From positions 128,001-192,000 of the forward strand of contig CAWFGE010000014.1 of the NCBI GenBank assembly GCA_963815195.1: a DNA stretch of 64,000 nt, read 5' to 3'. Positions 1-64,000 of this stretch are shown piece by piece. How positions within the stretch are numbered: position 1 is the stretch's first letter; each line of letters begins with the position of its first letter. This DNA comes from an uncultured Planctomycetaceae bacterium (lineage in GTDB: Bacteria; Planctomycetota; Planctomycetia; Planctomycetales; Planctomycetaceae). The notes beneath the pieces are model-generated. The model was not told where the DNA came from and did not search any database. It was given only the letters and a program-made list of their open reading frames with translations. Both the position numbers and the translations under genes were made by a program.

Positions 1-368
1 ATTTGCCGCGTCACCGTGAGTGGAAGGCGGTTCCACTCGAACGAGGCCCACGTTTTGCCCATCGGCAATTTCGAGCGCGTGAAGAGCCGCCTGATCCGGC
101 TCTCCCGCCGCGCTTCGCATTCCAGCGTCGTCAGTTCCGAAAGATACTCCAAGTGCGTTTGGTTCTCCCGCGCCGCTTGATCCGCCATCGGGCCGAAATG
201 ATCCCGAAAGCTCGGCAAGCGAAGTTCCCGAAACTGTTCCGTCAGCGGCCTGGTCAGGTCCGGTTTTGGGGGATGCGGCGTTCTCGCTGGGGAACTCGCC
301 GGGCGCGGTTTTCGCGGGGAGGTTTTCTTTGGACTCTGAGATTTTTTCCGGTTCTTGTTCGTAGTCAT
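1..368 (-). CDS. istB: IS21 helper ATPase IstB, N-terminal part (truncated by window edge)
   Basis: GGAG RBS then ATG at 368: MTTNKNRKK...LTEQFRELRLPSFRDHF...AARENQTHLEYLSELTTLECEARRESRIRRLFTRSKLPMGKTWASFEW, a typical IstB N-terminus. Confidence 0.88.
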   Translation of the reverse strand, partial: MTTNKNRKKSQSPKKTSPRKPRPASSPARTPHPPKPDLTRPLTEQFRELRLPSFRDHFGPMADQAARENQTHLEYLSELTTLECEARRESRIRRLFTRSKLPMGKTWASFEWNRLPLTVTRQ

Positions 369-1860
369 CAAACGGACTCTCCATGTCAGGGTGATCAAGC
401 AAACAATCAAACTCCGAGAGCGACGGCGGTTCCACGTCCACGTCCGTGGCTAAGGGAATCTCCGCCGCTTTCGACACCAACAAGCGAATCGACTCGACAT
501 CAATCGACTCGCCCGATTGGATTTTCAAACGCAGCACTTCATGCACGGCGTCTTGACTTTCGTGGGCCGCCAACTCCAACAGTTTGAGATAGGTTTTGTC
601 GGCCACTTTTTGCGAATGCGTTTCCAACAGCCGATCATAGGCCATCCGAAAATAGCTCGTCGGAAACAGCTCCTCGCGATACTTGTAATTCTCGAACGCC
701 CCCGGTTTTCGGACCAAAGAATCAATCACATGCCGATAGTTGATCGAGGCTCCGCCGCTGCCGATCAAACGCGGCATGCGTTGAATGAAAACGCCTTGGT
801 GCGTGACCTCGATGTATTCGGCACTCATCTGGACATCCACCTTTTGGCCGATCAATCGGCTGGGCACCGAGTAGCGGTTGGTTCGCACGCGAATCGTGCT
901 GCTCTTCGCCACGCGAATGCCTTGAAGCCTTTCATCCGTATCCAGCCGATGATCCGGCAGGCGGGCCAAAAACTCTTGCTCAAAGGCAAAGCGTTTTTGA
1001 CGATGTTGATTCGTCTTGGCCATCAGGGCTTCCAGGAAACTCACATAGTCTTCGCGGCTGGAAAAATCCCGGCTGCCGCGCAGAAGCAGGGCTTGATCCA
1101 CCCGGTGTTTGAGATGGCCGTTCGAGGATTCCACATCGCCGTTTTCATTGGCGCAACGGGCGTTGGTTTTCTCCGGCTGACTGCCGTAGTGATCCATCAA
1201 CGCCTGGTAGCGTGCGGTATGCGTCTTGCGATCCGAATGGTTGTTGACCGCCGCGCTCAAACTGTCGGTGCGATGCCGCTTCGGCACGCCGCCGAACTCC
1301 CAAAAGGCTTTCTGAATCCCCGCGCTCAAAGCCTCAAACGATTCGGAAAAACAGAGCGAAACCGACTCCACGTTCGAGTAGGTCAGCACGCAATGAAACA
1401 GCGTATGATCGAAACGCTGCCCGGCGATCTTCACGCCCAGATCGTTCATCACCGTGAAATCGCTGGCCGCCAACCGGCCCGGATGGTGCACCTGCTCGAA
1501 CATCACCGGCTTTCCCGGCCCCGAAAGGCTTCGCCATTTCGCCACCCGCCGCTCAAAAGTTCGCCGGGTGGAATTGGGAAACTGCCCCGAGTATTTCTCC
1601 TGGAGCCATTCAAAGAGCGTCTTGGCTTTGAGGCGCGGTTCCGCTTCCAAGCGGGCTTGGACTTCGTCCCACACCCTCTCAAAGGGATCGACGCGTGTTC
1701 GGTACTCCCGGGGCTTTTTCCGCTCCGAGGGCAACCGCCCGTCATCCCGGTACTTCCGCCCGGTTTTTTCATCCATGCCACTCATCCTTGCCGAGGCAGC
1801 GAGAGAGAGTCCCTTGTCGAGCAATCGCCGCAGTTCCAAAACTTGTCCATTGGTGATCAT
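1..1860 (-). CDS. istA: IS21 transposase IstA (no stop codon inside window)
   Basis: Manual translation: GGAGG RBS at 1866-1870, ATG at 1860, MITNGQVLELRRLLDKGLSLAASARMSGMDEKTGRKY (HTH), then SDFT, HRTDSLSAAV and NENGDVESSNGHLK (DDE core), and NRYSVPSRLIG. Absent from the ORF track because the frame stays open to position 1. Confidence 0.92.
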   Translation of the reverse strand, partial: MITNGQVLELRRLLDKGLSLAASARMSGMDEKTGRKYRDDGRLPSERKKPREYRTRVDPFERVWDEVQARLEAEPRLKAKTLFEWLQEKYSGQFPNSTRRTFERRVAKWRSLSGPGKPVMFEQVHHPGRLAASDFTVMNDLGVKIAGQRFDHTLFHCVLTYSNVESVSLCFSESFEALSAGIQKAFWEFGGVPKRHRTDSLSAAVNNHSDRKTHTARYQALMDHYGSQPEKTNARCANENGDVESSNGHLKHRVDQALLLRGSRDFSSREDYVSFLEALMAKTNQHRQKRFAFEQEFLARLPDHRLDTDERLQGIRVAKSSTIRVRTNRYSVPSRLIGQKVDVQMSAEYIEVTHQGVFIQRMPRLIGSGGASINYRHVIDSLVRKPGAFENYKYREELFPTSYFRMAYDRLLETHSQKVADKTYLKLLELAAHESQDAVHEVLRLKIQSGESIDVESIRLLVSKAAEIPLATDVDVEPPSLSEFDCLLDHPDMESPFDDYEQEPEKISESKENLPAKTAPGEFPSENAASPKTGPDQAADGTVSGTSLAELSGSFRPDGGSSGAGEPNALGVSFGTDDAGMRSAAGEPDQAALHALEIADGQNVGLVRVEPPSTHGDAAN

Positions 1861-2058
1861 CACAACCTCCGTGAAAACGAGAAGCTGCCATGATGACCTG
1901 AACGGAACCTCCAGGGAAATCTAATTGTCGCTGAAAGAAGAATTGCGAGCAGAGAACCCGCGGAAATTCACACCAAACCCGGAAATCCAATCGCCGCCAA
2001 ACGGGAAAAGTAGTTGTCGTTAGACACGCAGTTCAGCAGTGCATCGCTCGCCTCGATG

Positions 2059-5000
2059 CTATTCGCTTTTTTCCTCGCTGACACCACCTTCAACGCCTGA
2101 TAGTTCTTCCAGGTCCGTATTTTTGAAATGAGGACCAATCAACCGAGACACAGTGGCCGAAATCGAACGAACTCGGCCGGCCACCCACGGTTCCGAATGT
2201 GGTGCCATCTCCTGCATATTCGCACGCCAAGTACTGACCGCACTTACCCATTCGGTCCATCGTCCGGACTCGGCGAGCCGCTGCACCGCACTTCCGGCAC
2301 CCGCGTTGACCGACATCTGCAGAACACGCATTGCCAGGAGGCGAACCCTTTCAGGATCACTGAGCCCCTCGATGGCATATGTGAGCAGGTGTGGAAGGCG
2401 AATGGACCAATTGGCGATCTGATGCTGCTGGAACTCAGCGCACGCCTCTAAGAGCGGGTCCACGACAATCTCAGATGCACTTGCCAGAAACTCCACCACA
2501 TCATCCGTCTGTTCCAACCACTTCGCGAACGTCTCATCGTATGCTGTCGTCGAATTGACGAGGTCCTTCAATGCGAGAGCGAGCAAATGTTGTACGTGCG
2601 GAGGGAGTTGAGAGAACCGATCGAGATAAGATGCAACCTGTTTAGGGTCCGACAGTTCTTTGCGAAAGGCTAGTAGACCGACGAGTTGCTCACTGACTTC
2701 GTGCGGCCCGTACCCTTCAACGGTACAGAGAAATTCCAGCCCTTCATTCTCCTGAAAAGCAAATGGAACTTCTGCATCGCCCCAGGGCTGTGCAAGATGG
2801 CTTGTCACGAGATAGCTGTGAAGCATGTTTGCAATGGTTTGCTGGACCGCGTTTGGAATTCCCGGTAGCTGCGGTAAGGATTCTGCAGCCAAACCCAGAT
2901 TTGTTAGAAGAGACATGGCCCACACGGACTGTAATTGGAGTGTCGCGTACCTCATCGGTGAAGGGATAACCGGAGAGCGGGCAACGGTCCACCGAAAATA
3001 GGCGGACCGCCAATGCGGCAGCACAATTTCTCGCAATGCCCATTCCGCATTCCTCTCACTTTTTCCCAAGAGTTCTCCAACCTTCGCCGCAAGCCACCAC
3101 GCATAACAGGCAATGGCTTCCCCGTGCTGAGTGGGGTGAATTGCTTCGATGTGATAAGCAAAATGCGATGCCAGTTCGCAGGATAGTCGCCAACGTGCAC
3201 TGGTTTGCGGCAACTCCTTGGCAGTGTCATCCGGGTTCAGGATGTTGGACGCTTCGCTCCAGAATTGCTCCCACTCGTCGACTGGCCGCACCTGCGGGAC
3301 GTGCAAGGCGACTGTAACGGCATGATAGCGTGCAATAGGGTTGATTTGTCGCTCGGCCCATTTCCACACGTCTGCCCAACTCACTTTGTTATCCTGGTGC
3401 GCGGATATCCATAAGGTTACAAGCCGAGCAGCGCTGAGATCGTTCGACAGCGGGACATACCCGCAACGCTGCAAGTAGCCTGTGAGTGCATCATCAAGGG
3501 CCGGGTGTTTCGCGAGATCCTGAATCCAGGAAATGATCTCCTGCCGCTGCTCGGAGGGGTGCCATACATGTGGCCGATAATTGACCAGAGTCTCAAAACT
3601 GGGGTTCATCACTTCGCCGACGTAATGGTTTATCCCCTCCTTGTAGTTTGCAGCCAAGCATTGACGAAGACAGGTTTGGATACCGAATAGATCAATCCGT
3701 ACCGTTTCGGCTGCGGTGGTCGCCGCACCTCGCCATCTATCCTCTTCCATTGAGGCAATATCAGCGTACGCGTCCTTCAAAATATTTAAGGTGTGTGACG
3801 TCAGCCACGGGTATTCCGACTCTCCTGCGGCGATCAGGTAGACGAGCGCGGCCCGGCGTAACTCAGCCTCTGGGCGAAACAGAAGACTGTCTACTTCGAT
3901 GACAGATACGCTTTCTTCCTCAGGAATAAAGACGAGTCCCCCTGGTCCACCGAGGTTCTGCGTGGATTGACTTGCTTCGCGCAGCATGTCAGCAAGGCCC
4001 TCAGGAAGGGGAGGCGGCGTGGCGTCTTCCAATAAACCGAGGGCCTTGAACCGCGAAAATGCCAGTGCGTCGAGTCGACCTTCCTTGAGGTGGAACAGCG
4101 TATTTTGCATCATCAGGTTGCAGAATGCCATTTCACCTTCCGGCTCGACTCCAAGCGTATCTTCTTTATCCATCAACACTTTGATGGCGTTGGCCGCTTC
4201 AGCTAAATACTGATCTTCACTAATCCCAAGAGCCTCGGCTAGGGTCCGCAGGGCTCGATTTGCACGGCCCCGGTCATGAATGCTCGTGAATTGGACCATC
4301 GCCATGCTTAAAACAGAGAGTCGCTCCCTCTGGGCAATATTGTAGCCGATTTGGTTGTACCATAGCCCTCGAGGGCAAGAGGGGATCAGCTCCTCTCCAA
4401 CCCACATCGTCAGAACTACACAGGCTTCCTCAGAGAATTTTCCGTCACTCCAAACCTTAGCGAGAAACGAGGCTGTGGAATTCATCCAGGCGGTTACGTA
4501 TTTGATTGCCATCGGCATCGGTGGATCGGACTGCTCTGGGCCACAGTGTAGGCCGGGATCTCGCAATGAGTCATGCAGATAGAAGGCAGCGTCGAGCAGG
4601 GCGGGTCCCGGTAAATTCTCTGCGGACTCTTCAGCCCACGCATAGAGGATCTCCGACGACGGTACCAGGAACCGATACCGCCATTTCATCAACTGGTGAA
4701 AATCCCGAGCAGCGGAAACTGCATCATACGTTCCACATCTCTGCATACCGAGTACCACACAATCGGACCCACAGGCGAGAAGAGGGCCGTTCGTCTCATC
4801 GTGGGACGCTAGAACTTGGAGAACACGATCATCGGCAAGAAGTGGATATCTGAGGTGTTGCGCAAGGCGGATCGAGTCGAGGAAGAGTACATCGTCCTCC
4901 TCTGTATCCGGGTTCTCACTCGGCTCTGGAGGTGCCGGTAGAGGTTTCCAACTGATCTTGCCACGGTCAGCCAAGTCAGTAACAGTCTGCCACAGTTCGT

Positions 5001-7505
5001 CGTGAAGTTGCCGCGCAGAGCGAGCGGACTCATGTGCCCGCAGCTCCGAAAGCAGTTCCTCATATTCTGTAGCCCGGATGCAAATCGACAGCGCACTGAT
5101 TACCTCTTCGAAGACGGCCTGATTAGAAATCTGTCGTAAGGTCATCAAGCTAACAAGGACGGTGTCTCCTAATTGAAGTTCGGGGTGCACCGCATCAACC
5201 GCCGATGGCCTGTGGGCGACCCTAGACAGTTCCGCGAGGGCCGCTGGCGTGACCTTCTGTGTGGTTTTCAGGAGCGGAAGGAGGTCTTGCAGTCGGTAAA
5301 CGTGGTTCTCCCGATCGTCGGAATACTCATCTAGTTCGATTCCGCTCTCCGGCCACTGCGATTCAACACGAATTCGGCGTTGCTCAATACTCTTCCGGAT
5401 TGCAAGAAGCTCTTGCTCGCGGGAGGGCTGGTGCTGCGCAAATCGATCGGCATCACGGACATGAAGAAGGCCATAGCTGGCTGGGAGGATGATGCAGTCG
5501 AAGTGCTCTGCCGCTCTCTCCAGTGCATCGAGCTTGAAAAGAGTCAGGAGGGCAGTCAGATCGGCAACCACATGAGTGCCTGCCGGCGGAGCGGTCAGTT
5601 CATGCAGGAGTTTGCCCATTGGTGTACTTAGACCAGTGAAACTATTCGTCGCATAGACTGAGAATGCCGCTCGCGTCAGCGGCTCTTCTGATAACCATTT
5701 AAGTTCTTGCGTATGAAGAGTCCACGCCCATGCTGGAGCATTTCCTAGGGAGTCCTCAGCGAAAAGCCACGTCATTCGTCCAGCGATTAACGCCCGCTGC
5801 AGAGCTTCTCGACGGCTCTGAAAATTCCTGCCATGCTCAAGTATCTGCTCGATTGTCCCTTCCTGGAGCAATTCCATTGGGATCTTTCCCTCGCGGCGCA
5901 GTTCCAGGATCCTCGCAAAAGCCTCATGTGCGAGCCGATCATTACCAGCGGCGTAACCACGTTGCATGTAGCTGAAGAGAAATCTTGGATCGTCCCAATG
6001 GTCCGGTGCAATAGCCTCGAGCAACTGAAAGGCATCAGCCGGCTTAGTATCGGCTACCAGAAGCTCGCTAAGGAAGAGAATGGCTTCAAGCGGAGCATCC
6101 TCCGCGTCGCATACGGGCTTCAATACCTCGATTGCCTTAGCGGTTCGAGCTGTTCGTGCTAGGGCTTGTGCAAGCCACATCCGGTAGTCCCGATTCGAAG
6201 AATTCAGTTCGACCAAGCGCTTGAGGTAGGTCGCCGCTTGTACGTGGTCACCAAGTTGCACAAGAGCCCACACCAGCGTCCTCAGGTGCTCTTCATTGTC
6301 GGGTTTTTCTTCCAATAGCTGTATTAGTCCTCGAATCGCGCTCTGATATCGACGACGGTCGATCGACGCCTTGATGCTCCTGCGAACCACATCTGGATGC
6401 GGCACGAGTTCGCTGGCCTTCTCCCATGCGTGTACAGCACCTGCCTCGTCTCCGCTTCGTTCACAGAACTGAGCATGTGCCTGCCACCACACTCCGTCCG
6501 ATTCGTTACGCACGGCGTCGAGCTGCTCCTTCGCCTGCGGAAGGTTACCATCGACCAAGTGTTTCATGGCATGCAAGAGACCGAGGAACCGACTACCGCC
6601 CGGCCTGAGACGTGTGACGACCTCGATGGCCTTATCAATTTGAGCAGCCCCGCACCGAACACTAGTCTCGAAGAGACTGATACATACCGATTCCTTCGCG
6701 TCCTCGCTGGTTGCATTGGCGGAGAGTTCCACTAGAGCCTTGAACGCGGCTTCGGGTTTGTCGAATAGATCTCGCTCCATAATCGCCGCCAGAAGCGCGG
6801 CCTGAAAGTCGTTGGGGTGCTCCACACGCATTCGGTTGGGCAGTCCCTCGGGTGTGATCTGTATAAGCCCTCGGAGACACAGCTCGGCTACAATCAATGG
6901 TACTGGCACGTACTTCACCAGCCAGTGAGTATACTGAGAAAGGAATTCCTGGTCTCTGGTGATCCAGCGCAATACACGGCATAGGTTACCGCACTGAACT
7001 CATACTCGCCTACGATCTTTCGGTTAGCGCGTACTGAAGAGAGCAACGGATCAAGGATTTCGATGACAGTCCTCGCCAGTTCGACGTCAGTGTCTGCCCA
7101 CGGCTCAGGATCTAGTAGTGAATGGCCCGGATGCTGCTTCCGCCAGCCCTCGATGACACCCTCAGCGAACCCGAGGCGAGATAATCGCATAACGACAAGG
7201 CTGCAGGAAGCATCCGCCTGTTCCACGAGGTATTGTGCGCGGGTAATGTCTCCCAGGAATGCAAAGGCAACAATGGCAAGGTGAATCCACTCGTCGTCGA
7301 CGCGCCGGTCACGGATAAGGTCTACAGCAACTTGATGGCGGCTAGCGCGCAGCAAGATCGCGAGGGCAGCGCGCATGCGTATTGGGTCCGTGAGAGGGCC
7401 TAGCAGCTGCAATGCGGCATCGGGTCCACTGGTGAGTTCCGCCTCTAGCGCTTTCGCGGCGATAAGCTTGGCGTGTTGCTCGTCAAATTGATTAGTCAGT
7501 GACAC
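2059..7505 (-). CDS. Very large TPR-repeat + PIN-like domain protein (~1,800 aa; one apparent frameshift near 6965)
   Basis: ORFs 6915-7505 and 2059-6972 join if one base is added at TAT TGC GC^ TGG ATC ACC. TPR-like helices (AVHAWEKASELVP, AATYLKRLVELNSSN). PIN-like motifs VVADLTALLTL...IILPASY (~5480-5571) and DSIRLAQHLRYPLLADDRVLQ (~4820-4880). AAGGAGG RBS lies 6 nt before GTG 7505. Confidence 0.7.
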
Positions 7506-9021
7506 ACTCAGCCTCCTTAAGCAATTCCTGCAGCCGCGTCACGTCGGGTACTTCTCCGGATTGTTTCTCGTTTAGGAGGTGTTTCTGCTCAAGCCTCACT
7601 AGGAGGAGCCACCCATGCCGTACGATTGCTCCCTTGCGGGATACGGTCCTCAGCAGTTTCTCCAACTCAACGGCCGATGGGCCGGTTTCCTTCCAGCGAC
7701 CACTCTCTATTAAGGTGTCTACTCGCTCATTCAACTGCTGGATTTGGACGTACTGAGGAGCCAAGGGTTGGAGTTCCGGGACAATGATCAATGGGAAATC
7801 GAGTTCCGGAGGCACGCCGACGCCTTCGGAAGCCACCGGTTTGAATGCGATGGTCGGAGATACTTGGTGCTTCACTGGCCCAGCTTCCCCAACCTGTTCC
7901 GCGGATACTTGGTCTGTCGAGTGTTTGGACGAGTCAATCTTCGGTGGAATAGCTGGCGATTCGACGGAGGTGGAAGCTGCGGCGGTGGGAACCGCCTGGA
8001 CTGGCGGAAAAGTTTCCAATTCCTGAAGCGCAGTCGGGTGGAGGTGCTCAATGACGGCCCGAGTGTAGGCCGCCGCAATCAAAGCGGCGTAGGAGTGCCA
8101 GTCATCGTTTTTCGTTGAATTGCAGTAATCACAGGTACCACGGACGACGAGATAACCTACATTTGCGACCCAGCTCGCGTCGGCCACTCCGGAGCCTTCC
8201 ATTTCAACAGCTCTGATGTTCCAGCGATTCCGTAGTGCATCGCGTTTTTTCGGGTCAGCAAGCACGATGTTGGCCGCGCCAATGGCACCGCGGAACACGC
8301 GAGGTTTGCCATGCCGACGATCGAGATCCTTTGGATGTGGGACGGCATCTCCCGTTCCATCCGGCGTATCAATTAGTCTATCCTTTTTCGGTGCCGGGCG
8401 TTTCCACGACCGAGAACTCTCGAAGCGTCTCAGAAACTCGTTTATTTTCTTGTCCCAATCCCGGAGATCCTGGTGCCCCAATAACCTCTCACGGGAATGC
8501 ATATTTCCCACAGCCGCCAGCAGTTGAGGGCACGGTGGCCGCGCTGTTCCGCGGAACTCGAACCCAGTGAACGGATCGTCGTTTGTTCGGTGGGGGTCGC
8601 GCTGTTTTCCAAAATCGTACTGAATGATGCCGGGCGGACCACTCACGACAATGTCCCCCAGACGGACATGATCCTCCGGCTTACCTGGGTGCGGCACTGC
8701 ACCCGCGATGCCGCACATGATCAGTGATTCAATCGCTTCGCAGTGTTGCAGGAGGATGTTCGCTGCGATCGCCGCCGCGGTGTTTCCCATTGACGGTAGA
8801 CGCGTAATGGCGACCACGTGCTCCCCCCCGTGCTTGGAGGGAATAAAGCACAGCCAGCAGGTGAGTGCACCGGAGGTTGAGCGTTTCTGCCTCTCAATTC
8901 CCTGCTGGTCGGGGTCAAAAATGCCCAGACAGGCCGAGTATTCCTCTTCCAGCGCGGTTAATACCCCAATAGTGACGTGCCGAAACTCCAACTGTGGTTC
9001 CTCGGAATACTGGCGTAACAT
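7492..9021 (-). CDS. PNP_UDP_1 / MTA-SAH nucleosidase-fold protein with Pro/Ser-rich linker and small helical C-terminal domain
   Basis: Motifs IGVLTALEEE, MGNTAAA, GIAGAVP, VRLGDIVVS, IIQYDFGK, AVEMEGSG and VVRGTCDYCNSTKNDDWHSYAALIAAAY in aa ~15-330. Confidence 0.88.
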   Translation of the reverse strand: MLRQYSEEPQLEFRHVTIGVLTALEEEYSACLGIFDPDQQGIERQKRSTSGALTCWLCFIPSKHGGEHVVAITRLPSMGNTAAAIAANILLQHCEAIESLIMCGIAGAVPHPGKPEDHVRLGDIVVSGPPGIIQYDFGKQRDPHRTNDDPFTGFEFRGTARPPCPQLLAAVGNMHSRERLLGHQDLRDWDKKINEFLRRFESSRSWKRPAPKKDRLIDTPDGTGDAVPHPKDLDRRHGKPRVFRGAIGAANIVLADPKKRDALRNRWNIRAVEMEGSGVADASWVANVGYLVVRGTCDYCNSTKNDDWHSYAALIAAAYTRAVIEHLHPTALQELETFPPVQAVPTAAASTSVESPAIPPKIDSSKHSTDQVSAEQVGEAGPVKHQVSPTIAFKPVASEGVGVPPELDFPLIIVPELQPLAPQYVQIQQLNERVDTLIESGRWKETGPSAVELEKLLRTVSRKGAIVRHGWLLLVRLEQKHLLNEKQSGEVPDVTRLQELLKEAECVTD

Positions 9022-9580
9022 TACGGCAGGCTCCTCCGAGATTACCGTTCAAACACTCGGAATTGTTAGGGAGAATTCCTCGCCAGAAGATGTTGAATCG
9101 ACGAGAAACACGCATTGTCATTGGATCAGTGATGATGCCTTAGCATACCGCAAAACTCCGAAGCCACACAACTTCTTGCATCTCAATTTGATTCCAATCC
9201 GTCCCAAAAATACGGCTAATCCCTCGTTTTCCAGGACAAAACCGACTTTTCGACCGCCGATTTACCCACAGATTCAGGTGAGGAGGTAGAATGTTAGCGA
9301 CGGCAATACTATTTGACCCAACACAATGCTTCGCGACGGCACGATCAAGTTGGATGGAAAGGAACAGCAGACTGATCGACACGCGGGGAAGTCGGAAGAC
9401 GATCGATTCTCAATCGAACTGCACGACGGCCTATCTATTCTCAAGCCAAGTCAGTTAGGCAAGGGTTCGGACCGGTGCAAAATTATGAACCCCGAACCCA
9501 CTGGTTTACTGGCCGGTTGTTAACCTCTGGGGGCTGTTTACCAAGAGAGTCCGAGAGTTCGTACGCGGATTTTTGCGACC

Positions 9581-9609
9581 CCGAAGCGAACCCCTAGGGT
9601 TCGCTTCGG
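9581..9609. repeat. Perfect 13-bp inverted repeat (hairpin) near island end
   Basis: ccgaagcgaaccc-cta-gggttcgcttcgg. Confidence 0.8.
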
Positions 9610-9941
9610 ACCCCAAAAAACAATTGCCTAACCCGAGAGCGCGGGGTAGGATGGAAAGATTGCCGAAAGGCTAGAGTCCACGCGGGTTAAGGCAAAACGC
9701 CAAGCGCTCTCGCATCGGGCGTCTTGAGTCAACCAGTGGGTACGGGGATTCCGTACAAAAACTTTTAGCTCCACGGCAAGGACGCGAATCTTGAACCTAC
9801 CGGTTAAGAGCTCAACTGGGTGATTCAAAATGTAGTAAAATGTAGTTAATTGAACGGAAGTTTTCCAAATATGACTGAATTTGACCGGAATTCGATTAGG
9901 ATCAAGAATCCATGAAAACGCTGGATTAGTAGAGTTTCTGC

Positions 9942-10085
9942 TTACTCGGTGGTGGTATTCTGATACTTATCGTCGACGAGAATCAGCAGGATGTTCGGTT
10001 TTCGGGCGGGCTCCGCGCCGTCGGCCGGACCTGGGCGGACGATCCCATAACACAACGCGAGCAACACACAACAAAACCAGCGCAT
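9942..10085 (-). pseudogene. 5' stub of a secreted sulfatase gene, interrupted right after the DD motif
   Basis: MRWFCCVLLALCYGIVRPGPADGAEPARKPNILLILVDD|KYQNTTTE*: signal peptide plus the sulfatase N-terminal motif PN(I/V)xxIxxDD, then unrelated sequence and a stop. RBS-like GAAAGGG upstream. Confidence 0.8.
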
Positions 10086-10170
10086 GGAAAACCCTTTCTG
10101 TCTCAATTCGCCCAAAGCGCAAGTTTTGAAGTTGCGCTGGAAGCCGCCGCTACGACGGGCGCGCCGCCTT

Positions 10171-11235
10171 TCACAACCGGCTCTTTTTACTGTTTTTTGC
10201 GGCGGCGGATTTTCTGCGGGCCTCCGCTGGAGGTTCCGGTTCAAATAGGACAGGCTCCTCCGCGAAGCCTTGCTGAGCCTCCAACTGTTCGCGGAGGGCG
10301 GCCAGCTCCTCGCGTTCGTGCCAGAGCTTCTCCCGCTCGCGTTCGAGCAGCTCCCGTTCCCGTTGGACCGCGGAAAGTTGCCGGGCCAGCTCTTCGCGTT
10401 CGCCATCCGGACGGTTCTCCTCGGCGGAGTCCCCGGCTTGATCGGCCAGATGTTCTTCCCACTGCTGGCGGATTTGCTCGAACTCCGCCCGGTCTTGCTG
10501 AAAACGCTTCCATTCGCGCTCCATGAGGCTTTCGCGCTTCGCCAACTGAGCCTGCTGCGATTCCAACTCGGCCCGGAGCGCCGCCAATTCTTCCCGCGCT
10601 GTTGACAGGTCTTCGTCCGCCGGCCCGTTTCTCCGCCGGGCCTCCAGTTGATCCCGCACCGCGGTGCAGCGGTCGCTGATGAATTCCGACAACTGCGCGA
10701 TCTGGTCGCGGTCGGCCCGGCGCATCCGCTCGGTCAAGAGGGACAACAGCGCCTGCGTCAGCCGTTCGTAGCCATCGAGGGCCGCCATGTTTCCGTACCG
10801 CAGCGCCACGTTGGTGCAGATGTGCAGGCCGCTCCACTGCGTCGGGGCATGCTGTCCGCCGAACGGCCGCGTGCTCTTCCAATGAAACGCCAGGAACTCG
10901 CCCGCGTTTTCGGGGGCGAGGTGGGCATACGGAGCATATTGCGTCAGCCCTTTCCGGGCGAAGGTCTTGGCGGCGGATTGGAAAAACGGGGCCGCGAACT
11001 CGGCGAAATCCCGCTCCAACGGGTTCCAGCGTTCGGCGAGGAGGATTTCGGTCATCCGCAGCAGATCATCCAAAAGGGCGAGCATCACCAGCGACTTGCC
11101 CGTGCCGCTCTTTCGCAGTTGATCCAAATCGTCCCCCAGCACGTCCCGCGCGCTGCATTCGTCCAAATGCAACACGACCGAGTCGTGCAAATCCGTCAAT
11201 TGCTCCATCAAATGGGTTTTCAAGGAGTCGGTCAT
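10171..11235 (-). CDS. Hypothetical protein with C-terminal coiled coil
   Basis: 354-aa ORF with host-like codon use and an E/R/Q-rich heptad region. Confidence 0.75.
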   Translation of the reverse strand: MTDSLKTHLMEQLTDLHDSVVLHLDECSARDVLGDDLDQLRKSGTGKSLVMLALLDDLLRMTEILLAERWNPLERDFAEFAAPFFQSAAKTFARKGLTQYAPYAHLAPENAGEFLAFHWKSTRPFGGQHAPTQWSGLHICTNVALRYGNMAALDGYERLTQALLSLLTERMRRADRDQIAQLSEFISDRCTAVRDQLEARRRNGPADEDLSTAREELAALRAELESQQAQLAKRESLMEREWKRFQQDRAEFEQIRQQWEEHLADQAGDSAEENRPDGEREELARQLSAVQRERELLEREREKLWHEREELAALREQLEAQQGFAEEPVLFEPEPPAEARRKSAAAKNSKKSRL

Positions 11236-11449
11236 TCCTGTTGATCCTGACGAGTCGAAGCGAACCCGGAACTCTTCTCTCCGAGATTAGCCCGAAACCC
11301 CGCCGGCTTCCACCCGAAACGGGGTGCACGACAGCTTTTGTTTTTTCAAGATCCGCCCAACATCTCAATAGATTCAGTCGTTCCAAATCTCGTGTGATTG
11401 TGGTGCAACCGTCTGGCTGCATTCGCAGACGCCTGCGCCAAAAGGATTT

Positions 11450-11546
11450 AGGACCGAAGGTCCGGCCCTATGTCAGCCCAGGGCAAGCGCAGCGCCGCCC
11501 TGGGTTACGAATGAACAAAATGCAAGCCCCAACGGGGCGGCCCTAT
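11450..11546. repeat. REP/REPIN-like palindromic element
   Basis: Hairpin ggaccgaaggtcc+ggccctat, central agcccagggc...gccctgggtt stem, second hairpin gccccaacggggc+ggccctat. Confidence 0.7.
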
Positions 11547-11858
11547 CACCCGCAGGCCCCTTCATCCTTTTTTCGTAACGACTGAGATGGGTCATCAGGG
11601 CCCGTCTTGGTGAAGCTCCTTCGCTAGATTCGTGACATATCGGACGAATGGATGTAAAAAAACATTACCCCAAAATACGCAGTCCTTTCCATAACGGTTT
11701 TGACCCCGATTTCCTTCGTTGACAAGACGCTCGCATTTTGCAACCGGCGCAAAAGCTGACGTGCTCCACCCGAAACGCCTCAAAACCCGCGGCTGTTTTT
11801 CTCCGCGGCGGGTTTGAGTATGCTTAGGCAACATCACGCGGCTCACTTGGGGAAAATT

Positions 11859-13841
11859 ATGCACGCATTGACATTGGGGTCTTTTGCTTTCTTCACGGCT
11901 TTGGTGGCCGTTCTCACCTGGATTCTGACCCGCAAAGACCGCCACGATACCTCTGCCGGGTATTTTCTGGCCGGGCGGGCGTTGACGGGCGGCTACATCG
12001 CGGGCTCCTTAATGCTGACGAACCTCTCCACCGAGCAGTTGGTGGGGCTCAACGGGGACGCCTTCGCGGACGGGATGTCGGTGATGGCCTGGGAAGTCAT
12101 CGCCGGGATGTCGCTGGTGGTGATGGCCTTGTACTTTCTGCCCAAGTATCTCAAAAGCGGCATCGCCACGATTCCGGAATTCCTCGAGCAGCGGTTCAAC
12201 GAATCCACCCGCACGATCACCACGCTGATTTTTATCGTGGCCTACGCCGGCATTTTGCTGCCGATCATTCTCTACACCGGTGCCACCGGCCTTTCCGGGA
12301 TTTTGAATATGAAGGACATCTTCGGCATCTCCTCCGACACGGGGGCGCTCTGGTTCAGCGTGTGGCTCATCGGGATCATCGGCTCCATCTATGCCATTTT
12401 CGGCGGTTTGCGGACGGTCGCCGTCTCCGACACGCTCAACGGGTTCGGGCTCTTGGTGGGCGGGCTTTTGATCGCCTGGTTTGGATTGTCCGCGATCAAT
12501 CCCGGGGCGCCGCTGTCCGCGATCTCGGAAATCCGCCAGGCCGACCCCGAGAAATTCAATTCCCTGGGCGGCCCCGAGCAAACCGTCCCGTTTTCCACCC
12601 TGTTTACGGGCGTGTTGCTCTTGAACCTGTTTTACTGGTGCACCAATCAGCAAATTATTCAGCGGACGTTCGGTGCCTCGAACCTCGCCGAGGGACAAAA
12701 AGGCGTGCTGCTCGCGGGGCTTTTGAAAATCCTGACCCCGATCATTCTCGTCGTGCCGGGGATCATCGCGTTTTTTCTGTTCGGGAGAGTGCTCGCGGAC
12801 GGAGAGGCGTTGGTGGTGAAAGACGTGACCGGCGGCAAGACGAGTGCCGTGGTGCTGTCGGTGAAGCCGAAGGACAGCGACAAAGCCAAGGAGGAAATCC
12901 TCCACGGGGGCGCGGCGTTGGAGAAGCTCGGCGTCAAGTCCTTTGCGGAAGCCGGGAACCTGGCGGGACAGACCGTCGAGCGGGACGAGCAATCGATCAC
13001 GGTGGAAAAAATCGTTCCGCCGAACGTGGTGATCGCCGCGGGGAAAGACGGCCAAAACCGCTACCTCACGCCGGGCGAATACCAGCGGGTGCGCGAGTTT
13101 AAGAGCGAAGCCGAGTCCGAGCCAGATGCGGAGGAGGCCAAGAACCCGCGGGTCATCGGTCCGCCGAACCGCGTGAAAGCCTACGGGCTCTTGGTGCGAA
13201 GCGTGCTCCCCAAACCGTTGGCGGGCTTTTTCGCGGCGGTGGTGGTTGGGGCGATTTTGAGTTCGTTCAACTCAGCCCTCAACAGCACCGCCACGCTGTT
13301 CAGCCTGGGGGTCTATCAGCACATGATCCGCCCGGGCGCCACCGAAGAGCAGGTGATTCGGTCGGGCAAGTGGTTCGGATGGATCATCGCCATCGCCGCC
13401 ATGAGCACCGCGCCGCTGCTCGCCGGCCAGGAAAGCATCTTCGGGTATCTGCAGAAGATGAACGGATTGTATTTCATCCCGATTTTCTCGGTGGTGTTCA
13501 TGGGGATTGTGCATCGGCGGGTGCCTGCCGCCGCCGCGAACACCGCGCTGGTCCTGGGCTTCGCCGCGATTGTGCTGGGATATTTCGTGCCGCCCTTCAA
13601 AGGTTGGGCCGAAGCGATCCACGGCTATCATTTTCTGGGGCTGGTCTTTGCCGCGCTGGTGCTTTTAATGTCCGTGTGGGCGAAGGCCGCTCCTTTGGAG
13701 AAAGCCTGGGAGCAGAGATACTCCGGCGACGTCGATCTGACGCCCTGGAAACCCGCGAAAATCGTCGGCTTGATCCTGATTCTGATCGTGCTGTCGATGT
13801 ACCTCTTCCTGGCGGACCCGTCTGTGATCGGTGGACCCTGA
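11859..13841 (+). CDS. Sodium:solute symporter (SSS family, YidK-like)
   Basis: [51 protein letters not shown]; many TM segments. Confidence 0.92.
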
Positions 13842-14180
13842 TCGCTTCGACTTTCTGCGCGCTCAAATTGGCGACAAACGCGCAATTCCGATCAAAACTT
13901 GCCAGCAACACTCCCGAAATGTTTCAAGCCGACGACGGCATCTTGCCGCGGTCGATCGCGCTCGGCGGCTGGAATCCGCCGCTCCGAAAATGCCCTCAAC
14001 GCGCCGAAGCCCTAAAAACCGGCATTTTCCGGGAAGAATGCTTTTTTGAGGAAAAGCCGATGTTATCTGAACGGATGCCCGAAAACACTTGTGCTATGTA
14101 TGACGGTTCATTAGTATTACTGAGGTTGAGCATCAAGCCTTACCCTAAACGCCAAATATTCATCAACAAATTTTTGTCCA

Positions 14181-14219
14181 TTGGTTCTCTTCCATTGCAT
14201 ACTATAATCGAGTATACTC
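14181..14219 (+). promoter_or_regulatory. Putative sigma-70 promoter of lexA with overlapping palindromes
   Basis: TTGGTT-16nt-TATAAT (14181-14208), overlapped by ATACT-N7-AGTAT and GAGTATACTC. Confidence 0.4.
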
Positions 14220-14292
14220 ATGCCAATCTTGCGAGATTGACAGTTGGTGTCGGTCTCATCGGTTGTCCACTTTTAGTCAGGGAGTCGCGACA

Positions 14293-14904
14293 ATGCTAAA
14301 CAGCACTTCAACCAAGCCGGCGTTAACGCCGCGTCAGCGAGAAATCTACGAATTTCTCAAAGACAAAATCGTCAACCGGGGATACGGGCCGACGGTCCGG
14401 GAAATTGGAGCCCACTTCGACATCAAATCCCCCAATGGCGTGATGTGCCATTTGAAGGCGCTTGAAAAGAAGGGTTTGATCACACGGGAATCGCATATGT
14501 CCCGCGCCATCCAACTGACCGAATCGCCCCAGAAGCGGATGAGCCTGCCGCTCGCCGGCCAGATTGCCGCGGGCAGCCCCGTCTTGGCGGAAGAAGACAC
14601 CGAACGCGTCGATTTCGCCGACCTCTTTGATGCGGAAGATCACTTCTGCCTCAAAGTCAAAGGCGATTCGATGATCGAAGACCACATTTCCGAAGGCGAC
14701 TTTGTGATTGTCAACAAGCAAAGCAGTTGCCGGGACGGAGAAATCGTGGTCGCTTTAGTGGACGGCCAGGAAGCGACATTGAAGCGGTTCTACAAAGAGC
14801 GCGACCGCATCCGCCTGGAACCGGCCAATTCCAAAATGAAGCCCATCTACGCCAACAACGTGGATATTTTGGGCGTGGTCGTCGGCGTGATCCGCCGCTG
14901 CTAG
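14293..14904 (+). CDS. lexA: SOS repressor LexA
   Basis: LTPRQREIYEF...GYGPTVREIG wHTH, IAAG cleavage site, GDSM catalytic Ser, TLKR catalytic Lys; GGAG RBS. Confidence 0.96.
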   Translation: MLNSTSTKPALTPRQREIYEFLKDKIVNRGYGPTVREIGAHFDIKSPNGVMCHLKALEKKGLITRESHMSRAIQLTESPQKRMSLPLAGQIAAGSPVLAEEDTERVDFADLFDAEDHFCLKVKGDSMIEDHISEGDFVIVNKQSSCRDGEIVVALVDGQEATLKRFYKERDRIRLEPANSKMKPIYANNVDILGVVVGVIRRC

Positions 14905-14933
14905 TTCTGTAAAAACGTGGGCTTGAACAAATG

Positions 14934-15010
14934 AGCCGCAGGGCGCTAAGTGCTCTGCGAAAGCAAAAACTTTGGGTGAAAAAATTAGCCGCAGGGCACT
15001 AGCCGCGGTT
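14934..15010. repeat. Short direct repeat, REP-like remnant
   Basis: agccgcagggcgcta (14934) and agccgcagggcacta (14987). Confidence 0.45.
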
Positions 15011-15037
15011 TTTCCAAATCGAAATAGACGATTCCAC

Positions 15038-15078
15038 AGAAAGCCCGGCTTGTCCCATTAAGCCGGGCTTTCTTTTTT
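15038..15078 (+). terminator. Rho-independent terminator between convergent lexA and arnT-like gene
   Basis: 14-bp stem agaaagcccggctt / aagccgggctttct followed by a T-run. Confidence 0.8.
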
Positions 15079-15082
15079 GAAA

Positions 15083-16873
15083 TTATCGCCGAGTGGAACC
15101 GTCCGCGCCGCGGGCAAACTGGATTCCGCCGGGCTTCGGGCGGCCGAGGATCACGATGTCGTGCCGGCGCAGAAACCGCCGCCGGCGGGCCAGGATTTCC
15201 GTCCCGTCCGGCAATAGCGGCCGCAGGTGTTCCAGGCGGTCGGCCCGCGTGATGAGCAAACTGTCGTCCCGCGACAAGAGTTCCGGCACGTCTTCCGCAA
15301 CCTGGCAGCGCTCGATTTTTCGCTCGGCATAAAACACCAGGCCCGGCGGCAAATAGTTGAAGGCTCCCGCGGGCGAGTTCGGATCCTGATGCTCGAGCAG
15401 TTCCGCCGCGAGATAGGCCCCGTCTTGATGCCGGCTGATCCGCGGTGCCGCCCATGTGAACACGACGAGGATAAACAGCACCGCGACTGCTCCCACCGCT
15501 CGGCGGGCGGCGATGAGTCCGCGGCGTTTGAGAATCCGCCAAACCGCGATCCCGCCCAACATCGGCACCAATCCCACCATCGCCAGCATCGTTTCGCCGG
15601 GCAGCAGAATCGACGCGGCAAGGCCCAGGCCGACCGCCATCGCGATCCCCACGCCTACAAAAGTCCAGGCCGCCCAGGCGAAATCTCGCATCACCGAAGC
15701 GAACACGGCCTCTTCGCCCGCCCGCTCAAACCACCACGCGGTGATGAGGGCCAGCGCCGGATAGCAGGGCAAAATGTAGTTGGGCAGTTTCGTGCGGGCA
15801 CAGGTGAAAAAAATCAGATACACCAGAAACCAGCACACGACGAAGACGACGCCCGCCGACTCCGGCGTTCCCCCGCGAAGCCGGCGAATCACCCCCCGAA
15901 TGACCGGCACGCAAAACACCGACCACGGGAAGAAACCGATCAGAATCGCGATCGGATAATACAGCACCGGACCGTTGTGGCCTTCCATCGGCTTTAAGAA
16001 TCGGCCCACGTTGTGCTGCCCCAAAAACCCGCGAAGCCAGGCTCCATCCGTTTTGATTCCCACGGCGACGTACCAGGGCAGGGCAATCACCGCCACGCAT
16101 ACGAGAATCCAATACGGCCGCATCGCCCAGGCGATCCGCCAAAGCTCGCCCGGCTGAAACGAACGCTTCAAAAATTGCTTGACTCTTATCCAGCGCGAGA
16201 CGGGCGTGGCGATTTCCTGCGGTTCGACGCGGTTCGCGCGAGCGATGGCGGAAACGTACAGAAAGCAGCCGATCACCACCGAAGGCAACAGCACGCCCAC
16301 CGGCCCCTTGGCAAGCACCGCCAGCGCCATCGCACTATAAATCGCCAGAAAAGCCGGCGTCCGCTGCGGCAACAGGTCCCGCCAACCGCGGGCGGAATCG
16401 CACCCGGCAGCCGGCCCCAGGCGGACAAACAAAAACAGCGAAAGCGTAGTAAAGAAAATCAGCGTCGAATCCGGCGTCGAGGCCCGGGCGATCGTCGTGA
16501 ACATCAGCGTGCTGCACAACATGATCCCCGCCCACATCCCCACGCGCTCGGAGAACAGCACCCGGCCGATGTTGTAGGTCAACAGACACGTCCCCAGACC
16601 CAGCGCGGCCGACCAGAACCGGGCCGCGAACTCGCTGACCCCGAACACATGGTACGACGCGAGCATCAACCAATACACCAGAATCGGCTTGTCGGTGCGA
16701 AGCTCCTCGTTGTACGTCGGCACGATCCAATCGCCCCGCACGAACATTTCCCGCCCGCACTCCGCGTTTTTCGGCTCATCCTCGTCGAACAGCTGCGGCG
16801 CGCCCAGGCCGAGAAAAAATGTCAGCAAAGCCATCCCGGCCACAAGCATCCATCGGGGCATTCGGCGTTCCAT
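15083..16873 (-). CDS. ArnT/PMT-family (GT-C) membrane glycosyltransferase
   Basis: LFDEDEPKNAECGREM...WIVPTYNEELRTDKPILVYWL, LAKGPVG, TKLPNYILPCYPALAL. Confidence 0.9.
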   Translation of the reverse strand: MERRMPRWMLVAGMALLTFFLGLGAPQLFDEDEPKNAECGREMFVRGDWIVPTYNEELRTDKPILVYWLMLASYHVFGVSEFAARFWSAALGLGTCLLTYNIGRVLFSERVGMWAGIMLCSTLMFTTIARASTPDSTLIFFTTLSLFLFVRLGPAAGCDSARGWRDLLPQRTPAFLAIYSAMALAVLAKGPVGVLLPSVVIGCFLYVSAIARANRVEPQEIATPVSRWIRVKQFLKRSFQPGELWRIAWAMRPYWILVCVAVIALPWYVAVGIKTDGAWLRGFLGQHNVGRFLKPMEGHNGPVLYYPIAILIGFFPWSVFCVPVIRGVIRRLRGGTPESAGVVFVVCWFLVYLIFFTCARTKLPNYILPCYPALALITAWWFERAGEEAVFASVMRDFAWAAWTFVGVGIAMAVGLGLAASILLPGETMLAMVGLVPMLGGIAVWRILKRRGLIAARRAVGAVAVLFILVVFTWAAPRISRHQDGAYLAAELLEHQDPNSPAGAFNYLPPGLVFYAERKIERCQVAEDVPELLSRDDSLLITRADRLEHLRPLLPDGTEILARRRRFLRRHDIVILGRPKPGGIQFARGADGSTRR

Positions 16874-17100
16874 CGCGTTGTTGTCTCCGTTCGTCCGTCT
16901 GCGGGCTTCCCAAGATTGCCTGGATTCTTTGGCTTATCGGATTTTCGGACCGATTTGGGCAGATTCCCTCTTTCGCGAAATCCAAAAATGGTGAAAATGC
17001 CCCGGTCCACCCGACAAGATAAACAGGGTTTTCTCAAAAAATCGCTTTGAGATCCAGAACATTTCGGAATCGCTCGCTCCACTCGACAGATTACCAGTTT

Positions 17101-17838
17101 ATGACGGTCACTCCGCTCAAAGGGCATTCCACCGCCTGTCCACAGGACAACCGCCTCTGGCAAGAGGAGCATCCGTTGTGGATTTCGCACGCCTTTACCT
17201 GGAGAGGCTTGATCCCGCCGGGTCTGTTGCTGCTGGCGGCGTGCCTGTTTCTTCCCGCGGATGTCTGGGTGTCGCTGTATTACTACAAGATTCCCGCGGG
17301 GCATCCCAAATTCTTGCGGAACATCTTGGATAACGTGGAACCGTTCGGGCACGCGGTGGGCGTCGTGGTCGCGGCGTTGTCGGTGATGCTCTTGGACGGC
17401 CGGCAATGGAAAACGGGCTTCAGCGTCTTGGGGGCGGGACTCGGGGCCGGGCTCGCGGCGGATGTCGCCAAGCTGCTCATCGGCCGGGTCCGGCCGCGGA
17501 ATTTCGATTTTGACACCCTGGACGTCCGGGCGACGTTTGAAGGGTTTCTGCCGTTTTTCAGCGGGACCTCGGGCAGCCAGAGCTTTCCCTCGGCCCACAC
17601 CGCGACGGCCTTTGCGATGGCGGTGATGCTCAGTTCCCTCTATCCCCGCGCGCGGGTGCTGTTTTTCCTCTTGGCGTTTCTCGTGGCGGGGCATCGCCTG
17701 CATTCGGGCGCGCATTATCCGAGCGACATTCTCACCGGGGCCGCGATCGGCTGGCTGTTTGCGATGTGGTGCATCCGTCTCGCGGTCCAGCACCGCTACC
17801 TCGCCACTCCCTCGGAATCCACGTCCGCTATTCGATAA
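17101..17838 (+). CDS. PAP2-family membrane phosphatase
   Basis: KLLIGRVRP, SFPSAH and RLHSGAHYPSD motifs. Confidence 0.9.
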   Translation: MTVTPLKGHSTACPQDNRLWQEEHPLWISHAFTWRGLIPPGLLLLAACLFLPADVWVSLYYYKIPAGHPKFLRNILDNVEPFGHAVGVVVAALSVMLLDGRQWKTGFSVLGAGLGAGLAADVAKLLIGRVRPRNFDFDTLDVRATFEGFLPFFSGTSGSQSFPSAHTATAFAMAVMLSSLYPRARVLFFLLAFLVAGHRLHSGAHYPSDILTGAAIGWLFAMWCIRLAVQHRYLATPSESTSAIR

Positions 17839-18646
17839 ACTCGAACACGGCCTTGGTGGGCGGGTCATCGGGCAGGCCGAGTTCGGCATTGATCCTGCGG
17901 TGATTGGTGTCTTTCGCCGGGAAGGTCTTGGCGGAAATGCCCGCTTCCCTGAGCGCCTCGGCCAGCCGGTTCGATTGCAGCTTCGTTTCGGGATGCTCCG
18001 CCACATGCAAAATCAGAAACGGCGGGAGCGATTTCCCCTTGGCCACGTGGCTCACGGGCGAGAGGTCCTTTTGGCTTTCCTCATCGCCGAACTTTCGGCG
18101 GTAGATGTTGGCGATCCGCTCTTCGACGGTCCGAATCTGCAGGGGGACATCGTAAGTGTCGCCGTCCACGGGGACGCAGCCTTTGACGATCTTTAGGGGC
18201 AACCCCTCGGCCTTCAGATAACTGTCATCCGTGCAAAGGAGGGCGGCCAGTTGCGCCCCGGCGGAATGGCCCATCACGTAAAACCGCTTGGGATCGCCGC
18301 CGATCTCGCCCGCATGATCGTGAACCCAGCGGAACCCCTTCGCCACGTCGCCGGCCATCTCTTTGATGGATGCTTCGGGAATCAAGCGGTAGTTCGTCGA
18401 GACAAACACGTACCCGCGGTCCACAAACGCCTGGGGCTTTTTGTCCATTTCGGATTTGTCCCCCGCCTGCCAGCCGCCGCCGTGGATCCAGAACACGATT
18501 GCGTGCGTTTTGCCGTCCGCCGGCGAATAGACATCGAGTGTCTGCCGTTTGTTCTGCGTCTCGGCATAAGCCACATCCCGAAGGGTCCGCATTTCCGCCC
18601 CGCGCACGGAGCCGGCGAGCAACAACAAAACCGGAAGCCATCTCAT
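17828..18646 (-). CDS. Secreted alpha/beta hydrolase (esterase/lipase)
   Basis: Signal peptide, HGGGW, GHSAG. Confidence 0.9.
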   Translation of the reverse strand: MRWLPVLLLLAGSVRGAEMRTLRDVAYAETQNKRQTLDVYSPADGKTHAIVFWIHGGGWQAGDKSEMDKKPQAFVDRGYVFVSTNYRLIPEASIKEMAGDVAKGFRWVHDHAGEIGGDPKRFYVMGHSAGAQLAALLCTDDSYLKAEGLPLKIVKGCVPVDGDTYDVPLQIRTVEERIANIYRRKFGDEESQKDLSPVSHVAKGKSLPPFLILHVAEHPETKLQSNRLAEALREAGISAKTFPAKDTNHRRINAELGLPDDPPTKAVFEFIE

Positions 18647-18703
18647 GCCGTATTCCTTATCGCAAAGAGAAGAATCATCGCCGAAATCCCCTGGTCATGT
18701 CCC

Positions 18704-18733
18704 CTCGTTGCCAAGCTGGAGCTTGGGAACGAG
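18704..18733. repeat. REP-like hairpin
   Basis: ctcgttgccaagc-tgga-gcttgggaacgag. Confidence 0.55.
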
Positions 18734-18954
18734 AGGAATCACTTCACGGATATGATGGAGCGCCCCGACGCTGGAAACAAGTCTGCCGGAAAACGCGGGT
18801 TCCCCGGAACGGCCTTGTCATTTAAGATTAAGAGTATTCCCCCTGAGCAACGGTTCGCCCGCATTGCATATTGTCTTTGGGCGGTTGCCTCTCTTGCTTG
18901 TCCAATCCTTCGGAGTCTGTTGTTTTGGCTGCTCATAAACAAACCATTTGCCGA

Positions 18955-20505
18955 ATGGGTTCTGTGCTGGCGTTGTGGCTGGGTTTGGGCGGCTTCTGCC
19001 CGCCGGTTTTCGGAGCCGTTCTCGCCGACCAAAGTGCGCGGGCCAGGCAACTGGCGAGCTATCAAGAGCAATACCGCGAACTGGCGGAGAAATACACCCA
19101 GGGGTTGGGGCAAATCGCCGACAAAGCCGAGCGGTCGGGTTTCGCCAAGGAGGCGAAAGCCATCCGGGGACTGGCGGTTCCGTTTGATCCCGAAAAAATC
19201 CAAGCCGACGGCCTGCCCCGCGCGGCGCTGCCGGATCTGCCGGTGAGTCTGCCGGACGCGGAGCGTTGGCGGCTCGAACTGCGACAGCACCGCGAAGACT
19301 ACGCCAACCATCTGTATGTGCTGTCCCGGCGACTTTTGCGGTCGAAGTTTCCCAGTGCCTCGTACCGGCTCGTGCGGGAAGTCGCCTCGGCCTATCCCGA
19401 TCACCCCGGAGCCCGGCGGATTCTGGGATTTCAACCTTGGAAAGGCGAGTGGATCACCCCCTTCGAGGCCGAGCAAGCCCGCAAGAATCTTGTCTGGCAC
19501 GAGAAATACGGCTGGCTCCTCAAAACCTACGTCAAACGCTACGAAGACGGCGAACGCAATTTCCGCGGCAGCTGGATGCCGGCGGCGAAAGAAGAAGGAA
19601 TCCGCCGCGTCTTCTCGAACGCGTGGATCATTCGCACCGAGAATTTCCTGATCGAGACCAACCACAGCCTGGAGCGGGGCGTCGAGATCGCGACAAAGCT
19701 CGAAGAATATCACGACTTTTTCGTGCAGACCTTCGTGGGATTTTTTCAAACGCCCAAGCAGCTCGAGGATTTGTTCAACGAAGCCGCCCGCCACCGCCGG
19801 GGCACGAAGTCGGACGCCGAACGGTTCCACGTCCACTATTACCGCACCCGCGACGAGTACATCCAGGCCCTCAAGCAGAAAGTGCCGCAGGTCGCGATCA
19901 CCAACGGCCTGTACCACAACGGCGACCGCATCGCTTACTTTTACGACGCCCCCAAAGAAGACAAGGAAAGCTTGGACTCGACGTTGTTCCACGAAGCGAC
20001 GCATCAACTGCTTTACGAAACCCGCTTCCGCAACCCCCGGATGAGCCAGGGCGTGGGGGACGATGCGAACTTTTGGATCGTGGAAGGCATCGCGTGCTAT
20101 ATGGAGTCCCTCAAACGCCAGGCCGGGAGCGTCACGCTGGGCGATCCGGAATTCATCCGCTTCTATTGGGCGCGGAACCGTTACCTCAAGGAAAGCTATT
20201 ACGTTCCGCTGGCGGAGTTCGCTTCCATGGGGATGCGAGAATTCCAGAGCCATCAAAACATCTCCCGCAATTACAGCCAGGCTTCGGGATTGGTGCATTT
20301 CTTCATGCACTCTCAAGGCGGCGTGTACCGCGATGCGATGATCGAGCACATTTCGCAGATCTACGCCCCCGGCCGGCGGCTTCAATCCGCCGCGAGCTTG
20401 GCCGACCTCACCGGCGTGTCGTTCCCCGAGTTGGACAAGCAATACGGCGACTACCTCCGCGCCGAGCAGGATGCGATCGACCGCGCCCAATCCCGCACGC
20501 CGTAA
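18955..20505 (+). CDS. Secreted DUF1570-like protein (HExxH metallopeptidase-like); start uncertain
   Basis: TLFHEATHQL...WIVEGIACYME...YSQASGLVHFFM. Confidence 0.78.
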   Translation: MGSVLALWLGLGGFCPPVFGAVLADQSARARQLASYQEQYRELAEKYTQGLGQIADKAERSGFAKEAKAIRGLAVPFDPEKIQADGLPRAALPDLPVSLPDAERWRLELRQHREDYANHLYVLSRRLLRSKFPSASYRLVREVASAYPDHPGARRILGFQPWKGEWITPFEAEQARKNLVWHEKYGWLLKTYVKRYEDGERNFRGSWMPAAKEEGIRRVFSNAWIIRTENFLIETNHSLERGVEIATKLEEYHDFFVQTFVGFFQTPKQLEDLFNEAARHRRGTKSDAERFHVHYYRTRDEYIQALKQKVPQVAITNGLYHNGDRIAYFYDAPKEDKESLDSTLFHEATHQLLYETRFRNPRMSQGVGDDANFWIVEGIACYMESLKRQAGSVTLGDPEFIRFYWARNRYLKESYYVPLAEFASMGMREFQSHQNISRNYSQASGLVHFFMHSQGGVYRDAMIEHISQIYAPGRRLQSAASLADLTGVSFPELDKQYGDYLRAEQDAIDRAQSRTP

Positions 20506-20588
20506 AGCGTCGAATTCCGCGGTCCTCCCTGGTATAGTGAACGCTGCAATCGAAGCCGGTTTTCATCATCCTTGCGAGGATCATCCCC

Positions 20589-22135
20589 TTGAGCATTCGC
20601 CGAACCGCCCGCGAGTTGTTGTGCGGGCCCGTATTGTTTTTCCATATCGTCGCCTCGGCGCCCTCGGCGGAGAAGACCCCGGCCCCCAAGTGGTCCGTGG
20701 ACGTGGAGTTCTCTCCCCAAGTTCATGCCAAACCCTACACCGGCCGGGTGTATTTGTTTTTCAGCAAACAAGACGAGCAGCCGCGCATGGGGCCGAACTG
20801 GTTTCGCCCGGAGCCGTTCGTGTCCCGCGATGTGAAAGACTGGAAACCCGGCGAGACGCTGACTTTCTCCAATAAAACTCCCGGCCGGATGCTCGCGTAT
20901 CCGCGCGAGTTCTCGACGGTCGATTTGTCCGGCTACCATGTGCAAGCCGTCGCCCGGTTTAATCCGTACGAGCGAAACGTCGGCACCGGAGCGGGCAACG
21001 GTTATAGTTCCGCCCGGGAACTTCCCGCCGATCTGATCAAGGACCAAGAGCCATTGCGGTTGGCGATCGACCAGATCGTGCCCGAGCGCAAGTTTTCCGA
21101 AACCCGCTGGACCAAAGAACTCACGGTCCGCTCCGGGCTCTTGAGCGACTTCCACAATCGGGACGTGTATCTAAAAGCCGCGGTGCGGTTGCCGGCGAGT
21201 TATTACGAACAGCCCGAGCGGCGGTATCCGGTGATCTATCAGATCCCAGGTTTCGGCGGCACGCATTTCATCGGGAAGCGAGAAGAACCCGTTGAAGAAG
21301 ACAACAAACAGGGCGTGGAATTCCTGCGGGTGATTCTCGATCCCAGTTGTCCCTTGGGGCATCACGTGTTTGCGGACTCGGCGAACAACGGGCCCGTGGG
21401 CGAAGCGCTTATCAAGGAACTCATCCCCGCTCTCGATGAAAACTACCGCACCGTTGCAAAACCCACCGCGCGGTTTTTGACGGGGCATTCCTCGGGCGGC
21501 TGGAGCAGTCTTTGGCTGCAGGGGACCTATCCCGATTTCTTCGGCGGGACCTGGAGCACCGCCCCCGATCCCGTGGACTTCCGCGACTTCCAGCGAATCA
21601 ACCTCTACAAAGATGGCGAGAATATGTACAAGGACGCCGACGGCGAACGCCGTCCTCTGCCCGCGCCGGCGGCAAAGTCCTGCTGTGGTATCGCGACTTC
21701 GACCACATGGAAACCGTGCTTGGTCCCGGCGGCCAATTGCATAGTTTCGAAGCCTGCTTCAGCCCCCGCGGAAAAGATGGCAAACCGGTGCGCGTCTGGA
21801 ACACAGACACCGGCGAAATCGACACCGCCGTCGCCAGGACCTGGGAGAAGTACGACATCCGCCTGATTCTCGAACGCCACTGGAAAACCCTCGGGCCGAA
21901 ACTCCAAGGCAAGCTGCACGTGTTCATGGGCAGCGAGGACACGTTTTATCTCGAAGGGGCCACGATGCTCCTCAAGGAATCCCTGGACAAACTCCCCGGC
22001 GATGCGGTCGTCGAAATCCACGAAGGCAAAAACCACGGCAGCCTGATGACCCCGGAACTCATCAGCCGCATCCGTAGCGAAATGACCGCAGCCTTCTTAA
22101 AACATCATCAACCGATAGAGCGACAAGACAATTGA
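20589..22135 (+). CDS. Secreted esterase-family alpha/beta hydrolase (frameshift near 21660)
   Basis: RYPVIYQIPGFGG, DSANNGP, GHSSGGWS. ORFs 20589-21866 and 21512-22135 join at cct ctg ^cc cgc. Confidence 0.82.
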
Positions 22136-22267
22136 CGCCACGGATGAAACACGAATCGAACACGGATTATAGAGAATGAGTTGACGTAATCTGGTCTGCG
22201 ATACAAACGACGCAATGTCTTTTTTGCACCCAAGTCCTGCACAAGAATAGCCATGCTATTTTTGTCC

Positions 22268-22364
22268 TTACGCCGAAGGCGTTATATGACAAAGCCCAGG
22301 GTCAGCGGCGCAGCCGCGCCACCCTGGGTATCGGTTTCGAAAAAAAATTACGCCGAAGGCGTTA
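22268..22364. repeat. REP/REPIN-like palindromic element
   Basis: ttacgccgaaggcgtta twice (22268, 22348) flanking an agcccagggt...accctgggt stem; same architecture as 11450-11546. Confidence 0.75.
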
Positions 22365-22425
22365 GACAAAGCCGTCGTTTTTTGAGGAACAGTAACACCG
22401 TTTTTATGCTGATGGAGTTATCCCG

Positions 22426-23460
22426 ATGAAGTTCACCTCGTTAATTTTTGGTGTGTTGTGTTTAAGCGTTTCCGCGGCTTTCGGGCAAGATCTGAAACCC
22501 ACCGGCGAGGCTTCGATCATCCCGAAAGGGGCGAAGCTTGAAGAGGTTTGGAACGAAGGCCTGTTCACCGAAGGCGTGGCGGCGGCGCCCGATGGAGTTT
22601 TGTATTTCAGCGACATTGCCTTTGTGGCCGAGAAACCCGGGCGGATTCTAAAGTACGATCCCAAGACCGGGAAAACGGAGGTGCATTCCGCCGACAGCGG
22701 CAAGAGCAACGGCCTGTTCTTCGACACCAAAGGCCGGCTGATCGCCTGCTGCGGCGCAAACAACGGCAAACGGGCCGTCGTGGAAGTGCTGGCCGACGGC
22801 AAACTGAACGTGCTCGTGGACCGCTACGAGGGCAAACGGCTCAACTCGCCCAACGACCTGGTCGTGCATCAGGACGGCAGCATCTATTTCAGCGATCCGC
22901 GTTACGTGGGCGAGGAACCGGTCGAGTTGTCCCAAATGAGCGTGTACCGCATCGACCTCGACGGCTCGGTGCACCGCGTCACCCAAAGCACGCCCGGACC
23001 GAACAGCATCCAAAAACCCAACGGCGTCAACGTCTCGCCCGACGGCAAAACGCTGTATGTGGCCGAGAACAACAACGGCAGCCTCGATGTCACCAAAGAA
23101 GACGCCGACACCAAGATGGGCCGGATGACGCTCAACGCGTTTCCCATCCAAAAAGACGGCTCGCTCGGCAAAAAGACCGTGCTCGTGGACTTCGGCGACC
23201 AGGCCGGCACCGACGGCATGACGATCGACACGAAGGGCAACATCTACGCCGCGGTCCGGAGCGAGAAACGCCACGGCATCGTCGTGTTTTCGCCGAAGGG
23301 CAAGGAACTCGCCTACATTCCCACCAAGGATCTGCCCACGAATTGCTGCTTCGGCCGGCGTGATGACGCCCATACGCTGTACGTCACCGCCGGCACGGGC
23401 TTTTATCGCATCAAGCTGAACTCGATCGGTTATCACTCTGTGGAAAACTCGGCGGACTGA
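22426..23460 (+). CDS. SMP-30/gluconolactonase/LRE family protein
   Basis: FTEG, SNGL, LNSPNDL, YFSDP, PNG, DGMTID, PTNCCFG; signal peptide. Confidence 0.93.
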   Translation: MKFTSLIFGVLCLSVSAAFGQDLKPTGEASIIPKGAKLEEVWNEGLFTEGVAAAPDGVLYFSDIAFVAEKPGRILKYDPKTGKTEVHSADSGKSNGLFFDTKGRLIACCGANNGKRAVVEVLADGKLNVLVDRYEGKRLNSPNDLVVHQDGSIYFSDPRYVGEEPVELSQMSVYRIDLDGSVHRVTQSTPGPNSIQKPNGVNVSPDGKTLYVAENNNGSLDVTKEDADTKMGRMTLNAFPIQKDGSLGKKTVLVDFGDQAGTDGMTIDTKGNIYAAVRSEKRHGIVVFSPKGKELAYIPTKDLPTNCCFGRRDDAHTLYVTAGTGFYRIKLNSIGYHSVENSAD

Positions 23461-23558
23461 GTTTTTTCAAAGCATTTCGGCAACGTGCGAGTCCGAATAT
23501 CGTCTGGTTCAATACGGTCTTTGTCGCGCTTTTCAAAATCCAGCCCCGGGAGAACTCC

Positions 23559-25007
23559 ATGCGAAACCCCTTTGCCGTCGGTGCCTGTGTTTTTTTGCTG
23601 GCGGGTTTGCTTGGCGCGGAAATCTCCCCGGCACGGGGCGAAGACATCTCGCCGGACGAGGCGCGGTCGGCCCTGCATCGGGCGGTGCGGTTTTTCCGGC
23701 AGGATGTGGCGGCAGGCACCGGCGGCTATTTGTGGCGGTACAGCGCGGACCTCTCCAAGCGGGAAGGCGAAGGCGTCGCCAAGCCCACCACCGCCTGGCT
23801 CCAGCCGCCCGGCACGCCCAGCGTCGGCGAGGCGTATTTAGAAGCCTATTTGCTGACGGGAGACGAGGTGCTCCGCGAAGCGACTTTGGAAACCGCGATG
23901 GCCTTGGTCCGCGGGCAGTTGGTCTCCGGCGGTTGGGCGGACCGCATCGAGTTCGCGCCCGAAGACCGCGGCCGCTATGCCTACCGCATCGACAAAAACC
24001 GCGGCAAGTTCAACCGCACGACCTTCGACGACAACAAATCCCAATCCGCCCTGCGGTTTCTCATGCGGACCGATCAGGCTTTCAAATTCCAGAACGCCAC
24101 GATTCACGAAGCCTGCCTGTATGCACTCGATTCGTTTATCAAAGCCCAATATCCCAACGGGGCGTGGCCGCAGCAGTATGACGAGTTTCCGAACCCGCAG
24201 GACTATCCCGCGCTGAAAGCCTCGTATCCCGAATCGTGGTCCAGAACCTATCCTGCCAAGACGTACCGCGGCTATTACACCCTCAACGACAATACGATTT
24301 CCGATGTGATCGAGACCCTGCTCGAGGCGGCGGAGATTTATAAGCAGCCTCGCTACCGGGCGGCGGCGGTCCAGGGCGGGGAGTTCTTTCTGCTCGCGCA
24401 AATGCCCGACCCGCAGCCCGGCTGGGCGCAGCAATACACGAAAGAAATGCACCCCGCGTGGGCCCGGAAGTTCGAGCCGCCCGCGATCACCGGCAGCGAA
24501 AGCCAGGGCGTGATGCAAACGCTCCTGCTGCTCGCCCGCGAAACCGGCGAAGACAAATTCCTCGAATGCCTGCCCCGGGCTTTGGCGTACTACAAAAAGT
24601 CCGTCCTGCCCGGCGGACGGTTGGCGCGGTTTTACGAACTCAAAACCAACCGCCCGCTGTACTTCACGAAGAAGTACGAGCTGACTTACGAAGCCAACGA
24701 TCTGCCCACGCATTACGGCTTCATCGTGGGCAACAAGCTGGACCGCATCGAACAGGACTACGAGCGACTGAAGGGCAGCGATCCCTCGAAATGGCGAACC
24801 GACCGGAAAGACAAGCCGCCACGGATGACCGATTCCTTGAAGGCCCGCGCGAAGAAAACCGCGGCGCAACTGGACGAGCGCGGAGCCTGGCTGGAAGCGG
24901 GCGAACTGCGCTATCAGAACGCCGAGGATGTCAAGCAGATCATCAACCCCCGCACCTTCAGCCAGAACATCCTGATCCTTGCGGAGTTCCTCGCCGCCTC
25001 GCGCTAA
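23559..25007 (+). CDS. Pectate lyase-like protein (PL10/PelA type)
   Basis: TTFDDNKSQ, AQYPNGAWPQ, TLNDN, WAQQY, PAWARKFEPPA, ARFYEL. Confidence 0.82.
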   Translation: MRNPFAVGACVFLLAGLLGAEISPARGEDISPDEARSALHRAVRFFRQDVAAGTGGYLWRYSADLSKREGEGVAKPTTAWLQPPGTPSVGEAYLEAYLLTGDEVLREATLETAMALVRGQLVSGGWADRIEFAPEDRGRYAYRIDKNRGKFNRTTFDDNKSQSALRFLMRTDQAFKFQNATIHEACLYALDSFIKAQYPNGAWPQQYDEFPNPQDYPALKASYPESWSRTYPAKTYRGYYTLNDNTISDVIETLLEAAEIYKQPRYRAAAVQGGEFFLLAQMPDPQPGWAQQYTKEMHPAWARKFEPPAITGSESQGVMQTLLLLARETGEDKFLECLPRALAYYKKSVLPGGRLARFYELKTNRPLYFTKKYELTYEANDLPTHYGFIVGNKLDRIEQDYERLKGSDPSKWRTDRKDKPPRMTDSLKARAKKTAAQLDERGAWLEAGELRYQNAEDVKQIINPRTFSQNILILAEFLAASR

Positions 25008-25060
25008 TGTGCACACCATGATGATGACAAGTAGACATTTGGGGAAGGAGAGATCGCGCG

Positions 25061-28000
25061 ATGAGCAGCGTTCGGTTGTTGTGGGAAAGCTTGTTCTATT
25101 ATTGGCGGACGAATCTTGCGGTCTTGTTGGGCGTAATCGCGGGGACGGCGGTCATCGGCGGGGCGTTGATCGTCGGCGATTCCGTGCGGGGCAGCCTGGA
25201 AACCATGAGCCGCGAACGCCTGGGCGAAATCGATTACGCCCTCAGCAGCCACCGCTTCGTGCGGGAGAGCCTCGCCAACGATTTGGCGGCTCATATCAAG
25301 CAGTCCGATGGAACGCCGGGAACATCGGGATCGAAAATCTCGATGGCCCCGGCCCTCGTGATGGTCGGAGCGGTCGAGCGGAAGTTGAAAAAAAACGACA
25401 AGCAATCCAAAGGCCAGGCCCAATACGCCCGCGCGGGGCAGGTGAATGTTTACGGCTTGAATCAACGCCTTTGGGATCTGACCAACCACGATAGGGTCCC
25501 CCGGCCGGCGGGGAACGAGGTCATCCTCAGCGGACGGCTGGCGGAGCAATTGGGGCAGACCGAAGCGGGCGTCACCAGGCCGGTGGAAGTGGGCGACGAG
25601 GTCACGCTGTGGATCGAACTCCCCGCGAGCATTCCCCGCGACACGCTGCTCGGCGACCGCGAGCAGCAAACGTCCGTCCGCATCCCGCTGGAAGTCTCCA
25701 AGATCCTCCCCGACCGTTCCGGCGTGGGGCGGTTGGAACTCAATCCCAGCCAACAGTTGCCCCTCAATGCGTTTCTCGATTTGGAAACGCTCCAGAAGGC
25801 TCTGGATCTCAATGCCCGGCGGGTCCGCGATCCCGACCATGGACGGTTTGTCGAAAAGCCCGCGCGGGTGAATGCAATTTTCGTGGGAACGCACACGCCT
25901 TCCGTGGCCGAGGAGCAATCGGCCATCGACGTCGCGGAGACCTTAAACAAGCGGCTCGATGAATCCCTGGATCTCGACGATCTCAGCTTGCGAATCGTTT
26001 CGTATCCGAGCGAGGGATATTTCTCGCTGGAAAGCCAGCAGCAGATTCTGGCCGACCCCTTCGCCGAGGCTGCGCGGAAAGCGGCAAAGGATCTCAAGCT
26101 GCCCATCTCGCCCGCGCTGGTTTACATCGCCAACGAAATCGACAACGCCGATGCCTCCCAAGTGCAACATAAGACCGCGGAGCAACCGGGGCGGGGGTAT
26201 TCGATGTATTCGATCGTCGCCGGGATCGATTTGAACCAGGCCGGTCCGTTTCCCAAGTTTGAGTTCGCCGGCGCGCGGCCGAAATCATTGGGCGATGACG
26301 GCATCCTTCTGAACGATTGGCTGGCAAAAGACCTCAACGTCCAAACGGGCGACAACGTGCAAATGAAGTATTACCAGGTCGGCGGGCATATCTTGGGAGC
26401 GAAAGGCGAAATCCCGCAGGAGTCGCGGACCTTCACGGTGAAGGGGATCGTGAAACTCGAAGCCGCGGCGGTGGATAAAGGCTGGGTCCCCGAAGTGCCC
26501 GGCATCACCGATGCCCACACCTTCGATGACATCAAAGAGCCGTTCCCCATGAAACGGAACCTCATCACGAAGCGCGACGATACGTTCTGGGAACAATATC
26601 AAGCCAGTCCCAAAGCCTTTGTCTCCTTGGACACCGCCCAGAAACTCTGGCACAGCCGATATGGAAATCTGACCTCGGTCCGAGTCGGAATTCCGAACGG
26701 AGCCGACGCCGAGAAGATCCAACAGCAATTCACCAAGGCGTTTCTCAAGAACGTCGACATCCAGCAAGCGGGCTTGGCGTTTCGGCCGGTGAAATATCAG
26801 GGCCTGAATGCAGCCCGCGGGACGACCGACTTCAGCGGCCTATTCATCGGGTTCAGCTTCTTCTTAATTCTCTCCGCGACGATTCTGATCGGGCTGTTGT
26901 TTCGCTTGGGGATCGAACGCCGGAGCGCGCAGGTCGGCTTGCTCGCAGCGGTCGGTTACACGCCGGGCCAGGTCCGCAGCATGTTTTTGAAGGAAGGCTC
27001 GCTCGTCGTGGTCTTGGGCGGAATCCTCGGCGTCGCGGCCGCGATCGGTTATGCCCAGTTGATGATCTACGGCCTCAAGACCTGGTGGATCGGAGCCATC
27101 GGCACGCGGTTTTTGGATGTTTATCTCACCCCGATGAGCCTGGCGTCCGGGTTTCTCATCTCCGTGGTGATTACGCTGATCACCATCTGGTGGGCGCTAA
27201 GGCAACTGAAAAAACTCTCCACCCGCGACCTGCTTTCCGGTGAAGTCGAGGTCCAGGTCCCGATCGAAAAACAGCACCGCCGCGGACAGCTCGCTTGGAA
27301 GGTCAGCCTGGTTTGCGGCGTGCTTTCGCTGATTATTTTGATCGCGGCGCTCGCGGGTTTGATTCCGTCGAGCGAAGCCTTTATGGGATTGTCCTGGGCG
27401 GTGGTGGCGTTTTTTGTCGTGGGGATGGCGATGCTGACGGCGAGTTTGACGCTGCTCGCGTGGCTGTTGGAAACGGGCCGGGGTTTCGAGGTGCGGGGTT
27501 CGGGACTCTCGGGCACGACGCGGCTGGGCATGCGAAACGCCGCCCGCAGCCGGATGCGGAGCGTGCTCACGGTGGGATTGATCGCCTCGGCGACGTTTGT
27601 GATCGTCGCGGTCGCCGCGGGTCATCGAAACCCGGCGGTGGAATCGCCCGACATCAACTCAGGCAACGGCGGTTTCACGCTGGTCGCCGAGAGCAGCACG
27701 CCGATCAATTACGATTTGAACACAGCCGCCGGCCGCGAAAAAGTCGGCCTCACGGTGACCGGCGATTCCACCGAGGCCCAGCGCAAACGCGAGCTTTTGG
27801 ACAAGATGAAAGTCATGCCTTTCCGCGTCAAGCCGGGCGAGAACGCGAGCTGTTTGAACCTTTATCAAACCCAACTGCCGACGGTGCTGGGGGCGACCCC
27901 GGCGATGATCGAGCGGGGCGGATTCAAGTTTATCGGGGCCAACCGCGAGAATCCCTGGACGCGGCTCGAGGAATCTCTCGATCCCGTGACGATCACCACC

Positions 28001-28742
28001 GCCCAAGGCAATGAGGTCGAGGTGCCGGCGGTCCCGGCGTTCGGCGACATGAACACGCTGCAATACAGCCTGCACAAAGCCGTGGGCGATGTGGTCCCCG
28101 TGCCCAATTCCACTGCGCCGGAATATGCGCTCAAGATTGCGGGCATGTGGGACGGCAGCGTGTTTCAGGGCGTGCTGGTCGTTTCGGAAGCGAACTTCAA
28201 CCGCCTGTTTCCCGAGCAGGCGGGCTACCGTTATTTCCTGGTCGAGACGCCGCCGAAAGAGAAGGGCGAAGTCTCGAACATTTTGGAATCGGACCTGCAC
28301 GACTACGGCTTCGATGCCGAGCCCGTGGGCCGGCGGCTGGAAAGTTTTCTGGAAGTGCAGAACACGTATCTTTCCACGTTCCAGGCCTTGGGGGGATTGG
28401 GCCTCTTGTTGGGGACGCTCGGATTGGCGACGGTGATGCTGCGGAATGTCCTCGAACGCCGCAGCGAACTTGCCCTGTTGCGGTCGGTAGGATTTCTCAA
28501 ATCCCGGCTGGTGTGGCTGGTGCTTTGCGAGAATGCGTTTCTTTTGGTGTGGGGCCTCGCCGCGGGGACGGCGTCGGCTTTGATTGCGATGGCTCCGCAT
28601 CTGGTGACCATCGGGGCGGACGTGCCTTGGTCCACGGTGGGGGTGATTTTGGGAGCGGTCGCCGTCGTGGGCATGCTCGCCGCCCTGTTTGCCGTCTATG
28701 CAGCGGTCCGCACGCCGGTGCTGGCGACGTTGCGCGGAATAA
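25061..28742 (+). CDS. FtsX/MacB-type ABC transporter permease (true stop probably TAA 28740-28742)
   Basis: Two FtsX-like halves (GIERRSAQVGLLAAVG; NVLERRSELALLRSVG). Similarity ends at TPVLATLR, next to an out-of-frame GAA TAA; the read-through to 29497 lies antisense to the HDOD gene. Confidence 0.85.
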
Positions 28743-28804
28743 CCCCGAGCCGTGGATCGAACTCGGCGGTTGGAAGCCTTCCCCCTACGGAAGACGCGCT
28801 CCGC

Positions 28805-29770
28805 TCATGCGGTGACGGTGGCATTGAGCGTGCCGTCGTCGTAGCTTTCAGGCGAATCCTTCGCGGCGCAGCAGCGGCGGCTGAGCGGAAAATCGTTTTG
28901 CACGCCGAGGTCCATCTCCGCGTGTTGCTCATCGACGCGCTCGGCGAGTTCCGCAAGGTCGAAGGCTTTCCATTTCTCGCCGAGCTTGAGCAGCAAATCG
29001 AGCCCGGCCTTTTCCTGCCGAAGTTGGTCCGGGAGCATCGCCGAGAGAGCGACCGCGGCGGCGGGCGTGCGGCCCAACTGCGGATGAGCCAGAATCCGCA
29101 ATCCGAAATGATGGAACAAGATGCAGCCGACCAGTTCGTCCGGCAGGCTCCATTTCTGGGCGAGCGAGGCCCCGGCGAGGGCGTGGTTCCATCCAAAGGT
29201 CTGGTCCTCGAATTCCGTGATGCAATCGGGAAACGCCTCGCGCTGATGAATGAAGGGCAGATACTTTTCGTCCATTTCATTCGTCAAAATCGGCAAGAGA
29301 TAATCCTGCAAAAGCGCGCCCGCGAACGCGACGTCGGTGTCGGCTTTGAGCATCTTCGCCACCTCGCGGGCGAACAGGGCTTTTTGGAGGCAGGCGTTCC
29401 AGAACCCGGCCTGATGGATCAAGCGGGACTTTCGCGCCTTCACCGCGGACTGCATGCCGTTAGAGACGATGAACATCTTCACCTGGCGGACGCCTAACAG
29501 CGTGATGGCTTGCTGCACGCTGCTGGCCTTGTGCCGGAGCCCGACATAAGCCGAGTTCACGTGCCTGAGCAACTCCAGCGTGAGCCCGGCATCCGTTTCC
29601 AGGATTTGCGAAAGCGTTTTCACGGGCGCATCGGGGTCTTTGGAAGCCTCCAAAAACCGCGTGACCGCCAAGGGCAGCGCAGGGAGCTTCAGCATCGACG
29701 GCAGGCTGGTGAGGCGAAAATCTCCAATGACTTCCGCGCACAACCCGCTCCAATCAATCGGCTCTGTCAT
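28805..29770 (-). CDS. HDOD domain protein
   Basis: LPALP...[19 protein letters not shown]...AITLLG...GALLQD...[15 protein letters not shown]...ILFHH. Confidence 0.9.
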
Positions 29771-30215
29771 ATTCGCACCTGGATTGTTTGTGAGCCGCGG
29801 CTTCCTTCAAGCGGAGTCTCAAAAGCAAATCGCAAAGAACCGGAAACATCGGCTCTCGCGGTTGGGATTTCACGCTGCAAAATCGAAAGAATCCCCCGAA
29901 CCGTCGACGGCCAAGGCGCACATTTCTCGGGTCTTGTCACGAGTTACCGAAATATAGAACAAGTTTCTTCCGCATGCGGCGTCCGAAATCGGTTTGACTC
30001 AAACTTTCGGCCTTCGGCGGCCCCCTTCCGAAACAGGCATGGATTGTCAACAAAAAACTCCCGCTCGTTTTCCAAATCGCAAATAGATATACTCATGGTG
30101 GGAACCGTTGAGCAGGAAAGCTTCGCTTCGCCGGGGTCGGCGGAGTTTGGAGGACAACGGATGCATGCCACATCGGAGAGCCGCCGAGCACCACGGCTGG
30201 GAACGAGGAAACCAA

Positions 30216-31675
30216 ATGCAGACGGTTTTGGTGGTGGATGATGATCGTTCGATCCGTCATCAACTGCAGGCAGCCCTCAGCCAGCTCGATCTCGTGGCTG
30301 TCGGGGATGCCCAGGATGGTTTGAGATGGCTCAAGGAGAACAGCGCCGATTGCGTGCTCTTGGACATCGTGCTGCCGGGGACATCGGGCCTGGAGGTGTT
30401 CCAACAGATCAAAACGCTGGACAACAAGCTGCCGGTGATATTCATCACGGCGGGGGGCAGCAGCGAGACCGCGATTCGAGCGATGCAATTGGGGGCTTAT
30501 GATTTTCTGGTCAAGCCGCTGAAATTGCCGGTCGTCAAGGATCTGGTGGCCAAGGCCCTTGAAACGCGGCGGCTGATGAACGTGCCGGTGGCCATTCCCA
30601 AAGATGAAGCCCTGCCCGCCACGGGAGATTTCCTGGTGGGCAAAAGCGAGCCGATGCTCAAAGTTTATGCGCAGGTCGGCCGCGTGGCGGCTCAGGATGT
30701 GATCGTGTTGATCCGCGGCGAGAGCGGGACCGGCAAAGAACTGATCGCCCGCGCCATCTATCAGCACAGTCCCCGCGCCAGCGAATGCTTCATGGCCGTG
30801 AACTGCGCTGCACTTCCGGACAGTCTGCTGGAGAGCGAACTCTTCGGGCACGAAAAAGGCGCTTCACGGGCGCTCATTCCCGGAGGATCGGCAAATTCGA
30901 GCAGTGCAACGGCGGCACGCTGTTCCTCGATGAAGTCGGCGACATGGCGCTCACCGTGCAAAGCAAAGTGCTCCGACTGCTCCAAGAGCAAAGGTTCGAG
31001 CGGGTGGGCGGGAACGAAACGATTCAAACCGACGTGCGAATCATCGCCGCCACCAACCGCAACCTCGAAGACATGGTCGAAGAAGGCGAGTTCCGCGAGG
31101 ATCTGTTTTATCGGCTGAACGGCTATACGATCTTTCTGCCGCCCTTGCGGGAGCGGCCCGGCGATCTCCCGCCTTTGATTCAGCATTTTCTCAACCGGCT
31201 CAGCCCGCAATTGGGAAAAGACAACGTGGAGGGCATTTCCCCGGAAGCCACCCGCTTGTTGATCCGTTACGACTGGCCGGGGAACGTGCGGGAAATGCAA
31301 AGCGTGATCCGCCAGAGTTTGCTGAACGCGACCGGCCCGGTCATTGTGCCCGATTTTCTGCCGCCGGAAGTCCGCGCGGCCGAAGGACCTTCCGATCAGA
31401 CGGCCGAACAGGTTTCCACCGAATCCAACGGCGAAGTCTGCAACCTCAAGCAGTTCTTGGACGAGCATCTGGCGGACGGGAAGGATTCCGAAAACCTGCA
31501 CGCCGAGACGATCGAGTTCGTCGAACGCTACCTGTTGACCCGGGTGCTCGAGCGCACCAACGGAAATCAATCGCAGGCGGCACGGATTCTCGGAATCACG
31601 CGGGGCAGTTTACGCAACAAAATCCGCACGCTGGGCATCGTTATCGAGCAAATCGTCCACGTCGATGAAGCGTAA
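30216..31675 (+). CDS. Sigma-54-dependent response regulator (NtrC family; frameshift near 30862)
   Basis: REC domain, [19 protein letters not shown]^FTGA (GAFTGA restored by one base), LFLDEVG, WPGNVRE, C-terminal Fis HTH. Confidence 0.92.
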
Positions 31676-31768
31676 GACTGCTGGTCGTTTCGCCTCCAGG
31701 TTGGACAGACCGCGTCCAGTTCGGAGGAATCCCCCTCCGTCCGCCAGGCAATTGGAAGCCGAACTCTT

Positions 31769-31784
31769 TGGCATCCGCTTTGCT
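31769..31784 (+). promoter_or_regulatory. Sigma-54 (-24/-12) promoter
   Basis: TGGCATCCGCTTTGCT, GG-N10-GC spacing, upstream of 31851. Confidence 0.75.
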
Positions 31785-31850
31785 TTGCAGTTCCGTCTGT
31801 TGTGATGACAAGTGCCATCACTCCAATCCATCCCCTTCCGGGAGGTATCC

Positions 31851-32309
31851 ATGCGCATGGAAACCCAATTTCCTTTTCATAAAGAGTTGTCAGAAAAGCT
31901 GCACGCGTTGATTCGTTTTAACAGGGATGCTCACGCGGGGTTTCTCCAAGCGGCCGAGGAAATCCAGAACCCGCACCTTTCGAGATTGTTCCGCGATTTG
32001 GCCCAGGAGCGGGCGGCGATGTCCACGGAGTTAAAAGAGTACGTGGGCTCCCACGCCGAACACGAGGCCTCGCCGCCCACGGCGGTACGGCGGTATTGGA
32101 TCGGAATTCACCACCGCATCGCCGACGGAGAGGCCCACGCGATTCTCGCGGACGTCGAGCGTCCGGAGGATTTCATCGAGTCGGCTTATGAGGAAGTCCT
32201 ACAGGACTTGCCCGAGAGCGATTTCAAAGAAATCCTCCGGCATCAGCATGCCCGGGTGAAGTCGGTCCACAACCGCATCCGCGACCTGCGGGACAGCTAT
32301 CAAACGTGA
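31851..32309 (+). CDS. PA2169/DUF2383-like four-helix-bundle protein
   Basis: LIRFNRDAHAGFLQAAE...LAQERA...YWIGI...EDFIESAYEEVL...HNRIRDLRD; GGAGG RBS. Confidence 0.8.
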   Translation: MRMETQFPFHKELSEKLHALIRFNRDAHAGFLQAAEEIQNPHLSRLFRDLAQERAAMSTELKEYVGSHAEHEASPPTAVRRYWIGIHHRIADGEAHAILADVERPEDFIESAYEEVLQDLPESDFKEILRHQHARVKSVHNRIRDLRDSYQT

Positions 32310-32530
32310 ACGTGCCTGATAATGTGAACCGTTGGCGCTCGCCTCGGGTTTCGCGGGGGATATTCCCGAACTCAGGACCGGCGGCGAACTGCTTGCCGCT
32401 CTTGTTTTGCAAGAATCTCTCGATGACCGCCGCACCGCGGCGACTCTCCGGGTCGCGGCGGTGTTGGCTTATAATGGCCGGGACGACGTCGCGGTTGCTT
32501 TCGTCCTTCCGATGAGGTGGCGGATCCCTG

Positions 32531-33889
32531 ATGAGTGTTTGGTTGATTCAGATCTGGGACCGGATTCGCGCGGGCTTTTGGTTCGTGCCTTTGGGCATGA
32601 TAACGTTCGCCGCGTTTTTCGCATTGTTCATGGCCTGGGTGGACGAGCACACAACGCTTGAACAGCACGGACCGCTGGGTTGGCTGGTGGTGAATGCCGC
32701 GACAGCGCGGTCCACGCTGTCGCTGTTGTCCGGAGGGATGCTCACCTTGTCGGGCGTCGTGTTCTCGATGACGATGGTGACCTTGTCGCTGACATCCAGC
32801 CAGTTCGGCTCGCGGTTGTTGCGAACCGCCTTGACCGACCTGACCATGCAGGTTTCGTTGGGGATGTTCCTGGCGACGACCATGTACTGCCTGACGGTGC
32901 TCAGGTTTATTCCCAGCAATGCCGATTCGCCCTTCGTGCCTCATCTTGCGGTGTTTTTGGGAAGCCTGTTGAGCTTCGTGAGCCTGGTGGTGATGATCGT
33001 GTTCGTGCATCACATCAGCGTTTCGATCCAAGCGCAAAACGTGGTCGCGGAAGTCGCTCACGACCTGGACGCCGCCATTCAACGCCTGTTTCCCGAACGT
33101 CTAGGCCACACCCTCGACGACGAGGTGTCGAACGACGATGCCGATCAACCGGAACTCGGCAGCCGAGGTGACAAAAACCGGCAGACGCTGCCCGCGACGT
33201 CCGAAGGTTATCTTCAGACGGTGGACGTCGAGACATTGCTGGATTTTGCCTGCAAAAACGATCTGGTCATCGAGTTGTTGTATCGGCCGGGGGATTTTGT
33301 GATTCGGGAATCTCCCCTGGTGCATTTGCTGAGCCAGAAACCCGGCGAGTACGGAAAGGACGAGCGGAAGAAAATGACGGAGTCCCTCAACGCGGCGATC
33401 ATCACGGGCCACAGCCGCACGCCCCGCCAGGATGTGTGCTGCGCCGTCAACGAACTGGTGGAAGTCGCGGTGCGGGCCTTGTCGCCGGGCATCAACGATC
33501 CGTTTACCGCCGTCGCCTGCATCGACCGCATGACCGCCGCCCTTTCGCGTTTGCTCGAGCGGTCTCTGCCGTCGCGTTGCCGCTACGACAAACACGATCA
33601 TTTGCGGGTGATCGCCCAGCCGCCTTCCATCCCGCATGTGATCGAGTCGGCCTTCCAGCAGGTCATCCATTATGGCGCCGACAATCTGATGGTCGCGGTC
33701 CGCGTGATGGAAGGACTCGAGCAGTTGATCGGCGTGGCCCGGCGGAAGGCGGATCGAAACGCCATTCAACAACAGGCCGATAGCTTGTATCGTCTCGCCG
33801 GCCATCCCAAAACAGAACCGCAGGACAGATCGCGTCTTAAAACCCTGCGGGATCGCATTTGCGACGAACCGGCCCGAGAGGTTCCCTGA
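32531..33889 (+). CDS. DUF2254 family membrane protein
   Basis: FWFVP, LTSSQFGSRLL, SEGYLQ, RTPRQD, RALSPGINDPFTA. Confidence 0.9.
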   Translation: MSVWLIQIWDRIRAGFWFVPLGMITFAAFFALFMAWVDEHTTLEQHGPLGWLVVNAATARSTLSLLSGGMLTLSGVVFSMTMVTLSLTSSQFGSRLLRTALTDLTMQVSLGMFLATTMYCLTVLRFIPSNADSPFVPHLAVFLGSLLSFVSLVVMIVFVHHISVSIQAQNVVAEVAHDLDAAIQRLFPERLGHTLDDEVSNDDADQPELGSRGDKNRQTLPATSEGYLQTVDVETLLDFACKNDLVIELLYRPGDFVIRESPLVHLLSQKPGEYGKDERKKMTESLNAAIITGHSRTPRQDVCCAVNELVEVAVRALSPGINDPFTAVACIDRMTAALSRLLERSLPSRCRYDKHDHLRVIAQPPSIPHVIESAFQQVIHYGADNLMVAVRVMEGLEQLIGVARRKADRNAIQQQADSLYRLAGHPKTEPQDRSRLKTLRDRICDEPAREVP

Positions 33890-34016
33890 AAGCCGGCCTG
33901 TTCGCGTATTCGCGGAAAAAGAAGGGCCTCCACCTCTCCTGCGAGAAAGCGGAGACCTTTCGAAGGGAAAGGCATAAAACCTTCACAATTCCCAGGCTGG
34001 GCCAATCGAGGCCCGA

Positions 34017-34355
34017 TCAGTTGATGTTTTTGTCTTTGTCCTTCAAATCTTCATGGACATCCTCGGCTCCGCGTTCCACATCCTCCGCTCCTTCCTTCAC
34101 CGAATCTTTGAACTTGTGTGCCGCGTCGTGACTGTCTTCTTGCAGGTCATCCACGGTTTCCCGGGCGCCCTCGGCGAACTTGTCCGCGGCTTTCGCCGTG
34201 GCCGTCTTGGCGTTTTCCGTGTCCTCTTCGACCTTCTCTTTGTTGATCTCGATGGTGGAACTCGAATCGGTATTGTCGATCGTCAACCATCCAATCGCCC
34301 AACCGCCGAGCACAACGCACGCGATCAAGAGAAGTGTAATGACAAACCCTTTCAT
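34017..34355 (-). CDS. Small membrane-anchored hydrophilic protein (LEA/YtxH/CsbD-like stress protein)
   Basis: AGGAG RBS, N-terminal TM MKGFVITLLLIACVVLGGWAIGWL, then charged 11-mer-like repeats. Confidence 0.72.
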   Translation of the reverse strand: MKGFVITLLLIACVVLGGWAIGWLTIDNTDSSSTIEINKEKVEEDTENAKTATAKAADKFAEGARETVDDLQEDSHDAAHKFKDSVKEGAEDVERGAEDVHEDLKDKDKNIN

Positions 34356-34459
34356 TGGTTTCTCCTTTGTGTTGCGGATTTGACTGATGACCTTGTCAGG
34401 GATTTGCTGTTTGGTGGTCATCGAGATTTCAAAAACCTTTGATTTCGCCCGATGGTCAT

Positions 34460-34475
34460 CGCAAGATCGATGCCA
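34460..34475 (-). promoter_or_regulatory. Sigma-54 (-24/-12) promoter
   Basis: Minus strand TGGCATCGATCTTGCG, GG-N10-GC. Confidence 0.75.
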
Positions 34476-34675
34476 AATCCCGGGCCAAGGCTCGGCTCGG
34501 ACGATAAATGTCTTTTTCCCTGCAATTGATTGGAGCAGCGATCGGATTCTGGTCGCAGCCGGTTCAGCGTGATTGCAAAGCCACCACCCTCCGATTTCGT
34601 GTCGATGCTCTTTCAGGCTGCCGATCCGCCCTTCTGAGGACGTTTCGCTCAAGAAACGCCGGCGGTTCGGCGAGT

Positions 34676-34691
34676 TGGCACGGGACGTGCA
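34676..34691 (+). promoter_or_regulatory. Sigma-54 (-24/-12) promoter
   Basis: TGGCACGGGACGTGCA, GG-N10-GC, ~300 nt upstream of the DUF1328 gene. Confidence 0.6.
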
Positions 34692-34991
34692 ATGCAGGAT
34701 TGCCGTCGGAAACAAAAAACAACCCGCCGGGAGTTGCACTCCGAATCTCCATCAGGAGTTGAAGACACCAAAGTGCTTGAGATTCCCGTTTCCGCCGATC
34801 CGGCTCGACGACTTCAGAGCCAGCTCCCCCTGGGAGGATCGACGGCGTGCCTCTCCCGGCGGCTCACGATATTTTCCGCAGTGGTCGCGAGTGGATTTTT
34901 ACTTCGCTATCGCCGCGTGACGATCACAAACCCGAGCTGTCGGGCCGGTTGACAAACTCCTTCACACATTCCTATTGAAAGGAACTCTACG

Positions 34992-35156
34992 ATGTTAGGA
35001 TGGGCAATTACCTTTTTTATTATCGCACTGATCGCAGGACTTTTGGGATTCGGACTCGTGGGCGGAATGGCCTACGGAGCGGCGAAGATTTGTTTCTTCG
35101 TGTTTCTCGTGCTGTTCATCGTTTCCCTGATTGCCGGCCGCCGCGCTCCCGTGTAG
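34992..35156 (+). CDS. DUF1328 (UPF0391/YtjA-like) small membrane protein, 54 aa; not in ORF track
   Basis: [63 protein letters not shown]. Confidence 0.92.
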
Positions 35157-35292
35157 GATTCCTAAACGGGTTGAATTCGAATTACGATGTCCAAGGCTCG
35201 GTGACAGGTTTCGTCATCGAGTCTTGCGTCGCATTCGAGGGACCGGTGGTCCCGGGCGACTGGATTGGAGAAGCAACAGGGTAACAGGCTCC

Positions 35293-38200
35293 ATGAATGA
35301 TACTCGTTCCGCTGTCGCATCCGCCCCTTTGGATCACATGACCGACGCCGTCATCGTGATGGATGTCGAAGGCCGCATCGTGGATTGGCCTTCGTCGGCG
35401 GAAGCCCTGTTCGGCTGGGCGCGCACAGAAGCCGTGGGGCGTTTGGCCGCTTCACTGCTGATTCCGAATCGATTCCGGGATGCCTTCAGCGAAACCCTGG
35501 ACCGGCTGGTCTCGCCTTGTGACGATTCGCTCGTTCCGCACCACATGGAGGTCAGCAGCCTCGACAAAAGCGGTGAAGAATTCCTTTTGGATTTCACGGT
35601 GACGCGGCTGGAAGTCGAGGGAAAACGGTTCCTGTTCGGCCAGGCGCGGAACTTATCCGACAGCCGCCGGCGGGAAGAGCACTCGTCCCGGCAGAGCGTG
35701 CAATTTCAGTTGCACAATCACACGGCCGCCTTGTCCTCCGTGGGAGAATCGCTGCAGGCCTCGTTGACAAAAAGCCTGGACACCCTGTGCTCGATTGCGG
35801 GCTGGCCGGCGGGCATTGCTTTGGCCCTCGATTATTCCGACCGAACGGCGTTAAAAGAAAAGGCCCGGCACGTCGCTGGGGACGATCGGCTCCAAAAGTT
35901 TCAAACCGACCACCCGTTTTTTCAGGCTCCATGCGATCGAGGGTTTCTGGGGAGAATCTGGAAATCCAAAGAGCCGGCGTGGACTCAGGAGTTCCACAAT
36001 CTGGACCCGTTTTGCACTCCCGGCCTGTCGGATTTGGGATTTCGAGCCGCGTTCGGCTTACCCGTGCTGGCGGACGAGGAAATCGTCGCTGTGCTGGTGT
36101 TCTTCGCTTGGGAGAAGACCGTTCCCGATTCGAACATGCGGATGCTCATCGAGAATCTCTGCGAGCAGTTGGGGCGAGTCGTGGAGCGCAGCCGCTGGAT
36201 CGAGGAGCGCGCCCGGCTCGCCGCCATTGTGGATTCCTCCTACGACGCCATCATCAGCAAAGACCTCCAGGGTCGGATCATCTCCTGGAACCAGGGGGCC
36301 GAGCAGACCTACGGCTACGCCGCCGAAGAGGTGTTGGGACAATCCGCGCGGTTGCTGTTGCCCGAAGGCATGGAGGAGGAAGAGTCCTCCGTGGCCGATG
36401 TGGTCTCCACGGGGCACCGCCTCAAGTTGTTTGAGACGAGGCGGCGCTGCAAAGACGGCTCGATTATCGATGTGGCCCTCACCGTCTCGCCCATTCGGGA
36501 TTCGCGCGGACGGATCGTGGGGGCTTCCTCGATCGAACGCAACGTGACGTTTCCCAAGCAACGGGAAAAAGAACTCCGCCTGGCCAAACGCGACGCCGAA
36601 AAAGCCAACCAGGCGAAAAGCGAATTCCTCGCGAACATCAGCCACGAACTCCGCACGCCCATGAACGCGATCTTGGGCATGGTGAACCTCAGCCTGGGCG
36701 AAGAGCTGTCCGACGTGATGCGCGACTATCTGACGACCGCGTACGAGTCGGCCCAAACGCTGTTATACCTGCTCAACGACTTGCTGGATTTCTCGCGGAT
36801 GTCGGCGGGGCATCTGGAATTGGAAAACGAACCTTTCCGGCTAAGGGAGACGCTCGACACCGCGATGAAATCGCTCTCGATCCGGGCCAGCGAGAAAGGC
36901 TTGGAACTCGCCTGCCAGATCAACAAGCACGTCCCCCATTTCCTCCGGGGCGATGCGATGCGGCTGCGGCAAGTCATCGTCAACCTCGCGGGGAATGCGA
37001 TCAAATTCACCGATCAAGGGGAAGTCGTCGTCGATGTCCGCGCCCTGTCCCAGAGGAACAGCGAAGTCTTTTTGCAGTTCTCCGTCCGCGATACGGGCAT
37101 CGGCATTCCACAAGAAGACCAGCAGAAAATCTTCTCCCCGTTTACGCAGGTCGACGCCTCCACGACGCGAAACGAGACGGGCAGCGGCCTGGGCCTGGCC
37201 ATCGTCCGCGAACTGGTCGGGAAAATGGGCGGGACCGTCGGCCTGGAAAGCGAACCGGGCCGAGGCAGCCATTTTTATTTTACCGTGCCGTTTGAGATTC
37301 TGCCGGATGCCAACGCGGCGCCGCACAGCACCGAACTGGTCGATCTCCCGGTCCTGGTGGTCGACGACAACCGCACGAACCAGATGATTCTGGAGGAATC
37401 GCTTTCCAACTGGTCCATGCGTCCCACCGTCGTCGGGAGCGCCAAGGCCGCCTTGGAGGGTGCTGCGAAAAGCCGAGGACGCCGGACGGCCTTTTCCCTT
37501 GTTGATCGTGGATGCGCTCATGCCGGAAATGGACGGCTTCCTGCTCGTCGAAGAGCTCAACGAGAAACAGCGGGGGATGGACGAGCCGATGACGGTGCTC
37601 ATGTTGTCGTCGGCGGATCGGCAGACCTTTAAAACTCGCTGCGAAAAACTCCACGTGTCGGCGTATCTCGAAAAGCCGATTTCCCAATCGGAATTGCTGG
37701 ATACGCTGATGACCGTGCTCCGGGGGCCGCTTTTGAATCGGGATTCCTACGAGCGGATCGATCCCTCCCCGCAAGCGATGTCGATTCTCGTCGCCGAGGA
37801 CACGCCCGCCAATCAAAAAGTCATCCGCGCGATTCTGGAGAAGCGCGGGCATCAGGTGCAGATTGCCAACAACGGCCGCGAAGCGGTCGATCGGATCAAG
37901 CAGCGGACGTTTGACGTGATTCTCATGGATGTGCAGATGCCGACGATGGACGGCCTGCAGGCGACGCAGTTAATTCGCCAATTGTCCAAGCCGGCTCAGG
38001 CGGAAATTCCGATTGTGGCCATGACGGCGCACGCCCGGCGGGAAGATCGGCGGAAATGCCTCGCCGCGGGCATGGATGCGTATGTGGCCAAGCCGATCGA
38101 CGCCGGGAAGCTGGTCCATTTGGTGGAATCGGTCAAACGGCGGACGGAGGAGATGCTCTCCTCGGATTCGTGGGAGTCGGTCGCGGTGACGCCGCCGCCA

Positions 38201-38557
38201 AAACTGATCAACGTTGAGTCTGCAAAAGCCCGGATGGACGGGGACGAATCGCTGGTGATCGATCTAGCCGAGTTTTTCCTGGAAGATGCCCCGAAGCTTG
38301 TGAACGAAATGGAAGACGCCTTGGACGCGGGCCATGCCGAGGTGGTGGAACGGGCCGCGCACAGCCTGAAAGGTCTGGCCGCCAACTTCGACGCCGAGAC
38401 GCTCGCCACGGCGTCCATGATTATCGAAGAGCACGGCCGGAACGAGAATCTCGAACAGGCGCGGGCGCTATTCCCCGATCTGCAAAAATCCGCCGCCTCC
38501 GTCACCGAGGCGATTCAAGCATATGTGGACGCCAAGAAAGGAACCCGTCGGGATTGA
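35293..38557 (+). CDS. Hybrid sensor histidine kinase PAS-GAF-PAS-HisKA-HATPase-REC-REC-HPt (frameshift near 37458)
   Basis: FLANISHELRTPMN, NLAGNAIKFT, DTGIG, GSGLGL, two REC domains, AAHSLKG HPt; one extra G in 'ttggagggtgctg'. Confidence 0.92.
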
Positions 38558-38626
38558 TTGTGAGGGGCGGGTAGCGCCGTGCCGCTCACAAAAATCATTT
38601 TGCTTCCGATAGGGACGAGGATCACT

Positions 38627-39547
38627 ATGACGACCATCTTGATCGTGGACTGTTCCGATGACGACCGCCAGACGATTCGGGATCTTCTGAACCAAAGATC
38701 CGAGTGGAACATCCTGGATGTGGCGAGCGCCGCGGTGGCGAAGGATCTGCTAAGGCAGCAGCACGTGGACATGGTGCTGGTGGACCTCAGCACCGCCAGC
38801 CTTCCCGAAGAGCAGTTTCTGAAGTTCCTGCGGCTGGAACTCACGGATCTCCCCGCCGTGCTCTTGACGACCGACGGACATGCCGACCGGGCGATGGTCG
38901 AGGCTCTGGGGATCGGGGCGGTGAGCTACGTTCCCAAATCCATGATGGCTCGCGACCTTTTGATTACGGTGGAGCGGCTGTTGGGATTGACGGGCTGCCG
39001 GCGCCGGCACGCACGGTTGTTGGAATGTCTCACCCAAACCGAAACTCAATTTGAGTTGAAGGGAAACGACATTTCGTTGATCTCCGCCTTGATCGGGCAT
39101 CTGGTGGATACGGCCGAGGATTTCGGCGTCACCACGCACGGCAACCGCGCCCAAATCGCAGTCGCGCTCGACGAAGCCATGACGAATGGCATCCTGCACG
39201 GCAACCTGGAAGTCTCCTCCGATCTTCGCCAAGGGGACGGCAACGCCTTTCACGATTGCGTCCAAAAACGCCAAAACCAAAAGCCCTATTCCGACCGCAT
39301 CCTCCGCGCGAGGGGAACGTTTCAGGCCGGCGAAGCGCGGTATTGGATTCGCGATGAAGGACCGGGCTTTAATCCGGCGGAAGTCGGCGATCCCACGCAG
39401 GGGTCCAATCTCCACAAACCTTACGGCCGGGGATTATTCCTGATCCGCGCCTTCATGGACGAGGTCGAGTTCAACGACCAAGGCAACGAAATCACCCTCA
39501 TCAAACGCACGCCCCCCGGCCAAATTCCAGACTCGCCCGCCGAGTAA
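38627..39547 (+). CDS. Response regulator with RsbW-like (anti-sigma) HATPase domain
   Basis: N-terminal REC, then ALDEAMTNGILHGN, IRDEGPGF and GRGLFLIRAFMDEV. Confidence 0.88.
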   Translation: MTTILIVDCSDDDRQTIRDLLNQRSEWNILDVASAAVAKDLLRQQHVDMVLVDLSTASLPEEQFLKFLRLELTDLPAVLLTTDGHADRAMVEALGIGAVSYVPKSMMARDLLITVERLLGLTGCRRRHARLLECLTQTETQFELKGNDISLISALIGHLVDTAEDFGVTTHGNRAQIAVALDEAMTNGILHGNLEVSSDLRQGDGNAFHDCVQKRQNQKPYSDRILRARGTFQAGEARYWIRDEGPGFNPAEVGDPTQGSNLHKPYGRGLFLIRAFMDEVEFNDQGNEITLIKRTPPGQIPDSPAE

Positions 39548-39560
39548 ACGGAACACGGCA

Positions 39561-39722
39561 GGGTGGCTGGGGTCAGGCTGCCGCAATGGGTTATGGATCC
39601 GAGGGACGACGACATCGGCAACCTGCCCCCAGGTGAGCCAAGTGCCATACGACTGGGGCAGTTTGTCGATGGCACTTTCACTGAAAACTATGCCATTCCC
39701 GACAAACTGACCCCAGCCACCC
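39561..39722. repeat. REPIN/MITE-like element with 16-bp terminal inverted repeats and two internal hairpins
   Basis: gggtggctggggtcag ... ctgaccccagccaccc; internal cagtttgtcg-atggca...tgccat-cgacaaactg. Confidence 0.75.
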
Positions 39723-39769
39723 CTTTGGCTTAATACTTGATGACAACCGCAAATCTGTGTGAGACTCTG

Positions 39770-41170
39770 ATGCAAAAGATCATCGCATTGATTCTGATCT
39801 CTCTCTTCCCTCTCGCCCAAACCCAGGCCGCAAGCCGGCCGAATGTGGTTTTGATTCTCGCCGACGATTTGGGCGTGGAGGGGCTGAATTGTTACGGGGG
39901 GACCAGTTACCGGACGCCTCGGTTGGATCGGTTGGGGGTGGAGGGGCTGCGGTTTACCCAGGCGTATGCCCAGCCGCTTTGCACCAATTCCCGCGTGCAG
40001 TTGATGACGGGCGATTACAACAACCGCAATTGGCTGTACTTCGGCTGTCTCGACCCTCGGGCGAAGACCATCGGGCATTGGATGAAAGACGCCGGCTACC
40101 ACACCGCGATCGCGGGGAAATGGCAGCTCACCAGTTACGATCCGCCCGATTACCCCGGCAGCGAACTCCGCCGCGGCAAAGGCATGAAGGTGCAGAATAC
40201 GGGCTTCGATGAGTATTCCCTCTGGCACACCGGGCACACGGAAGACAAAGGCCCAAGGTACGCCGACCCTGTCATTTTTGAAAACGGCAAGTTCCGCCAG
40301 GACACTGGGGGCAAATACGGCGAGGACATTTGGGTGGAGTTTATCAAGGATTTCATCCATCGGCACAAAGACAGCGATCGGCCGTTCTTCGTCTATTACC
40401 CGATGACGCTCCCGCATTGGCCGTTCGTCCCCACGCCCAAAAGCGGCGATTGGGGCATCCAGAAAAAAATGCACCCGCCCTTAGGGACGACCGGCGGCGA
40501 TACGAAATACTTCCCCGACATGGTGGCGTATATGGATGAAGTCGTGGGCCGGGTCGTCGATGCCGTCGATGACATGGGCCTCAAGGAGAATACGCTCATC
40601 ATTTATTTCAGCGACAACGGCACCGACCGCCGGGTGGTGTCCAACACGAGCTTTGGAGACATCAAGGGCGGCAAGGGTTCGACCACGAACGCCGGCACGC
40701 ATGTCCCGCTGATCGTCCGCTGGCCCGGCACGATCGAGCCGGGCCTCAACGAAGACCTCATCGACTCGACCGATTTCCTGCCGACGATCTTGGAAGCCGC
40801 GGGCCGACCGATTCCAAAATCGGTAGGCCTCGACGGCCGGAGTTTCTATCCGCAACTGCTCGGAAAACCCGGCCAACCTCGCGAGTGGACCTTCTGCCAT
40901 TTCGATCCTCGCCCCGGTTGGGACAAGGACAAATTCACCCGCAAACGCTATGCCCGCAACAAGCGGTTCAAACTCTACGAAGACGGCCGGCTGTTCGATG
41001 TTCCCTTTGATTTGAACGAAGAACATCCGATTTCCCCCGGCGACGAGACACCCGAAGCCAAAGCGGCCCGGAAGCAACTTTCGCAGGTTTTGGAGTCGAT
41101 GAAGGAAAAGAAAACCGCGGATGGAAAACGGACGAAGCCCCGAGATTCCATTACTCCGCCGCGATGTTGA
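39770..41170 (+). CDS. Secreted formylglycine-type sulfatase
   Basis: [43 protein letters not shown]...[12 protein letters not shown]. Confidence 0.95.
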
Positions 41171-42254
41171 CGAAGACTTTCAGGGCGGATTTGTCTTCAA
41201 CGAGGAGCCGCATCATTTCGTGGTAGTTCTCGAGGCCGTCCACGGGGGAGGTGAGAATTTTTTCGAGGGTGCCGGGGTAGGTGACTTCGCCCAAGGCGAG
41301 GTCCGCGATGCCCATTTCGAAATGGCGGTAGTTGGCGTTGACGGTGCCCAACAGAAGTTTGTTGCCCAGCACCCAATCCAGGTTGACGCGGTCGGCGGGG
41401 ACTTCGTGCTTTTGCTGGCCGCCGGTGATGCTCGTCCACACCAAGGCCCCGTTGTGGCCGAGGACTTTCATGGCCTCGAACGCCAGCACGCTGCTGCCGG
41501 TGGCTTCGATGATGAGGTCCGCCTTGCCGACGCTCTTGGCGAGTTCCTGGAGCGTGGTTTCGCTGGTGCTGACGTACTTCGCCCCGAAGCCTTCCACGAT
41601 GTCGGCTTTGAGGGCGGGCTTGGGCGTGCGGGCGAGCGTGTAAACGTCGAGACCCCGCAGCCGGAGAATCAGCGACGCCAGAATCCCGATCTGCCCGGCT
41701 CCCAGTACGAAGGCCCGTTCGGGCGTCCAAACTTGCAAACGTTTTTGCGCTTCGAAAGCTTGCTCGACGGCTTTGGCGGCCACGCTCATGGGTTCGGCCA
41801 GAACGTGCAGATGCTTGAGGCCCTTGGGCATCCGCACGATGAACTCCGCGTCGTCCACGAAGTATTCCGTCAAAAAGCCGTGGAGCAAACAGATGCCCCG
41901 CTCGTAATAGGTTTCTTCGCTGGTGATGTCGGAGCGGCCGATCTGGTCGTAAATCGAGCCGCCGGGCCGGCGGACGGTGCAGGCGACGTAATCGCCGGGC
42001 CGGACGTGGCGGACGTTGGGTCCGACCTCTTCGACGATCCCGAAGCACTCGTGCCCCAACACGAGGAAATCCGATCCCGGCGGCGCCGTGCCGTAGAGGG
42101 CCTCGTTGATTTCGCGGTCGGTGGCGTCCACGCCGACTTTGAGCACTTTCACCAGAACGCCGCGGCCATTGGGAATTTCGTCCAAGGCGGGCTTGGGGAG
42201 TTCCGCCAAGTGCACACTCTCGGCCTGGCCGGGAAAAACAGCGATCGCCTTCAT
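41151..42254 (-). CDS. Zinc-dependent glucose 1-dehydrogenase-like MDR enzyme
   Basis: [39 protein letters not shown]. Confidence 0.85.
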
Positions 42255-42614
42255 AACATTTTGACTCGTTGGGGTCGTCTTGGGTGGGAGAACAGTTTCG
42301 TCTCGCGGCCCCGCAAAACACGGGAACCGCCGCGGGAGCGGAGATTTTAGCGACCTTCCCGGCGAATTGCGACGGGCGGATTGTCGCGACGGTGCGTCAA
42401 GCCGCCACTGCCCTACTAGGGTTTTGTATATCATCCTGAGCGGTTTTTTCGCAAAATCCGCGGGGGATTCTAGAGAAATTCCCTGTTGTTCCGGTTATAT
42501 TGGAATGACCTGGTTTTTTATTGGGGGAAATGCGGGTCGCCTCAGTCGAGTCTGGTGGGAAGCGTCCATCCATGCACACGGTGGACTTTCCGTCTGTTTG
42601 GAAGAGATCGACTT

Positions 42615-45600
42615 ATGAAGTGGCTGATCCGCTCGCACCCTTTGCGCAGAAGCTGTTCGTCGCACCGCCGGCGTCAAACGCCGATCGCGGGCGAAGTCGA
42701 GGTCTTGGAAGCCCGGCTGGTTTTGTCGGCGGCGTTCGATGTCACGCAGCTGAGTTTGCTCCGCAGCCTGCCGCAGTACGCGGACGTGGACGGGCAGTTG
42801 CCGGACAATACCAAGATCGGCATCGCGATCATCGACAGCGGCGTGTTGGGTTCGCATGTCGATTTGCAGGGGAACTTCGAGGCGTTTTTTGATGCGGTCC
42901 GCACGGATGCCAACGCCGACGGGATCATCACGCCGGCGGATACCGAGAATCCGGCGAGCGCTTTCGATCCGGTGGGGCATGGAACGCACGTGGCGGGGAT
43001 CGCGGCGTCGACCAATCCGGACATCGGCGTCGCCCCGGACGCGGGATTGATCGCCATTCGCGGACTGCCCGGTCCTGGCGAGCAGTTTCCGCAATACGAT
43101 ACGCTGCTCTCCGGTTTGCAATGGGTCGAAGAAAACTACCAGCGATACAACATCAAGGTGGTGAATATGTCGATCCAGAACGGGACGAACTTCAACTTTG
43201 TTCCGAACCCCACCGACTTCGCCCGCGAGATCGACGTGCTGGAATCGCTGGGGATCACGGTGGTGTCGGCGTCGGGAAATGCCTATGCCGATTACGAATC
43301 GCTCGGGGCTTCGTTCCCGGCGGTGTTTTCCTCCCTGAGCGTGGCGAACACCTGGGAAGACAACGGCCAAGGCGATCGGCTGCCCTATTTGGGAGCGGGG
43401 CCGAACCCGCAATACGTGGCGATCGACGTCGCTCCGAAAGCCGACGACCTCGCCGGCACCAGCCAGCGGAGCACGCTCGACAACCAGGTCGCCGCCCCAG
43501 GGACGACGATCTTTAGCACGTGGAACGACGGCGGCTACAACACGATTTCCGGCACGAGCATGGCCGCCCCGTTTGTCACCGGGACGGTGGCCTTGATGCA
43601 AGACGCGGCCTACACCTTCGGCGGGCGGTATCTGAGCGTCGAAGAAGTGGTCAATATCCTCGAGAACTCGGCGGATACGATTGTCGATTCGCAAAATCCC
43701 AACACGCTCCGCGCCGCTCATTCGGGACCAGAACGGAAACCTGAGCCTGGGCCAGGCGGAGGATCTGCTCGAAAGCGGCCAGTCCTTCAAGCGGGTCAAT
43801 GTCTACCAGGCGATCCTGGCGACGCAGGCGCTTGTGAGCCAAGGCGGTTCGACGAGCAACGACACGAACAACCAGACCACAACGGCGATCGCGGTTCCGC
43901 CTTTGGACGGCACGCAGGTTTACGCCGTGTCCGGAAACATCGGCACCGACGGGCAAGTCGCGATCGGGCCGAACGATGTCGATCTGTTCCAAGTCACCGT
44001 GGAATCGCCGGGGCAGCTTCGCGCCCAGACCGGTCCGGTCAGCGGCGGGACGTCGTTTGACCCTTACCTCCGAATCTTCGACGACCAAGGCCAGGAGATC
44101 GCTTCCCAAAACGACGCCACCGGCGGCAATTCGTATCCCGACCTGACCACCGGGCTGCTTGCGCCCGGCGTGTACTACGTGGGCCTGAGCAGCTTCGCCA
44201 ACACGGGCTACGACCCCGCCGATGGCAGTGGCGCGTTTGGCGGCGGGAGCATGGGGGATTATCAACTCACGGTGTCGCTGTCGAATCCCGATCCCGACGG
44301 CGTGGTTCAGGGATCCCGGGAAGTCGATCTCACCAGCCCCAATGCGCTCAACCCCGACGCGAATCTCGTCAACGTGGGCGTGTATGTCACGAATCAATTT
44401 CTCAATCAAAGCATCGGCGAAGACTCCGGCGGCTTGGCGAATCCGAGCCAGGAACTCGAGCCCAACGCGGGCACGGTCACCGTGGGCGACACCGACGTGG
44501 ATTTTTATCGCGTCATCGCGCCGGACAGCGGCGTGATTTTTATCGAAACCGACACCACCCCGTACGGCAGCAGCGGCATCGATCCGTATCTCGAAGTCTT
44601 CACGCAGAACCCCGTCACGAAGAATCTGGAATTTGTCGATGACAACACCGATGGCTTTCTGGCGATCAGCGTCGCGATCGGCCAAACCTATTTCGTCGCC
44701 GTGACCACCGCCGGGAACCAGGGCTTTGATCCCCAGGATCCCTTCGGAAGGACTTCGACGACGCATCAGACCGGACAGTACGATCTGTTTTTGTCGTTCT
44801 TCAACGGCGACGTGAACGGCACCGCCTTGGGAGCCGTGGACTTTACAACCTTCGACGAATTGGACGGATCCAAGGACGGCTCTATCAACGGCGTGATCGG
44901 CGCGGACTTCGGCCAACCGCTGTTGGGGGCGAACGGCGGGTTCAAGGACGTGGATTTCCTGACCTACACCCCCGCCCAGGACGGCCTCTTGGACATCGAC
45001 CTCACGGTTCCGGCCGGGGCGGGCGATCCGCTGGACGGGGTGCTTGGGATCTGGGAGCTCAACTCCTCGCAGACCGACATCATGCAGGTCGTCGACACCA
45101 ACAACAAAGAGCCGCACGCCATCGTCCAAGTCTCGGCGAACGAGACGCTTTACATCTCCGTCACCGGCAAAGGCAACAGCGGCTTCAATTGGTCCGCACC
45201 GGGAAGCGGGACCGGCGGCGATACGGGAGACTATCGGCTCTCCATCACGGAGCGTCCCACGTCCACGCTCGCCTCGCTCACCAACAACTCCATCGCGCAA
45301 AACACGCCCACGCCGATTTCCCAGGGACAACTCTTCGCGGGAAACATCGGCTTCGACAACGACACATTCCTCGGCGCGACCGATGTGGACGTTTTCGCTT
45401 ACACGCCCGCGGTCGATCAAATCGTCCGCATTCAGACGTTCGCCAATCAGGAAGACAGCGCGGACACGTTTCTGCGAATCTTCGACGCCGGCGGAAATGA
45501 ATTGGCGTTTAACGACAACTCGCACCCCGGCACCAAAGGCAGCGAAATCACAATCCGGCTCGTCCGCGGGCAGACGTATTACATCGGCGTCAACGGGAAC

Positions 45601-47100
45601 AGCGCCAACGCCCACAACTACAATCCGCTGACGGGAACCAGCGCCGCGACCGGCAGCACGGGGGATTATTCCCTGCTCATCACCGAAGCCCCGCCGCCGA
45701 TCTATGCGACCGGCGCGGACGCGGGCGGCGGACCGCATGTGCGGGTGTTCGATGCCCGCGACAACGCCCAGATTACGTCCCTTTATGCTTACAATCCGCT
45801 GTTTACCGGCGGGGTTCGCGTGGCGGTGGGAGATGTGACGGGCGACAACGTGGACGATGTGGTCATGGCGCCCGGTCCCGGCGGCGGACCGCACATTCGC
45901 GTCCTCGACGGAGCGACTCTGCAATTCCGCACGGAACCCATCTACGACTTCTTCGCCTTCGCGCCCGGCATGACGATGGGCCTCAACGTGGCCGTGGGGG
46001 ATGTCAACGACGACGGCTACGGCGACATCATCGTGGCTCCCGAAGCCGGCAGTTCGCCGGCCGTGCGCGTGTTTTCCGGGGCCGACGGGTCCATCCTCAA
46101 GGACTTCTATGCCTATGATCTGAATGTCTCCGGCGGCGTGCGCATCGCCGCGGCGGATGTTACCGGCGACGGCGCCGCCGACATCATCACGGTCCCCGGT
46201 CCAGGGTTTCCCGCTCGCGTCCGCGTGTTCGACGGCGGCCTGCCGCAAACCGGCGTGGGCGTTGACCTGGCCCAATCGAGCGGCCTCAGGATCGGCAGCT
46301 TTTATGCCTTCGACGGCTTTACCGGCGGAGCCTATGTCGCCGCGGGCGATGTCAACGACGATGGTCTTCCCGATGTGATCGTTGGAGCGGGCGCGGGCGG
46401 CGGGCCTCGGGTGCAAGTCTTCAATGCTTCCAACAACGGGCCGAGCGTGCTCGCCGATTTCTACGCCTATGACCCGGGCTTTCACGGCGGCGTCCGCGTG
46501 GGGGCGACGGAGTTCAGCCTCGACGACCACGCGGACATCGTCACCGCCGCGGGTCCCGGCGGCGGTCCGCACGTCCGCGTGTTCGACACCCAGAACCCGA
46601 ATTTCAACGTGGAGAACAATTTCGTCTACGGCGGCTTCACGGGCGGCGTATTCGTCTCGGGCAGCAAGAATTACACGGTCCAGGACCAAATCCAATTTCT
46701 CGCGGGCGGCGGTTCCCTCGCCAATGCCGCCGGCGGTTCCCTCGCGCTGGCGGTGTCGGACGGGAAACTCGAACCGACCCCAGCGGCCTCGACCAATCAA
46801 TCCGGCGAGCCGTCGGACGGGGCGCAGGGCAGCGCGGCCGGGTTCATCAATCCCGCATCCCACGCGGATGAAGAACCTGCCCCCGCCTCGGCGAGCGGTT
46901 TGGCCGCGGTCTCGTCCGACGGGGATTGGCTCGCGATGATCGAGCCCGAATCAAACGACCCGAATCAAATCGCCGCGTTCCCGCCGGTCGATCCCGTCGC
47001 ATCCGCGGAAAGCCCGGACCCGAGCGTGCAAACTTTGGATGCCGTGTTCGTTCACCACGGTCTCCTTGGCGATTTGCTCCAATCATCCGTGGAGGAATGA
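42615..47100 (+). CDS. Large secreted S8 (subtilase) peptidase with PPC-like and FG-GAP repeats (frameshift near 43712)
   Basis: LEARLVLS export motif; catalytic IIDSG, GHGTHVAG, SGTSMAAP; repeated DVD-F/Y...DPYLRIFD...GDY modules; GGGPHVRVF and VAVGDV repeats. Confidence 0.88.
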
Positions 47101-47145
47101 CCGTCGCAACTCAAGAAAGCGTTCTCTCGCGAAAACCTAGTCCCC

Positions 47146-48237
47146 ATGGAATGGAACCAACTTTGTCAAATCCTCAAAGCGCATGGCTGGCATGTGGATT
47201 TGACGATTCAGGCGCCGCCGCTCCCAGAGGAAGCTGGCGTTTCCACGTCGCCTGATGCCGCGAATCTTTGCATCCGGCAACTCACGACGGAAAGCGAACT
47301 CGCCGATTGGCTGGGCCATCGCCCGGAGGAACCCTGCAGCCGGGAATCCGCTCTGGCAATCGCCGTCCAGGCGTATCAATCCCAATCCCTGCCGCCCAGC
47401 GATGCGGATGAAAGATTCATCTCGATCGGCTGCGCCGTTTCCGCTCAAAGCCCTGCGATCTGGATGGCGGCTCAAACGAGCGATGCCACCAGCGTGTTGG
47501 AGTTTCATCAACAACATTCCCAACTCGCCCAGGATTGGCCCGCGCTGGTTTTGGCGGGCTTAGCGAAGATCTGTCCCCTGCCCTTTCCGGTGGCAATTCC
47601 GAGCGACGCGGTCTTGGCGGCACATCGAACGGCCGCCGCGGAGCCGCTATTGAGACACGTCTGGCAAGGCACGCGGCCCGGGGTTTGGCGGCTCCCGGAC
47701 GGCGAGTTATCCGTGGACCTTTCACCATTCCCGCGGGGGCTGCTTTCGGGATCGTTCAATCCGTTGCACCACGGGCACCGCGAATTGCGCGCGGCGGCGG
47801 AAGAGCGGTTGGGCGGACCGGTGTGGTTTGAGATGACCATCACAAATGCCGACAAGCCGCCCTTGGACTTTCTGACGATCGAAGACCGCTCCGCGCAGTT
47901 TGTGGAGAATCCGCTGTGGATCACGAACGCTCCGACTTTTGTCAAAAAGGCGGAACTCGCGCCGCAGACCGTGTTCGTCGTCGGAGCCGACACGGCCGAG
48001 CGGATCGTCGAGCCGAGATTTTATGGAGGCGAACCGGCCATGCAATCCGCGCTCGAACAAATCCGCGAAGCGGGCTGCCGATTTTTGGTCGCAGGCCGGC
48101 TGGCAGGCGACCGGTTCCGGACGCAGGCCCACATTCCCATCCCGGCCGGCTTTGAGGATCTGTTCGATCCGCTGCCCGAAACCCATTTTCGCCGGGACAT
48201 CTCCTCCACCCAGCTTCGCCGCCCGACAGAGGAGTGA
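47146..48237 (+). CDS. Nucleotidyltransferase-like protein (HxGH, NadD-like C-terminal domain)
   Basis: GSFNPLHHGH, NADKPPL, APTFVKKA, VGADTAERI, DISSTQLR. Confidence 0.75.
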   Translation: MEWNQLCQILKAHGWHVDLTIQAPPLPEEAGVSTSPDAANLCIRQLTTESELADWLGHRPEEPCSRESALAIAVQAYQSQSLPPSDADERFISIGCAVSAQSPAIWMAAQTSDATSVLEFHQQHSQLAQDWPALVLAGLAKICPLPFPVAIPSDAVLAAHRTAAAEPLLRHVWQGTRPGVWRLPDGELSVDLSPFPRGLLSGSFNPLHHGHRELRAAAEERLGGPVWFEMTITNADKPPLDFLTIEDRSAQFVENPLWITNAPTFVKKAELAPQTVFVVGADTAERIVEPRFYGGEPAMQSALEQIREAGCRFLVAGRLAGDRFRTQAHIPIPAGFEDLFDPLPETHFRRDISSTQLRRPTEE

Positions 48238-48352
48238 ACCACGAAACACGCGAAAAATCACTCGTGGTCCGCGACCTCTGGCCCCTGATTCCCGAACGTC
48301 TTATGATGCGACCTTCATTCCTTCTGCATTTTCCTACCGGACAACGGCGAAC

Positions 48353-49771
48353 ATGGCGGACGATTGGAATTCCGAAGACCTGACCCACGCCCCGCGGCCC
48401 GCCCGGTTGGGGCTTTGGGACGCGGTGAGCTTGATCGTGGGCATCGTCGTGGGGTCGTCCATTTTCAAGGCCCCCGTGGATGTGTTCGCCAGCCTGAATT
48501 GCGCCTGGGCGGCGTTTGGCATGTGGGGCTTGGGCGGCGTGTTGTCTTTGATCGGGGCGTTCTGCTACGCGGAACTCGCCACGGCCTACCCGCGATCCGG
48601 CGGCGATTACGTTTACCTCACGCGGGCCTATGGTTCGTTTGTCGGCTTTCTCTTCGGCTGGTCGCATCTGGCGGGCATTTTGACGGGCAGCATCGGGGCT
48701 TTGGCCTTCGTGTTCGCGAGCCATGCGATCGAGTTCTGCGGACTGGGATCGGAGTGGGAGTTCTCGTTCGCCCTGGGTGCCGTGGCCGTGCTTTCGCTGT
48801 TGAATGTGTTCGGCCTCGTCTTGGGAAAAACCGCGCAGAACGTGTTGACGATCCTGAAAATCATCGGCCTCGGCGGCGTGATTGTGTTGGGCATCAGTTG
48901 GGGAATCACGAACGGCGTCGCCTGGGAACCGCCTTCCACCCCCGAGAATTTTTCGCCCGCTTGGGGGCTTTCGCTGATCTTTGTGCTTTATGCCTATGGC
49001 GGCTGGAACGATGCCTCGTTTGTCGCCGCCGAGGTCAAGGACCGCTCGCGAAATCTTCCCCGAGCGCTCTTCGGCGGCGTGGGGGCGATTACCGCGGTCT
49101 ATCTGTTGGTCAACCTGGGGTACTTGATGGGGCTGGGCTTTGACGGCGTGGCCCACGCGAAAACGCCCGCCGCCGATGTCTTCGGGAGATCGTTGGGCGA
49201 AGCCGGTTCGCGGGCAATGCTGGTGTTGGTGATGATCTCGGCCTTGGGCGGCGTGAACGGGTTGATCCTCACGGGTTCGCGGGTCCATGCAAGCCTGGGG
49301 GCCGACCACCGGTTGTTCGCGTGGCTGGGCCGCTGGCATCCGCGCTGGGATGCGCCGATCGCGTCGCTCGTGACGCAGGCGGCCGTTACGTCGGGGCTGA
49401 TGACCATCGGCACGCCTTGGGGACAGGACTGTCTGGATCGCTTAAACGGCTGGATCACAACGGAACCGCTCGACTGGTCCCGGTTCGGCGGCGGGTTCGG
49501 GCTGCTCGTCGCCACGACCGCTCCCGTGTTCTGGTTTTTCTTTTTCCTCACCGGAACGGCGGTCATCACGCTCCGCTGGAAAGATCCCGACACCGAAAGG
49601 CCGTTTCGCGTGCCGCTGTTTCCGTACTTGCCGATCGTGTTTTGCGGGATGTGCGTTTACATGTTCTGGTCGAGCATCCAATACGCCGGCACGCTGGCCT
49701 TGGTGCCCGTCGTGCCGCTGGCGGTGGGCATCGCGCTTTACGGAGCCAGTCAGTTTCTAAAGCGCCGCTGA
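48353..49771 (+). CDS. APC-family amino acid permease
   Basis: IVGIVVGSSIF, YAELATAYPRSGGDYVYL, YAYGGWND, ERPFRVP. Confidence 0.93.
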   Translation: MADDWNSEDLTHAPRPARLGLWDAVSLIVGIVVGSSIFKAPVDVFASLNCAWAAFGMWGLGGVLSLIGAFCYAELATAYPRSGGDYVYLTRAYGSFVGFLFGWSHLAGILTGSIGALAFVFASHAIEFCGLGSEWEFSFALGAVAVLSLLNVFGLVLGKTAQNVLTILKIIGLGGVIVLGISWGITNGVAWEPPSTPENFSPAWGLSLIFVLYAYGGWNDASFVAAEVKDRSRNLPRALFGGVGAITAVYLLVNLGYLMGLGFDGVAHAKTPAADVFGRSLGEAGSRAMLVLVMISALGGVNGLILTGSRVHASLGADHRLFAWLGRWHPRWDAPIASLVTQAAVTSGLMTIGTPWGQDCLDRLNGWITTEPLDWSRFGGGFGLLVATTAPVFWFFFFLTGTAVITLRWKDPDTERPFRVPLFPYLPIVFCGMCVYMFWSSIQYAGTLALVPVVPLAVGIALYGASQFLKRR

Positions 49772-49777
49772 TCGCGA

Positions 49778-51386
49778 CTACGGCTTGTTGTATTCGCGGG
49801 AATCCTTTTCGGAGAGGCTTTCGGGCTCCGGCGGTTTGACGCCCGCGGCACGCATGACGTTTTGAATCGCTGCGATGGTTTCCGCGGAGGGTTTGAAGTT
49901 GCCGGGGCGATGGCCTTGGGCGATTAAGAGCGGCGTCCAGCCGTATTTGTTTTTGCGGTTCCAGAGTTTGATGTCGGCTCCGTTTTCGGCGAGAAACGCC
50001 ACCATTTCGGGCAGGCTTTTATACGCGGCCCCGTGCATGGCCGTCTCCCCGTTTTTATCGACGGTGTTGACGTCGCCCTTATGCTTCAAAATGAATTTCG
50101 CCGCTTCCAAAGCCTCGGCTTCGGTGCCGGCTTCTTCGCCGGGCGCGAGTGTTGCCCAAGCCGGCGGCGGCCATCAAAGGCGTTACGCCGTCCGTGTTCG
50201 GAAGCAGCGGGTCCGCGCCGAGTTCGACCAGCAGTTTCATCAAAGGCACATCCGCCGTGTCCGCGGCCATCAAAAACGGCGTCGCCCCGCGCTGGTTGAT
50301 CCGCCCGCGTCCCGAACGGCCCCGCTTCAGCCGCGCGTTCACGTCGGCTCCATATTTCACGAGTTCGCGAACGAGATCCAGACTCGTTCGTCTGCCTGAA
50401 CCGATCGGCGGCGGGTCGCCGTCTTCGCCGTCGCCGCGGTTGGGCTTTCTGACCCAGGTCAACGTATGCAACGGCGTGTAGCCCGATCTTTGATCGTTGG
50501 GGTCGGCCCCGGCTTTCAAAAGTTCCACCGCCAGATCGAAATGCCCATTCTCCACGGCGAGGATCAAGGCACTCGTGCCGGAGTTCACACCCTTGGCGAT
50601 GTGTCTTTCGGGCTGCATCGCGGCTGTGACATCCGCCCCGGCTTTGATCAAGGCTTGCACCGTTTCAATATGCCCCGCGCGGACAGCGAACAACAACGGC
50701 GTAAAGCCCGAAGAGAGCGGCGTCTGGAAATCCGCCCCGGCTGCGATCAAAACTTTGACGACCTCCGTGTGTCCCTCGGCCGCGGCCCACATGATCGCCG
50801 ATTGCCCGCGGCGTTCCTTCGCATCGACTTTGGCCCCATGTTTTAAGATCGCCTGAACCGGCCCGAGCTTTCCGGTGCGGGCGGCGGTCATCAGCACCGT
50901 TTCCCCGCCGGGCAGTTCGGTGTTGGCGTCGGCCCCGGCTCCCAAGAGCAATTCCACGATCTCGCCGCTCCCGTTGGTGCACGCGAGGGAAAGCGGCGTC
51001 ACGTGGTAGCGGTTCTCCGCTTTGACGTTCGCTCCGGCTTTCACCAACTGCTTGGTAGTTTCGAGATCATCGTAATACACCGCCCAATGCAGAGCCGTCA
51101 TCCCGTCCACTTGCGGAGCGTTGACGTTGATGTCTTGCTCCAACAGGGCTTTTAGCGATGCGTGGTCCTGCCGCTCCGCAGCGTCCGCGAGTTTGGCATT
51201 TTCATCAGCGAAGGCTGGGAACGTCATCAGCATGAACAGTAAACACAGGCGAGCGGGGGGCGTAAGCCCCCTGGTTACTCGCGAGTCCTTATAGAGCTTG
51301 CACATGGTCAACGTTTTCCGAATCAATGACGCTCCTCCCGGATTCAATATAACCAGGGGGCTGACGCCCCCCGCTCGCCTTTTCAC
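49778..51386 (-). CDS. Secreted ankyrin-repeat protein (frameshift near 50150)
   Basis: Repeats DGMTALHWA, TPLSLAC, GETVLMTAA, GFTPLLFA, GATPFLMAA, GETAMHGAA. GTG start overlaps the upstream TGA. Confidence 0.9.
51247..51380. repeat. REPIN (31-bp inverted repeats, 72-nt spacer) inside the 5' end of the ankyrin gene
   Basis: aggcgagcggggggcgtaagccccctggtta ... taaccagggggctgacgccccccgctcgcct (one mismatch). Confidence 0.85.
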
Positions 51387-52732
51387 ACGGACAACGGTTC
51401 AAACAAATCGTCAATCTGGCCGTTGCTGTCGGCGAAGGATTCCAACCGCACGCCGACTTTGTCCAAGAGCGTCAGATGCAAATTCGCGAGCGGCGTGAGT
51501 TCTTTAAATTGAATGTGCCGGCCGCCTCGCATCTTTCCCGCGGCGCCGCCCGCGACGAGGATCGGCAGGTTGCGGTGATCGTGCACGTTGGGATTGCCCA
51601 TCCCGCTGCCGTAGAGATACAGGCAATGATCCAAGAGCGTCCCGTCCGCTTCCGGCGTGGCTTTGAGCTTCGCCAAAAACTCCGCGAACAGCGACACGTG
51701 GAAGCGGTTGATCTTGGCGACCTTGGCGATCTTCGCGGGGTCGTTGCCGTGGTGGGTCAGCGGATGATGCGGGTCCGGCACGCCGATTTCGGGATACGTG
51801 CGGTTGCTCGTTTCCCGCGCGAGCTGGAACGTAATCACCCGCGTCACATCGCCTTGAAATGCCAAGAGTTGGAGGTCGAACATCAGCCGGGCATGGTCGG
51901 CATACGCGGCGGGCACGCCCAGCGGCCGGTCCAAATCGGGCAGCGGGTTGTCCTTCGCATCGGCCTCCGCTTTTTGAATCCGCCGCTCCACTTCGCGAAC
52001 CGTATCCAGATACTGCCGAAGTTTGTTGCGATCGCTCGGCCCGACTTGTTTTTGCAGGCGGTTGATCTCCTCGGTCACGGAGTCCAACAAACTCGCCCGC
52101 TGCTTGAGGGCCGCCCGCCGCTCGGCTGCGTTTCCGCCTTCGCCGAAGAGATGCTCGAATACAATCCGCGGGTGAGCCTCCGCGGGCAAAGGCGTTGTCG
52201 GCGAGGACCAGGAGAGATTGTTCTGATACACGCAGGCATAGCCGTTGTCGCATTGACCCACTGTCTCAAGCAGATCCATCGCAAGTTCCAGCGAAGGCAG
52301 TTGCGTCTCCTGCCCGATCTGCCGGGCCGCGATCTGATCGACCGTCGTTCCCAAGTGGTAATCGCTGCTCTCGGTAGGCTTGGATTTCGCGCAGCTTAAA
52401 AAGGAGGCATTCGACGTGGCATGCGTGCCGGGGTAGGCGTTTTTCACTTCGAGATTGGAAATCGCGGTGACGTGATCTTTCACCGGAGCCAACGGCTCCA
52501 GCGTAGGCGAGAGCTTGCTGAGATCATCCCCCGGCAATCGCCAGCGGGTGATGTCGCAGCCCATCGGCATGTAAACGTAGCCCAATCGCCTCAGCCGAGC
52601 CGGGTTCGCGGGCGTCTCAGCCGCAACGGTCAGCGAAGGAACCATCGCATCCAACAACGGCAGCGCGAGCGTGGTCCCCACGCCTTTCAAAAACGTCCGC
52701 CGCGGCAAGGCTTTTTTTGTAATAAACATCAT
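51383..52732 (-). CDS. DUF1552 family protein (Tat-type signal)
   Basis: LPRRTFLKGVGTTLALPLLDAM, TTVDQIAA, CDNGYACVY, HHPLTHH, GSGMGNPNVHDHRNLP. Confidence 0.92.
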   Translation of the reverse strand: MMFITKKALPRRTFLKGVGTTLALPLLDAMVPSLTVAAETPANPARLRRLGYVYMPMGCDITRWRLPGDDLSKLSPTLEPLAPVKDHVTAISNLEVKNAYPGTHATSNASFLSCAKSKPTESSDYHLGTTVDQIAARQIGQETQLPSLELAMDLLETVGQCDNGYACVYQNNLSWSSPTTPLPAEAHPRIVFEHLFGEGGNAAERRAALKQRASLLDSVTEEINRLQKQVGPSDRNKLRQYLDTVREVERRIQKAEADAKDNPLPDLDRPLGVPAAYADHARLMFDLQLLAFQGDVTRVITFQLARETSNRTYPEIGVPDPHHPLTHHGNDPAKIAKVAKINRFHVSLFAEFLAKLKATPEADGTLLDHCLYLYGSGMGNPNVHDHRNLPILVAGGAAGKMRGGRHIQFKELTPLANLHLTLLDKVGVRLESFADSNGQIDDLFEPLSV

Positions 52733-55047
52733 TCGGCCTTTCTCATTTGAAACGGCACGCTGCGAGTGATCCCTAAAATCAAAGCCGAAAACCGGTCATC
52801 ATCGGCGTTGGCGTCTGAAACGATTTTCCGAATCGCCGGGGCATCGAATTCTTCCACGCCCCGGCCTAACGCATAGGTCAACAGTTTTTCGGTAAGCGTC
52901 GTCACAAACAGTTCGGGGCGGTCGAGCAAGGCTTTTTCCAAGCCGGCGACGCCTTCAAACTCGCTGCCGTCGGGCAGACCGCCGGTCGCATCGATCGGTT
53001 GGTCGGCTTCGATGTCCCGCCAGCGGCCGACGGCGTCGAAGTTTTCCAAGGCAAGTCCGACGGGGTCCATCAGGTCATGGCAGCGGGCACACGTCGCGTT
53101 GGCCCGATGCTCGGCCAGACGCTCGCGGACGGTGAGATTCGCAGCCACGGTATTGTCTTTGAGAGCCGGCACATTCGCCGGCGGCGGAGGCGGCGGCGTG
53201 CCCAGAATGTTCTTGAGCACCCAATGCCCGCGAAGCACCGGCGACGTCCGCGTCGCATACGATGTCACCGTCAAAATGCTCCCTTGCCGAAGCAACCCGC
53301 CCCGCTTGCTGCCTGAGTCCAACTTCACCCGGCGAAAGCGGCTGCCGTAAATGTGCGGGATGCCGTAGTGCTTCGCGAGGCGTTCGTTGAGGAACGTCTC
53401 ATCCGCCCGCAGCAAATCCAACACGCTCCGGTCCTCCCGGAGAATGCTTTCGAAGAACAACTCCGTCTCCCGCCGCAACGACCGCCGGAGGTTGTCGTCG
53501 AAATCGGGAAACATCCGCAAATCCGGCGTGAAGGAATCCAGGTTCCGCAGGTACAGCCACTGGTCGGCAAAGTTCTCGACCAGGCTTTGCGAGCGGCCGT
53601 CTTTCAATATCCGCCGAACCTGTTGTTCCAGAATCTTCGGTTGATGCAGTTTGCCTGCCTCGGCCAGATCGAGCAGTTCATCATCGGGATTGCTGCTCCA
53701 CAAAAAGAACGACAACCGCGACGCCAATTCGATGTCGCTGATGCGGTACGCCGTGCCCGGCCGAGCATCCGCGGGATCGCGCTCCACGCGGAACAGGAAA
53801 TGCGGATTCACCAGGATCGCGCTCAAGGCCGATTCAATCCCCGCCTCGAAATCCTTCTCCGATCGTGCTTGCCGATAGAACTCCAACGGTTTTAAGAGAT
53901 CAAGTTCGGACACCGGCCTGCGATAGGCCCGGCGGGTGAGGTTGGCGAGAATGCGTTTCGCGGAGGCTTCTTCGTCTTCAGAAGTTTCCGGGCGGGTGAT
54001 GAAAATTCGCCGGCGGCTGGGCGTATCGCCGGGGCCTTTGGTGGAAAACGGGCCGGTGATCGACACCTGATACACCGCCGGCGACAACCGCGGATGCCGG
54101 TGCATGTTGAAGTGGGCTTCAAACGATTGGCGTTTGGTTTCGAGCAGCGACGTGGGCTTCTTCAAAAAGGTGACGCCGAGCTTGTGCGGACCGGCGGTTG
54201 CCTCAAAGCGGGTTTTCAAATGCCGATCCACTTGGGAATGATCCGCCCCGCGCGGCGGTTTGACGGGGAAGGATTTGACGAGCTTCCGGTCCAACAGCAC
54301 TTCCATCTCGTGCGGTTCTTTGAGGCCTTCGACTTCTTCGTTGCGGTCGCGGGTCAGGCGGACCTGGATTTCGTATTCGCCGGTTTGCGGGAAGTTGTGG
54401 GAGACGACCGCGCCGCCCCGCGTGCCCGCAGGCAGCCCGGGGACATGTTTTTCCTGCGTGAGATCGGGCCGGAGGCGAACCGTTTTGCCCTCCGGCGAAC
54501 CGCTGCCGCCGCCGACTGCGAGCCGGCTGATTTTCTGGGCGGCCGAGATGTAGCGGTTCAACAGCGTGGGCGAAAGATTGCCGACGGTGATGTTATCAAA
54601 TCCCTGGCTGGATTCCTCGGCCGGCAACAGCGTCTTGGCATCGATCTCCAAGTCCAATAAATCCCGGATCGCGTTTTGGTACTCCGTCCGCGTCAGGCGA
54701 CGAAATGTTTGCGTCCGGCCCGGCTGCGGCTGCTTTTCGTAAGCCGCGTCGAGCGGAGCAACGATCGACGACACCGCGGCCTGATATTCCTCTTCCGAAG
54801 GCTTCGGCATCTCGCGGGGCGGCATCTGGCGGGTCTTTAATCGCCGGACCACTTTCTCCCAGACCGCGGCATGCTTTTCGAGCGGCTGTTGGCTCAAGGA
54901 TTGCAAATCCAATCCCGCCGTTTTCGCGTTCGCGTTATGGCAATCCGTGCAATGTTTGCTGATAAACTCGCGGGGAACGTCCGCCCGGCAAGGCGAATGG
55001 ATCGCCGCGAAGAATAAGCAGAGCCATAGCAGCTGGCGAAAGGACAT
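52729..55047 (-). CDS. DUF1592/DUF1588-type planctomycete cytochrome c domain protein
   Basis: CTDCH, QMPP, RRLTRTEYQNAIRDLL, ELASRLSFFLWSSNPD, TSPVLRG, CARCH, ENFDAVGRWR. Confidence 0.92.
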   Translation of the reverse strand: MSFRQLLWLCLFFAAIHSPCRADVPREFISKHCTDCHNANAKTAGLDLQSLSQQPLEKHAAVWEKVVRRLKTRQMPPREMPKPSEEEYQAAVSSIVAPLDAAYEKQPQPGRTQTFRRLTRTEYQNAIRDLLDLEIDAKTLLPAEESSQGFDNITVGNLSPTLLNRYISAAQKISRLAVGGGSGSPEGKTVRLRPDLTQEKHVPGLPAGTRGGAVVSHNFPQTGEYEIQVRLTRDRNEEVEGLKEPHEMEVLLDRKLVKSFPVKPPRGADHSQVDRHLKTRFEATAGPHKLGVTFLKKPTSLLETKRQSFEAHFNMHRHPRLSPAVYQVSITGPFSTKGPGDTPSRRRIFITRPETSEDEEASAKRILANLTRRAYRRPVSELDLLKPLEFYRQARSEKDFEAGIESALSAILVNPHFLFRVERDPADARPGTAYRISDIELASRLSFFLWSSNPDDELLDLAEAGKLHQPKILEQQVRRILKDGRSQSLVENFADQWLYLRNLDSFTPDLRMFPDFDDNLRRSLRRETELFFESILREDRSVLDLLRADETFLNERLAKHYGIPHIYGSRFRRVKLDSGSKRGGLLRQGSILTVTSYATRTSPVLRGHWVLKNILGTPPPPPPANVPALKDNTVAANLTVRERLAEHRANATCARCHDLMDPVGLALENFDAVGRWRDIEADQPIDATGGLPDGSEFEGVAGLEKALLDRPELFVTTLTEKLLTYALGRGVEEFDAPAIRKIVSDANADDDRFSALILGITRSVPFQMRKAE

Positions 55048-55220
55048 AAAGAGCAACTGTCCGTGCAAAGGCAAAAATCGACGGTTGATTGAATTTTGCT
55101 GCGGGAGATTTCAGTATAGACGCAATTCCCCGAACCTCCAAGTTACGTGTGACCCATGTCCCGCGTCGGCAGTCCCTGGCTGCGGATTCTCTCGTCCAGC
55201 TTTTTTCGAAAGTTCGCACC

Positions 55221-56135
55221 ATGAAAACCACCCGTTTGCGTTATGTCGCGGCCCTCCTGCTCGTGACCAGCGTCGCTTTGGGGCAGGAGCGCCAAAACCC
55301 GCGGCAGGCGCGGAACGTCAAAATCACCCGCGACGTGGAATACGGAAAAGCGGGCGAACGTAGTTTGAAGCTGGACATCTACCAGCCCGAAAAACCCGCC
55401 GGCGACAAGCTGCCCGTCATCGTCTGGATTCACGGCGGCGGCTGGCGGGGGGGCGACAAGTCCAGCGGCTCGCGGCTCGTGGGCCTCGTGAACACCGGCG
55501 AGTACGTCGGCGTGTCGGTGGGGTATCGGCTCAGCGGGGAAGCGACCTGGCCCGCGCAGGTTCACGACTGCAAAGCCGCCCTCCGCTGGGTTCGCGCCCA
55601 TGCCAAGGAGTACGGCATCGAACCCGACCGCATCGGTCTCTGGGGCAGTTCCGCCGGCGGGCATCTGGTGAGCCTGTTGGGAACGTCGAGCGACATCAAA
55701 GATCTGGAAGGCGAGAACGGCACGCCCGGCGTTTCCACGCGCGTGACCTGCGTCGTCGATTATTGCGGACCGTCGCTGCTCAACGTGTTTAAGCATCCCG
55801 CGGTGATCGCCCTGTTCGGGTCCGAGGAGAATCACAAAGCCGAATCGAAAGCCGCGTCTCCCGCGGCCTATGTCACCAAGGACGACCCGGCGTTCCTCAT
55901 CGTGCACGGCACCCAGGACAAAACCGTACCCATCTCCCAAGCCGAGCTGTTTTATGAAAAGCTGAAAGACGCGGGCGTCGATGTGACCTTCATCAAAATG
56001 GAAGGCGGCGGGCACGGCATCGGCGGTGCGGAGATTTCCCAGCGCGTGGCCCTTTTCTTCGACAAACACCTCCGCGGCAAAGAGGTACAAGTCTCGGATG
56101 AACCGATCGCCGTGAAATCGCCAACCGCAGAATAA
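55221..56135 (+). CDS. Secreted alpha/beta hydrolase (esterase/lipase)
   Basis: HGGGW, GSSAGG, HGTQD, GGHG. Confidence 0.9.
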   Translation: MKTTRLRYVAALLLVTSVALGQERQNPRQARNVKITRDVEYGKAGERSLKLDIYQPEKPAGDKLPVIVWIHGGGWRGGDKSSGSRLVGLVNTGEYVGVSVGYRLSGEATWPAQVHDCKAALRWVRAHAKEYGIEPDRIGLWGSSAGGHLVSLLGTSSDIKDLEGENGTPGVSTRVTCVVDYCGPSLLNVFKHPAVIALFGSEENHKAESKAASPAAYVTKDDPAFLIVHGTQDKTVPISQAELFYEKLKDAGVDVTFIKMEGGGHGIGGAEISQRVALFFDKHLRGKEVQVSDEPIAVKSPTAE

Positions 56136-56147
56136 TCGAAGTTCCCG

Positions 56148-56942
56148 TTGGCCGTTTGGAAAACAATTGTGTCAAACACGATCACCTGCCACGACCGCGC
56201 GTGTCTGACCTTTCCGGTGGAGTGCATCCGCTGCGGGGTTGTGCCGGAAACCATTCTGACGGTGGAGGCCACCCGTCGCTGGGATTTGCTGATCTTCGAA
56301 CACGACGTCACCCATGAAATCACCGTGCCCATGTGCCGTCGGTGTTGGGCGATTCGGAAGTTCGCGGGATTTGTCCTCGGGCTCGTCATCTTGGCCGGCG
56401 GATTGGGTTTCGGCATGTATTTGCTTGCCAACGCGCCCCAACAGGCCCGCCTGCCGTGGGTCGCGGGATTTATGATCTGGTTTGCCGCAATTGTTTGGTA
56501 CATCCGCAACCGGCATTCCCGGTGGATGGACCGCTTGTTTGCGGGGGTGTCGGCAGGGCCTTTGCGGAAAGACGGCACGTTTTCGCTTTGGCTGCGCCGC
56601 CGTCCGCTTGTGGATCAAATCGGGTACCAAGACGAACCGAGGAAATACATCGCGGCTGCCGGCTACGCCACACACGAAGAACGCGACTTAAAGCGGTTGG
56701 CCAGTTGGTGGGGCAAATGCTTCCTGGGAGGATTCTTTATGCTGGCCGGTTGGTTTGTCTGGTGGGATTTGTCGTTGCTCGAAGCCGGTCGTCGGCCAAA
56801 AGTTTTTTTGCCCAGCGGATTCACGCTCCTCTACGACCTGTTCGGCAAATGGCCGCCGAGCCTGATTTTTGGAATCCCCGGCATCCTGCTCGTGGGTTGG
56901 GGAGTCTGGCAATTCCTCAACGAAAAACGATTTGGCGTTTAG
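56148..56942 (+). CDS. Hypothetical membrane protein with CxxC pairs
   Basis: CIRCG and CRRC followed by four hydrophobic segments; fills the gap between co-oriented genes. Confidence 0.6.
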   Translation: MAVWKTIVSNTITCHDRACLTFPVECIRCGVVPETILTVEATRRWDLLIFEHDVTHEITVPMCRRCWAIRKFAGFVLGLVILAGGLGFGMYLLANAPQQARLPWVAGFMIWFAAIVWYIRNRHSRWMDRLFAGVSAGPLRKDGTFSLWLRRRPLVDQIGYQDEPRKYIAAAGYATHEERDLKRLASWWGKCFLGGFFMLAGWFVWWDLSLLEAGRRPKVFLPSGFTLLYDLFGKWPPSLIFGIPGILLVGWGVWQFLNEKRFGV

Positions 56943-57099
56943 CCGCCGCGGGTGCAAAACTCGGATCCTAACGCCCCGGCGATACGCTCTTGCGGGAGGG
57001 ACGCCGAAATCGGGAACGCTTTTCAGGGGGCCTTTGTGAAACTACATTAGGCGCCAGTGGCAGAAACCGGAAACTCATTTCACACATTGGCAAGCGAAT

Positions 57100-59160
57100 A
57101 TGATCGTCAGTTGGAATTGGCTCAAAGATTATGTGAACCTCGAAATGCCGGTGGACGAGTTGACCCATCGGCTGACAATGGCGGGGCTGAACCTCGAAGA
57201 AGTGCACCACCTCGAAGGCGATGTGGCGATCGATCTGGAAGTCACCAGCAACCGCCCCGATTGCCTGGGGCATCTGGGCGTGGCCCGCGAGATCAGCGTG
57301 CTATTTGAATTGCCGCTGAATATCCCGCCCGCGAGCGTGCCGGCCGTCCCGCAACAAACGTCCGAAATCACGTCGGTGGACATCGAATGCCCGGACCTTT
57401 GCCCGCTGTATGTCGCGCGGGTGATTCGCGGCGTGAAGATCGGCCCCAGCCCCGACTGGCTCATTCAGCGTCTGCAGGCTTCGCTGTCGCGGATTGATGA
57501 AGAGGACCCAACCAAAACCGCCCTGTATCGGCCGATCAACAATGTGGCCGACATCACGAATTATGTGATGATGGAATGCGGGCAGCCGCTGCATGCGTTC
57601 GATTTCGACAAACTGCATGGCGGGCGGATCATCGTCCGGCGGGCGAAGGCCGGCGAAAAGGTCACCGCGATCGATCAGGCGGAGTATGCGCTCGATCCGG
57701 AGATGTGCGTGATCGCCGACGCAGACCGCCCCGTCGCCATCGCCGGCGTGATGGGCGGGTTCGATACGGAAATCAGCCAAGGCACGGTGAACGTGTTGAT
57801 CGAAGCCGCGGACTTCGCGCCGCTTTCCGTCCGCAACGCGGCCCGCCAGCTCAAGCTGCACAGCCCTTCGTCCTACCGGTTCGAACGCCAGGTCGATCCC
57901 GCACAAATCGATTGGGCCAGCCGGCGGTGCTGCGAGTTGATCCAAAAACTCGCCGGCGGGGATCTCTTAACGGATCCCGTGATCGCCGGCCAACGTCCCG
58001 GAGCAACGCGGCCGGCCATCAAATTGCGGTTCGACCAGATTCCCCGCATTCTGGGGATCGACATCCCGCCGGGAACCGCCGTCAAGATTCTAGAGGACCT
58101 GGGCCTCGAAAAAACCGGCGGGCAAAACGGCTCGTGTGAAGTCATCCCGCCTTCCTGGCGGCGGGATCTGAACCGCGAAGCCGACCTGATCGAAGAAGTC
58201 GCCCGCATTCACGGATACGATAACATCCCCGCCGATGTTCCCGTGCCCTTGGCTCCAAGCGCTCCGACCACGCGCGATCAGGTGCAAAACCGCGTTCGCG
58301 AAACGCTGACCGGCGCGGGCTTTTTCGAGGCGATCACGCTCTCGTTCACCACCGAGGAAAACCGCGCCCGGTTCATGCCGCGAGGCGATTTGGCCCCGCT
58401 CGCCGTCGAGCATTCCAGCCGCAAGCACGAAAACCTGTTAAGGCAAAGCCTGGTGCCGCACCTCTTGGAATCCCGCCGCGAGAACGAACGCCAGGGCAAC
58501 TTCAATGTGCAGCTTTTCGAGATCGCCAAGGTCTATCTAAAAGCCTCGCCGGGGACGGCGGAGCGCGAAGTCGAGCCGACGGTCATCGGCCTCGTCAGCG
58601 GGCGGCCGTTTCGAGAATTGAAGGGCGTGGCGGCCGAATTGGCCCGCCGGATCAACCGCGGCGCGCTCGTCACCACGCGCCCCTCCGACGTTGCCCAGTT
58701 CGCTCCCGGCCGCGGTGCCGAGTTGCTGCTCAACGGCGAGCCCTGGGGTTGGCTGGGCGAACTGCATTCCAACATCGCCGACGACCTGAAGCTCCGCGAT
58801 GAAACCACCGTGGCGGAACTCGACCTGGCGGCCTTGGAGGCGATCGCCGATCTGACGCCGCAGTTCGAACCGCTGCCCCAGTTCCCCGCCGTTATGCGGG
58901 ATTTGAACTTCATCCTCGACGAAGGCGTGACCTGGCAGCAACTGGAACAGACGGTCCGCGCCGCCGCGGGCGAACTGTTGGATGCCGTCTCCTTCGGCGG
59001 CCAATACCGCGGCCAGCAGATCCCCGCGGACAAAAAGTCCTACCTCGTCACGGTCGGCTACCGCTCCCCCGACCGCACGTTGACCGCGGAAGAAGTGGAC
59101 GAAGCCCAGAAGGCCGTCATCGAAGCCTGCGAAAAACAACTCGGGGCCCAACTGCGGTAA
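57100..59160 (+). CDS. pheT: Phenylalanine--tRNA ligase beta subunit (short form)
   Basis: MIVSWNWLKDYV, VTSNRPDCLG, GQPLHAFD, SYRFER, RRDLNREADLIEEVARIHGY, FPAVMRDL, DRTLT. Confidence 0.96.
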   Translation: MIVSWNWLKDYVNLEMPVDELTHRLTMAGLNLEEVHHLEGDVAIDLEVTSNRPDCLGHLGVAREISVLFELPLNIPPASVPAVPQQTSEITSVDIECPDLCPLYVARVIRGVKIGPSPDWLIQRLQASLSRIDEEDPTKTALYRPINNVADITNYVMMECGQPLHAFDFDKLHGGRIIVRRAKAGEKVTAIDQAEYALDPEMCVIADADRPVAIAGVMGGFDTEISQGTVNVLIEAADFAPLSVRNAARQLKLHSPSSYRFERQVDPAQIDWASRRCCELIQKLAGGDLLTDPVIAGQRPGATRPAIKLRFDQIPRILGIDIPPGTAVKILEDLGLEKTGGQNGSCEVIPPSWRRDLNREADLIEEVARIHGYDNIPADVPVPLAPSAPTTRDQVQNRVRETLTGAGFFEAITLSFTTEENRARFMPRGDLAPLAVEHSSRKHENLLRQSLVPHLLESRRENERQGNFNVQLFEIAKVYLKASPGTAEREVEPTVIGLVSGRPFRELKGVAAELARRINRGALVTTRPSDVAQFAPGRGAELLLNGEPWGWLGELHSNIADDLKLRDETTVAELDLAALEAIADLTPQFEPLPQFPAVMRDLNFILDEGVTWQQLEQTVRAAAGELLDAVSFGGQYRGQQIPADKKSYLVTVGYRSPDRTLTAEEVDEAQKAVIEACEKQLGAQLR

Positions 59161-59212
59161 CATCGATTTGACACGAGTGATTCATGGAATGGATGAAAGA
59201 CCTACGATCCAA

Positions 59213-61518
59213 TCACACCAAACCGCGGCGTTTGCGGAAGAACCATTCGAGGGATATTAAACCCACGAACACACACAGGAACCACCAGTTGTCCCAGAGA
59301 CGCGTGCGGGTGATTCTGGAAACCAGTGTTGGCGGCGGATCGTCGAGCAAATCCTGCAAATAGTCCTTGAGTTCTTCCGGCCTCAAAAACCGGCCGCCGG
59401 TGGCGTTCGCGATGTCTTTCATCAGTTCCGGGTCGGCGGCGGGGTGATCGAGTTCCAAGTCGCGGGTGTTGACCAGAAACCGCGTCCAGCCGTCCGGCCC
59501 CAGTGACGTGCCGTCTTTGCTGCCGGACACGCGGACCCAATAATCGCCCGGCTCCGCGGTGCCGGCGAACTCGGCGAGATGCGTGTCGCCGCTCTGCCGA
59601 GGATTGAGCGATTGCTCTTCTTTCTTTTCCGTCCCTTTTTTTCCCGGGGCGATGACGATGGGCTTGAACTCGGCCCCGGGGATCGGAAGTCCGTGCTCGT
59701 CCCGCGCTCCGAACTCGACCTGCACCGATTGGTTCGGCGAATAGCTGCGCGGATTGGCCCGGGCCCACACCGCCTGCTCGCCGTCCATCTCTTTGCGGGA
59801 CAGGTACAAAATCATCTGCTGCCAGAACCGCTGATGCTCTTCCTCATGCCCGGCCATCACCCACTGCCACGTGGTATCGCCCGCGAACGCCATCACGCGG
59901 GCCGCCCCGACTTCGTGCGTAAACAACAACGGCGCGCCGCGCGGGGGTACTCGGCATCGGTCGCCGCGAGCACCTGGACCGCGGCGTTTTTCTGCTCCAG
60001 GCGGTTCGCGCTTTGGAGCGGCGGCAGACTTTGCCAGCGCTCGAGATTTTTGGAGAGCGTATCGAGCCGCATGATGTAATGCGCAAGCCCCTGCCGGGTG
60101 GGGAGCATCTTGAGATCCTGGAAGTAATGATCGGACTCCGAAACTTCGCCGCCCCGCGCCGCCGTGCCTGTAAGCCGGACCGGCAACAAGGGCTCGAGGG
60201 CTGTGCCTCGATAGCCGCCCGACCCGAACGTGTGAAATCCGCCGAGCATCAACAGCCCCGACCCTTCGCTGACGCGGTTCGCCAACTGGTTGAGCAAATT
60301 CGGGCCGAAAACTTCCGCAGGCACGTCGCCGATGATGTAGGCATCGTACTCGCCGGGCTCGAACATCCGCGGATCGATCTGGTTCTTCGCCAGGTAAGGC
60401 AGCGGGCGGATGGGCACGAAATCGATGTCGATCTTCTTCGAGCGGTTCGCCAGTTGGATGTATTTCTGCTCCCAGTACGGTTTGTCGAAGTAGGCGATCT
60501 TCACGCCGCCTTTGCGGACGCTGATGATCGTGGCTTGCTCGTTGTTGGTCACCTTGAGTTCGCCGTCGGTCGTTTCCACGCGGACGGCGAGCTTGAACTC
60601 GCCCGGCAACTCGGGCACGAAGGACAACTCGATCGGGATGACTTCGTTGTTCTTGGTCGGCGTGACTTTGACGAAAGGCTCGGCATTGCGGGTGACGGGC
60701 AGTTCCACAAGCGGCCCCGTCTCGCCGGGGGCTTTGCCGGTGCGGTCTTCCAAGAGCACCCGCACGGTGAGTTCCCGGCCGACGGCCCCGAACGTCCTCA
60801 GCCGCGCCACCACCGGGACCGTCGTTTTCACGAAGGGTTCCGGAGCGACCGACACATCCTCGATCGCCAGATCGACGGCTCCTTTGAGCTCCGTGCTGCC
60901 GAACACGATCGTGGAGATCGGCACCCGGTGCGTCGGGTGGTTGCCGATCCGCTGCGCGACCTGCCGCGGCGGCATTTCCAAGGGCGGCAATGCCCGTTGG
61001 GCTCCGTCGCCCAACATTAACACCGCGACCAGTTGCTCGCGGCTGTTTTCCTTGAAGGTCTGATCGAGCACCGCCCCCATCGCAGTCTGCGGACCGGTCG
61101 CCTCCGGCGAGAGCGTCTCCACCGGCGTGAGCGAATCCGAAAAATCATAGTAGCGGATTTCGATCTTCTCTTCGAGTTCTTCCAAGAGATCGCCGGCATC
61201 GCCCAGGGTCTTGATGAGCGCTTCCCGGCGGGACAAACCGCCCGGGGCGTCGCGGGTCGTCATGCTCCGGCTCGCATCGGTGAGGATCAGCATCGCCCGC
61301 TGCTTCTCGTCGCGTTCTTCGTGCTGGATCTCCGGCCGGAGCATCGCCAGACCGAGCACAACCGCCGTCGCCAACCGCAATCCCAACAGCCCCCGCCGCC
61401 AGGGCACCGGCAAATGCCGAACGCGAGGCGGATAGGTCACCAGCACCAGCGCCACCAGCCCCAGAATGGCCAGCATGACCAGCGGATAAGACCAGATTGG
61501 ATCCAGATGGAACGACAT
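59213..61518 (-). CDS. Membrane-anchored vWA + glutamine-amidotransferase-like protein (frameshift near 59940)
   Basis: LTDASRSM (MIDAS-like), GDG, YDAYIIGDV, GLLMLGG, DTTWQW...HQRFWQQMILYL, IANATGG, EWFFRKRRGLV. Confidence 0.82.
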
Positions 61519-61529
61519 CTTCAAGAGGA

Positions 61530-61613
61530 TTTTCGGTTCTCGGTTTTAGTCCCAGTTTTCGGTTTTCGCTTTTTCAATTGAAATTGGTCATGGGTGCCTG
61601 GTCATTGGTCATT
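61530..61613. repeat. Short heptamer-type tandem repeats (TTTTCGG, TTGGTCA)
   Basis: ttttcggttctcggtttt...ttttcggttttcg and ttggtcat...tggtcattggtcatt. Confidence 0.5.
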
Positions 61614-64000
61614 TCCCTGCGGCACCTGGTCCGCTTCGTAAAAGCGGTTGGACACCAAATGCTCGCCGCAGAAGACGAGGATCACCAAAAACAGCACCTG
61701 TGGAAAGAGTTCCTGCCCCAACCGGCCTTCGGTGACGATCCGCTCGAGCTCGTCCAAGTTGCGGCTGATACGGTAGCGGTTCTCGCCGAACATCGCGTTG
61801 AGATCGTCGGTGCTGAGTTTTTTCAGATTGCTTTCCTCGGCGGGGGAATTGACGCTGAAACCCACGGCGAAATCGGAAGCCGGGTCGGCATCCAGCACGC
61901 GGTACTGCCCGGGCTGCTGCGTTTCCACCAGCGTGAGAAAATCCCGGCCCGCCGGCACCGTGCGGGATTGCTGCGCTCCGTCCGGCGTGCGGAACAGATA
62001 GTTCTCGATCGTTCGCTCGGGATCCCAGCGGACGAGGGCTTCTTCCCCCGCCTGGTAATTGAACCGCCCCGCCGACTCCCGGCTGAGGTATCTCATCAAA
62101 TCGTGCGTGAAGACCAGATACGCCCAACGGCCCATCGGCAACTCGCTCCAATTCAATTGACCGATCTTGAGGCTCACCCCGGTCGTCAGCAGCACCACCC
62201 GGCCCGCTCCATGCGCGCGTTCCACAATCGCAGGCGTCGGGGCGGGATAATCGATTTGCGTGTACCAATCCACGACCGAGGCATCTTCCGCCGGCGTCAC
62301 ATGCCAGCACTCATAGACCGGCATCTGAGACAACAGCGTCGCGCCCTTCAGTTCAAACAGCCGCTTGAACAAGGGATGCTCGCGCTTGGTAAGGCTCAAG
62401 GTTTCGGGCGGTCTGAATTCCCGTTTCGCCTCAAGCTTTGCGGGCACCAGGGATTGAGCCGTCGGCTTGTTGTATTCCACCGGGTTGATTTTTGCGCTGC
62501 CCAGAACAATCGCCAGGCCGCCGCCTCGGTTGGTAAACTCGGCCAGCGCATTCCACGCGGCTTCGCCGGGACCGGGCACGTTGACCAGGCAGACGACCTG
62601 ATAATTGCCCAGTTCTTCGAGATGCGTGTCCAGCCAGTTCGCGGCGTGTTGATCCACGCGAAACGGAGCCCGGCCCAGCTTGACCAATCTTTGCGGCGCG
62701 AGGGCTTCCTTCAAATAATCCCCGTCGCCCGGTTCGCCGTCCACAATCAACACCCGCGGCGGGAACTGGACGCCGACCGTGAAATACCGGCGATTGTCGG
62801 CGTCCAAGGGATCGCCGCTGCCGAGCCGGACTTGCCCCTGGGCGAACGGCTGCGAGAGGTCGGTGAGTTGAAACGTCTCGACGATCGGCTCGCCGGGCTT
62901 CAATCGTACGGTGCGTTTGCCTTGCGGGACTTCTTTGCCCGCGGAATTGGTGGCGAGGATTTCCACCGTCTGGGTGATTTCCTCACGGCCCGTCGCCGAG
63001 ATCGTGACATCCACCGAAAGCGGCGAGCCGAGCGGCACCGTTTGGCTCGACAGCTTGAGCGATTCGACCATCGCGTTCTGCGGCTTCTCCACGCTGAGAT
63101 CGATTACATACACATTGATGAACTTCAGCCGCTCGAGCTCTTTCCGCAAGAGCTTGGACGCGTTTTTCCGCCAGGCGGTTTCGCTGAGGTCGGTGAAGAT
63201 GTAAATCTCCCGCAGGAATTGGTCCTGGCGATTTTCGGCGGGGACGGCCGCTTGGGAATCGAGCGTCCGGCCGTAGTCCTGTTCCTGGGCACTCAATGCC
63301 TGGCGGACGCGCTGGTTGATCGGCACGCTGACCGCGGAGGTTCGTAGGCTCTGCACATCGCCGCGGGCCACGGCCAAGTCCTCGCGGAACGCCAACGGAT
63401 CGTCCGCTTTCGTTCCGCCGACCGCGACCCGACTCGCGGTGGGCAGCTTCGAGAGATAGTCGGCCGCGATCTGTTGGGCTTGTTCCAGCCGCGTCTTGCC
63501 TTGGTGGCGGTAGTCCATGCTCAAGCTGGTGTCGAACACGAACACCGCGGCGATGGGCAGGTCTTCGGTGAGGTCCGCGGCGGGGGCTTCGATCTCCGCC
63601 GCGATCCGCCGCTGATAAGGCCAGAACACGAGCAGCAATAAAAGCAGCGCAATCGCCAGACCCGTGCCGCCGCGGAGCACGCTTCGGCGGTACGTCAACG
63701 TGTGGTGCGACAATCGCTGTTTTCGCCAACGGGTGATGAGCGCGAAATAGACGCCCACTGCCAAGGCGAGAATCCCGAGCAGCGTGGCGGTTTCGGTGCC
63801 GGTGAGCGAATAGTTCGCCGCGGGCAAGGAAGGCCGGGCGATCGCGAGCACGATGAGCACGATCACCGCGATCCGCAACAGCAAAAGCCAGAGATGCCGA
63901 AGTTTCAGCCGCCGGACGTTGTTTTTCCGCCGATTCTGAATCAGCCGCAGGGCGGGAAATATCAACTTCTTCGGTTTGGCCCGCATCAACAGATGCAGCA
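61602..64000 (-). CDS. BatA N-terminal + vWA domain protein (5' end beyond window)
   Basis: LHLLMRAKPKKLIFPALRLI...LWLLLLR...ARP, FDTSLSM, FTDL, DPLDADNRRYF. Confidence 0.85.
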   Translation of the reverse strand, partial: LHLLMRAKPKKLIFPALRLIQNRRKNNVRRLKLRHLWLLLLRIAVIVLIVLAIARPSLPAANYSLTGTETATLLGILALAVGVYFALITRWRKQRLSHHTLTYRRSVLRGGTGLAIALLLLLLVFWPYQRRIAAEIEAPAADLTEDLPIAAVFVFDTSLSMDYRHQGKTRLEQAQQIAADYLSKLPTASRVAVGGTKADDPLAFREDLAVARGDVQSLRTSAVSVPINQRVRQALSAQEQDYGRTLDSQAAVPAENRQDQFLREIYIFTDLSETAWRKNASKLLRKELERLKFINVYVIDLSVEKPQNAMVESLKLSSQTVPLGSPLSVDVTISATGREEITQTVEILATNSAGKEVPQGKRTVRLKPGEPIVETFQLTDLSQPFAQGQVRLGSGDPLDADNRRYFTVGVQFPPRVLIVDGEPGDGDYLKEALAPQRLVKLGRAPFRVDQHAANWLDTHLEELGNYQVVCLVNVPGPGEAAWNALAEFTNRGGGLAIVLGSAKINPVEYNKPTAQSLVPAKLEAKREFRPPETLSLTKREHPLFKRLFELKGATLLSQMPVYECWHVTPAEDASVVDWYTQIDYPAPTPAIVERAHGAGRVVLLTTGVSLKIGQLNWSELPMGRWAYLVFTHDLMRYLSRESAGRFNYQAGEEALVRWDPERTIENYLFRTPDGAQQSRTVPAGRDFLTLVETQQPGQYRVLDADPASDFAVGFSVNSPAEESNLKKLSTDDLNAMFGENRYRISRNLDELERIVTEGRLGQELFPQVLFLVILVFCGEHLVSNRFYEADQVPQGNDQ

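What the first reader, a model, noticed from the sequence alone, without database searches (positions are those of the whole stretch)
2059..9021. Candidate undescribed two-gene anti-phage system: nucleosidase (PNP) effector coupled to a giant TPR-PIN protein
Seen: two co-oriented genes overlapping by 14 nt, with an AAGGAGG RBS 6 nt before the second start. They sit in an island that is visibly more AT-rich than its flanks (by eye), between an IS21 and a broken sulfatase. Gene 1 is a PNP_UDP_1-fold enzyme. Gene 2 is ~1,800 aa with TPR repeats, a PIN-like region and ~850 aa of unassigned, probably helical, C-terminus; I see no Walker A motif. Established: PNP-fold ATP nucleosidases act as immune effectors (CBASS Cap17, Detocs DtcC), and large TPR+PIN proteins are predicted conflict systems (TPR-GreAB-C-PIN type). 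Inference: the TPR scaffold senses a phage protein and activates nucleotide depletion and/or RNA cleavage. I do not recognise this pairing (no cyclase, NTPase, kinase or obvious GreA/B-C domain) as a named system.
Basis: partly seen in the sequence, partly recalled or inferred. Interest (0 to 1): 0.85.

Follow-up and report, generated by a model that had tools for sequence, protein, structure and literature searches.

The report
Three-part PIN defence machine, swappable effector
These two genes look like a mobile bacterial anti-virus system in which an interchangeable killing enzyme (here a likely ATP-destroying nucleosidase) clips onto a giant scaffold; it is a relative of an already predicted family but has swapped that family's sensor for a doubled nuclease domain and a large domain of unknown structure.

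Summary
Gene 1 (509 aa) is a PNP-fold nucleosidase with its catalytic residues intact, plus a 90-aa helical cap. Gene 2 (1,815 aa if read through) is TPR, HTH, two tandem PIN domains, a helical tail and a ~670-aa module. The break at 6966 is probably an assembly error: one contig of a public run carries the missing base.

The pairing is real and conserved, but it is not a new kind. Kaur et al. 2021 list PNPase among the effectors of TPR-GreA/B-C-PIN (TGP) systems, and one TGP system (Bab/Agp) has been shown to block phage.

What differs from TGP: no GreA/B-C domain; a duplicated PIN; and a C-terminal module with no Pfam family and no clear fold match, which follows the PIN gene in 27 of 32 related loci. 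Effector, scaffold and module occur in all four fused or split forms. The effector is swapped (PNP, alpha/beta-hydrolase, restriction nuclease, SMEK, hydrophobic helices), even between 86%-identical cores.

Best reading: an auto-inhibited scaffold that, on infection, switches on a tethered ATP nucleosidase and aborts infection. New variant of a known kind; untested experimentally.

The parts
7492..9021 (-). Gene 1, 509 aa: effector gene (PNP nucleosidase, low-complexity linker, helical cap)
8032..8979 (-). PNP_UDP_1 (MtnN-like) domain; E27, E273-M274-E275, R294 and D298 retained
   Evidence: Pfam E 2e-13; closest solved structures are MTA/SAH nucleosidases; conserved in 43-47 of 47 rows
7495..7761 (-). 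~90-aa helical cap, homologous to the segment just before the TPR array in fused homologues; inferred docking piece
   Evidence: hhalign 93.7%, E 2e-7; eight control segments at most 1.4%; cap HMM hits fused P0016, E 4e-15
9031..9037 (-). GGAGGAG ribosome-binding site of gene 1
   Evidence: sequence
7512..7518 (-). AAGGAGG ribosome-binding site of gene 2, inside gene 1; 14-nt overlap suggests translational coupling
   Evidence: sequence; overlap conserved
2059..7505 (-). Gene 2, 1,815 aa if read through: TPR solenoid, HTH, PIN1, PIN2, helical tail, C-module
6966..6967 (-). One-base frameshift, probably an assembly error
   Evidence: one contig of run X1 (depth 3.5) has an extra base here; 7 intact homologues
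5860..7505 (-). TPR solenoid (~545 aa)
5593..5853 (-). Helical HTH-like segment (PF24407 HTH_upst_double_PIN in homologues) and a beta-hairpin; no GreA/B-C domain here
5209..5574 (-). PIN domain 1; D471 invariant (50 of 50), E549 46 of 50
4729..5163 (-). PIN domain 2; D714-D715-R716 invariant (50 of 50); first-strand Asp not conserved (Ser here; Asp in 22 of 50)
4171..4728 (-). Helical tail after the PINs; its start is shared with TGP proteins
2140..4140 (-). C-module, ~670 aa, almost all helical, no family; usually a separate third gene
1..2026 (-). Right part of an IS21-like element, between the system and an McrB-like gene (context)
9451..10085 (-). End of the carrying element and the cut 5' stub of a sulfatase gene (junction near 9974) (context)

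Best explanation
An anti-phage (abortive-infection) system of the TGP lineage, built from three modules that act as one machine. Shown by sequence: the parts, their fixed order, their fusion in every combination, and exchange of the effector. Inferred: (1) gene 1 docks on the start of gene 2 through its helical cap, which completes the solenoid; (2) the scaffold (TPR, double PIN, C-module) keeps the nucleosidase off; (3) a phage protein or RNA is sensed by the TPR array and/or the C-module, which takes the place of the missing RNA-polymerase-binding GreA/B-C domain; (4) the scaffold changes shape or clusters, the PNP domains switch on and cut adenine from ATP/dATP, and the infected cell stops; (5) the two PINs form one pseudo-dimeric site that cuts or binds RNA as part of this response. 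Odds that it is a defence system: about 0.8; that this effector-release mechanism is broadly right: about 0.55.
For: Order effector-cap, TPR-2xPIN, C-module is fixed; the C-module follows directly in 27 of 32 loci found with TPR/PIN patterns, and both foreign genomes found from the C-module side have TPR-2xPIN upstream (2 of 2). All four fusion states occur. The cap is the pre-TPR segment of fused forms. Effector slot in 24 loci with the 5' side visible: PNP 11, alpha/beta-hydrolase 5, hydrophobic helices 3, Mrr-like 2, SMEK 1, not callable 2. L021 (hydrolase) and L040 (PNP) have 86% identical cores; effectors are mixed within well-supported clades (quick tree). Other relatives of this PNP carry TIR, SEFIR, NB-ARC or EAD7/8 domains. 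Homology to TGP: hhalign 96.9%. Patchy: C-module in 3 of 401 genomes of the phylum, own genome included. Neighbours include SIR2-Argonaute, type I RM, Old, CBASS, Dnd and Hma. Precedent: Cap17/DtcC ATP nucleosidases (10.1101/2023.01.24.525353) and Bab/Agp (10.1101/2024.11.07.622273).
Against: No experiment. Defence enrichment is modest: PADLOC hits in 9 of 24 loci against 4 of 13 random control regions (p 0.73 raw); only after dropping the controls' generic kinase and ABC-ATPase cross-hits, after the fact, is it 8 of 23 against 0 of 13 (p 0.03), and the control comes from one genome. The window's McrB-like neighbour had no PADLOC hit at 1e-25. The PNP scores as well against housekeeping MtnN (E 3.5e-18, far below cut-off) as against the CBASS effector model (E 3.5e-16); its place in the Cap17 clade was not treed. 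PIN2 lacks its first Asp in over half of the family. The PIN fold was not confirmed by a fold search, since TPR matches filled both lists.
Confidence: 0.55

Rival explanations
1. The double PIN RNase is the main weapon (first-line cleavage of phage RNA or host tRNA), and the N-terminal effector is only a back-up, as Kaur et al. proposed for TGP.
For: D471 and D714-D715-R716 are invariant in 50 of 50 while the effector varies; many one-gene forms carry only a short hydrophobic N-terminus; PIN residues are needed in DS-3 and DS-5 (PMC13092281).
Against: Neither PIN keeps a full, conserved acidic set on its own; in Bab/Agp the killing is attributed to the separate effector, and the PIN mutant was unstable, so uninformative.
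Confidence: 0.2
2. A toxin-antitoxin-like addiction or anti-plasmid module of the carrying element: one part is toxic and the others neutralise it, with no phage sensing.
For: Carried at the end of a serine-recombinase element; integrase, relaxase, primase or IS genes within 6 kb in 9 of 24 loci; coupled translation.
Against: About 2,300 residues with a TPR solenoid is far beyond known TA modules (own knowledge); the parts are often fused into one chain (21 of 150 representatives); no match on 72,556 plasmids.
Confidence: 0.1
3. The family is real but this copy is dead (true frameshift).
For: The assembly has the break; related loci do decay (L012 split by an IS, L025 shredded); the rescuing contig is single and of depth 3.5, which the tool says may be an error.
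Against: The extra base falls exactly at the break and restores the residue seen in homologues; both halves are equally conserved (57-65% and 48-58% identity to four homologues) with no second lesion in 5.4 kb.
Confidence: 0.12
4. Chance neighbours: a housekeeping MTA/SAH nucleosidase beside an unrelated TPR protein.
For: Best solved-structure and NCBIfam matches are MtnN enzymes.
Against: PNP precedes the scaffold in 11 of 24 loci; direct PNP-TPR-2xPIN fusions exist (P0154, L040); the cap is part of the scaffold.
Confidence: 0.03

Closest known systems
TPR-GreA/B-C-PIN (TGP) conflict systems, Kaur et al. 2021 (PMC8195603; Pfam PF20698)
   Same: Variable N-terminal effector including PNPase, REase and BTLCP; TPR array; HTH, PF20698-type PIN and helical tail in the same order (hhalign 96.9%).
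   Different: No GreA/B-C; PIN duplicated; extra ~670-aa module; often two or three genes, whereas TGP is described as mostly stand-alone genes. The paper's supplement has GreA-less TPR+PIN rows and one 2,304-aa SIR2+TPR+PIN+PIN row that may belong here, but the main-text passages seen describe no such subtype.
Bab/Agp of E. coli ECOR25 (10.1101/2024.11.07.622273)
   Same: Two adjacent genes, effector first, then a TPR-PIN activator; tested anti-phage abortive infection.
   Different: Coupled by an amyloid motif to a membrane-targeting Bell domain, and GreA/B-C is required; here coupling appears to be by a split helical solenoid, the effector is an enzyme and GreA/B-C is missing.
CBASS Cap17 and Detocs DtcC ATP nucleosidases (10.1101/2023.01.24.525353)
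   Same: PNP_UDP_1 effector domain with MtnN-type catalytic residues; PADLOC PN-superfamily effector hit E 3.5e-16.
   Different: No cyclase, no second-messenger sensor domain, no histidine kinase or response regulator in the locus.
Pfam PF24407 HTH_upst_double_PIN
   Same: Hits homologues just upstream of PIN1 (best E 6e-7); the name shows that curators have seen an HTH plus double-PIN architecture.
   Different: A domain entry only; no paper in the held library names it.

Membership tests
TGP (TPR-GreA/B-C-PIN) | TPR array | tested here: met
TGP (TPR-GreA/B-C-PIN) | GreA/B-C domain between TPR and PIN | tested here: not met
   GreA-C profile (24 sequences) against this family: at most 0.6% by hhalign, best HMM score -0.6 bits over 50 members; positive control, three canonical TGP proteins: 92.7%, 73 columns. 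The model shows only helices and one hairpin there.
TGP (TPR-GreA/B-C-PIN) | PF20698-type PIN domain | tested here: met
   E 1.4e-5 in the window (below cut-off), above cut-off in homologues; PIN2 against the canonical TGP profile 93.8% over 140 columns; present twice
TGP (TPR-GreA/B-C-PIN) | Variable N-terminal effector, PNPase among them | tested here: met
TGP (TPR-GreA/B-C-PIN) | Mostly stand-alone gene ending after the PIN and its tail | tested here: not met
   two genes here; a conserved extra module follows in 27 of 32 loci
CBASS with Cap17 | Oligonucleotide cyclase and messenger-binding domain | tested here: not met
   no such family in genes 1-2 or the flanking ORFs
Cap17/DtcC immune PNP clade | PNP domain falls in the defence-associated clade | tested here: inconclusive
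   no tree with Cap17; similar scores to MtnN and to the CBASS effector model; relatives fused to TIR, NB-ARC, EAD
Cap17/DtcC immune PNP clade | ATP nucleosidase activity | not testable with these tools
   catalytic residues kept; substrate needs an assay
Detocs | Histidine kinase sensor and response regulator | tested here: not met
Avs / bacterial NLR | STAND NTPase with Walker A | tested here: not met
   no NTPase family, no Walker A pattern
Bab/Agp | Shared amyloid motif on effector and activator | not tested
   no amyloid predictor run; the shared piece here is predicted helical by homology

The most novel reading that the evidence does not exclude
The ~670-aa C-module is a phage sensor of a fold not yet solved, and the tandem PINs form a single-chain pseudo-dimer that works as an RNA-gated switch rather than a toxin. 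Together they would make an NTPase-free, messenger-free immune platform that assembles from up to three chains by solenoid complementation and fires any effector carrying the 90-residue cap.
Probability: 0.25. Interest if true: 0.8.

Novelty: new variant of a known kind. Interest (0 to 1): 0.55.

Why it matters
The standing model for TGP systems is that they sense hijacked RNA polymerase through GreA/B-C, and Bab/Agp needs that domain. This branch has lost it and gained a second PIN and a constant partner module, so it must sense or be controlled another way, which makes the question testable by comparison. The natural three-gene versions let each module be deleted cleanly. The 90-residue cap predicts a plug-in rule for effectors. 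The C-module is a confident (pLDDT 92) model without a clear match. The pairing of a nucleosidase with a TPR-PIN scaffold itself is not new.

Full report
1. The observation. Both genes, the ribosome-binding site, the 14-nt overlap, the lower GC, the IS21-like element and the cut sulfatase are as described. Gene 2 is in two frames that meet at 6966/6967. Seven homologues of 1,788-1,807 aa are intact, and four of them align on both sides of the break. Of three runs laid, only X1 showed a difference there: one contig, depth 3.5, with one extra base exactly at the break. That is a single shallow contig, and X1 may be the source sample, so the reading 'assembly error' is likely, not proven.

2. Gene 1. 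A PNP_UDP_1 domain (E 2e-13) whose nearest solved relatives are MTA/SAH nucleosidases. The residues that match the MtnN active site (equivalence recalled, aided by the alignments) are kept: E27 in 43, E275 in 47, R294 in 47 and D298 in 46 of 47 rows. After a low-complexity linker comes a 90-aa helical cap, found in 59 of 120 PNP proteins tested (the HMM was built from some of them). The cap is homologous to the segment just before the TPR array in 23 fused proteins (93.7%; controls at most 1.4%). Genes 1 and 2 are therefore one protein split inside its helical solenoid.

3. Gene 2. A model of the homologue P0013 (pLDDT 89) shows a TPR solenoid to about residue 545, a helical HTH-like segment (PF24407 in homologues), one hairpin, two alpha/beta units and a helical tail. 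The two units are homologous to each other (94.4%) and to the PF20698 PIN. D471 in PIN1 and D714-D715-R716 in PIN2 (numbered on the 1,637-aa frame) are invariant in 50 of 50 rows, while the first-strand Asp of PIN2 is present in only 22 of 50. I infer one composite site; it was not checked in three dimensions. GreA/B-C is absent: the profile test that detects it in three canonical TGP proteins finds nothing in this family. The last ~670 aa fold confidently (pLDDT 92) but match no family and no specific structure.

4. The family. An exhaustive search with the C-terminal 1,013 aa gave 645 proteins at E 0.001 or better. Of the 150 listed, 80 are the C-module alone, 21 are one-gene forms of 2,000 aa or more, 13 are TPR-2xPIN alone, 4 are other whole fusions and 32 are partial. 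Of 32 loci found with TPR/PIN patterns, 27 have the C-module directly behind the PIN gene; four contigs end too early and one (L042) is a shredded fragment with nothing recognisable behind it. Both foreign genomes found from the C-module side have the scaffold upstream. Three-gene, both two-gene and one-gene forms all occur. In the 24 loci with the 5' side visible the effector is PNP in 11 (10 separate, 1 fused), alpha/beta-hydrolase in 5, hydrophobic helices in 3, Mrr-like in 2 (weak, E 0.002), SMEK in 1, and not callable in 2. Cores 86% identical carry different effectors, and a quick tree of 34 cores mixes effectors inside clades with 99-100% support (the careful search did not finish). Named hosts include Planctomycetota, Acidobacteriota, Lentisphaerota, Pseudomonadota and Thermodesulfobacteriota. 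It is rare: 3 of 401 genomes of the phylum, own genome included.

5. Context. In the window's genome the system is cargo at the end of an element with Prim-Pol, terminase nuclease, DUF2924 and a serine recombinase, next to an McrB-like gene. Within 6 kb of 24 related loci, 17 of 183 ORFs hit PADLOC at 1e-25 (9 loci: SIR2-Argonaute, type I RM in three, Old, CBASS, Dnd, Hma, a lone methylase), against 4 of 131 ORFs in 4 of 13 random regions of the window's genome. By locus the raw difference is nil (p 0.73); by ORF p 0.04. The four control hits are three kinase-like proteins and an ABC ATPase; without them, and merging L023 with L024, it is 8 of 23 against 0 of 13 (p 0.03). This is supportive but weak, as the exclusion was made after the fact and loci are related.

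6. How it most likely works. Shown: parts, order, fusions, swapping. Inferred: the cap tethers the effector to the scaffold, which holds it off until a phage signal, read by the TPR array or the C-module, releases or clusters it; the PNP then depletes ATP and dATP as Cap17 and DtcC do, and infection aborts. The PIN pair either cuts RNA as a first line or acts as a switch. I put defence at about 0.8 and this mechanism at about 0.55.

7. What is known. PMC8195603 (passages and searches of supplementary file 1 seen) defines TGP systems and names PNPase among 13 effectors. Its table has 40 occurrences of PNPase+TPR (the 26 shown are all GreA/B-C fusions), 359 of TPR+PIN, one row with PIN+PIN and none of PNPase+TPR+PIN (about two occurrences per row). 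10.1101/2024.11.07.622273 (passages) shows that the TGP pair Bab/Agp blocks T5 and needs GreA/B-C. 10.1101/2023.01.24.525353 (passages; supplements closed) shows the ATP nucleosidase activity of Cap17. PMC13092281 (passages) reports unrelated PIN systems DS-3 and DS-5. Seven searches found no description of a GreA-less, double-PIN, three-module branch. It works like TGP but fails the GreA/B-C test, so it is filed as a variant, not a member.

8. Verdict. Real, conserved, probably intact, probably anti-phage. New variant of a known kind; interest 0.55. The new content is the missing sensor, the doubled PIN, the constant partner module and the split-solenoid coupling, not the PNP pairing.

Noticed in passing
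window 9451-10085; G000 C7:6761 and C13:4867: The same element end follows three different sulfatase 5' ends in this genome, each cut at the conserved PNI...DD motif. The element, which carries a serine recombinase, may target sulfatase genes, of which the genome has many (86 tblastn pieces). The other junctions were not found; one literature search found nothing.
   Followed up: partly
L043 (G000 C14:111028-127462), left of the window: Element backbone: dATP/dGTP diphosphohydrolase domain, Prim-Pol primase, ParB-methylase with an intein, amidoligase, GpA terminase nuclease, DUF2924, serine recombinase, then an McrB-like DUF2461-AAA_5 gene with no McrC seen before the IS.
   Followed up: partly
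G000 C9:13279-13701 (L049): The same genome has a second, canonical TPR-GreA/B-C-PIN gene (PF20698 E 7e-24; ORF begins mid-TPR, so possibly broken), beside an IS21-like transposase, a HerA-like ORF (label by eye) and another recombinase copy.
   Followed up: partly
L043:17455-19863 (window 1-1863): The IS21 istA frame runs on for 803 aa, apparently out of frame through istB; possibly another one-base assembly error.
   Followed up: no
P0062, P0064, P0078, P0111, P0114, P0129, P0160; L018, L019: Many one-gene forms start with hydrophobic, often Gly/Ala-rich helices instead of an enzyme, which may be membrane-targeting effectors comparable to Bab (inference).
   Followed up: no
L011:4585-7740: A SIR2-fused long Argonaute and a DEAD helicase lie directly upstream of the three-gene system on the same strand.
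   Followed up: no
L083:3990-7334: A TPR-HTH-single-PIN protein that also lacks GreA/B-C: a possible intermediate between TGP and the double-PIN branch.
   Followed up: partly
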